Shown: positions 1 to 64,000, counted from the stretch's first letter. The stretch: DNA of 64,000 nt from Candidatus Marinacidobacterales bacterium (GCA_965219415.1 OZ244742.1:800001-864000); one strand, 5' to 3'. Notes: generated by a model from the letters alone, not told the origin. Program-made: numbers and translations.

Positions 1-478
1 AGTCTTGCCCGAGCTCACGGAATTTTTCGAGGGCTTCCGCCTTAGGCATCTCCACGCGCTGATAGGGAACATTCCGACCGACGATCTCTTCCATCTTTTT
101 TTCGATAGCCTCAAGATCTTCGGGCGTGAAGGGCCGCGGCATCTGGAAATCGTAAAAGAATCCTTCCTCGGTGGGCGGGCCCACCCCGCACTTGGCCTCC
201 GGGAAGAGCTCAATGACCGCAGCCGCTAACAGATGAGCCGAACTGTGCCGGTAGATTTCGAGCATCTCGGGATCTTTGGCCGTCAGAATCTCGAGCTTTG
301 CGTCGGACTTCACTGGATGAGAAAGATCGACTTGCACGCCGTCTACCTTGGCGGCGAGCGCACGCTTAGACAAACCGCGCGAGATATCGTTCGCGATCTC
401 CTTCACGGTCTGGCCGGCGGGAACCTCCCTCTTGTTCCCATCGGGCAACGTTATCGATACGACGCGTTGATCACTCAT
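1..478 (-). CDS. thrS: Threonine--tRNA ligase, N-terminal part (runs off window)
   Basis: Manual translation of the minus strand from the ATG at 478 gives MSDQRVVSITLPDGNKREV...YRHSSAHLLAAAVIELFP...GPPTEEGFFYDF, the TGS and editing domains of ThrRS. Not in the ORF track. Confidence 0.97.
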   Translation of the reverse strand, partial: MSDQRVVSITLPDGNKREVPAGQTVKEIANDISRGLSKRALAAKVDGVQVDLSHPVKSDAKLEILTAKDPEMLEIYRHSSAHLLAAAVIELFPEAKCGVGPPTEEGFFYDFQMPRPFTPEDLEAIEKKMEEIVGRNVPYQRVEMPKAEALEKFRELGQD

Positions 479-501
479 AGTTCGAAGATAGTTTGGCCCA
501 C

Positions 502-538
502 AAAAAAATCCGCGGCGGATCGCTAGGATCCTCGCGGA
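502..538 (-). terminator. Intrinsic terminator-like hairpin downstream of tRNA-Val
   Basis: Minus strand TCCGCGAGGATC-CTAGC-GATCCGCCGCGGA followed by a T run. Confidence 0.6.
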
Positions 539-557
539 CGGCAGGATATCCAGCAAA

Positions 558-632
558 TGGTAGGCGCGGAGGGATTTGAACCCCCGACATCTACCACGTC
601 AAGGTAGCGCTCTCCCACTGAGCTACGCGCCT
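558..632 (-). tRNA. tRNA-Val(GAC)
   Basis: AGGCGCGTAGCTCAGTGGGAGAGCGCTACCTTGACGTGGTAGATGTCGGGGGTTCAAATCCCTCCGCGCCTACCA folds as a cloverleaf with anticodon GAC and an encoded CCA. Confidence 0.97.
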
Positions 633-655
633 ACAAAACACCAACGTGGCCCGGC

Positions 656-684
656 AGTATAACAAGGTGCAGGAATGGTGTCAA
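656..684 (-). promoter_or_regulatory. Sigma70 promoter of tRNA-Val
   Basis: TTGACA-17 nt-TATACT on the minus strand just upstream of the tRNA. Confidence 0.85.
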
Positions 685-947
685 CCCTTCAAACCTTTTT
701 TTTACAAGAAGATAGACCGCGAAAGGGCGGATCCCGTGGGCTGATCTCGTCATTGGTGCATTGACGGGAGGGTGTCGGGGATCGGGAGGGCGATGCGGTG
801 GGCCGGTCTTGGAGAAGTCCTTCAAGACCATATAGTCCAGGTCCACTATCCCCGACAAAAAACGAGTGCAGATCATGCAAGAGAAAAAGAGCCTATATAG
901 GTAACCTGGACTTGGTGGACTAGAAGGTCCGGCTACTCGTCGTCGCA

Positions 948-2522
948 TCACCCGATCCTCTTCTCCACGGCGCTAAAGCGTTTCTTGGTGCTCAACTCGG
1001 CCTTCACGTACACTGAAGCCTTGTAGCTCTTCGGAACCTTCCGGCCTCTCCAGTCGATCCAGATTGTCCAACGACCTCGCTTCGTGTCCGCCGAATTCCG
1101 AAACGCGACATAACCTACCTGCTCCAGTCGCCCGGGGATCTGGCGTGCGTGTTTTTTATCCCGAAGCCATTTCGCCAATTCCGGAAGATCGCCCTTGGCG
1201 AGTGCCTTCTCTTCGGTGATGGACTCCACAAGCTCGTTTACCGTGAGGCAATCGGGGTTTCCCATCTCCTCGATAGCATCGGCAAGGTCGGCCTCCTCGG
1301 GCGAGGCGTTCGTAGCGGCGATCTCGTAGAATGCTTCGGTTTTCGGCGGGGGGGCTTTTGGGTCGAACTTGGAAACGTCGCGCTCCAAGAGAAGTGCCGC
1401 GATATGCCGATTTCCGCCGCTCGCGTGCCATCCGTAGAGCTTCGTGAAGTAGTCGCTCGGAAAATCTCCGCTTGACACGTTGCTCCAGGCGACGAAGTGC
1501 CGGCGGTCGTTTCGTGGTAGGTAAATCCCAGACGACTTGTAGTTGGACGTGTAGATGGTGCCGAAGACGTTCCGGACGTGATACTGCTTGGTGTTTTTCT
1601 CGTTGCACAAAATATAGTCGGGAGGCGTCGCTAGGAAGGCTTTCGACGCCTCGTAGAATTCATACCGATTAGAGTCGCCGGTGTCTCTGACTTCTGATAC
1701 TCGAAGCAAAACACACCGTAGCCAAGGGTTGAAAGGTTCGGTCATGTGTCGAGGGGAAACCTCGCTCACATTCCAGTTGCCGAACGCATCAATAAGAAGG
1801 TCGATGACGGTATCCTTTCCGATTCCTGGATCACCGTCGAGGAAGAGGGCATGGTTGATCTTTACCCCCGGATGTTGGGCTTTGTAGCTCAGATAATCGA
1901 GGATGGGATTGGCGTCGTCGGGATAGATTCGGTTCACGTGTTCGACGAACGGTTCCGCTTTTTTCGCGTCTCCCACTTCAACACTCGCCCCTCGATAGCG
2001 ATTGAAGATGCGATTTCCTGGACTCTCGACGAGTGCGCCATCGAGTAGGATGTGATCTTCGATAACTTGTGGATCACCAGGCGACCACGTCATCTGTTCG
2101 ACGGGTCGGTGTGTCGCGATCCAAAGCGATGCCTTTTGCTTGTCCACGCTTGGAATGCGTGCGTCGACCATCTTCGCGGGCCAGAGTTTTCCCGTGGGAA
2201 GGTAGATGTACTGGCCCTCTTCCATCACAGCAAGAAAGTTATTGACTGAGAGTCGAGACGTTGCGCCACCCAACCATGTGATGAATTTTCGATAGGCTAC
2301 TTCCTTTAGGTGCTTTTCTAGATTGTCGTCAACATGCTCACCCTTTTCGATTCGGGTAGCGGTCGATTTGACGCATTCCATCCAGTCATCGACGTCGTTC
2401 CCTGTGGCTTCGGCGAGGAGTGAACCAAATTTGCGCACGTGATCGATGGGGGTGTCATTGTTCAGCAGGAAACCAGCGAGAGCCAATCGAGCGTCATGGA
2501 GGAACTTTCCTTTATCCTTCAT
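948..2522 (-). CDS. Primase-associated P-loop helicase (DUF5906/SF3-like). Probably the C-terminal part of one PrimPol-helicase gene starting at 3087.
   Basis: Walker A LDGDPGIGKDT, FNPW, IYTSN and DRRHFV motifs. Confidence 0.85.
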   Translation of the reverse strand: MKDKGKFLHDARLALAGFLLNNDTPIDHVRKFGSLLAEATGNDVDDWMECVKSTATRIEKGEHVDDNLEKHLKEVAYRKFITWLGGATSRLSVNNFLAVMEEGQYIYLPTGKLWPAKMVDARIPSVDKQKASLWIATHRPVEQMTWSPGDPQVIEDHILLDGALVESPGNRIFNRYRGASVEVGDAKKAEPFVEHVNRIYPDDANPILDYLSYKAQHPGVKINHALFLDGDPGIGKDTVIDLLIDAFGNWNVSEVSPRHMTEPFNPWLRCVLLRVSEVRDTGDSNRYEFYEASKAFLATPPDYILCNEKNTKQYHVRNVFGTIYTSNYKSSGIYLPRNDRRHFVAWSNVSSGDFPSDYFTKLYGWHASGGNRHIAALLLERDVSKFDPKAPPPKTEAFYEIAATNASPEEADLADAIEEMGNPDCLTVNELVESITEEKALAKGDLPELAKWLRDKKHARQIPGRLEQVGYVAFRNSADTKRGRWTIWIDWRGRKVPKSYKASVYVKAELSTKKRFSAVEKRIG

Positions 2523-3087
2523 GGTTCCCCCATTGGTGTAAGAGAAGCGCGAACGCTGCTAGTTGGTTCACGGACTGCACAAGCTCTTTTGCCGAAACGA
2601 GCGGCGGTTGCCCCGCGGGGATCTTTCCGTCTTGCCATTCGATGAGTTCCCCATTCGGATGAATTGAGCCGGGGAGCATAGACTGTGCTCCGAGGGTGCC
2701 GGTCGAGGTAACCCCTCGAAGCTCGACGAGCATCTGGCTGTCGATCTTGCGTTGCCTCGTCTTGATGGGACGGTCCACTAAGTAGAGAAAATGAGACGTG
2801 CGCTTGGATTCGCGACCGTAGATGAACGTAGTCTGCGGGAGAAACTCCGACGCCAGAGGTGCGACTGGCGGGAAGTCAATGTCAACGTCTACTATCCACC
2901 CATGACTTTCATCAGGTAGTACAATCTCGAACCCAAGAATGAGTCCAAGATTCTCAGAGGCATCGTCGGCGATCTGATGTATCTTCTTGGCCCAACCGCG
3001 ATCTTTGAGGGCTTTCGTACCCTTGGCGTAGGGAACAAGGCGCCAACTCCTTGCGAGGTACTCTCGGATGAGTTCGGCGGCGTTCAT
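2512..3087 (-). CDS. Bifunctional DNA primase/polymerase (Prim-Pol) N-terminal domain
   Basis: YLARSWRLVP..GTK, NLGL, VDVDID, SHFLY and LPGSIHPNGE motifs. It joins the downstream ORF if the G5 run near 2527-2531 is G4. Confidence 0.85.
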   Translation of the reverse strand: MNAAELIREYLARSWRLVPYAKGTKALKDRGWAKKIHQIADDASENLGLILGFEIVLPDESHGWIVDVDIDFPPVAPLASEFLPQTTFIYGRESKRTSHFLYLVDRPIKTRQRKIDSQMLVELRGVTSTGTLGAQSMLPGSIHPNGELIEWQDGKIPAGQPPLVSAKELVQSVNQLAAFALLLHQWGNHEG

Positions 3088-3201
3088 CAATCCGCCCTCC
3101 GCGAGAGGAGCCAGTTGATAACATCCAAGCGTAGGAAAACGTACGTTTTCCTTTTCTTCCCACTTACAGCGATTGGTTTTGGAAAGTCAGGCTCTTGTTG
3201 C

Positions 3202-4637
3202 GAGTCAAGCCCATTCTTAGTTGAAACTCTCCACGGCTCACGTTTAAGCGACCTTCTTCTTCGATACGGTTGATGTCTTCGCCTCGATCTTCAGTTCCCG
3301 CTTGAGAGCTTCGCGAAGCTTGGGAAGATGGCGGTAGCCCACCACCTTCCTCAAGCGCGGTTCGATGTCTACGAGCGCCGTTGCCAACCAGCGCTGGCGT
3401 TGGCTCGAGTTCTTCCAGTGGTCGACCTTCGCGCAGCGTTCCTCGACGAGAGCATTGACGGACTCAAGGCAGTTCGTCGTCTTGAACGAACGGCCCAGCA
3501 CCGCGTGCACGCCGAGTCGATGCAACGTCAGCGTCTCCTCGAGGCCTTCCTCCAGGCTGCCAGCTGCGGATTGGTTCCGCTCTTCTAACTCACCGTGGAG
3601 TTGCTCGAGCGCAGTGAGGGCCTCTTCGTACTCCGGCCTGTTGTAGGCCCACTGGAGCCGCTTGCGCCATGACGCCTGCTCGCCCTTGGACAGGTAGCTC
3701 ACTACGTTTTCACGTTTGTTGCCACTGGCAGCGTTGTATCAGGGCCCGCTTACGGAATGCCTTCTTGACTGCCGCTTGGAGACCCTTGCCGCCGTCGATG
3801 ATCACCAGCAGACCCTGGGAGATATCGAGTCCCCGCTCGAGCAGTGAACGCAGGAACGGCGTCAACACCTGCGCGTTCTCCGTGTCCGTCTCCACGAAGC
3901 CCAAGAAGCGTTTTTCCCCGCAAAGCGTGATGCCCAGAGCCACGACCATCGTTGCCTCGGCGAATGTCTTCCCATCCAGAAACAGCGCCACCACATCCTC
4001 GCCGGTCAGATCCCGTTCCTGCATCTCCCGCAGCTTCGCAGCGCTCGCTTGCACGAACCCTCGGGACACCGTTGAGCTCGACAGCCCGATGGCGCCCGGA
4101 ATCGCTTCCGCTGCCGCCTCGTAGTTGCGACAAGAGATTCCGTAGAGAACTCGTTTCAGCAGAAGATCATTCACCTCACCGCCGTGGCTCACCGCCTCGT
4201 AGCAGCGAAGCGGAATCTCTCCTCCCTCGATGCTCCGAACCCGTGGCACACGGATCGGTACCCGCTGGCCGCCAAGCCCTACCGTGCCCGGGTTGCTTCC
4301 GGGACGGCGACCGCGCTCCAGCTCGTCCTTGCGAGAGTATCGCTCTCCCGCCAACGCCTTCACTTCGTCGTCGAGCAACTCGTGAACGTGCATTAGACCA
4401 AGGGGGACCAACCAACGGATCATCTCTACCTTGGCGTCCAGCACGAGTTCCCCGTAATCCTCGTGCCTCACCATCTCGACCTCACCCAAACGACGCGACT
4501 TCTTGCGTTTCTTGACCGAACGTAGCAGACTTCCCATCTCGGCTCCTTTCTTCGCGGCTTGATTTTGTTTTGTCCAACGCCATCAAACCACGGGGTTTGG
4601 AGCCGTTTCAATTCCCAACTAAGATTGGCACACTTTC
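3202..4637 (-). mobile_element. IS256-family insertion sequence
   Basis: 8-bp target duplication CTTGTTGC at 3194-3201 and 4638-4645, and imperfect terminal IRs sharing CCA.TCTTAGTTG. Confidence 0.93.
3244..4537 (-). CDS. IS256-family transposase with a +1 frameshift near 3720
   Basis: ORFs 3710-4537 and 3244-3702 carry LFLDG, IIDGGKGL, QRCQW(HK) and TTNCLES motifs. One extra A breaks WHKREN. Confidence 0.9.
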
Positions 4638-5001
4638 CTTGTTGCAACCGCCAAAGGGTAGAGCGGGAAATCTTCAGAAGCCGAGCGGCTTCGTGGACGG
4701 AGACGAATGGATCGGGATCTTGCCCTGCGGGTCTAACGGATTGTTCGGAGTGGGATCTTTCGGTCACGATGCGTTGCCTTCCGCATTCGCGCCGAGTAAA
4801 TCCCCTTCATCTCGGAACTAAAATCGAACGTCTTAAGCTGGTTGTTACCAGCGACAGCCGAAGCGTCTACTAGTGCATAACACCTACTTGCGTTTGGCAT
4901 GTCGGGATACTGTGAAAGCCCGCTAGTTATAGGCCCGCTCGATTCTCGAAATGTTTTTGTCAGCATAAAAAATACCTTAGCGTCGAGTCTAGTGTGGAAA
5001 G

Positions 5002-5313
5002 TTACTTACTACTTTTTCGCTCCAGTGCTCGGAGCACGTGTTGGTAAGCCTTTGCGAATTCTTTAGGGGGTTCTGTCGCGCGGGGATGTCCCTCTGGATA
5101 CTCCCAACGGAGTACGGTCCATTGACTGCAACCCACCAACCCTGCAAGTTCCTCCTGAGACAGCCCAGCCCGCTCTCTGATCTGTCTCCGCTCTGCACGC
5201 GGCGGGAGGACAACCCTTTCCGCCTTCTTCGTCTCGAGGAGCGCATCTAACGCCGCATCCATTTTTTTCACATCAAACCTTTCCGTTTGTTTTTTACGAG
5301 TCTTCCTCCTCAT
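5002..5313 (-). CDS. XRE-family helix-turn-helix regulator
   Basis: IRERAGLSQEELAGLVGCSQWTVLRWE, preceded by an AGAGGAG RBS. Confidence 0.85.
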   Translation of the reverse strand: MRRKTRKKQTERFDVKKMDAALDALLETKKAERVVLPPRAERRQIRERAGLSQEELAGLVGCSQWTVLRWEYPEGHPRATEPPKEFAKAYQHVLRALERKSSK

Positions 5314-5324
5314 CTCCTCTGAAA

Positions 5325-5357
5325 TTGACTATAGCCTATATCAACAAGCATGTCAAT
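5325..5357 (-). promoter_or_regulatory. Sigma70 promoter of the XRE gene, bracketed by an inverted repeat
   Basis: TTGACA(5356-5351)-17 nt-TATAGT(5333-5328), with ATTGAC...GTCAAT inverted repeat. Confidence 0.7.
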
Positions 5358-5549
5358 AGTGATACCACGTTGTGGATCAGGAGGTATACCACGTGGCGTG
5401 GCTGTCATTGAACATGCTAGTTACCTTCAAGATTCAGTAGATTTCAGCTAATTTCAGGGGCTCATCTTGTATGCCGTTAAACCCTACATACCATTAGGGA
5501 TACACCTCACCCCATCGTCGGATTGACTTCGTATCGGGAGGACGGGATA

Positions 5550-7313
5550 ATGAACGTTCCGCCAGGAATCCGCATGGCTTCAACGCGACGCCCCGCAGCG
5601 ACCGCTGCTTCGACGAATATCCCCGATCTTTTGGATATTCTGTCCGCTCAGGGCACTCTGACGCCGGAGCTGGTCGAGAAGGTCAAGCGGGCTCGCAAGC
5701 TGAACCCAGGCCCCGAAGCCGACATTCTCTTACAGCTGGGCATACTGAGCGAAATCGAGATCGCTCAGGCCGTCGCGCAACACGCCAAACTCCCCTTCTT
5801 GAAGATCAATCCTCTCGATCTCGACCTCGATGTCGTCACTGGTGCTCTACCCGCCCCCTTTGCCCGCAAGCATACGATGTGTGCGATCTCGAAGCACCGA
5901 AAAGGCATCACCGTGGCGATAGCCAATCCGTTCAACCTAGCTCCGCTACGCGACCTTCAGCAGTTCGCGGGACTCGAGGTCAAGCTGGTGGTTGCCACTC
6001 GCAGCGACATCGAAATGGTCAACAAGGGTTTCTACGACCTCAAGACCTCCCTCCAAGTCGCGGAAAGCCAGCTCAACGAAGGGCGCATCTCCTCCATCGA
6101 CGTAACCAACCAAGAATTCCTCTCCGGCCCGTCAGAAGAGATGGATCCCTCGATGCAGCCGGTTGTCACGGCGCTGGATAGCCTGCTGGATCACGCGTTT
6201 GAGCAACGAGCCTCCGACATACACCTAGAGCCCAAGCGGAACATCGCCCTGGTTCGTTTGCGAATCGACGGCGTGCTCCACGACGTGCACGTCATTCCCA
6301 AGATCGTTTACCAAGCGGTGGCGAGTCGTATCAAAATGCTGAGTGGGCTCAACATCGCTGAGAAACGGCGTCCTCAGGATGGCCGAATCAAGAGAGATCG
6401 GGGCGGCAAGGAGATCGAAATTCGGGTATCGACGATGCCTACCGTCTTTGGCGAAAAATGCGTGCTCCGCGTCTTCGATCCCGACATTCTGCTCCAGTCG
6501 CTGGACGAGCTCGGCTTCTCGGAAAAGGATTTCCCGAAGTTCCAATCATTTCTCTCCCACAAGGAAGGCATCATCCTCGTTACCGGTCCGACCGGGAGCG
6601 GAAAGACCACGACGCTTTACTCGGCCCTCCGCCATCTATCGCGACCCGAGATCAACATCGTCAACATCGAGGACCCGGTCGAGTTGATCCATGACGACTT
6701 CAACCAAGTGCAGATCAGGCCTCAGATCGGGGTCACCTTCGCCAACGCCATCCGCACCGTGCTTCGCCAAGACCCTGATGTCGTGATGGTGGGAGAGATT
6801 CGAGACAACGAAACAGCCGACATGGCGGTCCAGGCTGCACTCACCGGTCACCTGGTACTTTCCACGCTACATACCAACGACGCTCCCTCGGCAATCACGC
6901 GCCTTTTGGACCTAGAGATACCGCCGTTTCTGATCACGTCTACGTTGGTCGGGATCTTGGCGCAGCGGTTAGTGCGAACGCTCTGCTCGAAGTGCGTCGA
7001 GGAGAGCAAACCCACAGAGGAGGAAGCCTTGGTCCTCCAAGTCCCCTACGAGAAAATCTCGGGGCTTCTCTTCCGTCGAGGCAAAGGCTGTATCCACTGC
7101 CGACAGACCGGCTACGTCGGCCGGAGCGGCGTGTACGAGGTCATGCCGGTCTCGTCCAAGATCCGCAAGTTGATTATCTCCAAAGCCGAAGCGCCGGAAA
7201 TCGTCCGAATCGCCCGCGAGGAAGGGATGCGATCTCTACGTGAGTCCGCTATAGAAAAGCTGGTGCGGGGAGTGTCGACGGTCTCTGAGATCCTCCGAGT
7301 TACGTCGCATTAA
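5550..7313 (+). CDS. GspE/PilB family secretion or pilus ATPase
   Basis: ASDIHLEP, PQDGRI, GPTGSGKTTT, LRQDPD, GHLVLSTLHTND and two CxxC motifs. Confidence 0.95.
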   Translation: MNVPPGIRMASTRRPAATAASTNIPDLLDILSAQGTLTPELVEKVKRARKLNPGPEADILLQLGILSEIEIAQAVAQHAKLPFLKINPLDLDLDVVTGALPAPFARKHTMCAISKHRKGITVAIANPFNLAPLRDLQQFAGLEVKLVVATRSDIEMVNKGFYDLKTSLQVAESQLNEGRISSIDVTNQEFLSGPSEEMDPSMQPVVTALDSLLDHAFEQRASDIHLEPKRNIALVRLRIDGVLHDVHVIPKIVYQAVASRIKMLSGLNIAEKRRPQDGRIKRDRGGKEIEIRVSTMPTVFGEKCVLRVFDPDILLQSLDELGFSEKDFPKFQSFLSHKEGIILVTGPTGSGKTTTLYSALRHLSRPEINIVNIEDPVELIHDDFNQVQIRPQIGVTFANAIRTVLRQDPDVVMVGEIRDNETADMAVQAALTGHLVLSTLHTNDAPSAITRLLDLEIPPFLITSTLVGILAQRLVRTLCSKCVEESKPTEEEALVLQVPYEKISGLLFRRGKGCIHCRQTGYVGRSGVYEVMPVSSKIRKLIISKAEAPEIVRIAREEGMRSLRESAIEKLVRGVSTVSEILRVTSH

Positions 7314-7315
7314 TC

Positions 7316-7584
7316 AGTGCGCGCCCGCCTTCGTTCGCTTTAGCCTGTCTAATCTAGCGAACTACGGCGAGGCCTCGCCGTAGCCGTTGGCCTGGACAGA
7401 AGACCAACGGCGAAGGCGGGCGGGGCCCCACCGCCGCCCGGCTAGCTTCGGTCAAAGCAACCACCTAATTTGGCGGCCAACAGGAATTGCGTACCCGCCT
7501 GGCTAGCTTCAGATTGGCAACAACGTATTTTGGCGGCCGACAGGTGACTCCGCTCGGGCTGTTTCGTTCGCCGGGAGGGTCTAG
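7316..7584 (-). repeat. Modular intergenic repeat, copy A (nested CCGCCTTCG...CGAAGGCGG palindrome and a tandem GGCCGCCAAA module)
   Basis: The reverse complement of 7420-7483 matches 55348-55411. The AGTGCGCGC end is shared with other copies. Confidence 0.8.
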
Positions 7585-8285
7585 CTCTTGGGAGCTGGCT
7601 CTGTCTGCTTCTTGGGAATCTCGTTCTCGTCGTAGTAGTCGATCTTGTGGAGCGGCATGACCACACTCGAGAGAATATTGAGCGCGTGGCCGCCAATGCG
7701 CTTGTAATAGCGCGAGCAAAGGACCAACACCGCGGTCGTCGCGGCATCGTGCTTAGAGCTGGCAACCCGCTGGATCAGTGACTCACATCGGTGGGCAAGG
7801 TCTCGACTCTGGTGAATGTATTGCATGGCGCGCTCACTGTCGGAGTTCGCAAAGATGTCCAGGGTGGCCTGGAAGGCGTCTTCGACACCCCGACGGATCT
7901 CCTTGAGCTCGTCAACCAGCTCGTCCTCCGGTAGCGGCGCGGAGCGAATGTCCACCAGCTCCCCCAGATTCTTCGCGTAGTCCCCTATCCGCTCCACGTC
8001 TTTGACCAGGCTCATCAATAGCAGTGAGTACGGAACGTCTTGAGTGTTTCCCGGAATCGACAAATGGGCAACGACCCTCTTACGAATCGAGCGTTCCAGC
8101 TGATTGACCCGTACATCCTGCTCGTAGATTCGGGTCCGCTCCTCGGGAGAGTTCTGGTTGTTGAAAAAAATATCGCCCGCGTGGGTCGTCATTTCGAGGG
8201 TGATCTGTAGCATCTTGGCGAACTTCTTGCCCATCGCGCTGAGCGGATTCTGCGAACGAAATATGGTGAGTAATTCACGAAGCAT
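7581..8285 (-). CDS. PhoU-domain phosphate transport regulator
   Basis: DVRVNQLERSIR, VKDVERIGDYAKN and KRIGGHALNI motifs, downstream of a Na/Pi transporter. Confidence 0.88.
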   Translation of the reverse strand: MLRELLTIFRSQNPLSAMGKKFAKMLQITLEMTTHAGDIFFNNQNSPEERTRIYEQDVRVNQLERSIRKRVVAHLSIPGNTQDVPYSLLLMSLVKDVERIGDYAKNLGELVDIRSAPLPEDELVDELKEIRRGVEDAFQATLDIFANSDSERAMQYIHQSRDLAHRCESLIQRVASSKHDAATTAVLVLCSRYYKRIGGHALNILSSVVMPLHKIDYYDENEIPKKQTEPAPKS

Positions 8286-8303
8286 GGGTATCTCCCCTAC
8301 CTA

Positions 8304-9476
8304 TCACCGAAGTGCCTTGTCCAAGATTATCAAGAGAGCCGGTACGCCGTAAAACAACCCGACCACATAGGCGAGAGCCACTTTGCGAGACTGCACCGCG
8401 CGATCGGCCAGACCGCGGGCCAGCCTCAAAGGAATCTTACGGATCGCGGACACGGGGTAAATGAGCAGCGTACCGGTGAGGTTAAAGAGCAAGTGAACCA
8501 AACCTATTTGGACACCGGCGGCGGCGTTGGGTCCGGACACAGCTAGCGAAGCCAGTAGCGCGGTGACGGTCGTACCGATGTTTGCCCCCAGAGTGATCGG
8601 AAACGCCTGTTCGAGGGTCAGCAAACCGGCTCCCGCTAACGGCACGAGCAATGCCGTCGTGATGGAGCTCGACTGAACCATGACCGTCACAATGACGCCT
8701 ATCAACATGGACAGGATCGTGCTCGAACCGAAGACACCGCCGACGTAACGTTCCACCCGAGTCTGCATGACCGAGCGCATCACCTTCACCAACAATGCCA
8801 AGGCGGTGAAGATCAATAAGGCACTCACAAAGATGACCACGACCGCCTGGCCGCGCTCGCTTTGAAACAGGAGCTTGGCGAAATCTTTGACTGGGGCGAG
8901 GCCAACCTTGAGAGCATCTTTCATCGGACTCTGGTAACTGACACCCCCGACCCCCTCGAGCGGGCCGATCAGGAAGGCGGCCGCCCCTTGCAGGAAGCCC
9001 GTCGTCAGCTCCAACGGAACCAGGATCGCGACACTCATGTAGTTGAAGAAGTCGTGGCAGGTCGCAACCGCGAAGGCTCGGCGGAACTCCTCCCGACGAC
9101 CCATGTGGGCCAACGCAACGATAGTGTTGGTAACCGTCGTGCCGATATTGGCACCCATCACCATGGGTACCGCGTTGGCGAGAGGCAATGGATTTTCCGG
9201 TGCCGCGACCAGGCCGACAATCATGGAAGTCGTCACCGAGGAGCTCTGGACGAGCGTCGTTGCCAGGATCCCTACCATCAGGCCGATAAAGGGATTTTCG
9301 GTGGCGGCAAAGAAGCCCTCCAGAAGATCTCGACCCAGCATCTTGAAGCCGTCCCCGAGCCCCTTCACTCCAATCAAGAAAACGAAAAGCAACAATAGGA
9401 TCGAGGCGAGGCGCAGCAGAAGGTGCCCCGGGGATCCCGGGCTGAGGGCGGTTGTTTCTCGGTGGGACGGATTCAT
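8304..9476 (-). CDS. nptA: Na+/phosphate cotransporter (NptA/NaPi-II family)
   Basis: Two QSSS motifs and two GANIGTT repeats. Confidence 0.92.
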   Translation of the reverse strand: MNPSHRETTALSPGSPGHLLLRLASILLLLFVFLIGVKGLGDGFKMLGRDLLEGFFAATENPFIGLMVGILATTLVQSSSVTTSMIVGLVAAPENPLPLANAVPMVMGANIGTTVTNTIVALAHMGRREEFRRAFAVATCHDFFNYMSVAILVPLELTTGFLQGAAAFLIGPLEGVGGVSYQSPMKDALKVGLAPVKDFAKLLFQSERGQAVVVIFVSALLIFTALALLVKVMRSVMQTRVERYVGGVFGSSTILSMLIGVIVTVMVQSSSITTALLVPLAGAGLLTLEQAFPITLGANIGTTVTALLASLAVSGPNAAAGVQIGLVHLLFNLTGTLLIYPVSAIRKIPLRLARGLADRAVQSRKVALAYVVGLFYGVPALLIILDKALR

Positions 9477-9539
9477 TCAGCTGAGCGGAAGTTCTGTTAT
9501 CTTGATTCGCCGCGGCAGGTCAACCTGTGAAGGTCAATT

Positions 9540-9575
9540 GGGATGTTAACGGGACGTTAGCATTCGATTACAGAA
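9540..9575 (-). promoter_or_regulatory. Candidate Pho-box-like 11-bp periodic repeats
   Basis: Minus strand TGTAATCGAAT-GCTAACGTCCC-GTTAACATCCC upstream of nptA-phoU. Confidence 0.4.
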
Positions 9576-9612
9576 AGTTGTGCTAGCACCGGCCCTCGCA
9601 CGGCCGCCGGCT

Positions 9613-10242
9613 CTAGGTTTTGATTACCGCGTCCACACCATCCGTTGCCTCGATCTCACCTTCGGAAAAATTCTGGGTCTGGAAAACGAAGACCTCGAGC
9701 CGTCCCGTCCGCCAAGCGGAGTCCGACAATCCGGCTTTCCGACAAACGCCATTTAGAAAACCCTCTCGGTCCCAGCCTTGCTCGGGAGCGACCTGCGGAA
9801 GCAAAAGGCCCCGGCGTTCCGAATCGACGACGAGCAGACCGTCCCGCCCGACGACGATATTCTCGAGGTTATCGACCTTCTCCAGGGGAGAAAGCACGGA
9901 AATCGATATTCTCAGTTCCGATAGCTCGCTGCGCCCCACCGGTTGGAAGCGGAAATCCTCGCTGGCAGCCGATCGCGCGCAACGGGAGATCATTTGATGG
10001 AGAGGATAGAGTGGCTCGCTGTATCCCACGCACCCGCGCAGGACACCCTCAAGGGTGAGGGTAACGAAGGCGGCGGCTGGTTTTTCGAGCGCAGAATCTG
10101 TCAGCCGGTAGGACGCCTCGGCCCCATCGTCCAGGAACTCCTCGAGAGTCCAGCGCGCTATGTTCAAGAGTGCTCGGCGCTGAACGGAACTCAAGCTCGG
10201 GTGTGCATCCTCGTCTCGCACCGCTGTGGTTCCTAACCGCAA
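9613..10242 (-). CDS. amrA: AmmeMemoRadiSam system protein A (AMMECR1 domain)
   Basis: AFVTL..LRGCVG, DFRF, GLLLPQV and CRKAGL motifs. Confidence 0.92.
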   Translation of the reverse strand: MRLGTTAVRDEDAHPSLSSVQRRALLNIARWTLEEFLDDGAEASYRLTDSALEKPAAAFVTLTLEGVLRGCVGYSEPLYPLHQMISRCARSAASEDFRFQPVGRSELSELRISISVLSPLEKVDNLENIVVGRDGLLVVDSERRGLLLPQVAPEQGWDREGFLNGVCRKAGLSDSAWRTGRLEVFVFQTQNFSEGEIEATDGVDAVIKT

Positions 10243-11096
10243 ACCGCCGCCGACAGATAGCCGACCACCTCCGATCTGTCGCCGCTGACGTCTCCCGAGT
10301 CGCCATACCTCAGTATCTGTGCCGATCGACCACCGAGAGCACGAGCCGCTCGCATCACGGCGACCAGTGGCCCGCCGCCACAGGCATGCTCGTGAGTCGT
10401 CTCCAGAAGCTCCATGAGTCCATCCGGATCGAACGCATCGACGAGGGCGGACACCTTTCCATCCATCACCTTCGCAACCTCTGCGGATTTGTAGTGGGAT
10501 AGATCTGAACTCGCGATCAAGAGTGGTTGCCTGCCGCCGCCGGCTAGAGTCCCGGAAATGGCATCGGCAACGGCTTCGACGTTCTGACGACGTTGATCTC
10601 CCATGATGATCGGAACGATCTTCATCTCGGGGTTCAGAACCTGTAGGAAGGGTAACTGCATCTCGAGGCAGTGCTCTTGATCATGAGCCTCGAAGAATAC
10701 GCGCATACAGGGGCTGCTTTCATGAACCGCCCCGGCAAGTTCTTCGTCTATCTGAATGCGCCCGAGAGGCGTTTCGAAGGCACCGCGATCATAAACAGAT
10801 GCGCCCTGAAAGTAGACGTGGTGGGACGGGCCCAACAGAAGCACGGTATCGAAAGGTCTCTGCTCCAAGAGGCGATAACCGGCAGCGGCTACTCCGCCCG
10901 AGTATCGCAAGCCCGCATGAGGACTAAGAAGGGCAACGAGCTCTCCGTCGAGATCGACCGGCTCGACCGCCTCCAAGAGGTCGCGCACCGCGCGCTCGAG
11001 GGTATCGGGCTGGCCGGGATACCAGGTACCGGCGATCGGTGATGATCGAACCCGAGAGCCGGAGAGCTTGCTATCCTCCATTGTGGGGCTCGGCAA
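10233..11096 (-). CDS. amrB: AmmeMemoRadiSam system protein B (MEMO1 family)
   Basis: AGTWYP, PHAG, GPSHH, EHCLEMQLPFLQ, SSDLSHY and ACG motifs. Confidence 0.93.
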   Translation of the reverse strand: MPSPTMEDSKLSGSRVRSSPIAGTWYPGQPDTLERAVRDLLEAVEPVDLDGELVALLSPHAGLRYSGGVAAAGYRLLEQRPFDTVLLLGPSHHVYFQGASVYDRGAFETPLGRIQIDEELAGAVHESSPCMRVFFEAHDQEHCLEMQLPFLQVLNPEMKIVPIIMGDQRRQNVEAVADAISGTLAGGGRQPLLIASSDLSHYKSAEVAKVMDGKVSALVDAFDPDGLMELLETTHEHACGGGPLVAVMRAARALGGRSAQILRYGDSGDVSGDRSEVVGYLSAAVCG

Positions 11097-11184
11097 TTCT
11101 GAGAGTCAATTCACTTATTAGTGATCTGCGGAGGGTTGTTTGTCAAAACCGTCCTCCGGGAGCACACACCGCTCGAGAGAACGG

Positions 11185-11826
11185 CTAAAGATTGGGCTCG
11201 ACAGCCTCTTCAGAGGGGGCTCGAAGTCTTTTCTTGAGCGTCGTCACCACGAGGTAAATCACGATGCAAGCTAAGGTGGCGGCACACGCAACCATGGCTA
11301 CCTGCATGTAGTTATCGTGCAAGTAGGCCATGGCTCGATCGCCGTACCGCACCGCGAGCCACGCTTCGAAAGAGTACCGGAAACCGCGCCCCAGAAGGAT
11401 GGCGACGAGAAATCTGCCGAACGGAATCTTGAAGACCCCTGCGGACAAAACGAAGATCTTGAACGGGAAGGGCGGCGGGAGAAGAGCGGGCCCGATGAGC
11501 GCAAACATACCGTAGCGCCGAAAAACACCCAGCGCTGAGTTGAGCCTCTCTTGCGAGTAGCGCTTTGATAAGAATCCATAGCCTTTCGATCTCCCCAGCC
11601 AATAGAGCACCGTGCAGCCGGCCGCCGAGCCGAGCGCAGCCATGATCGCGTAGTAAAGCGCGTATTCTTTGAAGCGCACGCAAAAATAGATAATGAGGAG
11701 ATCATGGATCTCGGGTAGCGAGATGAACGAAGAGTCGAAAAACGCTATGAAAAAGAGGCCGGCTCCGGCCCCAATGCTACCGAGTCCAACGACCGACGCG
11801 CGAAGATAATCGGCTATATTTTGCAT
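11185..11826 (-). CDS. YqaA/VTT (DedA-like) membrane protein
   Basis: FFDSSF, ALGSAAG, LLPPPFPFKIFVLSAG and GRGFRY motifs. Confidence 0.88.
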   Translation of the reverse strand: MQNIADYLRASVVGLGSIGAGAGLFFIAFFDSSFISLPEIHDLLIIYFCVRFKEYALYYAIMAALGSAAGCTVLYWLGRSKGYGFLSKRYSQERLNSALGVFRRYGMFALIGPALLPPPFPFKIFVLSAGVFKIPFGRFLVAILLGRGFRYSFEAWLAVRYGDRAMAYLHDNYMQVAMVACAATLACIVIYLVVTTLKKRLRAPSEEAVEPNL

Positions 11827-11840
11827 GAGAAGTGAAGATC

Positions 11841-11905
11841 AGACGGGTTTACGGGATGAACAGGATAGAGGTCCTTATATCTCGTCAATCCTGTGTATCC
11901 CGCCC
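11841..11905. repeat. Degenerate GACAGGAT.../ATCCTGT-type palindromic intergenic repeat
   Basis: GACGGGTTTACGGGATGAACAGGAT ... AATCCTGTGTATCCCGCC imperfect inverted repeat. Confidence 0.5.
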
Positions 11906-11998
11906 ACCAAAAAACAGTGATTGCGTTTCTCCTGGTGCACAATAAAAGGCGCAGCGCTCGCGCGCTGCGCCATAAGACGCATGGAGTGACAACTCGTC

Positions 11999-13612
11999 CT
12001 AGTCGAGCTGCACCGGAATCCAAAGGAAGCTCGACTGCCCCCGAGCGACGCGCTCTACTCGAAGCAAGAGGTCGCCGCCTGTATCAACTTGTGTTATCTC
12101 CCGTTCCAAGTCATCGACGTTGGCGACCGGCTCGCGGTTCGCCTCGAGGATAATATCTCCGCGCCGGAGTCCGGCATCCGCTGCCGGCCCCGCCGGATCG
12201 ATCCCGAGAATCGCCACGCCGGCTCGTGTTGACGTGCCCAGCTGTGAGGCTAGCTGGGGCGTGAGGTCCTGGACCGAAACCCCGAGTCGGCCACGCTCGG
12301 TTTCTTCACTTTGCTCGGTGTGGGCGGCGAGATTCTTGGCCCGCGTCCCCAGTGTGACGCTCGTGGCTTTCAGCTTGCCATCCCGATAAAATTTGATTCG
12401 GACCGCCTCTCCCGGGCGCACGTCGGCCACCATTCGCACGAGCCCGGTATCCGAGTCGACTTTTTTCCCGTCCAGCTCGACGATCACATCCCCCGCCTGA
12501 AGGCCTCCTTTAGCCGCAGGCGAGTCCTCTCCGAGAACTTCGCTAACCACGGCTCCTTTTTGGTCTTCCAATTTGAAGCTCCGCGCCAGCTCGGGCGTTA
12601 GCTTCTGGATTCCCACGCCCAGCCACCCGCGAGTAACGGAGCCATGCTCGACGAGTTGATCGTAAATCTTGCGGCCCAGGTTCGAGGGAATGGCGAATCC
12701 AATCCCCATGCTGCCGCCGCTAGCGGAGATTATGTTGGAGTTGATTCCGACCACTTGCCCCTTCATGTTGACGAGGGGCCCTCCGGAGTTACCGGGGTTG
12801 ATCGCGGCATCGGTCTGGATGAAGTCGTCGTAGGATCCCCGTTGGATCATTCTTTCCTTGGCGCTCACGATGCCGGCGGTGACCGTGTGGCCGAAACCAA
12901 AGGGATTACCGATCGCCAGCACCCACTCCCCGACCACGAGCTCGTTCGAGTCGCCGAGCAAGGCGAAGGGGAACTCTTCATCCGACTCAATCCGAATGAC
13001 CGCTAGATCCGTCTCTGGGTCAGCCCCCACCACTTCCGCCGCAAAACTGCTTTCATCGGAAAGCTGCACTTCGATCTCGTCAGCCTTCTCGACCACGTGA
13101 TTGTTGGTCAATATGTAACCACGCGAATCCACGATCACACCGGACCCTAGGCTACGGCGCCGCCGCTCACCCTGAGGTCCGCCGAAGAAACGCTCGAAGA
13201 GGTCATCGAACGGTCCTCCCAGCCCCGGTTGTTCGAAGGGTGAATCCGACAGGACCTTTTCCGTCGAGATATTCACCACCGCCGGCTTTACGCTGGCGGA
13301 GACGCCGACAAAGACACGCGACAGCGCTTCGGGGTCGGGAAGCTTGTCTTCATCGGCGGGAATCGAAGCTCGTTCCGGTATGGCGGCTATGGTCGGTATG
13401 GAAAGCGCCGGTCCCGGTCCTCTCTCGCCCTCAGGCTCGAGAGAAGCAGCAGGGATCGGTCCTTGGTCGGCCGGGCCCTTCGCCAACGGCCCGGAGACCC
13501 CCAGGGCAATCGACAGTCCCAAAGCGACGGCCCCCGCACCAGCAGCCAGCGCAAAAAACCGACCCCACCTAAGGGTCCGGCGAACAACCGGCCCGTCTGG
13601 ATTGAAGTTCAT
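11999..13612 (-). CDS. DegQ/HtrA serine protease with two PDZ domains
   Basis: LGSGVI, TNNHVV, TDLAV and AINPGNSGGPL motifs. Start chosen at the ATG after an AGGAG RBS. Confidence 0.95.
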   Translation of the reverse strand: MNFNPDGPVVRRTLRWGRFFALAAGAGAVALGLSIALGVSGPLAKGPADQGPIPAASLEPEGERGPGPALSIPTIAAIPERASIPADEDKLPDPEALSRVFVGVSASVKPAVVNISTEKVLSDSPFEQPGLGGPFDDLFERFFGGPQGERRRRSLGSGVIVDSRGYILTNNHVVEKADEIEVQLSDESSFAAEVVGADPETDLAVIRIESDEEFPFALLGDSNELVVGEWVLAIGNPFGFGHTVTAGIVSAKERMIQRGSYDDFIQTDAAINPGNSGGPLVNMKGQVVGINSNIISASGGSMGIGFAIPSNLGRKIYDQLVEHGSVTRGWLGVGIQKLTPELARSFKLEDQKGAVVSEVLGEDSPAAKGGLQAGDVIVELDGKKVDSDTGLVRMVADVRPGEAVRIKFYRDGKLKATSVTLGTRAKNLAAHTEQSEETERGRLGVSVQDLTPQLASQLGTSTRAGVAILGIDPAGPAADAGLRRGDIILEANREPVANVDDLEREITQVDTGGDLLLRVERVARGQSSFLWIPVQLD

Positions 13613-13718
13613 TTTCAGTCTCACTCCTAGTAGATCTTCTGGCCGGCCCCACCGGGCCAAGCTGACCATACCATTATAGCAGTGCTGAGCTCCCGAGGCC
13701 TGGTGGGCCACCGGACGG

Positions 13719-14381
13719 TCAGAATCGAAAAGTGAGCCCGAAGGTCAACTGAGTTGCGTCTAGATCGAGGTCGCCGAAACTCGCAAAGTCGCCGCCAAGC
13801 TCGGCGCGGACGAAATGGCGCCGGAGCTCCCCGAAGACCAAAAAACCCGGGGAGAGCGACGCCTCGAGACCCGCCGCCGCGTAGAGACCAGCCGCTACTC
13901 CGCGGTCATAAAAGACGGCTCCAAAGATCTCGGAAGTCGTGAAGTCGATGAACTCACCCTCTTCTCGGTACTCGTATACGTACAGACCAAGCCCACCCGC
14001 AACGTAGGGCAGCAGCACGTGGAACTTCCCGGCTGGAAAAAAGCGAGCCCCAACCGTAACCGGCGCCACCCGTAACCGTACATCCTGGACGACCTCACTG
14101 CCGTCGTCGCGCACGAAATCCCGATAGCGGGAGGCCACCGTGCGGCTGTAGCCATCCACGCCCATTGCAACGTCCACGTATTCGTTTAGCTCGAAATCGA
14201 ACTCAACTCCCGCGAACAGCGAGTTGAAATCGGTCACGGCGTAATCGAAGGTCTCTACGTTCTCCGCCCAGAGTCGACTATCGCCCCGCGGTGAAAACAA
14301 ACCGAGTCGGATGGAAAACGAGTCCGCCTCGGTGGGAGCGGTCACCAACAAGACGCCAAGGATCAACGCAGCGGTTCTCAT
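13719..14381 (-). CDS. Outer membrane beta-barrel protein
   Basis: Signal peptide, PYVAGGLG, alternating beta strands and terminal TFRF. Confidence 0.8.
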   Translation of the reverse strand: MRTAALILGVLLVTAPTEADSFSIRLGLFSPRGDSRLWAENVETFDYAVTDFNSLFAGVEFDFELNEYVDVAMGVDGYSRTVASRYRDFVRDDGSEVVQDVRLRVAPVTVGARFFPAGKFHVLLPYVAGGLGLYVYEYREEGEFIDFTTSEIFGAVFYDRGVAAGLYAAAGLEASLSPGFLVFGELRRHFVRAELGGDFASFGDLDLDATQLTFGLTFRF

Positions 14382-14437
14382 GAAGTCCCCCTTTGCTTTG
14401 CGATTCCGGGGACTCCTACGATGCTCCTTGGAGTGAT

Positions 14438-14453
14438 TGCAGAACGTATGCCA
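14438..14453 (-). promoter_or_regulatory. Candidate sigma54 promoter of the beta-barrel gene
   Basis: TGGCATACGTTCTGCA, which fits GG-N10-GC. Confidence 0.55.
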
Positions 14454-14558
14454 ACCTCGCCAAGCGACCGGCAGGCACGGCGGGCCTTACTTTGGGGACA
14501 ATTCGCGTATGCGACGAGCTAGGGGCTTAAGACAGGTGTCCTCAAAATCGGATAGGTG

Positions 14559-15338
14559 TCACCGAGTAGCGGAGTCTTTGAGTACGCGCAACATCTCTCG
14601 GTGTAGGACACCGTTCGAAGCAAGCGCTTGCTTCCCGTGACAACTGAAAGCCTCTCCCGAGAAATCGCTCACTCGACCTCCAGACTCGGTAAGGATGATC
14701 GAGCCCGCCGCGGTGTCCCAAGGCCCAAGCTTCTCTTCCCAGAATCCATCGTATCGACCGGCCGCGACATAGCACATGTCCAAGGCCGCCGAGCCATCCC
14801 TACGGATGGCTCGCACTTCCGCCATAAAGCGAGTGAACAGTCGCAAATTGCCGGAGACATCTTCGAGCAGGTCGTACGGGAAACCGGTGACCACCAACGC
14901 ATTGCGAAGCTCATGCGTACGAGAAACCTGGAGACGTCTTCCGTTCAGGAACGCGCCACCACCCTTCTCGGCGACGAACAGCTCCTCGCGCGTGGGGTCG
15001 TAAACGACTCCGGCTCGTATCGCACCGGCCTCTTCGTAGCCAATCGACACCGCGAAGACCGGATAGCCGTGAGCGAAGTTAGTCGTCCCGTCCAGGGGGT
15101 CCACGATGAATCGCTGGTCGCTCGTACCCTCGCTCTCGCCGCTTTCTTCAGCGAGGATCGCAACCCCCGGCACGCGTTTCCTGAGGATGGAAACGACGGT
15201 TAGCTCCGACTGAGTGTCCGCCTCGGTGACGAGATTGAGATCTCCTTTGAACGAGATTTCGAACGTGCCTCCATAGAAGCCACGGATCACCTCGCCCCCG
15301 GCGAGCGCGGCCTCGATCGCGGCGGCTACCGCTCTCAT
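14559..15338 (-). CDS. suhB: Inositol monophosphatase family protein
   Basis: LVTEAD, AEES, DPLDGTTNF, GSAALD and WDTAAG motifs. Confidence 0.92.
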   Translation of the reverse strand: MRAVAAAIEAALAGGEVIRGFYGGTFEISFKGDLNLVTEADTQSELTVVSILRKRVPGVAILAEESGESEGTSDQRFIVDPLDGTTNFAHGYPVFAVSIGYEEAGAIRAGVVYDPTREELFVAEKGGGAFLNGRRLQVSRTHELRNALVVTGFPYDLLEDVSGNLRLFTRFMAEVRAIRRDGSAALDMCYVAAGRYDGFWEEKLGPWDTAAGSIILTESGGRVSDFSGEAFSCHGKQALASNGVLHREMLRVLKDSATR

Positions 15339-15427
15339 TGCGGCGTTCGACCCCTGCTGGGCCCGCTGGGCCTGCTCGATATGACAGGCAGGTTGGTCAA
15401 CATGGATTGTCATTATAATGCGTTCCG

Positions 15428-16995
15428 ATGCGCCTTACCGTGGCTCTTATTGTCCTCGGAGCCGTTTCCTTCTTTTATCGCCTCGGAGGCGTGGGCCTTG
15501 TCGGCCCCGATGAATCTCGCTACGCCGAGGTGTCGCGAGGAATGTTGGAACGAGGCGATTGGGTAACTCCGGAGCTTCGCGGTGAGCCTTGGCTTCACAA
15601 GCCCCCTCTCTTCTACTGGGCCGCCGCCGCGAGCATGTGGACGTTGGGAGAGACGGAGGCCGCGGCGCGACTACCCTCGGCCCTCGCCGCCCTCGCTACC
15701 TGTCTATCGATCGGTTTTCTGGGGGCTCGGCTCTTCGGTTTTGCGAGCGGTATTCGATCGGCGGTTGTATTGGCAACCTCGCTCGGCATGGCGCTCTACG
15801 GGCGCGCGGCGATCATGGACTCGATTCTGACCTTTGCCCTGACGCTTGGGCTAGGAGCCTACCTGTTCCACGCGACGGTACAACCGGCACGACGATGGCT
15901 CGCCGTTGCCTACGCTGCGTTTGGAGCCTCCGTGCTCGCCAAAGGCCCGGTCGGCATCGTGCTTCCGATGCTCATCATCGTTCTCTTCGAGCTCCAGAGT
16001 CATCGCCGCCTGCTACCGAGACCTGGAAGCCTGCTAACATCCACCGCGTCGTTCCTGGTCGTGGTCGTCCCCTGGCACGTGGCGATCTTCAACGCGCAGG
16101 GTTGGGAATTCGTAGAGTCCTTCTTGTTTCAGCATAACCTCGATCGATTCCTGACCACTATCCACCGCCATGAGGGCCCTTTTTACTACTACCTTCCGAT
16201 TCTGGTTGTGGCTTTCGTCCCGTGGACCGCCTTCATTCCCGGCGCCGTCTCGAGTGCGTTTCGGAACAGAGATCCACGTCGTCTGTTTTTATTTTTGTGG
16301 ATTGCTGTTCCTTTGATCTTCTTCTCGCTTGCGGGCTCAAAGCTACCCGGATACATCTTGCCAATCCTTCCCCCCCTTCCCTTCTCGTCGGAACGTTCTG
16401 GAGCGACGAGTCCCGATCCCAAGAACCGGGATCCCGGTGGGTGGACCGGCCTCTCGTATTTCAGGTCGGGCTTTCTATTGCCCTTGGGGCAGCTGCGGTC
16501 TACGGCTTCTCCAGTCGACTCCCCGCGATCAACGAAGGCGGCTGGGTCTTGGGAGCTCTGGTGATCGTTCTCAGCGTCACGACGTACCTGCTTGGGCGGA
16601 GGCGCCCGCGCGTGGCGTTTTGGAGCCTGGTGGCGAGCTCGGCAACATTGACCCTCGCCCTTGTTCTTTATGTGGCTCCGTTGATGGAGCCTTACAAATC
16701 CCTCAGGATGCTCGCATCGAAAGGATTCGCGGAACTCGCCCCTCATGAACAAGTGATCTGCTACAAGAATTTCTATCCCCAAGCTCACTTCTACACGCAG
16801 GACCGCTTGGGAGAGATCTGGACCCTGGAGGAGTTTCGAATCCGTGTGGTGGAGTGGGGCCGAATCGTGACGTTAACCGAGCCTCATCGTTTCCAGGAGT
16901 TGGCAAACGACCCTTCTCTGCGCACCCGTGTCATCGCGGAGTGCGGAGGAAAGATCCTTGCTGAGGCCAGCCCGGCGGATGTTACGATGCCGTAA
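15428..16995 (+). CDS. ArnT-like GT-C glycosyltransferase with a frameshift near 16370
   Basis: DESRYA, KPPLFYW, LAKGP and SKLPGYILP motifs. ORFs 15428-16564 and 16222-16995 overlap around a poly-C run. Confidence 0.88.
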
Positions 16996-17053
16996 GGCAA
17001 GGTGAGCGTGAGTCCTTGACGGACCCATGCACCTTGACTATAGTCCCGACCCC

Positions 17054-17557
17054 ATGGCGAAGAAGAAAAAGGCAACCCCCACCCGCAAGCCCCCCCGCAA
17101 GGTGACGACGCGAGCGAGCGGTTCGCCTTCGGTGAAACCCAAGGCCAAGGCGGCAGCCAAAAAACCAACCCCCTCGCCACCCGCACCGTCTCCACCGCGT
17201 CCGCCGTCCCCACCACCCGACGCGTTGCCGACCGCATCGCCGACGACCCCTGAGGAAAGTTCCTCCGAGCTACATCCAGCGGTCCCGATGGTCGTTAGTC
17301 TGCTCGCCCCTGGCCTGGGACTCTTGCTGCTGAAGAATCGGGATCACGTAAAAGATGCGTTATTAATCTTCGGCGTTTGGTTCTCCTACCTTGCAGTCTC
17401 TTTGGTACTGACACTTTTCATCGTGGGCATCTGTTGTTGGCTACCTCTGCCGCTGTTGAACGTAGCCGCAGGGATTCATTCGTACGATGAAGCCACGTTG
17501 GAGCAAGGCGGTTCGCCTCTGCTCTTCCAAAAAGGCTTCCGCATTTTCAAGGACTAG
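17054..17557 (+). CDS. Membrane protein with a Lys/Pro-rich N-terminus
   Basis: MAKKKK..., proline tract, then hydrophobic segments SLLAPGLG and FIVGICC. Confidence 0.7.
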   Translation: MAKKKKATPTRKPPRKVTTRASGSPSVKPKAKAAAKKPTPSPPAPSPPRPPSPPPDALPTASPTTPEESSSELHPAVPMVVSLLAPGLGLLLLKNRDHVKDALLIFGVWFSYLAVSLVLTLFIVGICCWLPLPLLNVAAGIHSYDEATLEQGGSPLLFQKGFRIFKD

Positions 17558-17561
17558 AGTG

Positions 17562-17951
17562 ATGGCGGGCTTGGCCTACGCGGCGCTTTTTCAATTCATG
17601 GGCGTCTTCTGCCACCAAATGGCGGAGCGAAGTTGGTTCGCCTACGGCGTCCAGCTGCCGCTGTGTGTCCGGTGCACGGCGATCACGGTGGGGGCCTTGC
17701 TCGCTGCGGCCTACATCCTTACACGCCGGCCCATGCCTCGGATCGAGGTCTGCCTCCTCGGGGCTGCGCCCCTTGGCTTGGACATAGTCCTGCCGGCTTT
17801 GGGAGCGTACGAGGGGAGCAACGCTCTGCGGGCCTTGACCGGCCTTTGCTTCGGCTTCTTTGCCCCGATCGGGTCGCTGAGTTGGCTAGCGGCGCGGGGT
17901 GGGTCTAGTGCTAGTCTGCCTTCGCCGTCGAGATCTTCTTCACCATCTTGA
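17562..17951 (+). CDS. DUF2085-like membrane protein
   Basis: CHQMAERS, QLPLCVRCT and NALRALTG motifs. Confidence 0.82.
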   Translation: MAGLAYAALFQFMGVFCHQMAERSWFAYGVQLPLCVRCTAITVGALLAAAYILTRRPMPRIEVCLLGAAPLGLDIVLPALGAYEGSNALRALTGLCFGFFAPIGSLSWLAARGGSSASLPSPSRSSSPS

Positions 17952-18348
17952 CCTGTGTACCGCAATTGGGCGGGAAGCGGTACACGACTTCGTCCATGAA
18001 ATTCTTCATAAAAAAGATGCCCCTTCCATTGGCGCGAAGTAAGTTCTCCTCGGCCAAAGGGTCACGGAGCTTCTCCAGATCAAATCCCTCCCCTTCGTCC
18101 TCGACGTAAATCTGGAACTCCTGACCGTGCAGCTCGAAACGCACCACAACACGCTTCGTCGAGTCCATCTTGTTCCCGTGACGCACCGCGTTGGTCACCG
18201 ACTCACGGATAGCCACGCTCATCCAATGGGAGGAATCCTGATCGAAGCCGATTTGGGTGGAGATGGATTCGAAGACCGCCTGGACCAAATCCACCATCTC
18301 GAAACTACTCTGAATGTCGATTTGGACAACCTTGCTAGCGGACCCCAT
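17911..18348 (-). CDS. Anti-sigma factor/serine kinase (RsbW-like)
   Basis: ESVTNAVRHGN, DEGEGFD and GRGIFFMKNFMD motifs. Confidence 0.92.
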   Translation of the reverse strand: MGSASKVVQIDIQSSFEMVDLVQAVFESISTQIGFDQDSSHWMSVAIRESVTNAVRHGNKMDSTKRVVVRFELHGQEFQIYVEDEGEGFDLEKLRDPLAEENLLRANGRGIFFMKNFMDEVVYRFPPNCGTQVKMVKKISTAKAD

Positions 18349-18500
18349 TCAGTGTCTTCCTCGCGTCTCGATGAATCGGCCCGACCGGGGATTTACGGGG
18401 ACTGCCCCGGAAGATTCCGGACTTACTAACACAAAGCCGCCACTGCAATCAAGGCGGGCCCCAGGACTCGCCCCCTTAGACCAGGGCATGGTACCATTTC

Positions 18501-19781
18501 ATGATGAAGCAAGCAGCCGGGGTACGTTTGCAGGGTACCGTAGCGTTACCCGGCGACAAGTCGATTGCGCACCGGGCGGCGCTCTTCGCGTCGATCGCCC
18601 GAGGCAAGTCCGTCATCGAGCACTATCCCCCGGGCGGGGACTGCCAGCGCACACTTGACCTGCTCGAGGCTATCGGCGTCGCCGTGGAGCGGCAGCAGAA
18701 TCGAGTCTGTGTCTCAGGCAAGGGCTATTTCGGATTTCGTCCACCCTCTTCGAGCCTCTATGCGGGGAACTCGGGGACCACGCTCCGCATGGCCTGTGGC
18801 CTCCTCGCGCCCCAACCGTTCGACAGCCACTTGACCGGAGACGAAAGCTTGGAGCGCAGACCCATGCGGCGAGTCATCGATCCGTTGGAGCGGATGGGCG
18901 CGCGCATCGAGTCGACCCATGAGGGACGAGCGCCACTTCACATTCGCGGCGGCAGGAGCCTCAAAGGCCTGCTGTATCGGTCGCCGGTCGCAAGCGCTCA
19001 AGTAAAAACCGCCGTCCTCCTTGCGGGACTCCATGCGGAGGGCGATACCCGCGTTCAGGAGCCCCTTCCTTCTCGCAACCATACCGAGCTCGCGCTCATG
19101 AGGTTCGGAGTGCCCGTTGCCAACGATGAGGATGGCGTCCGCATCACCGGCGGAAGCGAGCTGCAATCGACAAGAATCAAGATTCCGGGCGATATCTCGT
19201 CCGCAGCCTTCTTCATCGTGGCGGCAGCGGTTTTTCCTGGCTCCAATCTCCTCGTGGCGGACGTCGGACTGAACCCGACGCGCACCGCCTTCATCGAAGT
19301 CCTCCATTCCATGGGAGCTCGGGTGACTATCGAGGAAGAGCACGAGCAAGACGGAGAAGTCATCGGCACCGTGCGCGTGGAAGGCGCGGAACTGGCCGGC
19401 GTAGAGGTACCTGCCGAACGCGTGCCCGGGCTCATCGACGAAATCCCGGCCCTCGCCGTTGCCGCTTCGTTCGCACACGGCGAAACGATCATTCGCGGAG
19501 CCTCGGAGCTCCGGGTCAAAGAGTCCGATCGGATACATGCTTTGGCGACGGGACTACGCGCCTTGAACGTCGAAGTGGAAGAACTGCCGGACGGGCTGCG
19601 CATCAGAGGGGGAAGTCCGATGCAGGCGGCCAGTCTTGACAGCTTCGATGATCACCGCATCGCGATGGCGTGGGGGATCGCATCACTCGGAGTCGACGGA
19701 GCATGCCAGATCAAGGGAAAAAGCGCGGCGAGCGTTTCCTTCCCGGAGTTCTGGGAGACTTTGGACCAAGCGATTGCATGA
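18501..19781 (+). CDS. aroA: 3-phosphoshikimate 1-carboxyvinyltransferase
   Basis: PGDKSI, GNSGTT, SAQVK, KESDRI and DHRIAM motifs. Confidence 0.97.
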   Translation: MMKQAAGVRLQGTVALPGDKSIAHRAALFASIARGKSVIEHYPPGGDCQRTLDLLEAIGVAVERQQNRVCVSGKGYFGFRPPSSSLYAGNSGTTLRMACGLLAPQPFDSHLTGDESLERRPMRRVIDPLERMGARIESTHEGRAPLHIRGGRSLKGLLYRSPVASAQVKTAVLLAGLHAEGDTRVQEPLPSRNHTELALMRFGVPVANDEDGVRITGGSELQSTRIKIPGDISSAAFFIVAAAVFPGSNLLVADVGLNPTRTAFIEVLHSMGARVTIEEEHEQDGEVIGTVRVEGAELAGVEVPAERVPGLIDEIPALAVAASFAHGETIIRGASELRVKESDRIHALATGLRALNVEVEELPDGLRIRGGSPMQAASLDSFDDHRIAMAWGIASLGVDGACQIKGKSAASVSFPEFWETLDQAIA

Positions 19782-20305
19782 CCAAGAACGTTGTCAACGG
19801 GACGCGGTTCTTCATCATCGGTTTCATGGGGGTCGGCAAGAGCACGGTAGGGCGTGGAGTTGCCAAGCGTCTCGGTGTGCCGTTCTATGATTTGGATCAA
19901 GAGATCGAACAAGACGCGGGAAAGAAGATCCACGAAATCTTCGACGCTGTGGGCGAGGGCTCGTTCCGCAGGATCGAGACCGAGCGCCTTCGAGAAATTG
20001 TGAAACGAGGACCAGGAGTCATCGCCACCGGCGGGGGGACTTTCACTCGGCCCGAGAACCGGGAGATTATCGGTTCAAGTGGGGTGAGCGTCTGGTTGGA
20101 TGCGCCGACCGACCTCGTGATCGAGCGCGGCGCTAAAGGACGGCATCGACCCTTATGGCGCAGCACGGAACAGGTCAAGGCGCTTCTCGATGAGCGCTTG
20201 CCCGACTATCGTAAGGCCGATATTCGCTTCGACATGAACGCATTGCCACTGACAAGAGTAACCGCGCGGCTCGCCAACCTGCTGCAATCGTATTGCGAGA
20301 GCTGA
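19778..20305 (+). CDS. aroK: Shikimate kinase
   Basis: GFMGVGKSTVG, FRRIE, ATGGG and RPL motifs. ATGA overlap with aroA. Confidence 0.95.
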   Translation: MTKNVVNGTRFFIIGFMGVGKSTVGRGVAKRLGVPFYDLDQEIEQDAGKKIHEIFDAVGEGSFRRIETERLREIVKRGPGVIATGGGTFTRPENREIIGSSGVSVWLDAPTDLVIERGAKGRHRPLWRSTEQVKALLDERLPDYRKADIRFDMNALPLTRVTARLANLLQSYCES

Positions 20306-21045
20306 TGAGATACCTGATTCTTAGCGACATTCACTCGAATCGCGAGGCGCTTACCACCGTGCTTCGTTTCGTCCGGCGAAAACGGTTCGACCGGACCGTT
20401 ATTTTGGAGACCTCGTCGGTTACGGGGCGGAGCCAAACCCCATCGTCGACATGGTCCGCTCCCTCAAGCGATCCGTGATCATCCGGGGGAACCACGATAA
20501 GGTATGTAGCGGGGTCGAATCGGGCGAGATGTTCAATCGCATCGCTCTCGTCTCCGCCAAGTGGACCCAGAAGAAACTCCTTCCGAGCCACCGCAAGTGG
20601 CTTGCTGGCCTCCACCCAAGGCCCGGTCCACGTGGACGATACCTTTTCGATCTCTCGCGGCACCCCACTCGATGAGGACGCTTACATTTTCGGAGAGATC
20701 GAGGCTCTCAACATGTTCCGATTTCTCAAGTTCCCGATATGCTTCTTCGGGCACAGTCATTTTCCGGTAGCGTTCTGTCTGGACTCGGAATCGTTGACAA
20801 CCTATGTCCCCACGAGCCCAACGTTCCGGCTGCAGCTCCGAAAGGATGCCTTTTACCTCATCAATCCGGGCTCGATCGGTCAACCTCGGGATGGGGACAA
20901 ACGCGCCAGCTTCGGCATTTTCGACTCCACCAAGATGACGATGACCATTCACCGCGTGGAATACCGATACGAGCGCACGCAGAGGAAAATACGCGCCGCT
21001 GGCCTGCCACTTCCCTTGGCGGATCGGCTGGCGCTAGGCCGGTAG
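20305..21045 (+). CDS. Metallophosphoesterase (YfcE-like) with two frameshifts
   Basis: SDIHSN, GDLVGYG, RGNHD, GHSH and NPGSIGQPRDG motifs are spread over three frames. Confidence 0.85.
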
Positions 21046-21079
21046 CAGTGTAGTAATCAAAGACTCTTCGTCCCTTAAT

Positions 21080-21177
21080 CCCTCTCCCTTCCGCCTTCGC
21101 TGATGCTTCGGCGGACCCGCCGAAGTCGTTGGAATAGAAGCGGACGGAGGCGGGCTGGGAGAGGGCCGGGGTGAGGG
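21080..21177. repeat. CCCTCTCCC...GGGAGAGGG..GGGGTGAGGG REP-like palindrome with a nested CCGCCTTCG palindrome
   Basis: Outer arms at 21080-21088 and 21157-21177. The inner element at 21091-21153 resembles 7324-7420. Confidence 0.75.
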
Positions 21178-21290
21178 TTCATGAAGAGAAAAAAACGGAG
21201 GCGCGTGGTCCGCGCCCCGCTCTTCGATACCAAGCTTTATCGGGGTTAGTGGAGCTGAGTCGGGCGACTCAGCGACCCCGGCTATTCCCG

Positions 21291-21626
21291 CTACTCGTTG
21301 ACCGCGCGATCGATGGCGCGGCGCAACTTATCCTCACCGTTTCCACGGCCCTCATCCGAGGGTGTGGTTCCGAACCGCAACACGAACCGGCCCCCAGTGG
21401 ACAAAGAAAGGGAGTCAATGAGCTTGCGGGTCAGTTCCTTCCAACTCCACCAGCGCTGCTTCCCGACGATCCGGCGAAGCGCCCGGCGTAGCTCAGGCTC
21501 CTCGGCCGTATAGCCGACTTCGCCTTCGATGGCCCGAATGCCGATTTGGAAGTGGACCTTGCCAACTCTTACGGAACCTTGGTAGATTCCGGTAGCGAAC
21601 TGCTGCGTGTCAACCGATTGAAGCAT
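21291..21626 (-). CDS. Hypothetical protein
   Basis: 111-aa ORF with a strong AAGGAG RBS and no recognised family. Confidence 0.6.
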   Translation of the reverse strand: MLQSVDTQQFATGIYQGSVRVGKVHFQIGIRAIEGEVGYTAEEPELRRALRRIVGKQRWWSWKELTRKLIDSLSLSTGGRFVLRFGTTPSDEGRGNGEDKLRRAIDRAVNE

Positions 21627-21701
21627 CGAATGTCACTCCTTGCTAAGCCCCCGAAATCTCCTGCACCCGGGAGCCAAATTGACTCAGATGCGAGCCCTTT
21701 T

Positions 21702-21717
21702 AGCAAGTTGCATGCCC
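21702..21717 (-). promoter_or_regulatory. Candidate sigma54 promoter
   Basis: GGGCATGCAACTTGCT, which fits GG-N10-GC with TTGC. Confidence 0.55.
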
Positions 21718-21912
21718 AAGAGCGGCCGTTACTTCATCTTCTACCTGTCGCCCGGCCAGACACTATCTATTGTGTTATTGGGTCGTTCCAAAACCCTTGA
21801 GACCTCAAGTGCTATATCATCTTTTGTCACAAAACGTGGGGCAATTCCCTACGTTATCGCGTGGGTTTTCCCCCCTAGGGGTTAGCGGGTTAGAGCCTAC
21901 ATCCTTGGCTCA

Positions 21913-22119
21913 ATGCGCGCTCACTCTTCGTTCGCGCGCTGAGCCTCGCTCATCGCTCGGCCTCCCTGTTGTCGGCCCACTCGGGCCGGCTCGCTCCGCT
22001 CGCATAGAGCCGTCAGCTGTCTCCGCAGCCGCTTGTCGGCAGAGGGACAAGCCGTGGGGGTGGGGCCCCGCGGCGCCGTGATGGAGAAGTGCAGTCAATC
22101 TCTCGGCCACCCCTGCTAG
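21913..22119 (-). repeat. Modular intergenic repeat, copy B
   Basis: The frame matches the reverse complement of 59967-60208, but the inner TCAGCTGTC...GTGGGGCCCCG module is in + orientation. Confidence 0.85.
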
Positions 22120-23189
22120 GGCTTGGCTAACCGGCGAGCAGCCTCCCAAACCGCCTCGTCTGGGGCGGTCTGGGGAAGGATCTCGACCGAGGGACCAAGA
22201 GGAGCCCAGACCGAAGGATCGGTAGGACCGAAAAGGGCAATGGTAGGAGCGCCGGAAGCCGCGGAGAGGTGCGAAACTCCCGAATCGTTCCCGACGAAAA
22301 CGTCAGCTTGGGACAATACGCACCCAAGAACCGGGAGGGGTAGCCCGGCCGCAGTTGGGGGGCTCCAAGAAAGCGTCCGCCGAAGGGCCATCGCGGCTTC
22401 CCCATCCGCCTCGCCTTCGATGATCAAGACCTGCTGACCCGCGGCTCGCGCCCGGGCCGCCAGACCCCCGAAACATTTGGGCTCCCAGTTCTTGAGGACG
22501 CTTCCGCTGCCAGGGTGAATGGCTAGAAAACCCGTCTTCTGGAGGCCAGCTTCAGTGAGGAACTCGCGGGCGGCCTGTAGCGCGTCGGTCGGAAATTCCA
22601 GCTTGGGAGGCGACAACGCGACGAGAATACCCAAGGGTGTAAGGCTCTGCAATAAATGAAGACTCGCATGTACTCGAGCTCTCACTGGAGGGTACGGACT
22701 CGCCTGAATGCACGGTACGTCGGCTTGCTCTAGCTGTCGCCGTAGATCGGCCGATTCTTCACGGACCCACGCCACGACCAGATCGAACGAGCGGAAAAAA
22801 TCTTGTAGATCTGCCGGGAGCAATTCAGAGAACAACCCTGCGAAAAGGGCACGGTCGATAGAATGGATCCCGTGCACTGGAATGGCGAGACCGGCCACCT
22901 GCAGCACCGAGGGGTAGCCAGCGAGCTCGAGTTGCCCACCGCGGTTCCATTCATGGAGTGCCCGAAGAGCCGGCAAGGCGAGAACCGTGTCTCCGAGCGC
23001 GCCAGCTCGGATAACAAGGATGCGTCCGCCTTTTACTCGCCCTGTCCTTGTGCTAGAATTTTCCGGAAAAATGTCCAGACTATTTCTGTCGTTTGCCGCA
23101 TTCCTGCTACTCCTCGCGGCCGCTCGCGGGTCCGACCGTTGGGTGGAGGCCGATGAGTTAGAGGATGCCGACCTAGCTGTTTTTTTCAC
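22116..23189 (-). CDS. Glycosyltransferase family 9 (heptosyltransferase-like). Start uncertain.
   Basis: RILVIRAGALGD, IHPGSG..KNW, GNDSGVSHL and LFGPTDP..WAP motifs. Confidence 0.9.
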   Translation of the reverse strand: MKKTARSASSNSSASTQRSDPRAAARSSRNAANDRNSLDIFPENSSTRTGRVKGGRILVIRAGALGDTVLALPALRALHEWNRGGQLELAGYPSVLQVAGLAIPVHGIHSIDRALFAGLFSELLPADLQDFFRSFDLVVAWVREESADLRRQLEQADVPCIQASPYPPVRARVHASLHLLQSLTPLGILVALSPPKLEFPTDALQAAREFLTEAGLQKTGFLAIHPGSGSVLKNWEPKCFGGLAARARAAGQQVLIIEGEADGEAAMALRRTLSWSPPTAAGLPLPVLGCVLSQADVFVGNDSGVSHLSAASGAPTIALFGPTDPSVWAPLGPSVEILPQTAPDEAVWEAARRLAKP

Positions 23190-24012
23190 CGGAGAGCTCC
23201 GCGGTTACGTTGAGCCCTGTGGCTGAAGCCGCAACCCCCTCGGGGGCTTTGCCCGGCGGGCAGCGTACCTAGAACAGTTTGAGAAGATCTTCTCGCGAAC
23301 ACCATGGATTCTGGTCGACGCGGGGGACTTCTCCGCCGATGTAGCACTCGAGGCGGAGGTTCGAAACCGGTGGGTCCTGGAAGGCATGCTCCGCATGAAC
23401 TACTCCGCGATCAACATCGGCGAGCTGGAGGTCATACCGGAGACCGGACGCTTCCGCGAGCTGGGGCACTCGAGGTTGCCGTTAGTCTCCGCCAATGCCA
23501 TCCTCGGGTCCGAGGCGGGCGCCGCCATCCCTCCGTACGTGATCCAAGAAGTCGAGACCGCTTCGGGACGAACGATCCGTTTTGGCTTCCTGGGACTCAC
23601 CGACCCGACCTCTGACTCACTCGCCATCGACTTCTCCGATCCGGTCGAAAAAGCGCGGGGGCTCGTCGGCGAGCTCCGCGGAAAATGCGACGTTGTCGTG
23701 GTCTTGGCACAATTGCCGCTGCCGACGGCCAAGGATCTCGCCAAGGCGGTCCCAGGGATCGACGTACTGGTGGGCGCTGCGAATGACACACACCTCTCTC
23801 AACCGGTGTTCGAAGGAGACACTCTGATTTCTTACCCGTATCCCCAGGGAATGGCGCTCGGCGAGCTGAGGCTTTTCTTCGACACCGAGGGGCGGGCGAC
23901 CCGTTTCTTTTACCGCCTGGTCGCACTCTCTTCTCGGCTTCCAGATCATCCAGATTTCATCGAGTTCCAGCAAAGGGCTGAAGAGGAGATCACCCAGGCC
24001 AAATCCCAGTGA
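23071..24012 (+). CDS. UshA/5'-nucleotidase-like metallophosphoesterase, probable selenoprotein (TGA at 23224-23226)
   Basis: Signal peptide, then FFTGELRGYVEPCG-TGA-SRNPLGGFARRA...LVDAGD in frame with ORF 23386-24012 (NIGELE, VSAN, PGIDVLVG). Confidence 0.85.
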
Positions 24013-24080
24013 TTTTGTTTCATGCTACTATGGGAGCCGAAATTCCCAGCGCGCCACAAGTGAATAGAGGAGATAGCCCC

Positions 24081-24539
24081 ATGAAGCCCTTGAGCCTACC
24101 GGCGAGGAGTAGCCTGGTCAATTTGGTCAAAACGATCCGATTGCTCACTGCTTTTTCGGTCGCCACACTACTCGGTGCGCCGCTGACACTCGGACAGGAA
24201 GAAACCCCGCAAGAACCCCCATCCGCCATGGAGCAAGCCGACGCGCTACCGCAGGCCGAGACTCCCGCGCAAGTCTCCGGCATGGCCTCAACCGAAGCCT
24301 ACGATCGAGGACTGCGACACTACCGGAATCGCAACTTCACCCAAGCCCTCGAGGAGCTAGGCCAAGTCTCGCAGGCCGAACCGGGTCGGGCCGACGTGCT
24401 CTACTTGATGGGATACTGCCACTACGTCCTGAAGCACTTTGAGGACTCCTTGGATGCGTTCCGGAGGACGTTCGAGGTGAACCCGGATTTCGACCCTCGC
24501 GGGATCTATCAGGCGCGATATCGTCCGCAAGGTCCGTAG
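24081..24539 (+). CDS. Secreted TPR protein
   Basis: Signal-like N-terminus and two TPR-like repeats (AYDRGLRHY..., LYLMGYCHY...). Confidence 0.78.
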   Translation: MKPLSLPARSSLVNLVKTIRLLTAFSVATLLGAPLTLGQEETPQEPPSAMEQADALPQAETPAQVSGMASTEAYDRGLRHYRNRNFTQALEELGQVSQAEPGRADVLYLMGYCHYVLKHFEDSLDAFRRTFEVNPDFDPRGIYQARYRPQGP

Positions 24540-24604
24540 CAAGCGACCCGGCAGGACCTCCTCCCCCGGGAGCATGCCGGGAGGTTGACGTTTAAGTCCG
24601 AGGG

Positions 24605-26374
24605 TCAGGAGCCCGCGGATGACGGGGCTTGCCCTTCCCTACTCCCCTCGTCGACTTGGGACCCGGACTGCGGCTCGGCCCGGTCGTTGAGTTCAGGGGT
24701 TTCAGGTTTTTCCGACGAGTCCGCCTTGTCTGGCCTTGCGAACGCCCCCCGTCCGCCATGTCTTTCGCGTCTCTCTTGTTTGTCCTGTCGGTCTTGTCTT
24801 GAAGCCGAGCTCCGACGGCTGGAGCCCCTCGAGTGACGCTCCGGTCTCCTCTGCCTTCCCGATTCCTTTCGAGCCACGAGCTCGAACTGCTCGTGATGGA
24901 AACCAGCCATCGGCTTGATCTCGGTTCTCGCACCTAGGATGGAGCGGATCTCGTCGAGCACGGGAGCCTCGCCTTTTTGAAGGGCGCGGCCCACCTCGGG
25001 ATGCACTTGTAGGATCGCCCCGTTTTGAGGAAGCTCCGACACCTTCCTTCGAACATGGTCGAGAATCTCGTAGCCGATCGTCGTGGCCGACTTGACTCGT
25101 GCGCTCCCTTGGCAGTAAGGACAGGCTTGGCTAAGGGTACGTTCGAGTGACTTCTTCACTCGTTTGCGAGTGAGGATCATCAGACCGAACTCATTAATCT
25201 GAATTGCTTTCGTGGGAGAACGATCGTCCAGGAGCTCTTCTTCGAGGTCGGCAAAGACCTTCTGTTGATTGCGTCTCTCCTCCATGTCGATGAAGTCGAT
25301 GACGATGATGCCCCCCAGGTCACGGAGCCGGATTTGATGCACGATCTCCTTGATGGCTTCTAGATTGATGCGTGTAATCGTGTTCTCGAGGCGCTTGCTG
25401 CCGGTGTAGCGCCCGGTATTGACGTCGATCGCTACCAAGGCTTCGGTCTGATTGATCACGATATAACCGCCCGACTTGAGCCAAACTTTGCTTTTGAGGG
25501 CGCGGTCGATCTCGGCCTGTACTCCGTACTCGTCGAAGATCGGGTAGTTCTTGGAGTAGAGCTTGACGCGATGCAGCATCTGGGGCTCGATTTGCTTCAC
25601 GAAGTCCACGACTTCGTCGTATAGCTTTTCGGAATCGATTCGGATCGCGCTGAAATCCGGAGAAAGCATGTCCCGAATGAGCTTGAAAACGAGACCGAGA
25701 TCGCGATGGATGACCTCGGGGGCCCTGGCAGACTCCGCCTTACGGCGAATCTCGGTCCACTGGTTCTCGAGAAAACGCATGTCGGCTAGAATCGCCTCAT
25801 CGTCTTTGCCGATAACCGCGGTCCGGACAATATACCCGCCTCCAACCGTGCGGTTCTGCTGAATCAACTGTCGGAGCCGAGCCCTTTCCTCCGAGGATTC
25901 AATCTTCCTCGATACGCCGATGTGGTCGACAGTCGGCATGAACACCAGCAGTCGTCCCGGAAGGCTGACGTAGGAAGTGATGCGAGCGCCTTTCGTTCCA
26001 ATGGGCTCCTTCGCGACCTGGACCAGAACTTCCTGCCCTTCGGTGAGCAACTCGTCGATAGAGTGGTTCTTGGCCTTGGCACGGACGATCTCTCGCTCCG
26101 TCTCGGCCATCTTCTCCTCTTCCATGGTTTGGAAGGGATCGAACTCCTCCTCCAACACGTCGGAGACATACAGGAAGGCGTCGCGCTCTAAACCAGCATC
26201 GACGAAAGCCGACTGCATCCCAGGTAGGACGCGGTTGACTCGGCCCTTATACAGGTTCCCTACAACGCTTCGACTACTCTCTCTCCCTACTGAGACTTCG
26301 GTGACGACCCCGTCCTCGACGAGGGCGACTTTGGTTTCCTGGGGGTGGTGACTGACGATCAACTCCTTGGGCAT
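24605..26374 (-). CDS. rng: Ribonuclease E/G family
   Basis: GNLYKGRV, VLPGMQSAFVD, QVAKEPIGTKGA, IDVNTG, IVIDFIDM and CPYCQG motifs, plus a short charged tail. Confidence 0.95.
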   Translation of the reverse strand: MPKELIVSHHPQETKVALVEDGVVTEVSVGRESSRSVVGNLYKGRVNRVLPGMQSAFVDAGLERDAFLYVSDVLEEEFDPFQTMEEEKMAETEREIVRAKAKNHSIDELLTEGQEVLVQVAKEPIGTKGARITSYVSLPGRLLVFMPTVDHIGVSRKIESSEERARLRQLIQQNRTVGGGYIVRTAVIGKDDEAILADMRFLENQWTEIRRKAESARAPEVIHRDLGLVFKLIRDMLSPDFSAIRIDSEKLYDEVVDFVKQIEPQMLHRVKLYSKNYPIFDEYGVQAEIDRALKSKVWLKSGGYIVINQTEALVAIDVNTGRYTGSKRLENTITRINLEAIKEIVHQIRLRDLGGIIVIDFIDMEERRNQQKVFADLEEELLDDRSPTKAIQINEFGLMILTRKRVKKSLERTLSQACPYCQGSARVKSATTIGYEILDHVRRKVSELPQNGAILQVHPEVGRALQKGEAPVLDEIRSILGARTEIKPMAGFHHEQFELVARKESGRQRRPERHSRGSSRRSSASRQDRQDKQERRERHGGRGAFARPDKADSSEKPETPELNDRAEPQSGSQVDEGSREGQAPSSAGS

Positions 26375-27066
26375 TTGTGGCACCAGTACCCGTAAATGGG
26401 GAGAAAAACCGGTTGTTTGGGGAGAGCCCTTCTCGCATTCGGGCCGTGGCGGCGCAGCATCTCGCGATGGGGCCGGGGGCCGTAAGAAGAGTTAGGCACC
26501 GGCCAAAAGCAGCCGGGGAAGTTACCGGGGTCGGGATAGAACTCCCAACCACAAGGGGTCGGGCCGGCACCGGAACTGCACCGCAGGGCGATTGCACCCC
26601 CGGTCTTTGGCTGGCCAACATGACTTTGACTTCGATTCTCCCAATGTTCTGAAGCAGAGACGGAACCGGTACCTGATCCGCTTCAGGTTCGCGACGATCT
26701 TCCGGTGAGCACCCGCGGCATAAATCTCATCTCACCGCACCGACGGTCGGTGCGACGGCTATCTCCGCCGCTAGTGGTCAAGAAAACGAAGACCATCTCG
26801 AACGACTTCATGCAATCTTGTTTCTGATTCGTTTGCTTGCTCTCGAGGCGGTCCCACCTGCCGCGCTCTCGGCCACAGTGTTGTATCGGGGCTTTCCGCC
26901 CTCCAACACCTGGCTCGCCTCCTTGGCTCGCAAGGTCTAATGGCGCGGAATTCATGTTCCGCTCCAAGCCATTGAATTTACCATGAGAAGCCCCACCCCA
27001 CAAGCAGGGCGATTGGGTGTGGGAATCAGGAGGGCTGGTGTCGAGGACGGACCTACGAGTTTTGCT

Positions 27067-27570
27067 TCATGGATTCAGAATGTAGTACTCAGACGTGGCG
27101 TTGACCAGGTTTCGTAGGCTCATCGTTGTGGCGTAGGTCTTGCGAATATAGGTGTCCTCGGGTGAGGCGGCGTTCACCGTCGTCCCTCCCTCGAGGTTGG
27201 TGCTCTGGCTCCTCGCCCTGATCGAGAGGTTCACCCTCGTTATCCACGTCTCCGGGTCATCGGGGTCGGTCGGGCCCGGCGAATCCACCCAGGCGGCAGC
27301 GCTACCGACTCCGTATTGAAGCTGAAAGTCTTCGATGTTGGCAGCAAGCGGGATCCAGTCCTCCCCGGCACCGAGATCGCGACGCTCTAAGGTGGGGTTG
27401 TCGGCTGGCGGTACCGGGTCGACCCGATACTGGATGATGCTAAAGAACCCTATGACGGCGCAATCTGGTTCGACGTCGTCGTTGAAACCCTGTGGCAAGT
27501 TCGAGAAGCTCTGACCCGGATTGTGCGTAAGCTTGAGCTTGCCGCCAACCATCTGAGGATCGTTAGTTAG
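27067..27570 (-). pseudogene. C-terminal fragment of a PilW-like type IV pilus assembly protein, cut by the adjacent IS
   Basis: IQYRV...LERR...LAANIEDFQLQYG...VNLSIRARS...TTMSLRN. No N-terminal prepilin segment. Confidence 0.65.
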
Positions 27571-28402
27571 TACCCGTCCTGAAGCCTGTAAGGGATTGAG
27601 AAAAAAGGAGAAATCGCAAATTCAGGGCTAGTCTTCTGAGGGGGTGTCGATTAGGATCGTGTCGTTGAAAACATCCGATTCTAAATGACTTAACTCCAAA
27701 GGAGACCAGCCCTAAATGCGAAAAACGATCAATTCACAGCCAAATCTACGTGAGCCCTGGCTGGAGCTGGAGCACGCACGCGAACTCGAAACGATCTCGT
27801 CGCTGCTCGATGCCCATCCTAAACTCAATGAGCTGGTACTGCAAGACCTGAAGTCGGTCACCCCATCGGCAGGGAGCGATGTTGGTCGTGGGGGAATGAG
27901 CACGGAGCAGGTTCTCCGGGCGTTGTTGGTCAAGCAGCTGAATCAGTTCAGCTATCGGGAGCTGGCGTTTCACTTGGCAGACTCTCGAAGCTATCGGACG
28001 TTTTGCCAGCTCGGCATCATAGAGCCGACCCCGTCGAAGTCGACCCTAGCAGCAAACATCAAAGCCGTGAAGTTCGAAACGCTGGAGCAGATCAACCGAG
28101 AGCTGGTGAGCGTTGCCGAGGATGCTGGGATTGAAAAGGGAAGAAAAGTACGAGTGGACTGCACGGTAGTGGAATCAAACATTCATCCGCCTACAGACTC
28201 CGAGCTTCTTTATGACTGTGTTCGGGTTCTCACTCGCCTGATGTGCGGAGCTCGCGAACTGCTGGGTACAGTAGTGGTCTTCGGCAATCGAACGCGTCGA
28301 GCGAAGAGACGTCGACTGGGAGTTCTGAACGCGAAGGATAAGCAACAAAGGCGTCGCGTCTATCGAGATCTACTGAAGGTGACGGAAGAAACCTATCGCT
28401 GA
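27571..28402 (+). mobile_element. Truncated ISNCY/IS5-like element (N-terminal transposase fragment 27716-28402)
   Basis: GRGGMSTEQVLRA, FSYRELAFHLADS and VRVDCTVVESNIHPPTDSELL motifs. The ORF stops at 228 aa. Confidence 0.85.
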
Positions 28403-28577
28403 CGGAGCCGCGATGTTTCGCGGTCGGCCAGGATTGAAGGTCCAACTCCTGGGTGGTACTCTGGAAGCAATCAAATCCACAACATAACAGAGGGCGCGCA
28501 CGCTTCATGGCGGCAGCGCAGTCCACACCGGCCAAGCCGTGTTTGAAACGAACGAAACTCGAAGTCTCCAGACGGGC

Positions 28578-29131
28578 ATGAGACGCCGAGCATTGTGTCT
28601 CGGGTTCATGTGTCTTTCTGCGGGCATCCTCTGGGCGCCCCTCCTTGCTCGGCGGCCCCGGAGCTGCGTGTAGACGAGACCGCCACACGCCTGCGGTGGC
28701 TCGAGGATCGGACCGAAGTCTCCTTAGCAGTCCAGCACGAAGCGGACCGGGAGATGACGGCAGAGATCGCGCTCGAGCTCATCGACGAAGTAGGGGCGAT
28801 CCGTTCGCGGGGAAGTCGTAGCGTCACTTTCAGGCCCGGCGCCAATGTGTCGACTCTTTCCACGGAGCCGGCTTTGTCGACACTCGCTCCTGCCGATCAA
28901 GAAGGGCGCTCCACTACACGGTCGCCAACGTGGCGCCTGCGCTATCGAATTAGCTCCGAGGCGGACGCGCCACCGAACGAGGGCATCATCGCGGTCTCCG
29001 AGACCGCGAAGGGTTTTTACGAGCTTCGGATCGCCCACCCGAAGCGAGCGTCGTCGTGCCACCGGTCAGGTTCGTGGTTTGGGAAGCGGATCGCTCTCAG
29101 GCGGATCGCTCTCAGGATGATTGAGAAATAG
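28578..29131 (+). pseudogene. N-terminal fragment of a large secreted protein, possibly alpha-2-macroglobulin-like
   Basis: Signal peptide MRRRALCLGF..., a frameshift, then LRVDETATRL...LELIDE...WRLRYRI...FYELRI. It ends near a 15-bp tandem duplication at 29086-29115. The family assignment is from memory only. Confidence 0.35.
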
Positions 29132-29134
29132 CGA

Positions 29135-29992
29135 CTAAAGAGGAGGATCCTCTGGTGTCGCTGCGCGGCTTCCATTCCAAGCCGACGTCCCGCGGATGAC
29201 ACCCGTCTCGTCGATCAAGAAGCTCCGACCGCCGGTGTGACCGTAGTTGCGCGGTCGGGCGGTCACGGTGAACCGCGGTCCGAGTCCAGCGTCGTCTACC
29301 GAGCTCACGTACTCGAAAAGATGTCCTCGCTTTGATCCCTCCGCCAGCCCAGCGTCGATACAACCCGCACCCTCGGGCCCCAGCGAGAGTAGCGTCGGTG
29401 GGTAACCGATGGCGGGGTGGTCGGTGCGGTAAGTCTCGGCACACTGGCCGATCTCCCGAATCGCGGCCAGGGCGATAGAATCCGCGGCGGCGATGGGGCT
29501 GTGGGTGACCGAAATGGCTGTCAGGGCGAGACCACTCAAGAAGCAGAGCGTGGCCGTCCCGACGCCTGCTGCGAGTGTTCTCCACCCGCTGCGCTCCCCG
29601 GCGAGCAGCCGATAACCCTTGATGGCAGCCACAGTCAGGGGGATTTGTAGAAGCGGAAGCAGCGCTGGGATCGCCAGAACTCTACGCGGGACGTCTTCGA
29701 CGGCGTTGATCAACGCGGCCGCCGGAACCAGGCTCAGAACGCCGCTGAAAAATACCAGGGGTCCAACGCCCAGGGCGAGGGCGAAGCCCCCTCGCGGAGA
29801 TCCGCTGCGCATGCGCCAGAAAATGAAGAGATAGGCAAGCACAAATGGAAGCCATGCCACGAAACTCTCAACGATGAGGTGCCTTGCGATAGGAGGCGTG
29901 TCGGACAGTACGGCCAGTGGGGAGAAGACCCACAGAAGGGAGAGCGTTGCCAGGATGCGGGTGACACGTGCACAGCTCGAAACGGACGGCAT
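29135..29992 (-). CDS. Multi-pass membrane protein with a C-terminal pilin-like domain
   Basis: About five TM segments, then GYPPTLLSLG...GSKRGHLFEY...FTVTARP...GGRSFLIDETGVIR. Confidence 0.7.
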   Translation of the reverse strand: MPSVSSCARVTRILATLSLLWVFSPLAVLSDTPPIARHLIVESFVAWLPFVLAYLFIFWRMRSGSPRGGFALALGVGPLVFFSGVLSLVPAAALINAVEDVPRRVLAIPALLPLLQIPLTVAAIKGYRLLAGERSGWRTLAAGVGTATLCFLSGLALTAISVTHSPIAAADSIALAAIREIGQCAETYRTDHPAIGYPPTLLSLGPEGAGCIDAGLAEGSKRGHLFEYVSSVDDAGLGPRFTVTARPRNYGHTGGRSFLIDETGVIRGTSAWNGSRAATPEDPPL

Positions 29993-30043
29993 AAGTTATG
30001 GGTCCTGTGGGTCAGTCATAGCAAGGGCAATGTTTACGCAGCC

Positions 30044-32257
30044 CTATTCTTGTGCGCCGGCCTTCCGGAGCAGCTCGGCGATCTCTGAGAAACCCCTCCC
30101 GGTGGCTTCCCCGAGGGGCGTTCGCCCGTCCCCGGCTTTTGCATTTACATCGGCATCGGACTTGTTGCTGCTCCCAGTAATTCTTTGCTCGACTTCCGCA
30201 GCCTCCGGGCAAGCCGTCCGTTATCCCGACTACATCGACCAACGGTACCGGCCGGCGTACGAAAGTGTCCTAACAAACCGTGAAGAAACCAAGTTCATCA
30301 ACTGCCAGAGACGAAACCTCCTGTTCAAGTCACCGCCGTGCTCGACTAGAGCCTGCAACACGGCGGCATGTCCGTACAAAGCGGCGATCAAGATGGGATT
30401 CGAAACGAATTCGTCGCCGTGATTCGGATCCGCACCTTTGTCGAGCAGGCGTCGAGCGAGATCGGCTCGGCCGATCTCGGCCGCCTCGGTGAGTGCCGAC
30501 GGCCGGCTCGGGTCGCTGATGTTGACGTCCGCGCCCGCCGCCAAGAGCATATCGACCAACTCCCACTGAGCCTCGCGGACTGCGAAAACAAGCGCCGTCT
30601 CTCCGTCCGTCGTCGCGTCGATCCGTGCCCCGGCCTCAAGCAAGCGAGGGAAGAGGTCCCAGTGACTTCTCTTCGCGGCACGGGCGAGAGACGAGCCCGC
30701 GCCAGCGTCCGCGCCCGCATTCAAGATCAGCTCAACGGTGGTCGCATCGCCAGAATATGCCGCTTGGTCGAGCGCGGTGAGCCCCTCTGGGGAGACGAGT
30801 CGAGGATCTGCGCCTGCTTCCAGCAGCCGACGAGCGTTGGCGACGCTTCCTTGGGAACAGGCGACCATGAGCGGCGTGCCCTTCCCCTCGGCCATCACGC
30901 CCACGTCGGCCCCGGCCTCGAGCAGATGGATCACGAGCTCCTCGTCGCTTCTTTGGGTCGCGAGGAGGAGGGCAGTCTTCGCGCTATCGTCTCGAGCGTT
31001 GATCAACGCTCCGCTATCCAAAAGGCGGTCGACGAGCTCTACATCAGACTGCACAACAGCCGCCATGAGCGCCGTCCAGCCCTGCCGACCCGTGAGGTTC
31101 GGATCGGCGCCGACCTCGAGCACCTCGATGCTGCGGTTCAAATCGGCCGCGGTCGTGACCGTGTCGTTGTCGAACTTGGATTCGGGGTCGGAAGAAGCGC
31201 CATGCTGCCAGAAGAGGTCAAGCGCGGCCAAGTGTCCGAGGTGGGCGGCACGCTACCACACCCACGGGGTCACCGGTGCGCCGGCCTCGAGCATGAAACG
31301 GAGCAGGTCCAAAGCGCCGGGATCGAACGCTGCCATGAACAGCTTTTGACTCCAAGCAGTTAACTCATCCAAACGCGCTCCGGCATCGACAAGAAGTTGT
31401 GACAATTCCAGGTCCGAATTCGCGAGCGCCGCGACGAGCGCATCGGCTCCGGCGGTTCCTTCGACTTCGTTGGCCGGGAGAACTTCTATGAGCGCGCGAA
31501 CGACGTCTTCGTTACCTTGACCCGCCGCAACCGATAGGAGTGACGGCTCCGCCATAGCGCCCGCGTCGAGGAGTCGCTTTGCGATCTCGCCATGTCCTCG
31601 ACTCACCGCCTCCTGTAGCGCGGTGCGTCCTCCCCGATAGGCATTGACATTCGCGCCGGCCTGGATGAGGACCTCGAGAAATTCGGCGTCCCCGCGGCGT
31701 GCCGCTTCTATCATGGGGGTTGTTTGGTAGCTGAGGTCGCGGCCCCCGACGTCTTTCCCGGCGAGCAGAGCGCGGAGCCGATCGGAGTCGCCCCTTTGGA
31801 CTGCGCTCGTAATCGCCTCTTCGAGCTCTTCCCAGCTACGGTTGAACCAGATGGGCTCACCCAGCGAAGCCAGGTCGTTTCCGGGGCCGAAGCGCGGTTG
31901 TTGACAGATCGTAACGGTATAAGGGGCTTCGCCGTAACCGAAGATCGAGTACTGCTTTCCCGTTTTCAGCTTGATGCCGCAAGAGATGATGGACGGTGTC
32001 AGGATTTCGGCCGTGGGGGATGTCACCCCTTTCCAGGAGCGCGACACTTCGAAAACGTAGCGATGGAAGGGAAGGCGTTGCGGTCCGTGTGCGATGCGCT
32101 CCTCCACCGCCACGACTCCTTCGAAGACGACCGCGGCGGCCTCGAACGCTTCGCTGACGGTGGGTCGAGATGCGCAACTGCACGCTTCGATGAGTGCCTC
32201 GCCGCCGAGAAACGCCAGCAGAGACATTGTGCTGATGAAGAGAAATGGGGAGCGCAT
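30044..32257 (-). pseudogene. Secreted TIMP/NTR-like domain plus ankyrin repeats, disrupted by an in-frame TAG at 31253-31255 and distal frameshift(s)
   Basis: Signal peptide and ACSCA...VVFEGVV...SWKG...SCG, then many ankyrin repeats. The final repeat DADVNAKAGDGRTPL...LLRKAGAQE* lies at 30044-30160. Confidence 0.8.
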
Positions 32258-32451
32258 TCAACCAAGCTCCTTTCTGGTGAGACGTACCTACTTCCACGGG
32301 CAAGCGTCCGCGGGTCGAAGCGTCGTAGATTAAGAAGGGATGATTGAGAATATTGTCTCACCATTGGGTCAGGACTGCCAGTGAATCCCGGCTTGTTCTC
32401 GTAGCGGGCGGGCCATGCTACAATCGAGTCACACTGAAGAATTAGAAACAT

Positions 32452-34144
32452 TTGGGCGCGGGCGGATCATCGCGCTCTTCGATTCCGATCTCCAAGATCT
32501 CACTCGAACGGAGAGGCGGCTACGGCTTTTGTCCGGTGTACAAGGTGACGTTCCACAAGCGGGGAGCGGCGGTGTACGAGGGTAAGAAGTACGTGGAGAG
32601 AGAGGGTGAATATCTGGGAAGGATCAGCGTTCGGGAATACGGGAGACTCTGTCATCTGCTGCAGAAGATGGACATCAAGAGCTTCGAGGACTCCTACCAC
32701 TCGCCAGAGTTCCACGGGACGAGCGTCGTTACTCGCGTATCGATGGAGGGCGGGGAAGAGAAAGTCATTCTTGACTACGGTCAGTGGGCGCCCGTCGATC
32801 TATGGTCGCTTCAAAAGACGATTGACGCGATTAGCAACGATATCGAGTGGAAAGCGGTCGACGAGTCCTCGCTCATGACCGCCCTCGAGCTTGGCCATGC
32901 CGGGCAGGTCCAGGATTTGATTGCCCAGGGCGCTGCGGTCAACGAGGCCTTCGAAAACGGTGGGACGCCACTCATGGTTGCGGCGCTCGAGGGTAACGCG
33001 AGCCCCGTGCGCGTCTTACTCGATGCCGGCGCCGATCCGACGGCAGAGATGGAAGGTTTGGGGAACGTCTTACTGCTGGCGGCCTTGGGGGGAGATGCCG
33101 AAACGACCCACGCCATACTCGATGCGGGTGGAGAACCTCCCGCCGAAACAAGACACGGTGTCACGGTTCTGATGGCGGCGGCAATGCACGGTCATAAAGA
33201 GATGTTGCCGACACTGCTCGCTCAAGGCGAGGACGCGAACGTGCGGGTCGCGCAAGAAATGTTCGACGTCGAGCCCGGGTGGACCGCTCTCATGCTTGCC
33301 GCCGAGGGGGGCCATGCGGAGTTCGTAGAGTCCTTGCTGAAGGTGGGCGCCGCCGCCAATACCAGCAGCGAGACGGGGGCCACGGCTCTGATCGCGGCAG
33401 CTTCCCAACCTCGCAGCGGCACCGTACGTCACCTGCTAGCCGCCGGCGCGGATGTGAACGCCCGGACTCGAACCGGCAAGACGGCGCTGATGACGGCCGC
33501 AGAAATCGGTCACCGAGAAATCGCGGACCTTTTCCTCGAGGCGGGCGCAGAGGTGAACGCCAAGGACCGAGGATGACGAAACTGCGCTGACATTCGCAGC
33601 GCTAAATCGTCACGTCGAGATTGTGCAGCTGCTGCTCAAGGCAAAGGCGGAGGTCAACCCGGAGGGTAAGTTGACCCCCTTGCTGTCCGCGGCAATGGGT
33701 GGGGATCTGCGAGTTGTCGAGACATTACTCGTGAAGGGTGCAGCGATGAACGGTGAGACCTCATTGGGCGGAACCGCTCTGATGGGCGCCGCGGCGAGCG
33801 GCTACCCCGATGTCGTCCGTTTACTTCTAAGCAAAGGGGCGGACGTGAATGCGCGAGACCAGAACGGTCACACACCGCTGACCGTGTCGGCCAGGGGCAA
33901 TCCGGAGGTTGTCAGTGTCTTGCTGGAACATGGCGCATCCGTCAAAGCAAGACTTGAAGGTGGCCTCACTCCATCAATACTCGCGGTAGGAGCCGGCTCG
34001 ACGGAAACGGCACGTCTTCTAGTACAGAGCGGTGCCGATCCCACTATCACGGCAGACGACGGCCGTTCCGCTCTCAAGATCGCGACTCAAATGGGCAACG
34101 ACGAAATGGTGGAACTGCTAAAGAAGGCCTACTCGAAGGAGTAG
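32452..34144 (+). CDS. DUF6438-like domain plus ankyrin repeats, with a +1 frameshift near 33568
   Basis: ISLERRGGYGFCPVYKVTF...YEG followed by ankyrin repeats. Removing one C joins ORFs 32452-33576 and 33623-34144. Confidence 0.8.
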
Positions 34145-34193
34145 AGAATTTCGGGAACTTGCGCATCAAGCTGCGCAGAAGCCCGCGCGGCAC

Positions 34194-35288
34194 TCAATTC
34201 ACAAACCGACGCATCCTCACGTTCAGGATCAAACCGAAGCCGACGAGCGTGGTCATCATCGACGATCCGCCATAGCTCACCAACGGCAACGGAAACCCCT
34301 TAATGGGTACTAATCCTCCCACCATAGCCATGTTGTAGAGCGCTTGGAAAACGAACATGGCCAAGATCCCGGCGACCAAATAGATTCCCAACCGATCCCG
34401 TGCTCGGCGACCCGCGTCGAGGCAACGAAGTGTGATCATCAAATAGAGAAGGACCACTGCAACGACCCCAACGAACCCGAACTCCTCCCCGATGACCGCG
34501 AACACGAAATCGGTGTGGGGAGCGGGCAAGAATTGTAGCTGGCTCTGCGAGCCCTTCAGCCAACCCTTGCCGGCCAGTCCGCCCGAACCCACCGAGATCG
34601 TCGATTGGATACTTTGATAGCCAGCCCCTCGTGGATCGAGGTTCGGATCTAGGAACGCCAGTACTCGCTCCTTCTGGTAGTCCTTGAGAACGAAGCTCCA
34701 ACCGAGAGGAAGAGCCAGGGCGAAGATGACCGAGGCCACCAGCACCAGTCGACCTCGCAGTCCGGCGAGAAGACAAAGGACTGCGTAGGCAAAGACCAGG
34801 GTGGCGGCTGTCCCGAGGTCCGGTTGCAAAATGACCAGAAGCGTCGGCACACCGACCAACGCGCCGGTGATGGCCACCTCCGCCGTACCCAACCGGTTCT
34901 TGCGCACCGCCGCAAAGTACTTCGCCAGCAAAGCCACCGCGGCGAGCTTCGCAAGCTCACCGGAATGCATTGTAAAAGCGCCGAGCTCGAGCCAGCGATT
35001 CGTTCCGGCACGCAACGACCCGAAGAAAAGCAAATACAGCAGAAGGCCGGTGACGACGACGTAGAAGAGCTCCGCGTGGTCCAGAAGAGAATGGTAATCG
35101 ATGGCCAGGACGAGCAACATCAAAACCAAACCCAGCACGGTCCAAAGAATCTGCCGCTTGTAGTAGTCCGGAGTTGGCCCTCCCTGCGTGGCGCTATAGA
35201 TGATCGCCACACCCAGTCCTGCGGCTAGAAGAAGCCCCAGGACCAGCAGCCAATCAATTCCGAACCAAAAGCGCCTGTCGAGCATCAT
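34194..35288 (-). CDS. rodA: Rod shape-determining protein RodA
   Basis: QPDLGTA, YQKERV, GYQSIQS, PHTDFVF and SYGGSS motifs. Confidence 0.96.
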   Translation of the reverse strand: MMLDRRFWFGIDWLLVLGLLLAAGLGVAIIYSATQGGPTPDYYKRQILWTVLGLVLMLLVLAIDYHSLLDHAELFYVVVTGLLLYLLFFGSLRAGTNRWLELGAFTMHSGELAKLAAVALLAKYFAAVRKNRLGTAEVAITGALVGVPTLLVILQPDLGTAATLVFAYAVLCLLAGLRGRLVLVASVIFALALPLGWSFVLKDYQKERVLAFLDPNLDPRGAGYQSIQSTISVGSGGLAGKGWLKGSQSQLQFLPAPHTDFVFAVIGEEFGFVGVVAVVLLYLMITLRCLDAGRRARDRLGIYLVAGILAMFVFQALYNMAMVGGLVPIKGFPLPLVSYGGSSMMTTLVGFGLILNVRMRRFVN

Positions 35289-37113
35289 CGGCTTCGCGCC
35301 CTTTTTTTCCCTCGAAATAGGCTTGGAAGATCTTCTGAGCAATGGGAGCCGCCGCACGACCCCCCTGCCCACCGTGCTCTACCAAGACAGCTAGTGCGAG
35401 CTCGGGATTCTCGCGGGGAGCGTATCCGACGAACCAGGCGTGGTTTCTAAGGTGCTCGGGACGATCTTCATCCTTACGCTCAGTCAGGTTCGACATCGAG
35501 GCAACTTGCGCCGTCCCGGTCTTTCCAGAGACGGCCACGCCTTGCACGCGGGCTCGCCATCCCGTTCCACTCTCGTTGACGACGCCCCACATCGCTTGCT
35601 GCAGGACGCGCCAAGTCGAATCATGAAGCGCCATGCGCCGGATGGGCTCTCCGACCGCGGTGGGAGGAGCCGGCTCGGCGACCGTCCCGGCCGGAAGGGG
35701 TCGCAAAAAAACGTGTGGTCTGAAGACTTCTCCCGAGCTCCCAATGATGGCGGCTATCTGAGCCATCTGCATTGCAGTCACCAGCACCGAGCCTTGCCCC
35801 ACCGAGACCGAGACGGTCTCACCCGCGTACCACGGCTCCTTCCGCGCGCGGCGCTTCCACTCCGGACCCGGCACCAAGCCCGACACTTCGAAAGGCAAGT
35901 CGATACCGGTTGCACTCCCGAGACCGAAAGAGCGAGCGTAGCGGGCGATGGCCTCGATCTCGAGCTCCACCCCGACTTGGTAAAAATAGGAATTACACGA
36001 TTGCACCAGAGCCTGATGGAGGTTCACGAACCCATGACCTGAAGCCCAATGACAGGGGAACCATTTGCGATAGAGTCGTACCCCGCCGCCGCAGTAAAGG
36101 CGCGTTGCAGGAGAGATCTTCTCTTCTTCGAGCGCCGCCGCCGCGACGATCAACTTGAAGACCGAGCCCGGCGCATAGCGACCTTGGAGCGCGCGGTTTT
36201 GGAGACGGTGATCCTCGTCATTCATCAACGCCTGCCATGCGTCACCGTCGAAACGCCCGGAGAAAACGTTAGGGTCGAAGGAGGGCGAACTGGCGAGCGC
36301 TATCACCTCACCGTTGCGCGGATCGAGCACGACCGCTGCTCCCGCTTTGTCTTCGAATTCTTTCTCGGTCAACCGCTGGAGCTCAAGGTCCAGGGAGAGC
36401 TGAACGGAGTTGCCCCAGGTCGGCGGTCTCTCTTCGAGAGTCCTTTCTCGCCTTCCGTGGCTATTCACTACGACCACCTGGACTCCGTTTTGGCCCATGA
36501 GTTTTAGGTTGTAGCCAAATTCGATTCCCGACTGCCCCACGTACTCGTTGGCGATCGCCCCTTCGAAACGAGCCTGAGCGAGCTGAGCCTCGGTAATCCT
36601 GCCGACGTATCCGAGTGCATGGGCGCCGAGGCTGCCCAGCGGGTAGAACCGCCGCGGAACGAATTGAATCCTCGCACCAGGAAGCTCGAGCTGGCGGGAC
36701 TCCACCAACGCCACCTCTTCCAGAGGGATATCTTCTTTGACCAAGGCGGGTGTGGCGCCGGACATCCGTTTGCGCTGCTTCGCCAACTCCTCGAGCTCCG
36801 AGTCGGAGAACGACAAGAGCGCGAGTAGATCTGCCATTACCGCCTCGTCCCAATCCGTTTTCTCCATCGTGAGATTGAATGACGGTCGGTTCTCGGCAAG
36901 GATCTGACCAGAACGGTCGAGGATGAGCCCTCTCGGTGCATTCTCCGGAATCTGTCGCACGTGATTGGAGCGTGCCAACTCCTGATACATCGGGGCTCGA
37001 ACGATCTGGAGCTGCCAAAACCGAGCGCAAAGACCCACGAAGAGGGTGACTACCAGGATGCGCCACCACTTCAACCTCGACTGAAGCGGTCTCAGGTCTT
37101 CGTAGATATTCAC
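35254..37113 (-). CDS. mrdA: Penicillin-binding protein 2
   Basis: APRGLILDR, PGSVFK, SCN and KTGTAQ motifs. Confidence 0.96.
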   Translation of the reverse strand: MNIYEDLRPLQSRLKWWRILVVTLFVGLCARFWQLQIVRAPMYQELARSNHVRQIPENAPRGLILDRSGQILAENRPSFNLTMEKTDWDEAVMADLLALLSFSDSELEELAKQRKRMSGATPALVKEDIPLEEVALVESRQLELPGARIQFVPRRFYPLGSLGAHALGYVGRITEAQLAQARFEGAIANEYVGQSGIEFGYNLKLMGQNGVQVVVVNSHGRRERTLEERPPTWGNSVQLSLDLELQRLTEKEFEDKAGAAVVLDPRNGEVIALASSPSFDPNVFSGRFDGDAWQALMNDEDHRLQNRALQGRYAPGSVFKLIVAAAALEEEKISPATRLYCGGGVRLYRKWFPCHWASGHGFVNLHQALVQSCNSYFYQVGVELEIEAIARYARSFGLGSATGIDLPFEVSGLVPGPEWKRRARKEPWYAGETVSVSVGQGSVLVTAMQMAQIAAIIGSSGEVFRPHVFLRPLPAGTVAEPAPPTAVGEPIRRMALHDSTWRVLQQAMWGVVNESGTGWRARVQGVAVSGKTGTAQVASMSNLTERKDEDRPEHLRNHAWFVGYAPRENPELALAVLVEHGGQGGRAAAPIAQKIFQAYFEGKKGREADDARQALLVRN

Positions 37114-37120
37114 AGGAGTT

Positions 37121-37594
37121 TCAGCGAGTCACGGTAAACCGGTCTACGGTGCTCAGTATCAGAGCGCCCATGAAACCATTCGTAGCACAAAGGTACAACA
37201 AATCGGCCGGCCCCCCAACCACGGTCGGTCGCTCCAGCACCTGACCGATGGCCGCCAGAATGGCGAGATCGACTGCCGTAGCCACGGCGAAAAAAACGAA
37301 ACGTCCGGCCCACCCGCGCACAACCAATCGGTGCCCCGCAATACCGGCGAGGTACCCCACCGTCGTTTTCGAAGCGCCGTTCAGTCCGAGCAAGCCACCG
37401 GAAAAAGCATCTTGAACCAAACCAGTGGCGGCGCCGGCGAACATTCCGGACTGCCGTCCGTGGATCAATCCGAAGGTCGCTGCCACGAGCAAGAACAAAT
37501 CCAAGTAGTCTCGGATGGGCCAGAAGTACCGGCCTCCGAGAGTCTGAACCAGGTAGGCGCCGACGAGGGCGAGAACGACCGCGAGCCCCTTCAC
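37121..37594 (-). CDS. mreD: Rod shape-determining protein MreD
   Basis: Hydrophobic, with GLVQDAFSGG..GLN, and located in the mre operon. Confidence 0.9.
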   Translation of the reverse strand: MKGLAVVLALVGAYLVQTLGGRYFWPIRDYLDLFLLVAATFGLIHGRQSGMFAGAATGLVQDAFSGGLLGLNGASKTTVGYLAGIAGHRLVVRGWAGRFVFFAVATAVDLAILAAIGQVLERPTVVGGPADLLYLCATNGFMGALILSTVDRFTVTR

Positions 37595-38430
37595 TCGACC
37601 TTCTTGGTCAATTCGAGATTCTGCCCGACCGGCTCGAGGATGAAGACCTCTTCTAACCGATTCAGGCTGGCTGCAGGTTCGACCGTGATGTCTTTGAACA
37701 AGCGGGGCCCGTTCGCGACGGAAGCCACACGCCCGATAACGATCCCCTTTGGGTAAAAGCCGTCGATCCCCGAGGTCACCACCAAGTCTCCCACCGCGAC
37801 GTCTTCGAGATTGCTCACGTACTTCAACTGAAGCTCGGCGCCTCCTTGGCCGGAAACAATGCCCCGGGTCCTAGTGCGGACCAAGAGCGACCCCACCGAG
37901 CAATCGCTATCTGATAGCAGCTGGACTTGCGCCACGTGTGGACCCACCGCGATAACCCGTCCGACCAACCCACCAGGGCCCACGACGGGCGCGTTGAGCT
38001 CGACACCGCGATCCTCCCCTCGATTAACAGTGATGGTACGGAACCAAGAGCTCGCATCCACGCCAGTCACTTCGGCAACCACCGACTCGAAGGGGAGACG
38101 TTCGGCCAGCTGCAGCACGCCGCTCAGCCGGTCGTAACGGGCTACCACCTCTCGCTCCATCCACAAGGCTTGTTCGAGTCGCGTGGCCTTTTCTCGAAGC
38201 TGGCGATTCTCCTCACGCACCGCTCTCAGGTCGACGTACCCGTACCACACCGAGCGAGCGCCGTTCACGATCGCCTCGCACGCACGTTGGAGCGGAGCGA
38301 AAACCGAGAGGATCGCGCTTTGGAGCGCAGAGTGTCCCTTGGGGGTAGTGACCTGAGACGATAGGAGCAGACCGTGGCCGACGATGAGGGCAATGAAAAC
38401 GACGTGGCCGCCCCGTCGGCGGATAGCCAT
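37591..38430 (-). CDS. mreC: Rod shape-determining protein MreC
   Basis: Coiled coil, GLVGRV and VVTSGIDGFYPKG motifs. Confidence 0.95.
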   Translation of the reverse strand: MAIRRRGGHVVFIALIVGHGLLLSSQVTTPKGHSALQSAILSVFAPLQRACEAIVNGARSVWYGYVDLRAVREENRQLREKATRLEQALWMEREVVARYDRLSGVLQLAERLPFESVVAEVTGVDASSWFRTITVNRGEDRGVELNAPVVGPGGLVGRVIAVGPHVAQVQLLSDSDCSVGSLLVRTRTRGIVSGQGGAELQLKYVSNLEDVAVGDLVVTSGIDGFYPKGIVIGRVASVANGPRLFKDITVEPAASLNRLEEVFILEPVGQNLELTKKVE

Positions 38431-38507
38431 CCCGTTAGAGGCCACTGGTCTCTATCCCCCGCACCGTTTTGTTGCCGGCGCAGCCGGTGCTGCCGGGTAA
38501 CAGTTCC

Positions 38508-39533
38508 TCAATCCAGAGAGATCTTCCTAAGGAGCTTCAAATCGGCGAGCATTTTGCCCGTCCCCAGCACCACCGACGAGAGCGGGTCCTCGCTCGTCGA
38601 AACCGGAAGCCCGGTCTCCTCGCGGAGCCTCCGGTCGAGGTTCTTTAGCAGGGCCCCTCCTCCGGTCAGTACGATGCCGCGATCGACGATGTCTGCCGAA
38701 AGCTCGGGAGGCGTTCGCTCGAGCGCTACCCTCACCGCGTTCACGATGACCGCGAGCGTCTCTTCCAACGCCTCCCGTATCTCCTCATCCGTTACTACCA
38801 GCGTTTTCGGAACACCCTCGATCAGGTTCCGCCCTTTGATCTCCATGGTCATCGGCTTGTCCAATGGATAGGCGGACCCGATCTCGATCTTGACTTGCTC
38901 GGCGCTTCGTTCTCCGATGAGCAGGTTGTACTTCTTGCGGAGGTGCTTGATGACCGCCTCGTCCATTTCATTGCCGGCCACGCGCACCGAGCTGCTGTAG
39001 ACGATGCCGGCCATCGAAATAACGGCAATATCCGTTGTCCCGCCGCCGATATCGACGACCATGTTCCCCGACGGTTCGGTGACCGGAAGACCAGCCCCGA
39101 TGGCGGCCGCCATCGCTTGATCCACCAGGAAGACCTCGCTGGCCTTCGCACGCAAGGCACTGTCCTTCACCGCGCGTTTCTCGACCTGCGTGATCTCGGA
39201 AGGGATCCCGATCACGATCCTAGGTGCGACCCATACCTTTCGGTTGTGGGCCTTTTGAATGAAGTACGCCAGCATCTTCTCAGTGATCTCGAAGTCGGCG
39301 ATCACTCCGTCCTTCATCGGCCGAATCGCAGTGATATTGCCCGGCGTGCGACCGAGCATTTCCTTCGCTTCCCTACCGACCGCCTCGACTCTCCCAGTAA
39401 CCTGGTTAATGGCAACGATCGACGGCTCGGAGACTACGATTCCTTTACCTTGGATGAAGACCAGTGTGTTCGCCGTCCCGAGGTCGATGGCGAGCTCGTT
39501 AGAAAAAGCACTGAAAATAGAACGCAGATTCAT
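38508..39533 (-). CDS. mreB: Rod shape-determining protein MreB
   Basis: [15 protein letters not shown] and LTGGGALL motifs. Confidence 0.98.
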
Positions 39534-39671
39534 CTTTGCCTTTCGGCAGTATTGAGTGGTTACCGAGTGCCTCGCCGGCCCGCTTCTCGGGTCTCAAGGC
39601 TGAGAGCTCACTGTGTCCGGCCGGATGAGGCAATCGACAAGTTTCACCAGCGGGCTAGAGGCTTAAGGATA

Positions 39672-41275
39672 TCACGGCTCGGTCGGGCTTCTAGCTACCG
39701 CAACTGCGTCTTTCCCCCTTTCTTTGACACTATACATGACCTGGTCTGCCTTTTGAATGAGATCCTGCGGCGTCCGGCCGCGCACGGGAAAACTGCTAAT
39801 CCCAAAGCTGGCGGACAGATGCACGGCGAGACCGAATTCTCCAAGGAACTCGTGCGCCTTGAGGCCCTCGCGAATGCGGCGGGCGATGGAGAGGGCTCCC
39901 TGGCCGTCGGTGTTCGGAAGCACCACCACGAACTCATCTCCCCCGTAGCGGCTCACAACGTCCTCTTCTCTGACCGCTTGCCTAAGAATCGAACCCACTT
40001 CGAACAGGGTCCGGCTCCCACACAGGTGTCCGTGCTGATCGTTGACCTCCTTGAACCCGTCGAGGTCTAGAAAAATCAACGCCAAGGACGTCCGTTCGCG
40101 GCTGGACCGCTCGATCTCTCTATCGAGGCAGGTGTTCAAGTAGTGGGAGTTGTAGAGTTTCGTAAGGTCATCGGTGATGGCCAATTTTTCAGCCCGTTGA
40201 AACAGGAGCGCGTTCTCTAAGGCGATGGCGGCCGGCTCGACCAACGTAAGAAGCAAATCGAGATCTTGTTTGGTGAATCGACTTCCCGAGGCGCGATTCA
40301 GGATCTCCACTACCCCAATGGTTGCACCCCTCGAAACTAGCGGGGCACAAAGAATGGAGCGCGTCTGGAACTGAGTTTGCGCGTCGTAACTCCCTTGAAA
40401 GCGAGTGTCGCTAGCGGCGTTGTTCACGATCGCCGGCTTGCCGGTCTCGGCCACCCAACCCGCAATGCCCTCCCCGATCTTCAGGCGAATGTCACTGAAG
40501 TCGTCTCCCTTCTCCCCCAACGCCATTTCGAAAGTGAGCTCTTTTTTCTTCTCGTCGACCAGCAAGATCGACCAAGCTTCGGAAGGTATGAGCCGTTGGA
40601 TATGGGACATGATCACTGCAACGACGCGCTGAGGTTCTAGCACCGAGTTGGCGGTGGCGACTATGTCTCCGAGCACCTGGAGGCGCCGGGTTGTTTCCCT
40701 CAGCCGCCGAGCAAGCAAGCCGGACTTCCGGCTCAAACGATGATGACGTTGCGCATCGCTCAGAATCAAGGGCAGAGATTCGGTCCTCGGTAGCTCCGTC
40801 AGGTGAAGGGATACGCCAGGTTGTTCCTTAGCCACCGGCGACGCCGATGACGCGTACGCTAGGATGGGGGTTTCGGGAACGGCCTTGCCCAGCCAGCGCA
40901 CTAGTTTTTCGTAGCTGCGAGATTGGTCCGACTGCTCGACGACGATAGCCTCGAAGCGCTCGCCCTTCTTCCAACTCTTGTGCGGTGAATCGACGCGACG
41001 CCGGTCCTTGCCGGTACCCAGGGCGAACCGAGAGATCTCGAAGGCCTCTACTTCGACCCCTTCGCCGGAAAGCACTGAAACGAGTCCCGCACTTCGGGGT
41101 TGGAGTAGAAGAGGGCCAGACGACGGGCGCTCGTTCGTTTGTCGGTATGGGCGCGGCCGTCCTCGGTAGCGGCGATATCGGAGGGCTTCTGTAGGGGTAC
41201 GACGAATCCTTGCCGAGCTCGAGGCTCGGATTTGACAAGCCGCCAGGAATCGGGCCTTGTGGCCTTCAAAGTCAC
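39672..41275 (-). CDS. GAF-GGDEF diguanylate cyclase (probable frameshift near 41077, start uncertain)
   Basis: GEGIAGWV GAF motif, DDLTKLYN, DLDGFK, REED I-site and RYGGDEF. Confidence 0.9.
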
Positions 41276-41357
41276 TTCTTCCTAATTACTCGGTTGCTTG
41301 TTGCATTAATAATCAGGGGTAGCCGGGGGGAACCGGGATGGACTCTGGTGCCCCCGT

Positions 41358-42623
41358 TCAAGGCCCTTCGGAGCCGATGGTTACCTGAAAGACCTTCTCC
41401 GCAGTGCCCCCACTACGTTTGAACGCCTTCACGATGATCTCGTGACGACCGGGTCTTCCGATAATGAAATAGTGCTGAAAGGAACCATCGGGCCTAACCG
41501 ACACCCGCTCGTTGTTCACCGTTACTACAGCATCAGGATCGGTCGTTCCATTGAACGTTACGACGCCGTCGAGGGTTGCCGTCGGCGGGGCCACCAGAAG
41601 CTTTGGTGGTGTGTTGGTCCTCGCCCGCGAGCTAATAATGAACTTCGCGAAGTCGCTGTAGCCGCCCTGCCGTTCTTCGCCATCCTCAGCGCTGACTTTC
41701 CAATAGTAGGCGCCGGGCGCTAGCCCAGGGACGACTGCGCTCAGCCCTCGAACCTTGCTATCCCACAAGGGGTCGGAGAAGTTTGGCGTACGATCGAGCA
41801 GGACGTGGTATCGGTGAGCTCCGTCCACGCGGCCCCACTTCAGTTCGGTGTTCGAACGTGCCGGATCGCGGTGGACAATAGTCGAGAGATGGGCGGGCGA
41901 CGTGGCGGATGGGATCCCGGGCAGTCGGACTATTTCCGAGAACGTATTCTCCGCCGAAATTTCCACTTCCTCGCTAGAGCCGAGCTTCACGCTCTTACCG
42001 CCTGCCTCCAGATCCGTCGCACCTCGGAAGATGGTGAAACCGGACACTCGATTCGATTGATCGTACCGAACATCGGCAACCGTCCGCTCATCGAACCTCG
42101 CCTCGGTGTTCGGCGTTGCCAACTCGGAAATGGAACCTTCGACGTTCTTGGTCGGTGTCTGGAGATTCACCTGCCCTGCGGTCAACTTCACCGCAACGCG
42201 TCTTACGTTGGTGGCCGGGTCTTCGTGCGATTCTTCGATCACCAGAATCGTGTCCGGCTTCACCAGGTACTCCGTGCCATCGAAGAAACGAATGCGAGCC
42301 GTCGCCTTACTATTGGTCCTCACATGGTCATCCCGCGTAAGCGGGATTCCCATTCGTGCGTCGACCCACGCATAAGTCGCCGCCTTGCGAACGGTGACGT
42401 TTCCCGAGATTTCTATGAAACGAGCGCTGGTGTTGAGCGCAACCTCTGGTTCGGAGGCGGTCCCAATTTCGGGAGGCGCGTGGAAAACGAAGTAGTAAAA
42501 CGCGCCAGCACCGCCGAGCAGAAGAACGGCAGTGGCCAGCAACGAGTAGATGGTCCTGTGCCGGATGGTCACCCACTCCACGTGGATGCCGGGGCGGTCA
42601 TCGTACTGTCTTCGCTGCGACAT
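41358..42623 (-). CDS. FecR-domain membrane-anchored protein with Ig/FN3-like C-terminal domains
   Basis: Single TM, DHVRT...ARIRFFDGT, LTAG, TP and GAYYWKVSA motifs. Confidence 0.8.
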   Translation of the reverse strand: MSQRRQYDDRPGIHVEWVTIRHRTIYSLLATAVLLLGGAGAFYYFVFHAPPEIGTASEPEVALNTSARFIEISGNVTVRKAATYAWVDARMGIPLTRDDHVRTNSKATARIRFFDGTEYLVKPDTILVIEESHEDPATNVRRVAVKLTAGQVNLQTPTKNVEGSISELATPNTEARFDERTVADVRYDQSNRVSGFTIFRGATDLEAGGKSVKLGSSEEVEISAENTFSEIVRLPGIPSATSPAHLSTIVHRDPARSNTELKWGRVDGAHRYHVLLDRTPNFSDPLWDSKVRGLSAVVPGLAPGAYYWKVSAEDGEERQGGYSDFAKFIISSRARTNTPPKLLVAPPTATLDGVVTFNGTTDPDAVVTVNNERVSVRPDGSFQHYFIIGRPGRHEIIVKAFKRSGGTAEKVFQVTIGSEGP

Positions 42624-42827
42624 TTGAGCTTAAAGCTATACTGTACATGAGTTTAACATACCGCCGCTCACTTTTCAAAGCTTACTGGCGACATCCCGGA
42701 CGCCAATCCCGTTGAAAAAACGGGGGTTAAGGCTCCACCCTGGCCGACATCGCTTGGCAACGCCCCGTCGATCGAGCTTGATCGAGTCTGCACGATTCGT
42801 TAGCATTGTTGGTTTGGAGTCAACTAA

Positions 42828-44744
42828 ATGCTGAAGTACTTTCGAAATCGCCAGACGATGGGCTACCTGGTGGGCGTGATCCTGCTGGGGCTTGTTATCT
42901 TTGCTTTCATCGCTTTCTACATTCCTGATTTCCTCGGACCGGCGGGCGGAGCCGGCTTGACCGGTGAGATCGCGCGCGTCGAGGGGGTAGCGATCTCGGC
43001 GCAACAGTTCCAGCAACGCTACCGTCTTCAAGAGCAGGTCTATCGAGCCCAGCTCGGTCAACAGTACTCGGCTGCGCTGATGCGGCAATTGGGGCTGGAG
43101 GACCTCGTCCTGCGCGGGCTCATTCAGGACGCCCTGCTCGTTGTGGAAGCCGAACGGCAGGGTCTAACGGTCAGCGATGAAGAGCTGGCGGCGCGCATCG
43201 TTCGAGATCCGACATTCCAAAGTAACGGCCAATTCATCGGACGGGGCGCCTACATGCAGACGCTATCCCAAAATGGATGGACGGCGGGACAGTACGAGGC
43301 CGAGCTTCGCAGTCAAATCCTGCGCCAGAAACTGCAGACGCTCATCACCGATGGCGTCCTCGTTGGTTCCGAAGAAGTCGAGCGCGAGTATCGCAACCGT
43401 AACGAGATGGCCAAGTTAGAGTACGTGTACGTGCCCAAGGAACCGATCGACGCAAGCAAGGAAGTTGCCGACGAAGAGGTCGCCGCTTTCTTCGAAGAAA
43501 ACAAAGAACGATATCGGCTCCCCCTGCAACGCAAGATCCGATACCTAGCGATTACCGCTCAGCCCTTCCAGGCTTCGGTGACGGTTAGCGAGCGCGAAAT
43601 AGAACGTGACTACAACCGGAATCTTAGTCTCTACGAAACACCCATACGGTTAAGGGCCAGCCATATTCTGTTCAAGACCGCGGACAAGGACGAAGAGGAA
43701 GTTCGGCGCCAAGCCGAGGCGGTGCTAGCTGAGGTGAAGTCGGGTGGTGACTTCGCGGCTCTGGCAAAGGAACATTCCGAGGATACATCGGCGGAGCAGG
43801 GTGGGGATCTCGGCTTCTTTGGCCGAGGAGAGATGGTGCCCGAGTTTGAACAGGCGGCCTTTTCGTTGAGCATCGGAGATACCTCAGGGTTAGTAAAGAG
43901 CGCCTACGGTTTCCACATCATCAAGGCGACCGAACGGCAAGAGCCATTCGCCCGGGAGCTCGCCGACGTGCGAGACGAGATAAGGAGTCGGCTGACTCAG
44001 GAAAAAGCCGTGGCGCTGATGGGCGATGCGGTGACCCAAGCCGGCGAATACCTGCGTAGCACAGAGAACTTGGAAGGATTGGCACAGCAGTACGATCTCC
44101 TGACCACGCAAGAGACCGAATTCTTCGGGCGCCAGGACGCAGTCCCGCAGCTCGGTGGCTCCCAAGGTCTCAGAAGCTTGGTCTTCGAGCTCCCCATCGG
44201 CGAAGTATCGCCACCGCTCCGCCAGGGGCAAGACTATGTCTTCTTCGAAGTACTCAAAGAAAGAGAGTCCCACGTTCCCGAGTTCGAAGACGTTCGGGAG
44301 CAGGTGAAGAAAGACATGTTGGACGAAGGAGCGGTGGACGCTGCACGCTCGAAGGCCCAAGAGATCCGTCTCAAGTTGGCCGACGCTCGAACCGCGGCCG
44401 ACGCAACCAAGGCGGCGGGCGCCGAGCTCAAGACCGCGGATAGCTTTTACCGAGGAACGCAGCTACCCGAGGCCGGTCGCTCGCCAGCGGTGCAAGATGC
44501 CGCATTTGGTAATGAGACCGGCACTTTTTCCGCGCCACTTCCGTCGCCCAACGGTTTCATCGTCCTCCGTGTGGTAGAGCGAACCGGATACGATCCCGAG
44601 AAGTTCGCTTCCGAAAAAGACACCTTTACCGAACAAGTGCTCACCCAAAAGCGGCAGCAGTTCTGGGCCGCCTATCTGCAGGCTCTCCAGCAGCGTTCGT
44701 CGGTCGAAGTAGACCGAGACACCCTCCGGGCCCTAACGGGATAA
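42828..44744 (+). CDS. ppiD: PpiD-like peptidyl-prolyl isomerase (SurA N-terminal domain plus rotamase)
   Basis: N-terminal TM, ASHIL, FAALAKEHSED, GGDLG, MVPEFE and YGFHII motifs. Confidence 0.9.
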   Translation: MLKYFRNRQTMGYLVGVILLGLVIFAFIAFYIPDFLGPAGGAGLTGEIARVEGVAISAQQFQQRYRLQEQVYRAQLGQQYSAALMRQLGLEDLVLRGLIQDALLVVEAERQGLTVSDEELAARIVRDPTFQSNGQFIGRGAYMQTLSQNGWTAGQYEAELRSQILRQKLQTLITDGVLVGSEEVEREYRNRNEMAKLEYVYVPKEPIDASKEVADEEVAAFFEENKERYRLPLQRKIRYLAITAQPFQASVTVSEREIERDYNRNLSLYETPIRLRASHILFKTADKDEEEVRRQAEAVLAEVKSGGDFAALAKEHSEDTSAEQGGDLGFFGRGEMVPEFEQAAFSLSIGDTSGLVKSAYGFHIIKATERQEPFARELADVRDEIRSRLTQEKAVALMGDAVTQAGEYLRSTENLEGLAQQYDLLTTQETEFFGRQDAVPQLGGSQGLRSLVFELPIGEVSPPLRQGQDYVFFEVLKERESHVPEFEDVREQVKKDMLDEGAVDAARSKAQEIRLKLADARTAADATKAAGAELKTADSFYRGTQLPEAGRSPAVQDAAFGNETGTFSAPLPSPNGFIVLRVVERTGYDPEKFASEKDTFTEQVLTQKRQQFWAAYLQALQQRSSVEVDRDTLRALTG

Positions 44745-44770
44745 GACGGAATGATCGGACGAGACCGCCC

Positions 44771-45121
44771 ATGAAGCTCGATCTACGCGAGAAAAAAAGT
44801 GTGGCCATCCTCGACGTCTCGGGGCCGGTCACTTCGGGCGGCGGCGACGCGATGATTCAGGAAGCTATCGACACGCTGGTAGCGTCCGGGATGACGAAGA
44901 TCCTGCTCAACTTATCCAAAGTCGACTTCATGGACAGCGCAGGAGTCGGTGAGCTGGTAGCCAGCCATCGCATGGTGGAACGGTTCGGCGGCAAGCTCAA
45001 GGTCTTGAGCGCCTCTCCCAAGGTGCGGAGCTCTCTCTCCACTGCCAAGCTCCTCCCCCTCTTCGAAGTATTCGAGGATGAGGCGGAAGCCCTCGAGAGC
45101 TTCGGCGACAGCGAATCCTGA
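44771..45121 (+). CDS. STAS-domain anti-sigma factor antagonist
   Basis: LLNLSKVDFMDSAGVGELV motif. Confidence 0.93.
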   Translation: MKLDLREKKSVAILDVSGPVTSGGGDAMIQEAIDTLVASGMTKILLNLSKVDFMDSAGVGELVASHRMVERFGGKLKVLSASPKVRSSLSTAKLLPLFEVFEDEAEALESFGDSES

Positions 45122-45123
45122 CC

Positions 45124-46339
45124 TCACTCGTGTCTTAGAGCGTCGACCGGGTTCTTACTCGCCGCCTCCCACGCAGGGAAGATCCCAAATCCCACTCCGG
45201 TTGTTCCCGCCAAGATCAAAGCGGTGAGCAATGTCGCACCGCTGGTGGCCGTCGGCCAACCTGCGAACCGGGATACCGCGAACGAGGCCACGACACCAAG
45301 AAGGATCCCGGCTGCGCCTCCCGCTCCGGTCAGGAGCACCGCTTCCGCCAGGAACTGCTCGACGATGTCGACTCGACTAGCTCCCAGAGAGCGCCGTATC
45401 CCTATCTCCCGCGTGCGCTCGCTGACATTGGCCAGCATGATGTTCATGATGCCAATCCCGCCGACGAGAAGCGAGATGGCCGCCACCGTCCCCAACCACC
45501 ACATTAAACTGAAAACGTGCCCGTTCGTAGCCAGCGAGCAAATCCTTTGGCACTACTACGTCGAAATCGCTCGCTCCCCGATGGCGTCTTCGCAAGACAG
45601 AGTCGATCAACCGTGCCGAACCGCTCACTTCGTCAGAATCGACTATCGTGATCGCGATCTCGTCGACAAGCCCCCGCGGCATTGGTAGAGAAGTCAGCGG
45701 AGTCAAGGCGGACCGATTGATGTCCCGCCCTCCAATGCGATTCTCGCGTTTCGATCTTTCGCGCCCCCCGAGCGTTCCGACCACCGAGTACCACTCCTCC
45801 CCGACCCGCACTCTTTTCCCCATTGCATCCTGATACGGAAACAAACCCTTGGACAGATCGTGTCCCAGCACGATGACGCGTTTGGCATCTCGCAAGTCAG
45901 AGTCGGAGAGGAATCTTCCGCTTGCGATCACCACCTCTTCGGTACTCTCGAACGAAGGTGTCGTCGCAATCAGCAGTGCCTCGACTCTCCGATTTGACGC
46001 GACAACCTGAACCGAGCGTACCCGCAACGGTGCAAGGTTCGCCACGGTTGGACAAACCTCCGAGATCGCTTCTGCATCTCGGAGGGTGAGCCCCGGCGAT
46101 TGAAGAGCCACCGCCTCGCTCTCCGCTTCTTCGGAGAGCCCGCCCGCCCGGACCGAGATTCTCGTCAACCCCAATCGTCCGATCTCGGCGAGGATTTCGC
46201 GGCGCGCTCCTTCCCCAACCGACATCATCGAGACCACGGCGGTGACACCGAAGACGATTCCGATCGCCGACAAAGTCGAGCGCAGTTTATGGAGAGCGAG
46301 TCCTTGCCATGCCAGCGGCCCGAGTACTCGTGGGCTCAT
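45124..46339 (-). CDS. MacB-like ABC transporter permease with a frameshift near 45500
   Basis: KLRSTLS..GIVFG, GRF, GGIGIMNIML..V.ERTREIGIR and PVDALRHE motifs. Confidence 0.9.
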
Positions 46340-47040
46340 GACGTGACCGAACCCGGGGTTCGGGTTCCCACTAAACTTCCGTCGTTCAGCTCTATGACGC
46401 GCTCGGCCCGACGGCCAACCGCATCGTCGTGCGTGATCAAAACGATCGTCCGTCCTTGGTCGCGGAGCTCGAGTAAAAGGTCGAGAACATTTTCACCCGT
46501 TCGGGAATCAAGGTTTCCCGTCGGCTCGTCGGCCAAGAGGATATCGGGCTCATTGACCAGCGCCCTGGCCAGCGCGACCCGTCGGGCCTCTCCACCCGAA
46601 AGCTCCGCCGGACGGTGGGATGCCCTCTCGAGGATCTCGAGCCTTTCAAGAGCCGCCAAGGCCCTGCGCCGCCACTCTCGCTGCGGTCGATCGCTATAAA
46701 GAAGGACCGTCTCGATGTTCTCCACGACGTTCATCTGCGGGATCAAGTTGAACGATTGAAAAAGAAAACCGATGCGCCGACTACGGAGACGGCTCGCGGC
46801 GCGATCATCTAGCCCCGCAACATTTTCGCCGTCGAGAAGGATTCGACCCGAGGTCGGGGTGTCGAGACAACCCAGAAGGTTAAGGAGAGTCGATTTTCCG
46901 GAGCCGGACGGCCCCATGATGGCCAGGAAGCTCCCGCGCTCGACCCGCAGGCTGACACCGACAAGCGCAATGAGATCGTTTCGCGGACGAGTGTAGACTT
47001 TGCCCACGTCGATGGCCTCGAGCAAAGGTGAAGCCCCCAT
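46336..47040 (-). CDS. ABC transporter ATP-binding protein (LolD/MacB-type)
   Basis: GPSGSGKST, LSGGE, LADEPTGNLD and ITHD motifs. Confidence 0.95.
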   Translation of the reverse strand: MGASPLLEAIDVGKVYTRPRNDLIALVGVSLRVERGSFLAIMGPSGSGKSTLLNLLGCLDTPTSGRILLDGENVAGLDDRAASRLRSRRIGFLFQSFNLIPQMNVVENIETVLLYSDRPQREWRRRALAALERLEILERASHRPAELSGGEARRVALARALVNEPDILLADEPTGNLDSRTGENVLDLLLELRDQGRTIVLITHDDAVGRRAERVIELNDGSLVGTRTPGSVTS

Positions 47041-47057
47041 CGGCGACGGGATTCGCC

Positions 47058-47606
47058 CTAAGATCCCATGGGCGATACGATGTCCAAGAAGCCGGTCCCT
47101 TTGTTCCCGAGTGAACCGTCGTCGGTCGGGTCACGGAGAAGCACCCTTTCTCCTTGCTCCAGGCCGGCTTCGATCACGATGTGGTTCTCGTTGCTCGGAC
47201 CGGTCAAAACCTCCCGCACCTGTGCCTTTCCCTGGCGAAGCACAAAGCAGTAGCGGCGGCCGCCCTTTTCGAACACCGACTCCAGGGGAACGTAGCGGGC
47301 GTTGTCGATTTGTTCGACGAGTAGCTCGACGCGCGCACTCATGCCGGGCCGAAGACGAGGATCAACCCTCTTGACCAGAATCGTCACCCGGAAGTACTTA
47401 CCCGATGGACCACCTGGCTCCTGCTGGGCGAGCGCTCCAATGAAACTGACATCGCCCTGCAGTTGGAGTTGCGGGTAGGCCTCCACGAAAATGAGAACGC
47501 GCTGGTTCTTCTCCACCTTGTAGATGTCGGTTTCACGAATCTGGGTTTCGGCCACCATTTGAGACAAATCTGGCACCATGACGATGGGCTGATTCGGCCA
47601 CACCTC
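47058..47606 (-). pseudogene. C-terminal part of an efflux periplasmic adaptor (MFP). The N-terminus is missing.
   Basis: PDLSQM, ETDI, LRPGMSA, VPLESV and GLEQGERV motifs. It starts abruptly inside the kinase ORF. Confidence 0.8.
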
Positions 47607-48646
47607 CCGGCGCGGCCCATTGCGGTGGGCGGTACCGAGGTTCCACGTGCCGTCCGGTAACCGCGGCCGGTGCTGCCGGGAGAAGTGCGTCCCATGCGAC
47701 CGGAGCTTCCGGGGCGCATAGTGCCCCGCCGTCCACTTCCTACGCCGGAGGGAGTGTCCCGCGGCGGCGCCGACTCCGGGTCGAACGCAGTATCAAAAAG
47801 AGTATCTTCGGAAATTGCGCCTTCGAAGACGCGGAGAAACTCCTTGATGTCATCCGCCATTGTCTCGGCGGACTCGTATCGCTCATCGGAGTCTTTCGCC
47901 AAGGCAAGGCCGACGATGTCTTGGAGCTGGTCGATCTGTTGTCCATCCGGTAGAACGAGCAGCGGTGGTTCGTTGGTCAGGATCTTATAGAACGTCGCTT
48001 GAATGTTCTCGCCGGTGAAGGGCTTCTTGTTCGTTAGCAGCCGATAGAGAATGATGCCGACGCTGAAAATGTCGGAACGACCGTCGACCTTTTGTCCGCG
48101 TATTTGCTCCGGAGACATGTAGTCGGCAGTGCCAAGTATGGCGCCGGTTTGGGTCTGCGAGGACTGCATCCACCGCGCCACGCCGAAGTCCATGATCTTG
48201 ACTCCACCGCCCTCCATGACAAAGACATTGGCCGGCTTGATGTCGCGGTGAACGATCCCGGCGCCGTGGGCATGCGCCAGCCCCCGACAAACCTGAGCCA
48301 CGATTTCCAAGCGTTGCCCGAACGAAGGAGGGTCCTTGCGAATTCTTCTTTCGAGGTCGGTGCCCTTGAGGAGCTCCATCGCGATGAAGGGAGAGCCTCC
48401 CTCGTCGTAGCCAAGGTCGTAGATGGTGACTATATTGGCATGCTGGAGCCTGGCCACCGCCTTGGCCTCACGCTCGAAACGCTGGCGCAAGTCATCGTCA
48501 GAGACGATAGTGCTGGCCATGACCTTGAGCGCCACTTCGCGCTCGAGAACGGGATCCCAGTCGAGATACACAACGCCCATCGCACCTTTGCCAAGATCCT
48601 TTCGGATCTCGTACTTGCCGAGTTTGCCGATGGGTGTTTGAGACAT
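47384..48646 (-). CDS. Hanks-type Ser/Thr protein kinase, apparently truncated at the C-terminus near 47606
   Basis: LGKGAMG, VALK, HRDIKPAN, DFG, YMSPE and SDIFS motifs. The tail reads out of frame through the MFP fragment. Confidence 0.92.
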   Translation of the reverse strand: MSQTPIGKLGKYEIRKDLGKGAMGVVYLDWDPVLEREVALKVMASTIVSDDDLRQRFEREAKAVARLQHANIVTIYDLGYDEGGSPFIAMELLKGTDLERRIRKDPPSFGQRLEIVAQVCRGLAHAHGAGIVHRDIKPANVFVMEGGGVKIMDFGVARWMQSSQTQTGAILGTADYMSPEQIRGQKVDGRSDIFSVGIILYRLLTNKKPFTGENIQATFYKILTNEPPLLVLPDGQQIDQLQDIVGLALAKDSDERYESAETMADDIKEFLRVFEGAISEDTLFDTAFDPESAPPRDTPSGVGSGRRGTMRPGSSGRMGRTSPGSTGRGYRTARGTSVPPTAMGRAGRCGRISPSSWCQICLKWWPKPRFVKPTSTRWRRTSAFSFSWRPTRNSNCRAMSVSLERSPSRSQVVHRVSTSG

Positions 48647-48806
48647 ATGTCCTTGGCGATATTCACGCCTTTAGCTATTTTAGCAAAGAATTTCGAGCTT
48701 GTTGACCCCCATGCCGGACCCTAAACAGGTGTCGCCCCCACCCCTTGGGGGCAGAAACTGCGGCATTTCGCCCATCCCGTATCGCCTCCCAGGCCGACCT
48801 GGGAGG

Positions 48807-48835
48807 TTGACTGCCAGCCATACATCCATTAGATT
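48807..48835 (+). promoter_or_regulatory. Sigma70 promoter upstream of the gdh leader
   Basis: TTGACT-17 nt-TAGATT, preceded by the perfect inverted repeat CCTCCCAGG-CCGA-CCTGGGAGG. Confidence 0.7.
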
Positions 48836-48933
48836 AGCGCCGCCCTGAACGGCCGCCGGTGCAAGGATCGAAACGGGGCCCCCACGCGGGCCGGAACCAA
48901 ACTTGCACGCGGTCGTTCCACGAGGACGAAGCC

Positions 48934-48988
48934 CAGCAGAAGGGTTGAAGAATTCACGGCACCCCGGCGCGAACGGAGCGAGCACTCT
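48934..48988 (+). repeat. Modular intergenic repeat, short copy C
   Basis: CAGCAG..TTGAAGAATTCACGGCACCC..GCGCGA matches the starts of copies D and E. Confidence 0.65.
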
Positions 48989-49184
48989 AAATGTCACCGA
49001 AGGCGGCTCCAACCGGACGGACCGCTCCCAAGCTCTCTATGGCGAAGAACTGCCCATGGGACGCCCTCGCTACAAAACCGTGACCGCCCTCATTCGACGG
49101 CCTGCCGCGATGCCCCAGAGTCGCGACCGCTCGTCGTTCGCTAACATCCGAAAGGCCAGTTGACACCCCACGCGGAGGAAAATA

Positions 49185-50450
49185 ATGGCGACCACACAAA
49201 TCAAGGAAAACCTGAATCCTTTTCACATCGCTTCGCAACAATTCGACAACGCGGCTGAAATCCTGAATCTGAGCTCGGGGATGCGCGAGGTGCTCCGAAG
49301 CCCGAAGAGGCAACTCGTGGTCTCCATTCCGACAAGGATGGACGATGGTCAAGTGAGAGTCTTCGAAGGCTATCGTGTGCAGCACAATATTGCGCGAGGC
49401 CCAGCAAAGGGTGGCATCCGATACCACCCCAACGTCACTTTGGACGAGGTGAAGGCGCTCGCGGCTTGGATGACGTGGAAGACCGCGACCGTGAACGTCC
49501 CCTACGGCGGTGGAAAAGGCGGAGTTATCTGCGATCCTAAGAACATGTCCGAAAGAGAGCTCGAGAATATGACGCGGCGTTTCGCAGCCGAGCTCTCGAT
49601 CATCATCGGGCCCGATCGAGACATCCCCGCTCCCGATGTCTACACCAACGCTCAAACCATGGCCTGGATCATGGACACCTATAGCATGATCCAAGGACAC
49701 TCCACTCTCGCCGTCGTAACCGGCAAGCCGATCGAGCTAGGCGGATCGCGTGGTCGGCACGAGGCGACTGCCCGGGGTTGTCTCTTCACCATCCGGGAAG
49801 CGTGCAAGGAAAAAGGGATCAACCTCGAAACCGCCACCGCAGCAGTACAAGGCTACGGGAACGCCGGGTACATCAGCGCAGACTTGCTAGCCAAGGACGG
49901 TGCGAAGATCATTGCGGTATCCGATTCCCGCGCCGGTATATTGAACACGAATGGGCTCGATCCCAAGAAGGTTCTCGCTCACAAACAAGAGAACGGTTCG
50001 GTTGCGGGTTTCCCTGGCGCCGACGAGATCACCAACGAAGAGCTCCTTCAACAAAAATGTGACGTTCTAGTCCCGGCCGCGCTCGAGAACCAAATCACGA
50101 TGGATAACGCTGCTTCGGTCCAAGCCAAGATCGTGGCGGAGGCAGCGAACGGGCCGACCACGCCCGGCGCCGATGACATTCTTCACGACAAGGGCATCTT
50201 CTTGATCCCCGACATCTTGGCCAACGCCGGCGGCGTGACGGTTTCTTACTTCGAATGGGTTCAGGATATGCAGGGCTTTTTCTGGGATGAGGACGAAGTG
50301 AATCGGCAGTTGGAAAAAATCATGATCCGCGCATTTCAGGAAGTAGGTCAGTCGGCGAAAAAGCACAAGGTTCACAGTCGAATTGGGGCGTACGTTTTGG
50401 CAGTCGGCCGCGTTGCCGAAGCCACGAAGGTTCGGGGTCTCTTTCCGTAG
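49185..50450 (+). CDS. gdhA: Glu/Leu/Phe/Val dehydrogenase, most likely glutamate dehydrogenase
   Basis: GPAKGGIRY, GGGKGG, DIPAPD, QGYGNAG, EAANGP and NAGGVTVSYFEW motifs. Confidence 0.95.
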   Translation: MATTQIKENLNPFHIASQQFDNAAEILNLSSGMREVLRSPKRQLVVSIPTRMDDGQVRVFEGYRVQHNIARGPAKGGIRYHPNVTLDEVKALAAWMTWKTATVNVPYGGGKGGVICDPKNMSERELENMTRRFAAELSIIIGPDRDIPAPDVYTNAQTMAWIMDTYSMIQGHSTLAVVTGKPIELGGSRGRHEATARGCLFTIREACKEKGINLETATAAVQGYGNAGYISADLLAKDGAKIIAVSDSRAGILNTNGLDPKKVLAHKQENGSVAGFPGADEITNEELLQQKCDVLVPAALENQITMDNAASVQAKIVAEAANGPTTPGADDILHDKGIFLIPDILANAGGVTVSYFEWVQDMQGFFWDEDEVNRQLEKIMIRAFQEVGQSAKKHKVHSRIGAYVLAVGRVAEATKVRGLFP

Positions 50451-50499
50451 GCTCGGAGAGCCCCTTACAAGAACTTTGTCGGTTGTAAAATAGGAGCTC

Positions 50500-52770
50500 G
50501 TGACCCGCCTCCTTCCAATAATTCTCGTACTTCTGGGAGGTTCGTTAGGCGCGCTCCTACCGCTCGCCGACGGCGGCTACCTCGACCTCGCCCAGGGCCG
50601 TCAAATAAGTGTTACTGGCCGGCCGGCCCCCCCCCCGACACGGTCCTCTCGCTGGGGATCGCCGAGAAGACAGCTGGCTGGCTGGGAAGTTGGCTCCTCT
50701 TTCAGGTCCATCGTCTCGGCGGTGAACTCGGTCTGCGCGTCCTGGCCTCGGCCTGTTTGGGTGGCGGAGCCTTATTGTTGTTATTCGTTCGACCAGGCAG
50801 CGTTGGCTTCGTAACCGCGTGCGGCGCGGTTACGCTAGCCGCCACCACCCTTGACTTGTCCACGTTCCTCTTTTCTTGGCCGCTCCTGTCCGCGGTGGTC
50901 CTTTGCTTGACCACGCTCCGCGAGAAAAACAAAGTGGTGGCTACTACTACTTCTCGTGCCCCTGAGTGCCTGGTCCTTCCTCAACCGCGACGCGTTGCTG
51001 GGGCTAGCCTTGGCGGGCCTTGCCATATTCACGTTCCTGGTTCGCGCGATCACACTGGCGGGCGCTGCAGAACCGAACAAACGCTGGGCGGTTTTCAAAG
51101 AACCACTGATCTTGGCCGGGGTGGGCGTCGTCACGGCGGTTCTCATCAGCGCGAGTCCCCAAGGGTGGCAGAACATCGGGAACCCGCTCACCGAGATGGC
51201 GCTCTTGCAGCAGGCCGGAACCTCCGGTTGGACCCCGGTGTCGGTTCGAGAAGACACATTGTTCTTCGTTCTGGCCACGGCCACCGGCTTCCTCGCCCTC
51301 ACCGCACCACCTCTCGCTGTGCCGTTCGAGACCTTAGCGATGAGCTCCTTTCTCGTCCTCTCGCTCTTCTCCAAGCACTTCGTGCTGTTCTTCGCCGCGG
51401 TTGCGATGCCACCGAGTAGCCGTTACCTAGTCGCCCTCGGGGAGAAAATTCCGGCGACTCCGGGTCGATTACGGAGCGTGCTCACGAGCCCCGCAGCAGC
51501 GCTCGCCTTGGGCCTCGTACTCGTGCTCCCCCATGCGATGACATCACCGCAAGGACACCCCTTCCACACCGCAATGAGCTTCATCACGGAGCACGGCCTG
51601 GAGCGCCCGATCTTCAACGTTCCAAGCTCGGGGGGACTTGCCAGCTGGCGGGGTGAGTTGACGCCGCTCGCGTACTTGCGTCCCGAGTCCCTTGGGGCAT
51701 TCGAGGACGAGATTGTTTCGCATCGCCTCGCCGAGACTCTCGAGAACCATGACCTCGATTTCGTTCTACTCGATCGAGATTTCGCGCAACGGGCGAGGAG
51801 GCAGCTGACCGAGATCCCGGATCTGAAACCGCTGTTCTTCGATGACACCGCCCTTCTGTTTACGCGCAAAGGGGATGACTCAGGGCCACTCTCGGATCTA
51901 GCCTTTCGTTATTTCGATCCTCTCAAGATGCCCTCGGATTACGAGCCGGAAACGGTGCCCTTGGCGATCCAGGAGCTTTTCGAGCACTACGATCGGTATT
52001 CTCCCTCGGCAACGACCCTGTGGAAGTTAGGAAGTTTGCTTCTCCGAGTCGAGCGGCGAGAAGAAGCCTTGGAGGCCTTCGAGGCGGCGCACCGGCTCGA
52101 TCGAGACGAACTCCGAACGCTGCGGGCGCTTTCCCGCCTCTACATCGACAAGGGGATGTACCGTCTTGCCGAGGAGTCCGCTCGCCAAGCACTTCGTCTC
52201 ACCCGAGACGAAGAATTCACCTACAACCTCGCGCTAGCTCTCTACGGTCAGGGGCGCTATGCAGATGCTTCCCGACAGTTCGAGCGCGTGCTCGAGTTGA
52301 ATAGGGACAACCTCAAGGCCCGAAGAGCACTCGTCGATCTGTACGGTCAACTCGGTCAACTCGAGGAGTCATTCTCTCAGAAGGAAACGCTGACTGCCAT
52401 GGAAGAAACGAGAACCGGAGCCCTTCTAGGTAAGGCCCAGGAACATTACGAATTGCTCGACTTCGAAGGTGCGGCACACTTTCACCGACGAGCTCTCGAC
52501 GTGCGCCGAGATCAACCGGAGCTCCTCTGGAACCTCGCCATGATCCTCCTCACCGACGATCGCACCGAAGCGACATTGGAGGTGTTACGAGAGCTCCTCG
52601 ACCTCGCGCCGCGGCATAGCGATGCCCAACTTACCCTCGGAGTGCTCTGTGCGAGAGAGAAGAACTGCGACACGGAGGAAAGTAGGGCTCACCTGGAAGC
52701 TTTCCTCATCCTTTCACCCGATGACCTCAATATGGAGCTGGCGAAACAGGAACTTGAGAACCTCCAATAG
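50500..52770 (+). CDS. Polytopic membrane protein with C-terminal TPRs, with frameshifts in the 5' part
   Basis: Hydrophobic segments spread over ORFs 50500, 50757 and 50956, and TPR repeats in the last ~250 aa. Confidence 0.7.
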
Positions 52771-52859
52771 GGCCGGGCCCTATTTCACCCCGGCGCTGGG
52801 TTCCTCCACAACGAAGTCTCACCCGACGCTTGTTCGAAAGCCTTTGTACCCACGCCTCT

Positions 52860-52888
52860 TTGACTTCGAGATTCGCTTTCCCTAGAAT
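52860..52888 (+). promoter_or_regulatory. Sigma70 promoter of lpxD
   Basis: TTGACT-17 nt-TAGAAT. Confidence 0.7.
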
Positions 52889-52933
52889 GCCTCCCGAGAC
52901 CCGAGCCCGATCGGCAAGAGAGAGAAAGACGTT

Positions 52934-53971
52934 TTGAGTAACCGGCGGTCCTTCCGCGTCGACGAGTTAGCGAAACAGGTTGGAGGGAGCCTGGTCGGTG
53001 ACGGTAGCGTCGAAATCACCGGGGTAGCATCGCTTGCAGACGCGGGACCGACCGACGTCAGCTTCTTTGCCAGCGCCAAGTACTCCGATGCGCTGGCACG
53101 CACGCGCGCAGGAGCCATCCTCTCGGTCGACAACGATCCAGAGTTAGCCATCCCTAAAATCCTCGTGTCCGATCCGTTTCTGAGCATCAATCGACTCGTT
53201 GATCTCTTCAATCCCCCAGATCAATTGAGACCACCTCCCGGTATAGATCCTCAGGCAAAGATCCCGGCCTCGGCCAAGATTGGTTCAGGAGTTTCGATCG
53301 GCCCATTCGTCTGCATCGGAGCCGAGGCAGCGATCGGTGCGAGAACCGTGCTTCACCCCGGGGTGTACGTCGGCCAGGGAGTCCAATTGGGGGACGATGT
53401 GACGCTATGGCCGAACGTCGTGATCCGCGAAGGCACTTCGATCGGTTGTCGAGTAACCGTGCATCCGGGCGCCGTAATTGGTGCGGACGGTTTCGGCTTC
53501 GCTCGGCGAAACGGTCACTTCATCAAGATCCGCCACGTGGGCACGGTGGTCATCGAGGACGACGTCGAGATTGGCGCCAATGCAACGATCGACCGTGCAA
53601 CCTTTGGTCGAACGTTGATACGACGCGGGGTTCGGCTCGACAATCAAGTCCACATCGGTCACAACGTCGAGATAGGTGAGGACACAGTCATGGCCGCGCA
53701 GTGTGGCATATCCGGCAGCACCGTCATTGGAAAGCGGGTCATGATGGGCGGTCAAGTCGGCCTAGTCGATCATTTGAACGTGGGCGACGATGCGATTTTC
53801 ATCGCCCAGTCAGGCGTGATCGGCGACATTCCTGCTGAGGCCCAGGTCTCGGGATATCCCGCCCGTTCCCATCGCGAAGTCTTGCGAGCGCAGGCGGAGA
53901 TGCGAGCCCTCCCTCGTTTGAAAGCGAAGCTCCGCGAGCTCGAGGAGAAAATCCAGCGACTCTTGAGCTGA
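52934..53971 (+). CDS. lpxD: UDP-3-O-acylglucosamine N-acyltransferase
   Basis: Hexapeptide repeats, IGADGFG, IDRAT and LDNQVHIGHN motifs. Confidence 0.96.
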   Translation: MSNRRSFRVDELAKQVGGSLVGDGSVEITGVASLADAGPTDVSFFASAKYSDALARTRAGAILSVDNDPELAIPKILVSDPFLSINRLVDLFNPPDQLRPPPGIDPQAKIPASAKIGSGVSIGPFVCIGAEAAIGARTVLHPGVYVGQGVQLGDDVTLWPNVVIREGTSIGCRVTVHPGAVIGADGFGFARRNGHFIKIRHVGTVVIEDDVEIGANATIDRATFGRTLIRRGVRLDNQVHIGHNVEIGEDTVMAAQCGISGSTVIGKRVMMGGQVGLVDHLNVGDDAIFIAQSGVIGDIPAEAQVSGYPARSHREVLRAQAEMRALPRLKAKLRELEEKIQRLLS

Positions 53972-54017
53972 GCGCAACCCACCGATATTTTTGACACTCG
54001 ATCCACGTTTGGATACG

Positions 54018-55265
54018 ATGGGCGCTCTCCAGGAGCCGCATTTGATCCCCGTTCAAAAAGCCCTTGAAATCGTTCTCGACAACGCTCGCGTACTCCCATC
54101 CGAAATCGTCGACTTTCAAGACGCACCGGGGCGCGTGCTGGCCGAAGACATCGTTTCCGATCTCGATCTCCCTCCCTTTCCTCGCTCTGCGGTAGACGGT
54201 TTCGCACTCCGTGCTGCAGATGTGAAGTCACCACCATCCCAGCTTCGCGTCGTCGGTGTCGTACCTGCGGGAGCGTCGCCCGCATTCCGGGTGAATGCCG
54301 GCGAAGCCGCTCAAGTAATGACTGGCGCGCCTGCACCCGAAGGAACGGACGCGGTACAGATGGTAGAGAAAACACGCGTCGAGGGAGAGCGCGTCGGGAT
54401 CCTTGAGACGGTACGTTCGGGGCAAAACGTCGCGCCCCGCGGCGATGAAGTCAAAGAAGGCGACATCGTTCTTTGCAAGGGGACTCGCTTGGACGCGGCC
54501 TCGGTGGCAGTCGCCGCCACGGTCGGCAAGGTCAAGCTGCCGGTCGGTGGTCGCGTTCGGCTCGCCGTCATCGCGACCGGCGACGAGCTCGTCGATCCTG
54601 CCTCCAAACCCGGGCCTGGAAAGATTCGGAACAGCAACGGTTTTTCTCTAGTCGCCCAGGCACGCTCCGCTGGAGCGGAGGTGCGGTATCTAGGTGTGGC
54701 GAAAGACACGGAGGAATCGCTGCGGGAGTTGATCCGAGATGGACTGCGTGCCGATGTGCTCTTGCTGTCCGGCGGTGTCTCGATGGGTCGCTTCGATCTG
54801 GTGGAAGGCGTCCTCGGCGAGCTCGGCGTCCGGACGCTTTTCGATCGTGTGGCCCTCAAACCAGGAAAACCTCTTGTTTTCGGGAACTCTGTCGGCGACC
54901 GCAGCCTCGTGTTCGGCCTTCCCGGCAATCCCGTATCAACCATGGTGACGTTCGAGCTCTTCGTTCGTCCCGCCCTGGCTAAAATGGAAGGCTGCAGCGA
55001 ACCGCACCGCCCTCTCCTTTCGGCCACCCTCCGAGATTCTCTATCGAGTAAAGGAGCTCGCCGTGCGTTCCTACCCGGGTGGATCGAACCTGAAGGCTCG
55101 GGTATGGCGGCCCATCCGATCTCGACACGCGGGTCCGCCGACATCGTCGCGTTTTCGAAAGCGAACGCGCTGTTGATCGTGCCCGAGGATGAGGAGCGGC
55201 TCGACGCGGGACAGACGGTCCAGGTGTATCCCTTGGACCGATTTCTTTACCTAGCGGGGTGCTGA
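54018..55265 (+). CDS. moeA: Molybdopterin molybdenumtransferase
   Basis: PPFPRSAVDGFA, MTGAP, TGDEL, SGGVSMG and GLPGNP motifs. Confidence 0.96.
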   Translation: MGALQEPHLIPVQKALEIVLDNARVLPSEIVDFQDAPGRVLAEDIVSDLDLPPFPRSAVDGFALRAADVKSPPSQLRVVGVVPAGASPAFRVNAGEAAQVMTGAPAPEGTDAVQMVEKTRVEGERVGILETVRSGQNVAPRGDEVKEGDIVLCKGTRLDAASVAVAATVGKVKLPVGGRVRLAVIATGDELVDPASKPGPGKIRNSNGFSLVAQARSAGAEVRYLGVAKDTEESLRELIRDGLRADVLLLSGGVSMGRFDLVEGVLGELGVRTLFDRVALKPGKPLVFGNSVGDRSLVFGLPGNPVSTMVTFELFVRPALAKMEGCSEPHRPLLSATLRDSLSSKGARRAFLPGWIEPEGSGMAAHPISTRGSADIVAFSKANALLIVPEDEERLDAGQTVQVYPLDRFLYLAGC

Positions 55266-55440
55266 AGAATGCACGGCACCCTGCGCGAGGGAGCGTCAGC
55301 TGTCCCGCAGCCGCTTGTCGGCGGAGGGACCGCGGTGGGTGTCAGATCCTGCCGGCCGCCAAATTGCGTGGTTGCTTTAACCGGAGCGAGCCAGGCGGCG
55401 GTGGGGCCCCGCGCCATTCATCGAGGAGTGAGCGCGCACT
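55251..55440 (+). repeat. Modular intergenic repeat, copy D
   Basis: CTAGCGGGGTGCTGAAGAATGCACGGCACCC ... GAGTGAGCGCGCACT. Confidence 0.85.
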
Positions 55441-55459
55441 GAGGAGCTAGAGAGGATCG

Positions 55460-55951
55460 ATGGCACGCCGCACAACCAAGCTAACCCACGTTTCCTCGAC
55501 CGGGCAGGTCCGCATGGTGGACGTGGGGGATAAGACCGTCTCCCGGCGAGAGGCGATCGCAGCGGGCACCGTCCGCATATCTCCCGAAGCGATGGACAAA
55601 GTGAGGGAGGGGCAAATCGCCAAGGGTAACGTGGAGGAAACCGCTCGCTTGGCCGGCATCATGGCGGCGAAGAAGACCTCGGAGTTGATTCCACTTTGTC
55701 ATGCGCTCCAGCTGGAGCACGTAGAGATCGAAATTCGAGACATCGGGACCGGCTTCCAAATCGAGGCCTCGGTGCGCACGAACGCGAAGACAGGCGTCGA
55801 GATGGAAGCACTGACTGCCGTTTCCGTTGCGGCGCTCGCTATCTATGACATGGTGAAAGCCGTCGATCGGGCGGTCGTCATCGACGAGGTTCGCCTCCTC
55901 AGAAAATCGGGTGGGCGAAGTGGGCTCTACGTACGTCAGGAAGCAAAGTGA
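55460..55951 (+). CDS. moaC: Cyclic pyranopterin monophosphate synthase
   Basis: LTH, MVDV, LIPLCH, TGVEMEAL, YDMVKA and KSGG motifs. Confidence 0.97.
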   Translation: MARRTTKLTHVSSTGQVRMVDVGDKTVSRREAIAAGTVRISPEAMDKVREGQIAKGNVEETARLAGIMAAKKTSELIPLCHALQLEHVEIEIRDIGTGFQIEASVRTNAKTGVEMEALTAVSVAALAIYDMVKAVDRAVVIDEVRLLRKSGGRSGLYVRQEAK

Positions 55952-56782
55952 GACCACGAATGAAACCTGCTAGACGAACCAGAAGCATCGTCGGCCGAGG
56001 CCCCCGACCGCCTCGTCCTCCGGGTGGAGGTAGAAAGCTCCCGCCACACCTCGCGCACCCGGCGCGCCGAAGCGCCCTGCCGCGCCGCTTCCATCTAGAA
56101 AGCCACCGCGTAAAAAAGCCCCCCCTCGACCTAAGCAACCGCGGGGATCTATGCCGCGATGGCTGAGGCTCCTCTTCCTGCTACTCGTGCTTGCTATCTT
56201 TGGCAGTGGTGGCTACCTGTACTACCGCGGCCGGGCTTCACTACCTCAGCTCGACGGCTCGCTAAAGCTGACCGGACTTTCCGCTCCCGTCGAGGTGCTT
56301 CGCGATCCTTTCGGCGTCCCTCACATATTCGGGACCGCTGCCGAGGATATCGCCCGCGCCACCGGTTTCGTCCATGCGCAAGATCGTTTGTTCCAGATGG
56401 AGCTCTCGCGCCGCCTGGGTACGGGAACGGTCGCCGAGGTGCTGGGGGAGCCCGGCCTATCCCTCGACCGTAGAGTTCGTCGGATCGGCCTCGGGCTCGC
56501 CGCCCAGACCGAGTTGGAACGAACCGATCCGGAGGCCCGTGCCATCCTGGATGCGTACGCGCAAGGCGTGAACGCCTACTTGACCGCACAGGAGGACAAC
56601 CTTCCGCCGGAGTTCCAGATACTCGGCTTGAAACCGCGCCCCTGGGAACCGGCCGACAGCTTGGCGATCGTCAAATGGATGTCGCTTCTGCTCTCCGAGA
56701 ATGCATCGGTCGAGCTCTTGCGCGCACAACTAGCCGAAACTTTGGGGGCCGAAGGTGCCTACCTCCTTACCGGACTCACACC

Positions 56783-58242
56783 GGGGATGTCCCGCCGGAT
56801 GTTGAATTTGGGGTAGCGGCGGCTCCTTGGCCGGCCTAAGAATAGGTCTGCCAAACAACCGTCTCCAGAGGGGGACAAGGAGCCACCAATGCCTAGGAAA
56901 TCAAAGAAGCCAGTAAGAAAGCAAACGCACTCGCCTACGGGCAAGGTAGTTGGCCAAGTCGGTCAGATACTGCTACCGATGATAGCTGGGATCGCGGCCA
57001 CGAAGGCGGAACTGACGGAATGGGTGTACGAGCAAGGACTGACAGCTCTGCACCTACTGCTCAGAGAGGACGCCGAGGAGATCGCGGGGCTCAAGGGCAA
57101 GCACGAGAAGGAGCGAACTCATAACCACTGGGGGAGCACGAACGGAGAGCTGAGCTTCGGTGGTCGTCGCATCCAAGTGTCGCGACCTCGAGTTCGCTCG
57201 AAGTCGGGCGAGGAGGCGTCGCTTCCACACTTCGAAGCCTTCCGCGAAGAAGACCCGCTTCCAGAGCGAGTGTTGAATCAGATCTTGGTGGGGGTATCGA
57301 CCCGAAATTACGAATCGAGTCTGAACAAACCCGCGGCCAAGTTGAAGTCTCGTGGCACGAGTAAGAGTGCCGCCAGCCGTCACCTCGTGAGCCAGACGAC
57401 TAAGAAGCTCGAGGAATACCTGTCTCGGCGGCTAGAGGAGTTCGAGCTTGCGGCACTGATGCTGGATGGCCTTGAGGTGGCCGGACAGACCGTCGTCGTA
57501 ACTCTAGGTATCACAATAGATGGAACGAAGGTGCCCCTGGGTATATGGCTGGGCTCGACGGAGAACTCTCGGGTGTGCACCGCGATGTTGCAGGACCTTC
57601 TCGAGCGGGGCTTGCGCGTCGATGAGTCGATTCTCTGCGTAGTGGACGGAGGCAAAGGCATCCGCAAGGCACTCGTCGACGTTTTGGGGGACCTCGCGGT
57701 CATCCAAAGGTGCCAGATCCATAAACTCCGGAATCTTCGCTCGTACCTTCCCAAGTCTCGTCACGCCTACGTACTCCAGACGATGAAGGAAGCCTACAAG
57801 TGCAAGAGTGCCGACAAGGCGCGCAAGCGACTTCAGGCATTGGTGTCGTGGCTCGAGCGAAACGGCTACGACGAAGCTGCCGGAAGCCTTCGTGAAGGGA
57901 TGGAAGAGACACTCACGGTCGTGAAGCTCGCGCTGCCCGCCTTACTTCGCCAGTCTCTTGCCACGACGAACGCCATTGAGAATCTCAACGGAACCATTCG
58001 CAGAGTATCGAGAAACGTCAAGCGTTGGAAGAGTCCTTCCATGGTTCGCCGATGGACCGCTCTTGGCGTCGTCACCGCGCAGAAAAAGTTCCGGCGTATC
58101 AAAGGCTATCGCCATATGGGCGCTTTCGTTCACGCGCTTAGAAGCAAACAGAAATCTCTTGACAGCGATGAGTTTGCTGCCTAAGAGTATTCACAGGTGC
58201 CGCCGCTACCCGACCAAATTCAACAGCGGCCGGGACATCCCC
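56783..58242 (+). mobile_element. IS256-family insertion sequence, intact
   Basis: Terminal IRs GGGGATGTCCCG...TGTTGAATTTGG and 8-bp TSD CTCACACC at 56775-56782 and 58243-58250. Confidence 0.96.
56889..58184 (+). CDS. IS256-family transposase
   Basis: LMLDG, VVDGGKG, QRCQIHK and TTNAIE motifs. Confidence 0.95.
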   Translation: MPRKSKKPVRKQTHSPTGKVVGQVGQILLPMIAGIAATKAELTEWVYEQGLTALHLLLREDAEEIAGLKGKHEKERTHNHWGSTNGELSFGGRRIQVSRPRVRSKSGEEASLPHFEAFREEDPLPERVLNQILVGVSTRNYESSLNKPAAKLKSRGTSKSAASRHLVSQTTKKLEEYLSRRLEEFELAALMLDGLEVAGQTVVVTLGITIDGTKVPLGIWLGSTENSRVCTAMLQDLLERGLRVDESILCVVDGGKGIRKALVDVLGDLAVIQRCQIHKLRNLRSYLPKSRHAYVLQTMKEAYKCKSADKARKRLQALVSWLERNGYDEAAGSLREGMEETLTVVKLALPALLRQSLATTNAIENLNGTIRRVSRNVKRWKSPSMVRRWTALGVVTAQKKFRRIKGYRHMGAFVHALRSKQKSLDSDEFAA

Positions 58243-59966
58243 CTCACACCACCGCCAACGGACAGCGCGAGCCACTTGGAAGCGGACAGGGGTTGGGGAA
58301 GGCTAGCCTCTGGGTCGGCTCTCGCCGGTCATCGCTTTCTGCGGCTCGGCGCTAGCAGTGCTTGGGTCGTTTCGGGTAGTCGATCGACGACCGGGGCGCC
58401 CCTACTCGCCTCCGACCCGCACTTGGGACTCGGTATTCCCTCGGTGTGGTATGAAGTCCATCAGTCCGGCGCGGGTCTCAACGTGGCGGGAGCAAGTCTC
58501 CCCGGCCTCCCCATGGTTGTCATCGGACACAACGATCGCATCGCTTGGGGAGTCACCGCGCTCTATGCGGACGTCCAAGATCATTACGTCGAGACGATCA
58601 ACCCGTCCGACCCGGGCCAATACGCGGCGGGGGATGTCTGGGAAGACTTTCAGAGCTTTCAGGAGACCATCTCGGTAGCTGGAGGCACTCCGGTCACGCT
58701 GCCGATCCAGCATAGTCGACACGGTGTAGTCGTTTCCGATCAACCGCGGAACGGCCAAGTACTTTCCCTCCGGTGGGACGCCCCGTGGAACGGAGATAGT
58801 GCGCTCGCACTGCTAAGGTTGAACCGCGCGGGCGGTTGGTTTGAATTCACTGAGGCACTTCGGACATTAACGAGCCCCACCCTCGCTTTCCTCTACGCCG
58901 ACGTCGAAGGCAACATCGGATTCTTCCCTGCTGGCGAGGTGCCGGTTCGAACGGGGTTCGACGGAACCATGCCCGTCGACGGAGCCTCGGGGCAGTTCGA
59001 ATGGCAAGGTTATATCCCGCGCGAGATGAAGCCACTCGTCCTGAATCCCGAAGAGGGATTCATCGTTTCCGCAAACCACAAGATGGTGCCGGACGAAACG
59101 GACTACCCCTTGGGCCGGGATCAACTGGCGCCGTTCCGAGCCAACCGCATTGCGGCACTCGTCGGAGCGCGGGCTCAGCTGGGAGCCGCCGACTTCCAGG
59201 CGATCCAGGCCGATCGATACGACACCTCAACCGAGTCTCTCCTCCGATACGTGGTGGCACTGAACGTAGCCCCCGGTGATGCGAGTGACGCACAGAGTTT
59301 ATTGAGAACCTGGGACCGGAAAATGGGACGCGGCGCCGCTCCCGCACTCTATCAGGCATTCTACGTAAGGTTGCTGGCGAATACCTTTCAAGACGATGTT
59401 TCGGACGCTCTCTATCCAGATTTTTTGGACTTCGTCGAAATGGGGCATCCGGGTGGCATCTATGCGATCGTCGACGACCCCAATTCTGAATGGTGGGACA
59501 ATCGCACCACGCCTGCCGTGGAAGATCGCAAGGCAATTTTCATGCAGAGCTTCGAGGAGGCGGTCGCGCTGCTAGGCACTCGGCAAGGACAAGATCCATC
59601 TGGGTGGGACTGGGCGGCGCTGCACGGTGTATTGTTCGAGCATCCCCTAGGACAGGGGCCCCTACTCGGTTGGATATTCAATCGCGGCCCCTCACCTTTC
59701 GGCGGCTCGACCTACACCATTGCGAACGCGATGGTTTCACTCAGCGATCCGTTCGCCGCCCCTGCTGGGACGTCTTTGCGTTTAGTGATGGATGTCGGGA
59801 ATTGGAATGCGACGAGCTCGGTGATCCCCGCCGGAGCCTCGGGCCACCCTTTGAGTCCCCACTATTTCGACCAGAATGGAGACTGGCAATCGGGTCGCAA
59901 CCATCCTCTGTTATTCGATCGTGTGCAGATCGAAGGAACCGTGGAAGGCCGCCTTCTCTTGAACCC

Positions 59967-60208
59967 CTAGCAGCGCGCTGAAGAATTCACTGCACCCTGC
60001 GCGAGGAGCCATCAGCTGTCCCGAAGCCGCTTGCCGGCGAAGGGACGGCGGTGCGGGTGGGGCCCCGCCGCATTGATGAAGGAGCGAGCCCGAGTGGGCC
60101 GCCAAACTAGGTCGTTGCTAAAACTCGCCGTGGCCAGGCGGCGGGCCGACGACGGGAGGCCGAGCGAGGAGCGAGGCCAAGCGCGCGAACGCGGAGTGAG
60201 CGCGCACT
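59967..60208 (+). repeat. Modular intergenic repeat, copy E
   Basis: CTAGCAGCGCGCTGAAGAATTCACTGCACCC ... GAGTGAGCGCGCACT. Confidence 0.85.
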
Positions 60209-60214
60209 AATTCA

Positions 60215-60619
60215 TTAGGATTGGCGTCGGTCGGAAGCGTGATGATGGACTCTCAACCACCGGCCCTCACGGAACACCATCACATCGGTAACCCATCCCT
60301 CCCAGTTGAACTCGATGTCATGAACGCTGCTGTATATTTTCTGTTTGTAGTCGATGATGGCCACGTCTCCGAAAAGCGACACTTGGGGTTCTTGGACGGT
60401 CGTCTTCGAGTGCTGGAACTCGCCCAGCAAGGTCTCCAGTCGGTCTCGAACCGCTTCCCAACCGCTTGCCCGAGCGCTCACACCGGCGGGAATGATGCTC
60501 GACTCGGATCCCTGATAGTGAGCGGCAATCAAGCTGTCGAGATCGCGGCGATCGAAGGCGGAGGCGATTTGAAGAACGGCATCCAACACGTCCCGCGCTT
60601 TGTCGTCTAGCTCCGTCAA
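60215..60619 (-). CDS. NTF2/SnoaL-like (DUF4440-type) protein
   Basis: GWEAVR, FGDVA and TDVMVFREGRWLRVHHHAS motifs. Confidence 0.85.
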   Translation of the reverse strand: MTELDDKARDVLDAVLQIASAFDRRDLDSLIAAHYQGSESSIIPAGVSARASGWEAVRDRLETLLGEFQHSKTTVQEPQVSLFGDVAIIDYKQKIYSSVHDIEFNWEGWVTDVMVFREGRWLRVHHHASDRRQS

Positions 60620-60688
60620 CCTCTCCCCCCTTTCGGGCCGTCGAATCTAAAGGATTGATTCTAAATAGTATCGAGAATTATGGCAAGC

Positions 60689-60718
60689 TTGCGATGACAT
60701 TTCGGGAGTTGCTATAAT
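60689..60718 (+). promoter_or_regulatory. Sigma70 promoter with extended -10, upstream of the lysW-like and larE genes
   Basis: TTGCGA-18 nt-TATAAT with TGn before the -10. Confidence 0.65.
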
Positions 60719-60841
60719 TCCCCTCCGAACCAGTGGCAGGGATCCATAACGAGCTCATGACGTTCTATCTAAGCCCAAGAACGTCGGCGAAGCGAAATTC
60801 ATTGACCAAATTCTGTCTCATCGTGCTCCGCGGGAGAGCCC

Positions 60842-61015
60842 ATGCATCCTGATTGTCCAGAATGTGAGTCTGAGATCGAAATTGATAATCTGGATGTCGA
60901 CCAGGGTGAGGTGATTAGCTGCCCGGAGTGCGGTGTAGATCTCCGAGTGTTGAGTGTAGGCCCGATTGAATTGGAGCTGGCACCGGTCGAAGGCGGGGAA
61001 TGGGGTGAGATTTGA
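60842..61015 (+). CDS. LysW-like small acidic zinc-ribbon protein (57 aa, not in the ORF track)
   Basis: MHPDCPECESEIEIDNLDVDQGEVISCPECGVDLRVLSVGPIELELAPVEGGEWGEI*, with a GGGAGAG RBS and a TTGA overlap with larE. Confidence 0.88.
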   Translation: MHPDCPECESEIEIDNLDVDQGEVISCPECGVDLRVLSVGPIELELAPVEGGEWGEI

Positions 61016-61893
61016 AAGAACAGAACACGATGAGAGATGGAGCAGGACCGGTGGAGACGGTGGTTGAGCAAGCGGAGACGAAGCGCGCAAAGCTGGAATC
61101 GATCCTGAAGGAGATGGGCTCCGTTGTGGTGGCCTTCAGCGGCGGAGTAGATAGCGCTTACTTGGCCTATGCGGCCCACCATGCTCTCGGCGAAGCTGCG
61201 CTCGCGGTCACCGGTGAAAGCCCGAGCTACCCCGACTACCAAAGGCAAATGGCAAAGCGGATTACTTCGCAATTCGAGATTCCCCACCTCTTCGTCCAAA
61301 CGCGTGAGGTCGAAATCGAGGCCTATCGTGCCAATGGAAGCGACCGATGCTTTCACTGCAAGAACGAGTTGTACACGCGACTCACGAACTTGGCTAATGA
61401 GCGAGGTTTCGACTTCGTCGCTGACGGCTCGAACCTAGATGATTTAGGGGACTTCCGCCCGGGACGACGGGCGGCAAAGGCCTTGAGCGTGAGGAGCCCA
61501 CTCGAGGAAGCGGGTTTGACGAAGTCAGAGATCCGTTACCTCTCTCGGCAAGTCTCTCTTCCAACCGCCGACGAGCCCGCGTCAGCGTGCTTGTCCTCGC
61601 GCATTGCTTACCAGAGTCCGGTGACGCCCGAAAAGCTCAGAACGGTGGAAGACGGTGAGAGCGCACTGCGCGAGCTCGGATTTCGTCATTTTAGAGTACG
61701 CCATCACGACCAACTCGTACGCCTCGAGTTCGCACCCGAGGAAATCGCCCGCGCTTTGTCCCCAGACATGGTCCCAAAGTTGCTGACGAGGTTCAAAGAG
61801 CTCGGTTTCACGTTCGTGACGGTCGATCTCCAGGGTTACCGCACTGGAAGCCTGAACGAGGTGCTTCCTCCCTTGCAGCTGCCGGTGGTATAA
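61012..61893 (+). CDS. larE: ATP-dependent sulfur transferase LarE
   Basis: PP-loop SGGVDS, RCFHCK, DFRPG, ACLSSR, RVRHH and DLQGYRTGS motifs. Confidence 0.93.
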   Translation: MKEQNTMRDGAGPVETVVEQAETKRAKLESILKEMGSVVVAFSGGVDSAYLAYAAHHALGEAALAVTGESPSYPDYQRQMAKRITSQFEIPHLFVQTREVEIEAYRANGSDRCFHCKNELYTRLTNLANERGFDFVADGSNLDDLGDFRPGRRAAKALSVRSPLEEAGLTKSEIRYLSRQVSLPTADEPASACLSSRIAYQSPVTPEKLRTVEDGESALRELGFRHFRVRHHDQLVRLEFAPEEIARALSPDMVPKLLTRFKELGFTFVTVDLQGYRTGSLNEVLPPLQLPVV

Positions 61894-61935
61894 TCCGACC
61901 CTCCGAAACGATAAATCGGTTCTCCGTTTCAGGCG

Positions 61936-62259
61936 ATGCACTTTATGGCGATTGAGATCCGCATCGAGAGCTCCTGGCAGACTGATGATGGTGAAGGCCG
62001 TAGCATCGAGGTATTGACGTCCGAACGCGGTCACCCGGGGGAGGATCCGAGCGAGGATTCCAAGTGGTTCGCGGGTGGGGACCTCGCCGACCTCAAGCGC
62101 TATCTCACCGAACTGGTGGACCGTAAGGCGGAGTGTTTCCGGGGACGGGACCGCAGGGAATGTGCTGGTTGTTCGCGCGTAGTCAACACCGATAGCCCCA
62201 ACCCGAGGTTCCTTTGCGAAGACTGCGCCGCTTCACCCCCCTCCCCCCCAAAAAAATGA
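61936..62259 (+). CDS. Hypothetical protein with a C-terminal CxxC...CxxC motif
   Basis: CAGC...CEDC, co-oriented between larE and the next gene. Confidence 0.5.
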   Translation: MHFMAIEIRIESSWQTDDGEGRSIEVLTSERGHPGEDPSEDSKWFAGGDLADLKRYLTELVDRKAECFRGRDRRECAGCSRVVNTDSPNPRFLCEDCAASPPSPPKK

Positions 62260-63689
62260 CCCGGGTTGGCCCGTCCCGCCTCACACTGAGGCTCGTTAGC
62301 CTCGCCGGAATCGGCGTAGCCATTTGGAGCTTTCCGTACGCTCACGGATCGTCTCCACCTGACCAGAGAACTGAAGAGCTCCTCGTACCGGGATTACGGC
62401 ACACGCGAGTCCTTCGGGGTAGCACAGCTTCATCTGTCCGCTACCGGATCCTGGTCGGCTCGTTCGACTCCCAAGCCGCGGCGGATGCAATGCTCGCCCG
62501 GCTGAAAAATGCTGGAGTGGCTGCCGCACCTCACTACCGTGGCCTTCGCTATCGCATCTGCGTGGAAGCCTTGCCCGATCGGAAAGCCGCCGAGACTCAA
62601 CGACAGATACTGAGCGCAGCGGGCTTCCCCCCTGAGATGACCATCGAGGAATACCTTCAGGACGTGACCAACGCCGATGGCCCTTGGGAGATCCACATCC
62701 TCGAGGCCGATCCAAATCAAACCCGGGTGCGGGTTGCCCACGCCTACGATGCGGCCATCGGGCTCGAGACAACGAGTGGTCTCGCCCGTCGACGCGGCGC
62801 CATCGCCGCCATCAACGGCGGTTACTATGTGCGGACCGGAATACTCCAGGGTGACGCTCTGGGTGTGCTTCGAGTGGAAGGCGCGCTCCTTTCCGAGCCT
62901 GATCGGGGACGTGCGGCCTTGGGCATTTCGGATAGCGAGGGGAGAACTCAATTTCTCTTCGGGAGACTTCGCTTTCGAGGAGATCTGGTCTTCGAGAACG
63001 GTACGCGTGAGAAACTTGACGGTCTCAATCGCCGCCGAGGACGGAAGGAAGTCGTCCTTTATACGCCGGAGTTCCATCGAACAACCCTTACCGCGCCGAG
63101 TGGCGCGGAAGTGGTGGTGCGCGAAAACCAAATCGCAGAGGTCAGGCTGGAGAGCGGAAGCTCCGTCATACCGCGGTCGGGGTTTGTCATTTCCCTCGCG
63201 GCATCGCGAGCCGTGGATTTGATCTCTCGATTCCAAGTCGGTCACAACGTGACTCTCGATTTTTCTCTCCTGCCATCCCGAACCGATCACCGAAGGAGCT
63301 GGAATGAGACGACCTCGATAGTCGGCGGAGGACCTCTGCTTCTTTCCGAAGGGAAGCGGATCGAAGACCCAGGCACCGAATCTATATCTCAAGTCTTCTA
63401 CCACTCTCGTCACCCGCGAACGGGGGTCGGGGCACGAGCCGACGGAACGTTGCTGTTCGTCACCGTCGATGGCCGCCAACCCCAAACGAGCGTCGGAATG
63501 TCGCTTCCCGAGTTTACGGATCTATTCATCGAGCTCGGTGCGGTTTCTGCAATGAACCTGGATGGCGGCGGGTCTACTGCGATGGTCGCGCGCAACCGAC
63601 TGGTGAACTCACCCTCCGATCCAACCGGCGAGCGACAAAACGCAGACTCGATCCTTCTTTTCCCTCGTAACTCGAAACCACCGTCCTAA
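62257..63689 (+). CDS. Phosphodiester glycosidase (NAGPA-like) with a SPOR-like domain. Start approximate.
   Basis: AINGGYY, GGGPLL, HPRTGVG, VDGRQ and AMNLDGGGS motifs, and an N-terminal YRILVGSF segment. Confidence 0.88.
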
Positions 63690-63708
63690 ATCGAAAGCGG
63701 AATCCCAA

Positions 63709-64000
63709 TTGAGAGTCCTCTTCCTAGGAACGGGAAATGCTTTCGGAAGTGGCGGCCGAAATCCGATCTCCATCCTCGTTCAGTCCGATGAGGTGAGCAT
63801 GCTCCTCGACTGCGGCCCTTCCGCCCTTCGAATGATGAAACATTTGGATGAGTCGCCATCGTGTATCGACTTGATCTTCATCAGCCATCATCACGGGGAC
63901 CACTTCTCGGGAGTGCCTTTCCTCTTGCTCGAGTTCCAGTACCAACAGGTCCGTGATCGCAAGCTGACGGTGGTGGGGCCCGACGGCACCGAGAACAAGA
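63709..64000 (+). CDS. MBL-fold metallo-hydrolase (runs off window)
   Basis: TTG start, MRVLFLGTGNAFGSGGR...LLDCG...ISHHHGDH. Confidence 0.9.
   Translation, partial: MRVLFLGTGNAFGSGGRNPISILVQSDEVSMLLDCGPSALRMMKHLDESPSCIDLIFISHHHGDHFSGVPFLLLEFQYQQVRDRKLTVVGPDGTENK

Follow-up and report, generated by a model that had tools for sequence, protein, structure and literature searches.

Results and Discussion

The window, by which we mean the whole analysed stretch of 64,000 nucleotides from a Candidatus Marinacidobacterales bacterium (GCA_965219415.1 OZ244742.1:800001-864000), carries two overlapping genes on its plus strand. The host group belongs to the Acidobacteriota, class Vicinamibacteria. 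The first gene, a lysW-like ORF at 60842..61015, encodes an acidic Cys4 zinc-ribbon protein of 57 aa with the tail E-W-G-E-I; the second, larE at 61012..61893, encodes a PP-loop ATP pyrophosphatase/sulfur insertase of the CxxC...C type (TIGR00268, 313.6 bits, cut-off 150). The translated small ORF, MHPDCPECESEIEIDNLDVDQGEVISCPECGVDLRVLSVGPIELELAPVEGGEWGEI, begins MHPDCPEC and ends GGEWGEI. It contains CPEC twice (residues 5-8 and 27-30), and its 16 Asp and Glu residues stand against a single basic one, an Arg, giving a pI of 4.05. The acidic ORF with two CPEC motifs and the GGEWGEI end, which an earlier note on this DNA had described, is thus read here in full. The tail codons W54-G55-E56-I57 occupy 61001..61012 (plus strand); the clade keeps W54 without exception, the conserved acid at Trp+2 is E56, and I57 is a variable extra residue. 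On the same strand, the LarE PP-loop SGGVDS (residues 43-48) lies at 61138-61155, the CxxC cysteines C113 and C116 at 61348-61359, and the third cysteine, C193, at 61588-61590.

Upstream of the pair, a consensus scan locates a promoter-like site, TTGCGA-18-TATAAT, whose -10 is extended by a TG, at 60689..60718 on the plus strand (10/12 matches). The scan returned 2 sites with 0.5 expected, and the -35 element of this one sits inside a 10-bp palindrome, GCAAGCTTGC. The site is kept in 7/8 loci of the window's own family, and in the sister family TATAAT is found 13-17 nt 5' of the ATG, all in line with the claim that the pair follows a promoter of its own. A Shine-Dalgarno-like GGGAGAG can be read at 60832..60838 (plus strand), 3 nt 5' of the ATG, and the ribosome-binding position holds GGGAGA, GGGAAA or GAGGGG in 8/8 loci of the family. 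No Rfam family fits a riboswitch or leader RNA in 60550-62000, where the sole match was a chance-level snoRNA (E 0.83).

The two genes meet in the tetranucleotide TTGA at 61012..61015 on the plus strand, in which the TGA stop of the small ORF (61013-61015) overlaps a TTG (61012-61014), the first codon of a 293-aa ORF that extends to 61893. This is the overlap with a possible larE start that had been pointed out before. An alternative in-frame ATG is found at 61030, and another one, at 61000, soon runs into a TGA (61006), so that larE starts either at the TTG or at ATG 61030; we consider the TTG at 61012 the likelier, putative start. Throughout the family (8/8 loci), the small gene's last codon ends in T before the TGA (ATTTGA, TTTTGA, GCTTGA), a form NNT-TGA that gives the TTG overlap every time. 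In other clades the overlap reads GAATGA or GCATGA, or a few bases separate the two genes. The junction between the small gene and larE is always tight, which bears out the close link to larE that the earlier note proposed.

The 57-aa ORF is a real gene beyond chance, as its ribbon score, its orthologues, its codon changes and the independent contigs attest. Orthologues of the protein in relatives have 54-96% identity, and such relatives are called in public databases, under the name LysW. Comparison of the orthologous genes gave ratios of synonymous to non-synonymous codon changes of 13:2 (against the nearest genome), 12:6 and 20:7, and of 29:8 and 26:8 against more distant genomes. Synonymous changes predominate, and we see purifying selection on the gene. 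Furthermore, contigs from 4 runs of 4 studies showed zero changes or indels in 60990-61015, the segment with the tail and the overlap. The GEI end recurs within the genus and in contigs of independent origin.

What kind of protein is encoded? The Pfam LysW ribbon PF21344 matches it with 52.2 bits (cut-off 27), and a profile of 36 relatives finds T. thermophilus LysW (3wwl) with an E of 1.2e-11. The AlphaFold model has a mean pLDDT of 82.5, with residues 51-57 below 50, and its best six fold neighbours in the PDB are all LysW chains (TMq 0.70-0.75). Profile and model together show the protein as a LysW-fold Cys4 zinc ribbon with a tail that is predicted to be flexible. The nearest fold relatives are LysW and ArgW (3wwl, 3wwn and 5eio from T. 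thermophilus, 5k2m from T. kodakarensis, 3vpb from S. tokodaii; PF21344, TIGR01206), with which it shares the Cys4 zinc ribbon, a length of about 55 aa, the acidic composition and a flexible tail with Trp and an acid at Trp+2. Just like lysW, the gene lies directly 5' of an enzyme that uses ATP to activate carboxylates.

The Cys4 site invites the idea of a rubredoxin-like electron carrier, in which the knuckles (CPxC ... CPxCG) bind Fe and reduce the LarE cluster. Both knuckles do resemble the rubredoxin motif, and NCBIfam rubrerythrin-like domains give weak matches of 17-19 bits, all below cut-off. However, LysW consistently gives the best matches, LysW chains are the nearest relatives with a solved structure (3vpb among them was deposited with Zn, according to its title), and the conserved acidic Trp tail would be left without a role. 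Moreover, an external reductant is not a known requirement of sulfur insertion by LarE, as far as the available part of PMC9283937 goes. We regard electron transfer to LarE as highly improbable.

Several differences separate the protein from LysW itself. Its enzyme partner is LarE, a PP-loop protein, and not the ATP-grasp ligase LysX; the tail reads E-W-G-E-I instead of E-D-W-G-E; and a two-residue insertion creates a D-x-D-V-D-x-G loop. Additionally, it falls into a separate clade, scores below the equivalog cut-off, and its genome has no AAA-lysine pathway. With the NCBIfam LysW equivalog TIGR01206 the 57-aa protein reaches 47.6 bits, short of the cut-off of 53.2. For comparison, one LysX-linked LysW gives 77.2 bits, a larE-linked DDWEE form passes with 58.2, and one form from family f2 has 33.7. 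The TIGR01206 alignment stops at residue 56, which marks Ile57 as an extra residue. LysX-linked loci end in EEDWGE, the protein studied here in GGEWGEI. In its own genome, which is 96% complete, the search for a ligase of the RimK/LysX family returned nothing above cut-off (best match 43 bits against 143.4), and no second LysW-like gene was found. The genome contains LysA of the DAP route (460.9 bits), and the missing LysX ligase together with this LysA indicates that lysine is made via DAP.

The tree of 75 LysW-like proteins, whose alignment of only 57 columns does not settle the deep forks, contains a LysX-linked clade with support 98/92 that is made up of 17 lysX-linked rows and 2 rows without neighbour. 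All 45 of the 45 larE-linked rows lie outside this clade. These comparisons place the 57-aa protein in a Vicinamibacteria-wide clade of small proteins separate from true, LysX-linked LysW. The 57-aa protein is LysW-like, but it is no working LysW, that is, no amino-group carrier of a lysine pathway. The suggestion of a LysW-like protein with a non-LysW role, made before from the altered tail, is borne out by the TIGR01206 score below cut-off, the missing LysX, the LysA and the position outside the LysX-linked clade; the absence of lysX, which had been stated for the window, extends to a lysX pathway in the genome.

A true LysW or AmCP of lysine, arginine or secondary-metabolite synthesis, possibly acting after its last residue is trimmed off, would explain the fold and the database name, and the sister-clade DDWEE members even pass TIGR01206. 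This reading is nevertheless close to refuted. The 96% complete genome lacks a LysX/ArgX-type ligase and has the DAP-route LysA, lysX is found in 0/49 larE-linked loci, and in family f2 the genomes contain, next to this protein, another distinct LysW-like match with 33-41% identity. Nor are AmCP pathway genes seen in the examined flanks of the 9 tree rows of the clade without Trp.

The pairing with larE is well kept. In a set of 41 related genomes, larE lies directly 3' of the orthologue and on the same strand in 20/21 loci (54-100% identity, own locus included). The single exception (G008) has cleanly lost about 800 bp including larE, compared with a genome of the same genus, and has kept the small gene. 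Among 80 loci from contigs chosen as one genome per species, larE follows in 49; lysX is present in 17, neither gene in 14 and both together in 0. The lysX query was confirmed as TIGR02144 with 320.6 bits. Across further Vicinamibacteria, larE follows in 12/18 loci from 14 further families and in 11/11 loci of a second sample, hence in 23/29 when pooled. Outside Vicinamibacteria, 10 loci of other Acidobacteriota comprise 2 with canonical LysW plus LysX and 8 with acidic ribbons that have neither neighbour. The pairing spans at least 13 families of Vicinamibacteria while the other neighbours change: depending on the clade, the pair is flanked by penicillin amidase/MBL, kinase, PD40, P-type ATPase or PBP genes. 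Because the flanking genes differ between clades, we view the small gene and larE as a two-gene module. The clades recovered for LarE recur in the tree of the small protein. The earlier note had asked whether relatives keep the pair and how adjacency to larE compares with that to lysX; the counts are 20/21 in the first set and 49/80 against 17/80 in the second, and the refuting conditions named there turned out in favour of the note.

Retention of larE without the small gene is also seen. In the sister family f3, LarE is present in 16/16 genomes searched, and the partner is found at 0/9 of the larE loci examined. In family f2, it has been deleted, truncated or frameshifted in 4/17 genomes; one of these four losses is a 31-aa, internally deleted remnant, one is a complete absence and two are frameshifted copies. 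Second LarE paralogues occur in three f2 genomes, and no partner gene lies upstream of them. The repeated loss of the small gene, with larE retained, indicates that the partner is an accessory of one LarE lineage.

These patterns bear on the possibility that no functional link exists at all, and that a general small acidic zinc ribbon, for example a regulator or chaperone, shares the larE transcript by inheritance. Related acidic ribbons do stand beside purM/STAS/SurA and beside OmpA/PilZ/ABC genes, they also occur without larE in other Acidobacteriota classes, and one genome keeps the small gene after the clean larE deletion. Yet the adjacency to larE outlasts all other neighbours in at least 13 Vicinamibacteria families, the stop/start overlaps are maintained in different forms, and the small gene usually decays when the pair breaks, leaving a remnant, frameshifts or nothing. 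A purely inherited neighbourhood seems very unlikely to us.

We now turn to LarE. The window's copy is the sole LarE above cut-off in the genome (8.05 Mb, 96% complete), and LarE is present in 41/41 related genomes. An alignment of 40 LarE sequences shows S43, G44, G45, D47 and S48 of the PP-loop as invariant, and C113-x-x-C116 plus C193 are kept in 40/40. The surrounding motifs RC[FY]xCK and AS[AP]CL occur in 45/45 distinct partner-linked LarE. Judged by these three cysteines, the predicted cluster ligands, the window LarE is of the Fe-S type, as the earlier note had supposed from the CxxC...C pattern. In T. maritima LarE, the corresponding cysteines hold an oxygen-labile [4Fe-4S] cluster whose open Fe takes up sulfur for insertion, in a TtuA-like mechanism (PMC9283937, available part). 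The window LarE resembles this enzyme in the PP-loop and CxxC...C, and its genome likewise has LarA, LarB and LarC. All three are above cut-off and lie outside the window, LarA (N-domain, 128.6 bits) and LarB (296.6 bits) on contig 3 and LarC (437.6 bits) on contig 2. The statement that larA, larB and larC are missing consequently holds for the window and fails for the genome. With a single copy, the CxxC...C cysteines and LarA, LarB and LarC at hand, the window LarE is an ordinary LarE of the NPN pathway. The flanks of 12 diverse loci revealed no cysteine desulfurase or other sulfur gene as a conserved third gene. A search among longer proteins for fused LysW-LarE forms, a weak test, gave 3 proteins of 105-128 aa, none of them fused to LarE.

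The tail of the small protein deserves closer attention. W54 is invariant in 36/36 rows of the alignment of small proteins, and in the 120 closest clusters Trp is present in 120/120, with Asp or Glu at Trp+2 in 115/120. The number of residues after Trp is two in 66 of these clusters, three in 52, one in 1 and five in 1, and WGE as the end was found in 0/120. The acid at Trp+2 is mostly Glu if it is the last residue and mostly Asp if it is next to last. Within the window's own family Ile, Phe or Ala comes last, and in the sister family Ser, Asn, Lys, Gln, Pro or His; across the whole set, Leu, Met and still other residues are seen at the extra position as well. The extra last residue is a derived, unspecific and variable trait of one order-level subclade only. 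Other larE-linked clades end in W-x-E, or place poly-Asp/Glu linkers of 20-40 residues before W-x-E, and a few larE-linked tails have no Trp (…EEEEEDDE, …DEDEEDEE, …EDEDEDEEE). The larE-linked tails thereby range from a few residues up to about 40 acidic residues. Both the Trp-less tails and this range of lengths argue against one precise active-site contact.

LysW carries its substrate at the C-terminal Glu (Glu54) of EDWGE. The PDB titles that read "LysW-gamma-AAA" place this cargo on the gamma, that is, the side-chain carboxyl of the Glu, and the naming "AmCP-gamma-" in the accessible portion of PMC11726168 likewise puts the cargo on the gamma carboxyl of the carrier Glu. An extra residue leaves that atom in place, so a "blocked" C-terminus, as proposed earlier, is the wrong description; Trp+2 stays Asp or Glu in 115/120 clusters. 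The need for trimming, which had been offered as a way out, finds no support either, given the variable last residue and the loading of LysW on a side chain. The Ile as a specific feature has likewise to be given up, with the position highly variable and present in one order-level subclade only, and the residues after WGE, whose conservation had been put up for checking, vary across relatives.

An intact side-chain carboxyl brings up a covalent carrier, in which LarE acts on the side chain of the Trp+2 Asp/Glu or on the terminal carboxylate and forms a thiocarboxylate or a tethered intermediate. Asp or Glu occupies the counterpart of the LysW loading Glu in those 115/120 clusters, whether last or next to last; LysW chemistry on a side-chain carboxyl is not abolished by an extra residue; and the lysW-like gene precedes larE exactly where lysW precedes its ligase gene lysX. 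PP-loop enzymes furthermore activate carboxylates, LarE doing so on P2CMN (PMC11796402, part available). Against this stand the NPN substrate, which has no amino group for tethering, the larE-linked tails that lack Trp or a fixed end and vary in length by about 40 residues, the known protein thiocarboxylates, which need a Gly-Gly end that is missing here, and the loss of the partner from lineages in which LarE persists, which one would not expect if the carrier were obligatory. We consider a covalent carrier unlikely. Its particular version, in which LarE adenylates and thiolates the Trp+2 Asp/Glu to give a protein-borne thiocarboxylate or tethered-intermediate carrier for the nickel-pincer cofactor, strikes us as quite unlikely.

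The long acidic tails suggest another function, namely a metal handler whose tail, perhaps with the Cys4 site, buffers or delivers Fe for the LarE cluster or Ni for the LarC step. Besides the poly-Asp/Glu tails of 20-40 residues in sister clades, a related but unlinked protein (L152) ends in GHGHGH, and two polyacidic members (L092 and L099) adjoin P-type ATPase, HMA and ArsR genes. These metal-transport neighbours, however, are not conserved, the window protein and its order are short-tailed with about 4-6 acidic residues after the ribbon, and the gene is tied to larE and not to larC. Sites built from carboxylates alone bind Ni and Fe weakly, which also counts against metal handling. We judge this function rather improbable.

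How, then, could the protein serve LarE? We propose that the 57-aa protein is a dedicated but dispensable partner of LarE, which would dock by charge and bring its flexible, acidic tail with the Trp into the active site; drawn from analogy, this proposal appears to us about evenly poised between right and wrong. The acidic globule would bind a positive patch on LarE in the way LysW-type carriers bind to their enzymes. The flexible C-terminal tail would then reach the LarE active site, where the Trp, the Asp/Glu at Trp+2 and the terminal carboxylate may come to lie at or near the open Fe of the [4Fe-4S] cluster held by three Cys, or else inside the pocket for the dicarboxylate substrate. As a result, the oxygen-labile cluster could be stabilised or gated, or the hand-over of sulfur could be helped. 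The models for this proposal are the AmCP enzymes, which bind their acidic carrier via positive patches and take the carrier tail into the active site (PMC11726168, in the part at hand), and TtuA-TtuB, where the C-terminal carboxylate of TtuB coordinates the unique Fe of a three-Cys cluster and stabilises it (PMC7138817, likewise in part).

The LarE sequences themselves were compared for a docking patch. Among 40 linked and 12 unlinked LarE, the mean net charge is -1.2 vs +1.25, hence without a basic shift. The columns that differ are Y50, S178, T185, R225 and some C-terminal charges. Because linked LarE are no more basic and only few columns differ, this comparison identifies no docking patch. 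In addition, the related acidic ribbons in unrelated contexts tell us that the fold need not imply work on LarE. The lineages that retain LarE without the small gene, and the one genome that lost larE and kept it, likewise count against the proposal.

The docking proposal has its closest parallel in TtuB-TtuA of Thermus tRNA 2-thiolation, where a small protein also serves a three-Cys Fe-S PP-loop enzyme that inserts sulfur; the pair described here is known from gene adjacency. A C-terminal carboxylate is common to both small proteins, and in TtuB it can serve as a ligand of the open Fe and stabilise it (PMC7138817, accessible part). In contrast, TtuB has the ubiquitin-like beta-grasp fold, ends in Gly-Gly and carries a thiocarboxylate, while the present protein is a zinc ribbon whose acidic end varies. 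Held against the ubiquitin-like sulfur carriers TtuB, ThiS and MoaD, the family has a zinc ribbon in place of the beta-grasp, and Gly-Gly occurs in none of its ends.

A partner protein of LarE is not mentioned in the available parts of PMC9283937 or PMC11796402, and the terms "accessory" and "partner" are absent from the latter. Our search of the full-text literature, whose scope left out most subscription journals, found no description of a LarE-LysW pairing. The only co-mention of LarE and LysW is in PMC8305020, where the two appear in separate contexts.

Conclusion

The name "lysine biosynthesis protein LysW", under which these small proteins are annotated, some of them scoring above the equivalog cut-off, may lead to a false inference of the alpha-aminoadipate pathway in Vicinamibacteria. 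For Fe-S LarE, the sulfur route and the protection of the open-iron cluster are known only in vitro with E. coli IscS, according to the accessible part of PMC9283937. A dedicated LarE partner found across a whole class would make both questions, how sulfur is supplied physiologically and how the cluster is protected, directly approachable. Should the thiolated-carrier reading prove true, it would add a second, sulfur-based chemistry to the amino-group-carrier fold and with it a new class of protein sulfur carriers. If the role at LarE is true, the LysW/AmCP fold would here be used for the first time beyond amino-acid and secondary-metabolite pathways.

Upstream of the lysW-like/larE pair, in which a 57-aa acidic ribbon gene (60842–61015, plus strand) overlaps larE (61012–61893, plus strand), the window contains a penicillin-amidase gene that an insertion sequence seems to have interrupted. 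In the region 56889–59970 the expected start of the amidase gene is taken up by a transposase of the Mutator family (PF00872, 145.8 bits), and the match of the amidase ORF is limited to profile positions 168–674 of 675, whereas the gene is intact in relatives, with a length of 800–850 aa.

Just after larE we found a 107-aa ORF (61936–62259), which begins MHFMAIEIRIESSW..., ends with a CxxC...CxxC motif and is also kept in the sister family; a family search with this ORF gave no significant match. In the related family f3, the metallo-beta-lactamase-fold gene next after larE carries a comparable CRRC...CxxC segment as an N-terminal fusion. The corresponding gene of the window starts at 63709, downstream of an inserted NAGPA/SPOR gene.

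Decay of the module was seen at three loci in related genomes. At L129 (G012) the small gene is an internally deleted 31-aa remnant with an intact larE behind it, while at L045 (G010) it carries a frameshift and is again followed by an intact larE. At L035 (G008) larE is cleanly deleted and the small gene is left.

We also detected LysW-like ribbons of other kinds. A second clade from Vicinamibacteria (CPECESDLELDGYELDVGETINCPEC...) is devoid of Trp and has a short acidic end; it comprises the loci L108, L110, L111, L113, L116, L120–L122, L124, L143 and L144. Its support of 100/100 on the tree refers to the nine rows L108–L124, L143 and L144 not being among them. The neighbours of these genes are purM, polyprenyl synthase, STAS and SurA/PpiD genes, and neither larE nor lysX, the ligase gene adjoining true lysW, is found nearby. 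Further acidic-tailed ribbons (L148–L152, L176–L178, L181–L185) are likewise unlinked to larE. In the Vicinamibacteria families f9 and f13 they adjoin genes for OmpA, PilZ and ABC transporters, with GHGHGH at the end of one such ribbon; those of other Acidobacteriota classes (f47, f49, f56) possess Asp-, Glu- and Tyr-rich tails.

Finally, a perfect 10-bp palindrome, GCAAGCTTGC (60681–60690), overlaps the -35 element of the lysW-like/larE promoter and also that of a promoter-like site for the divergent SnoaL-like gene (60215–60619, minus strand). The palindrome is kept in seven of the eight family loci and may be an operator.
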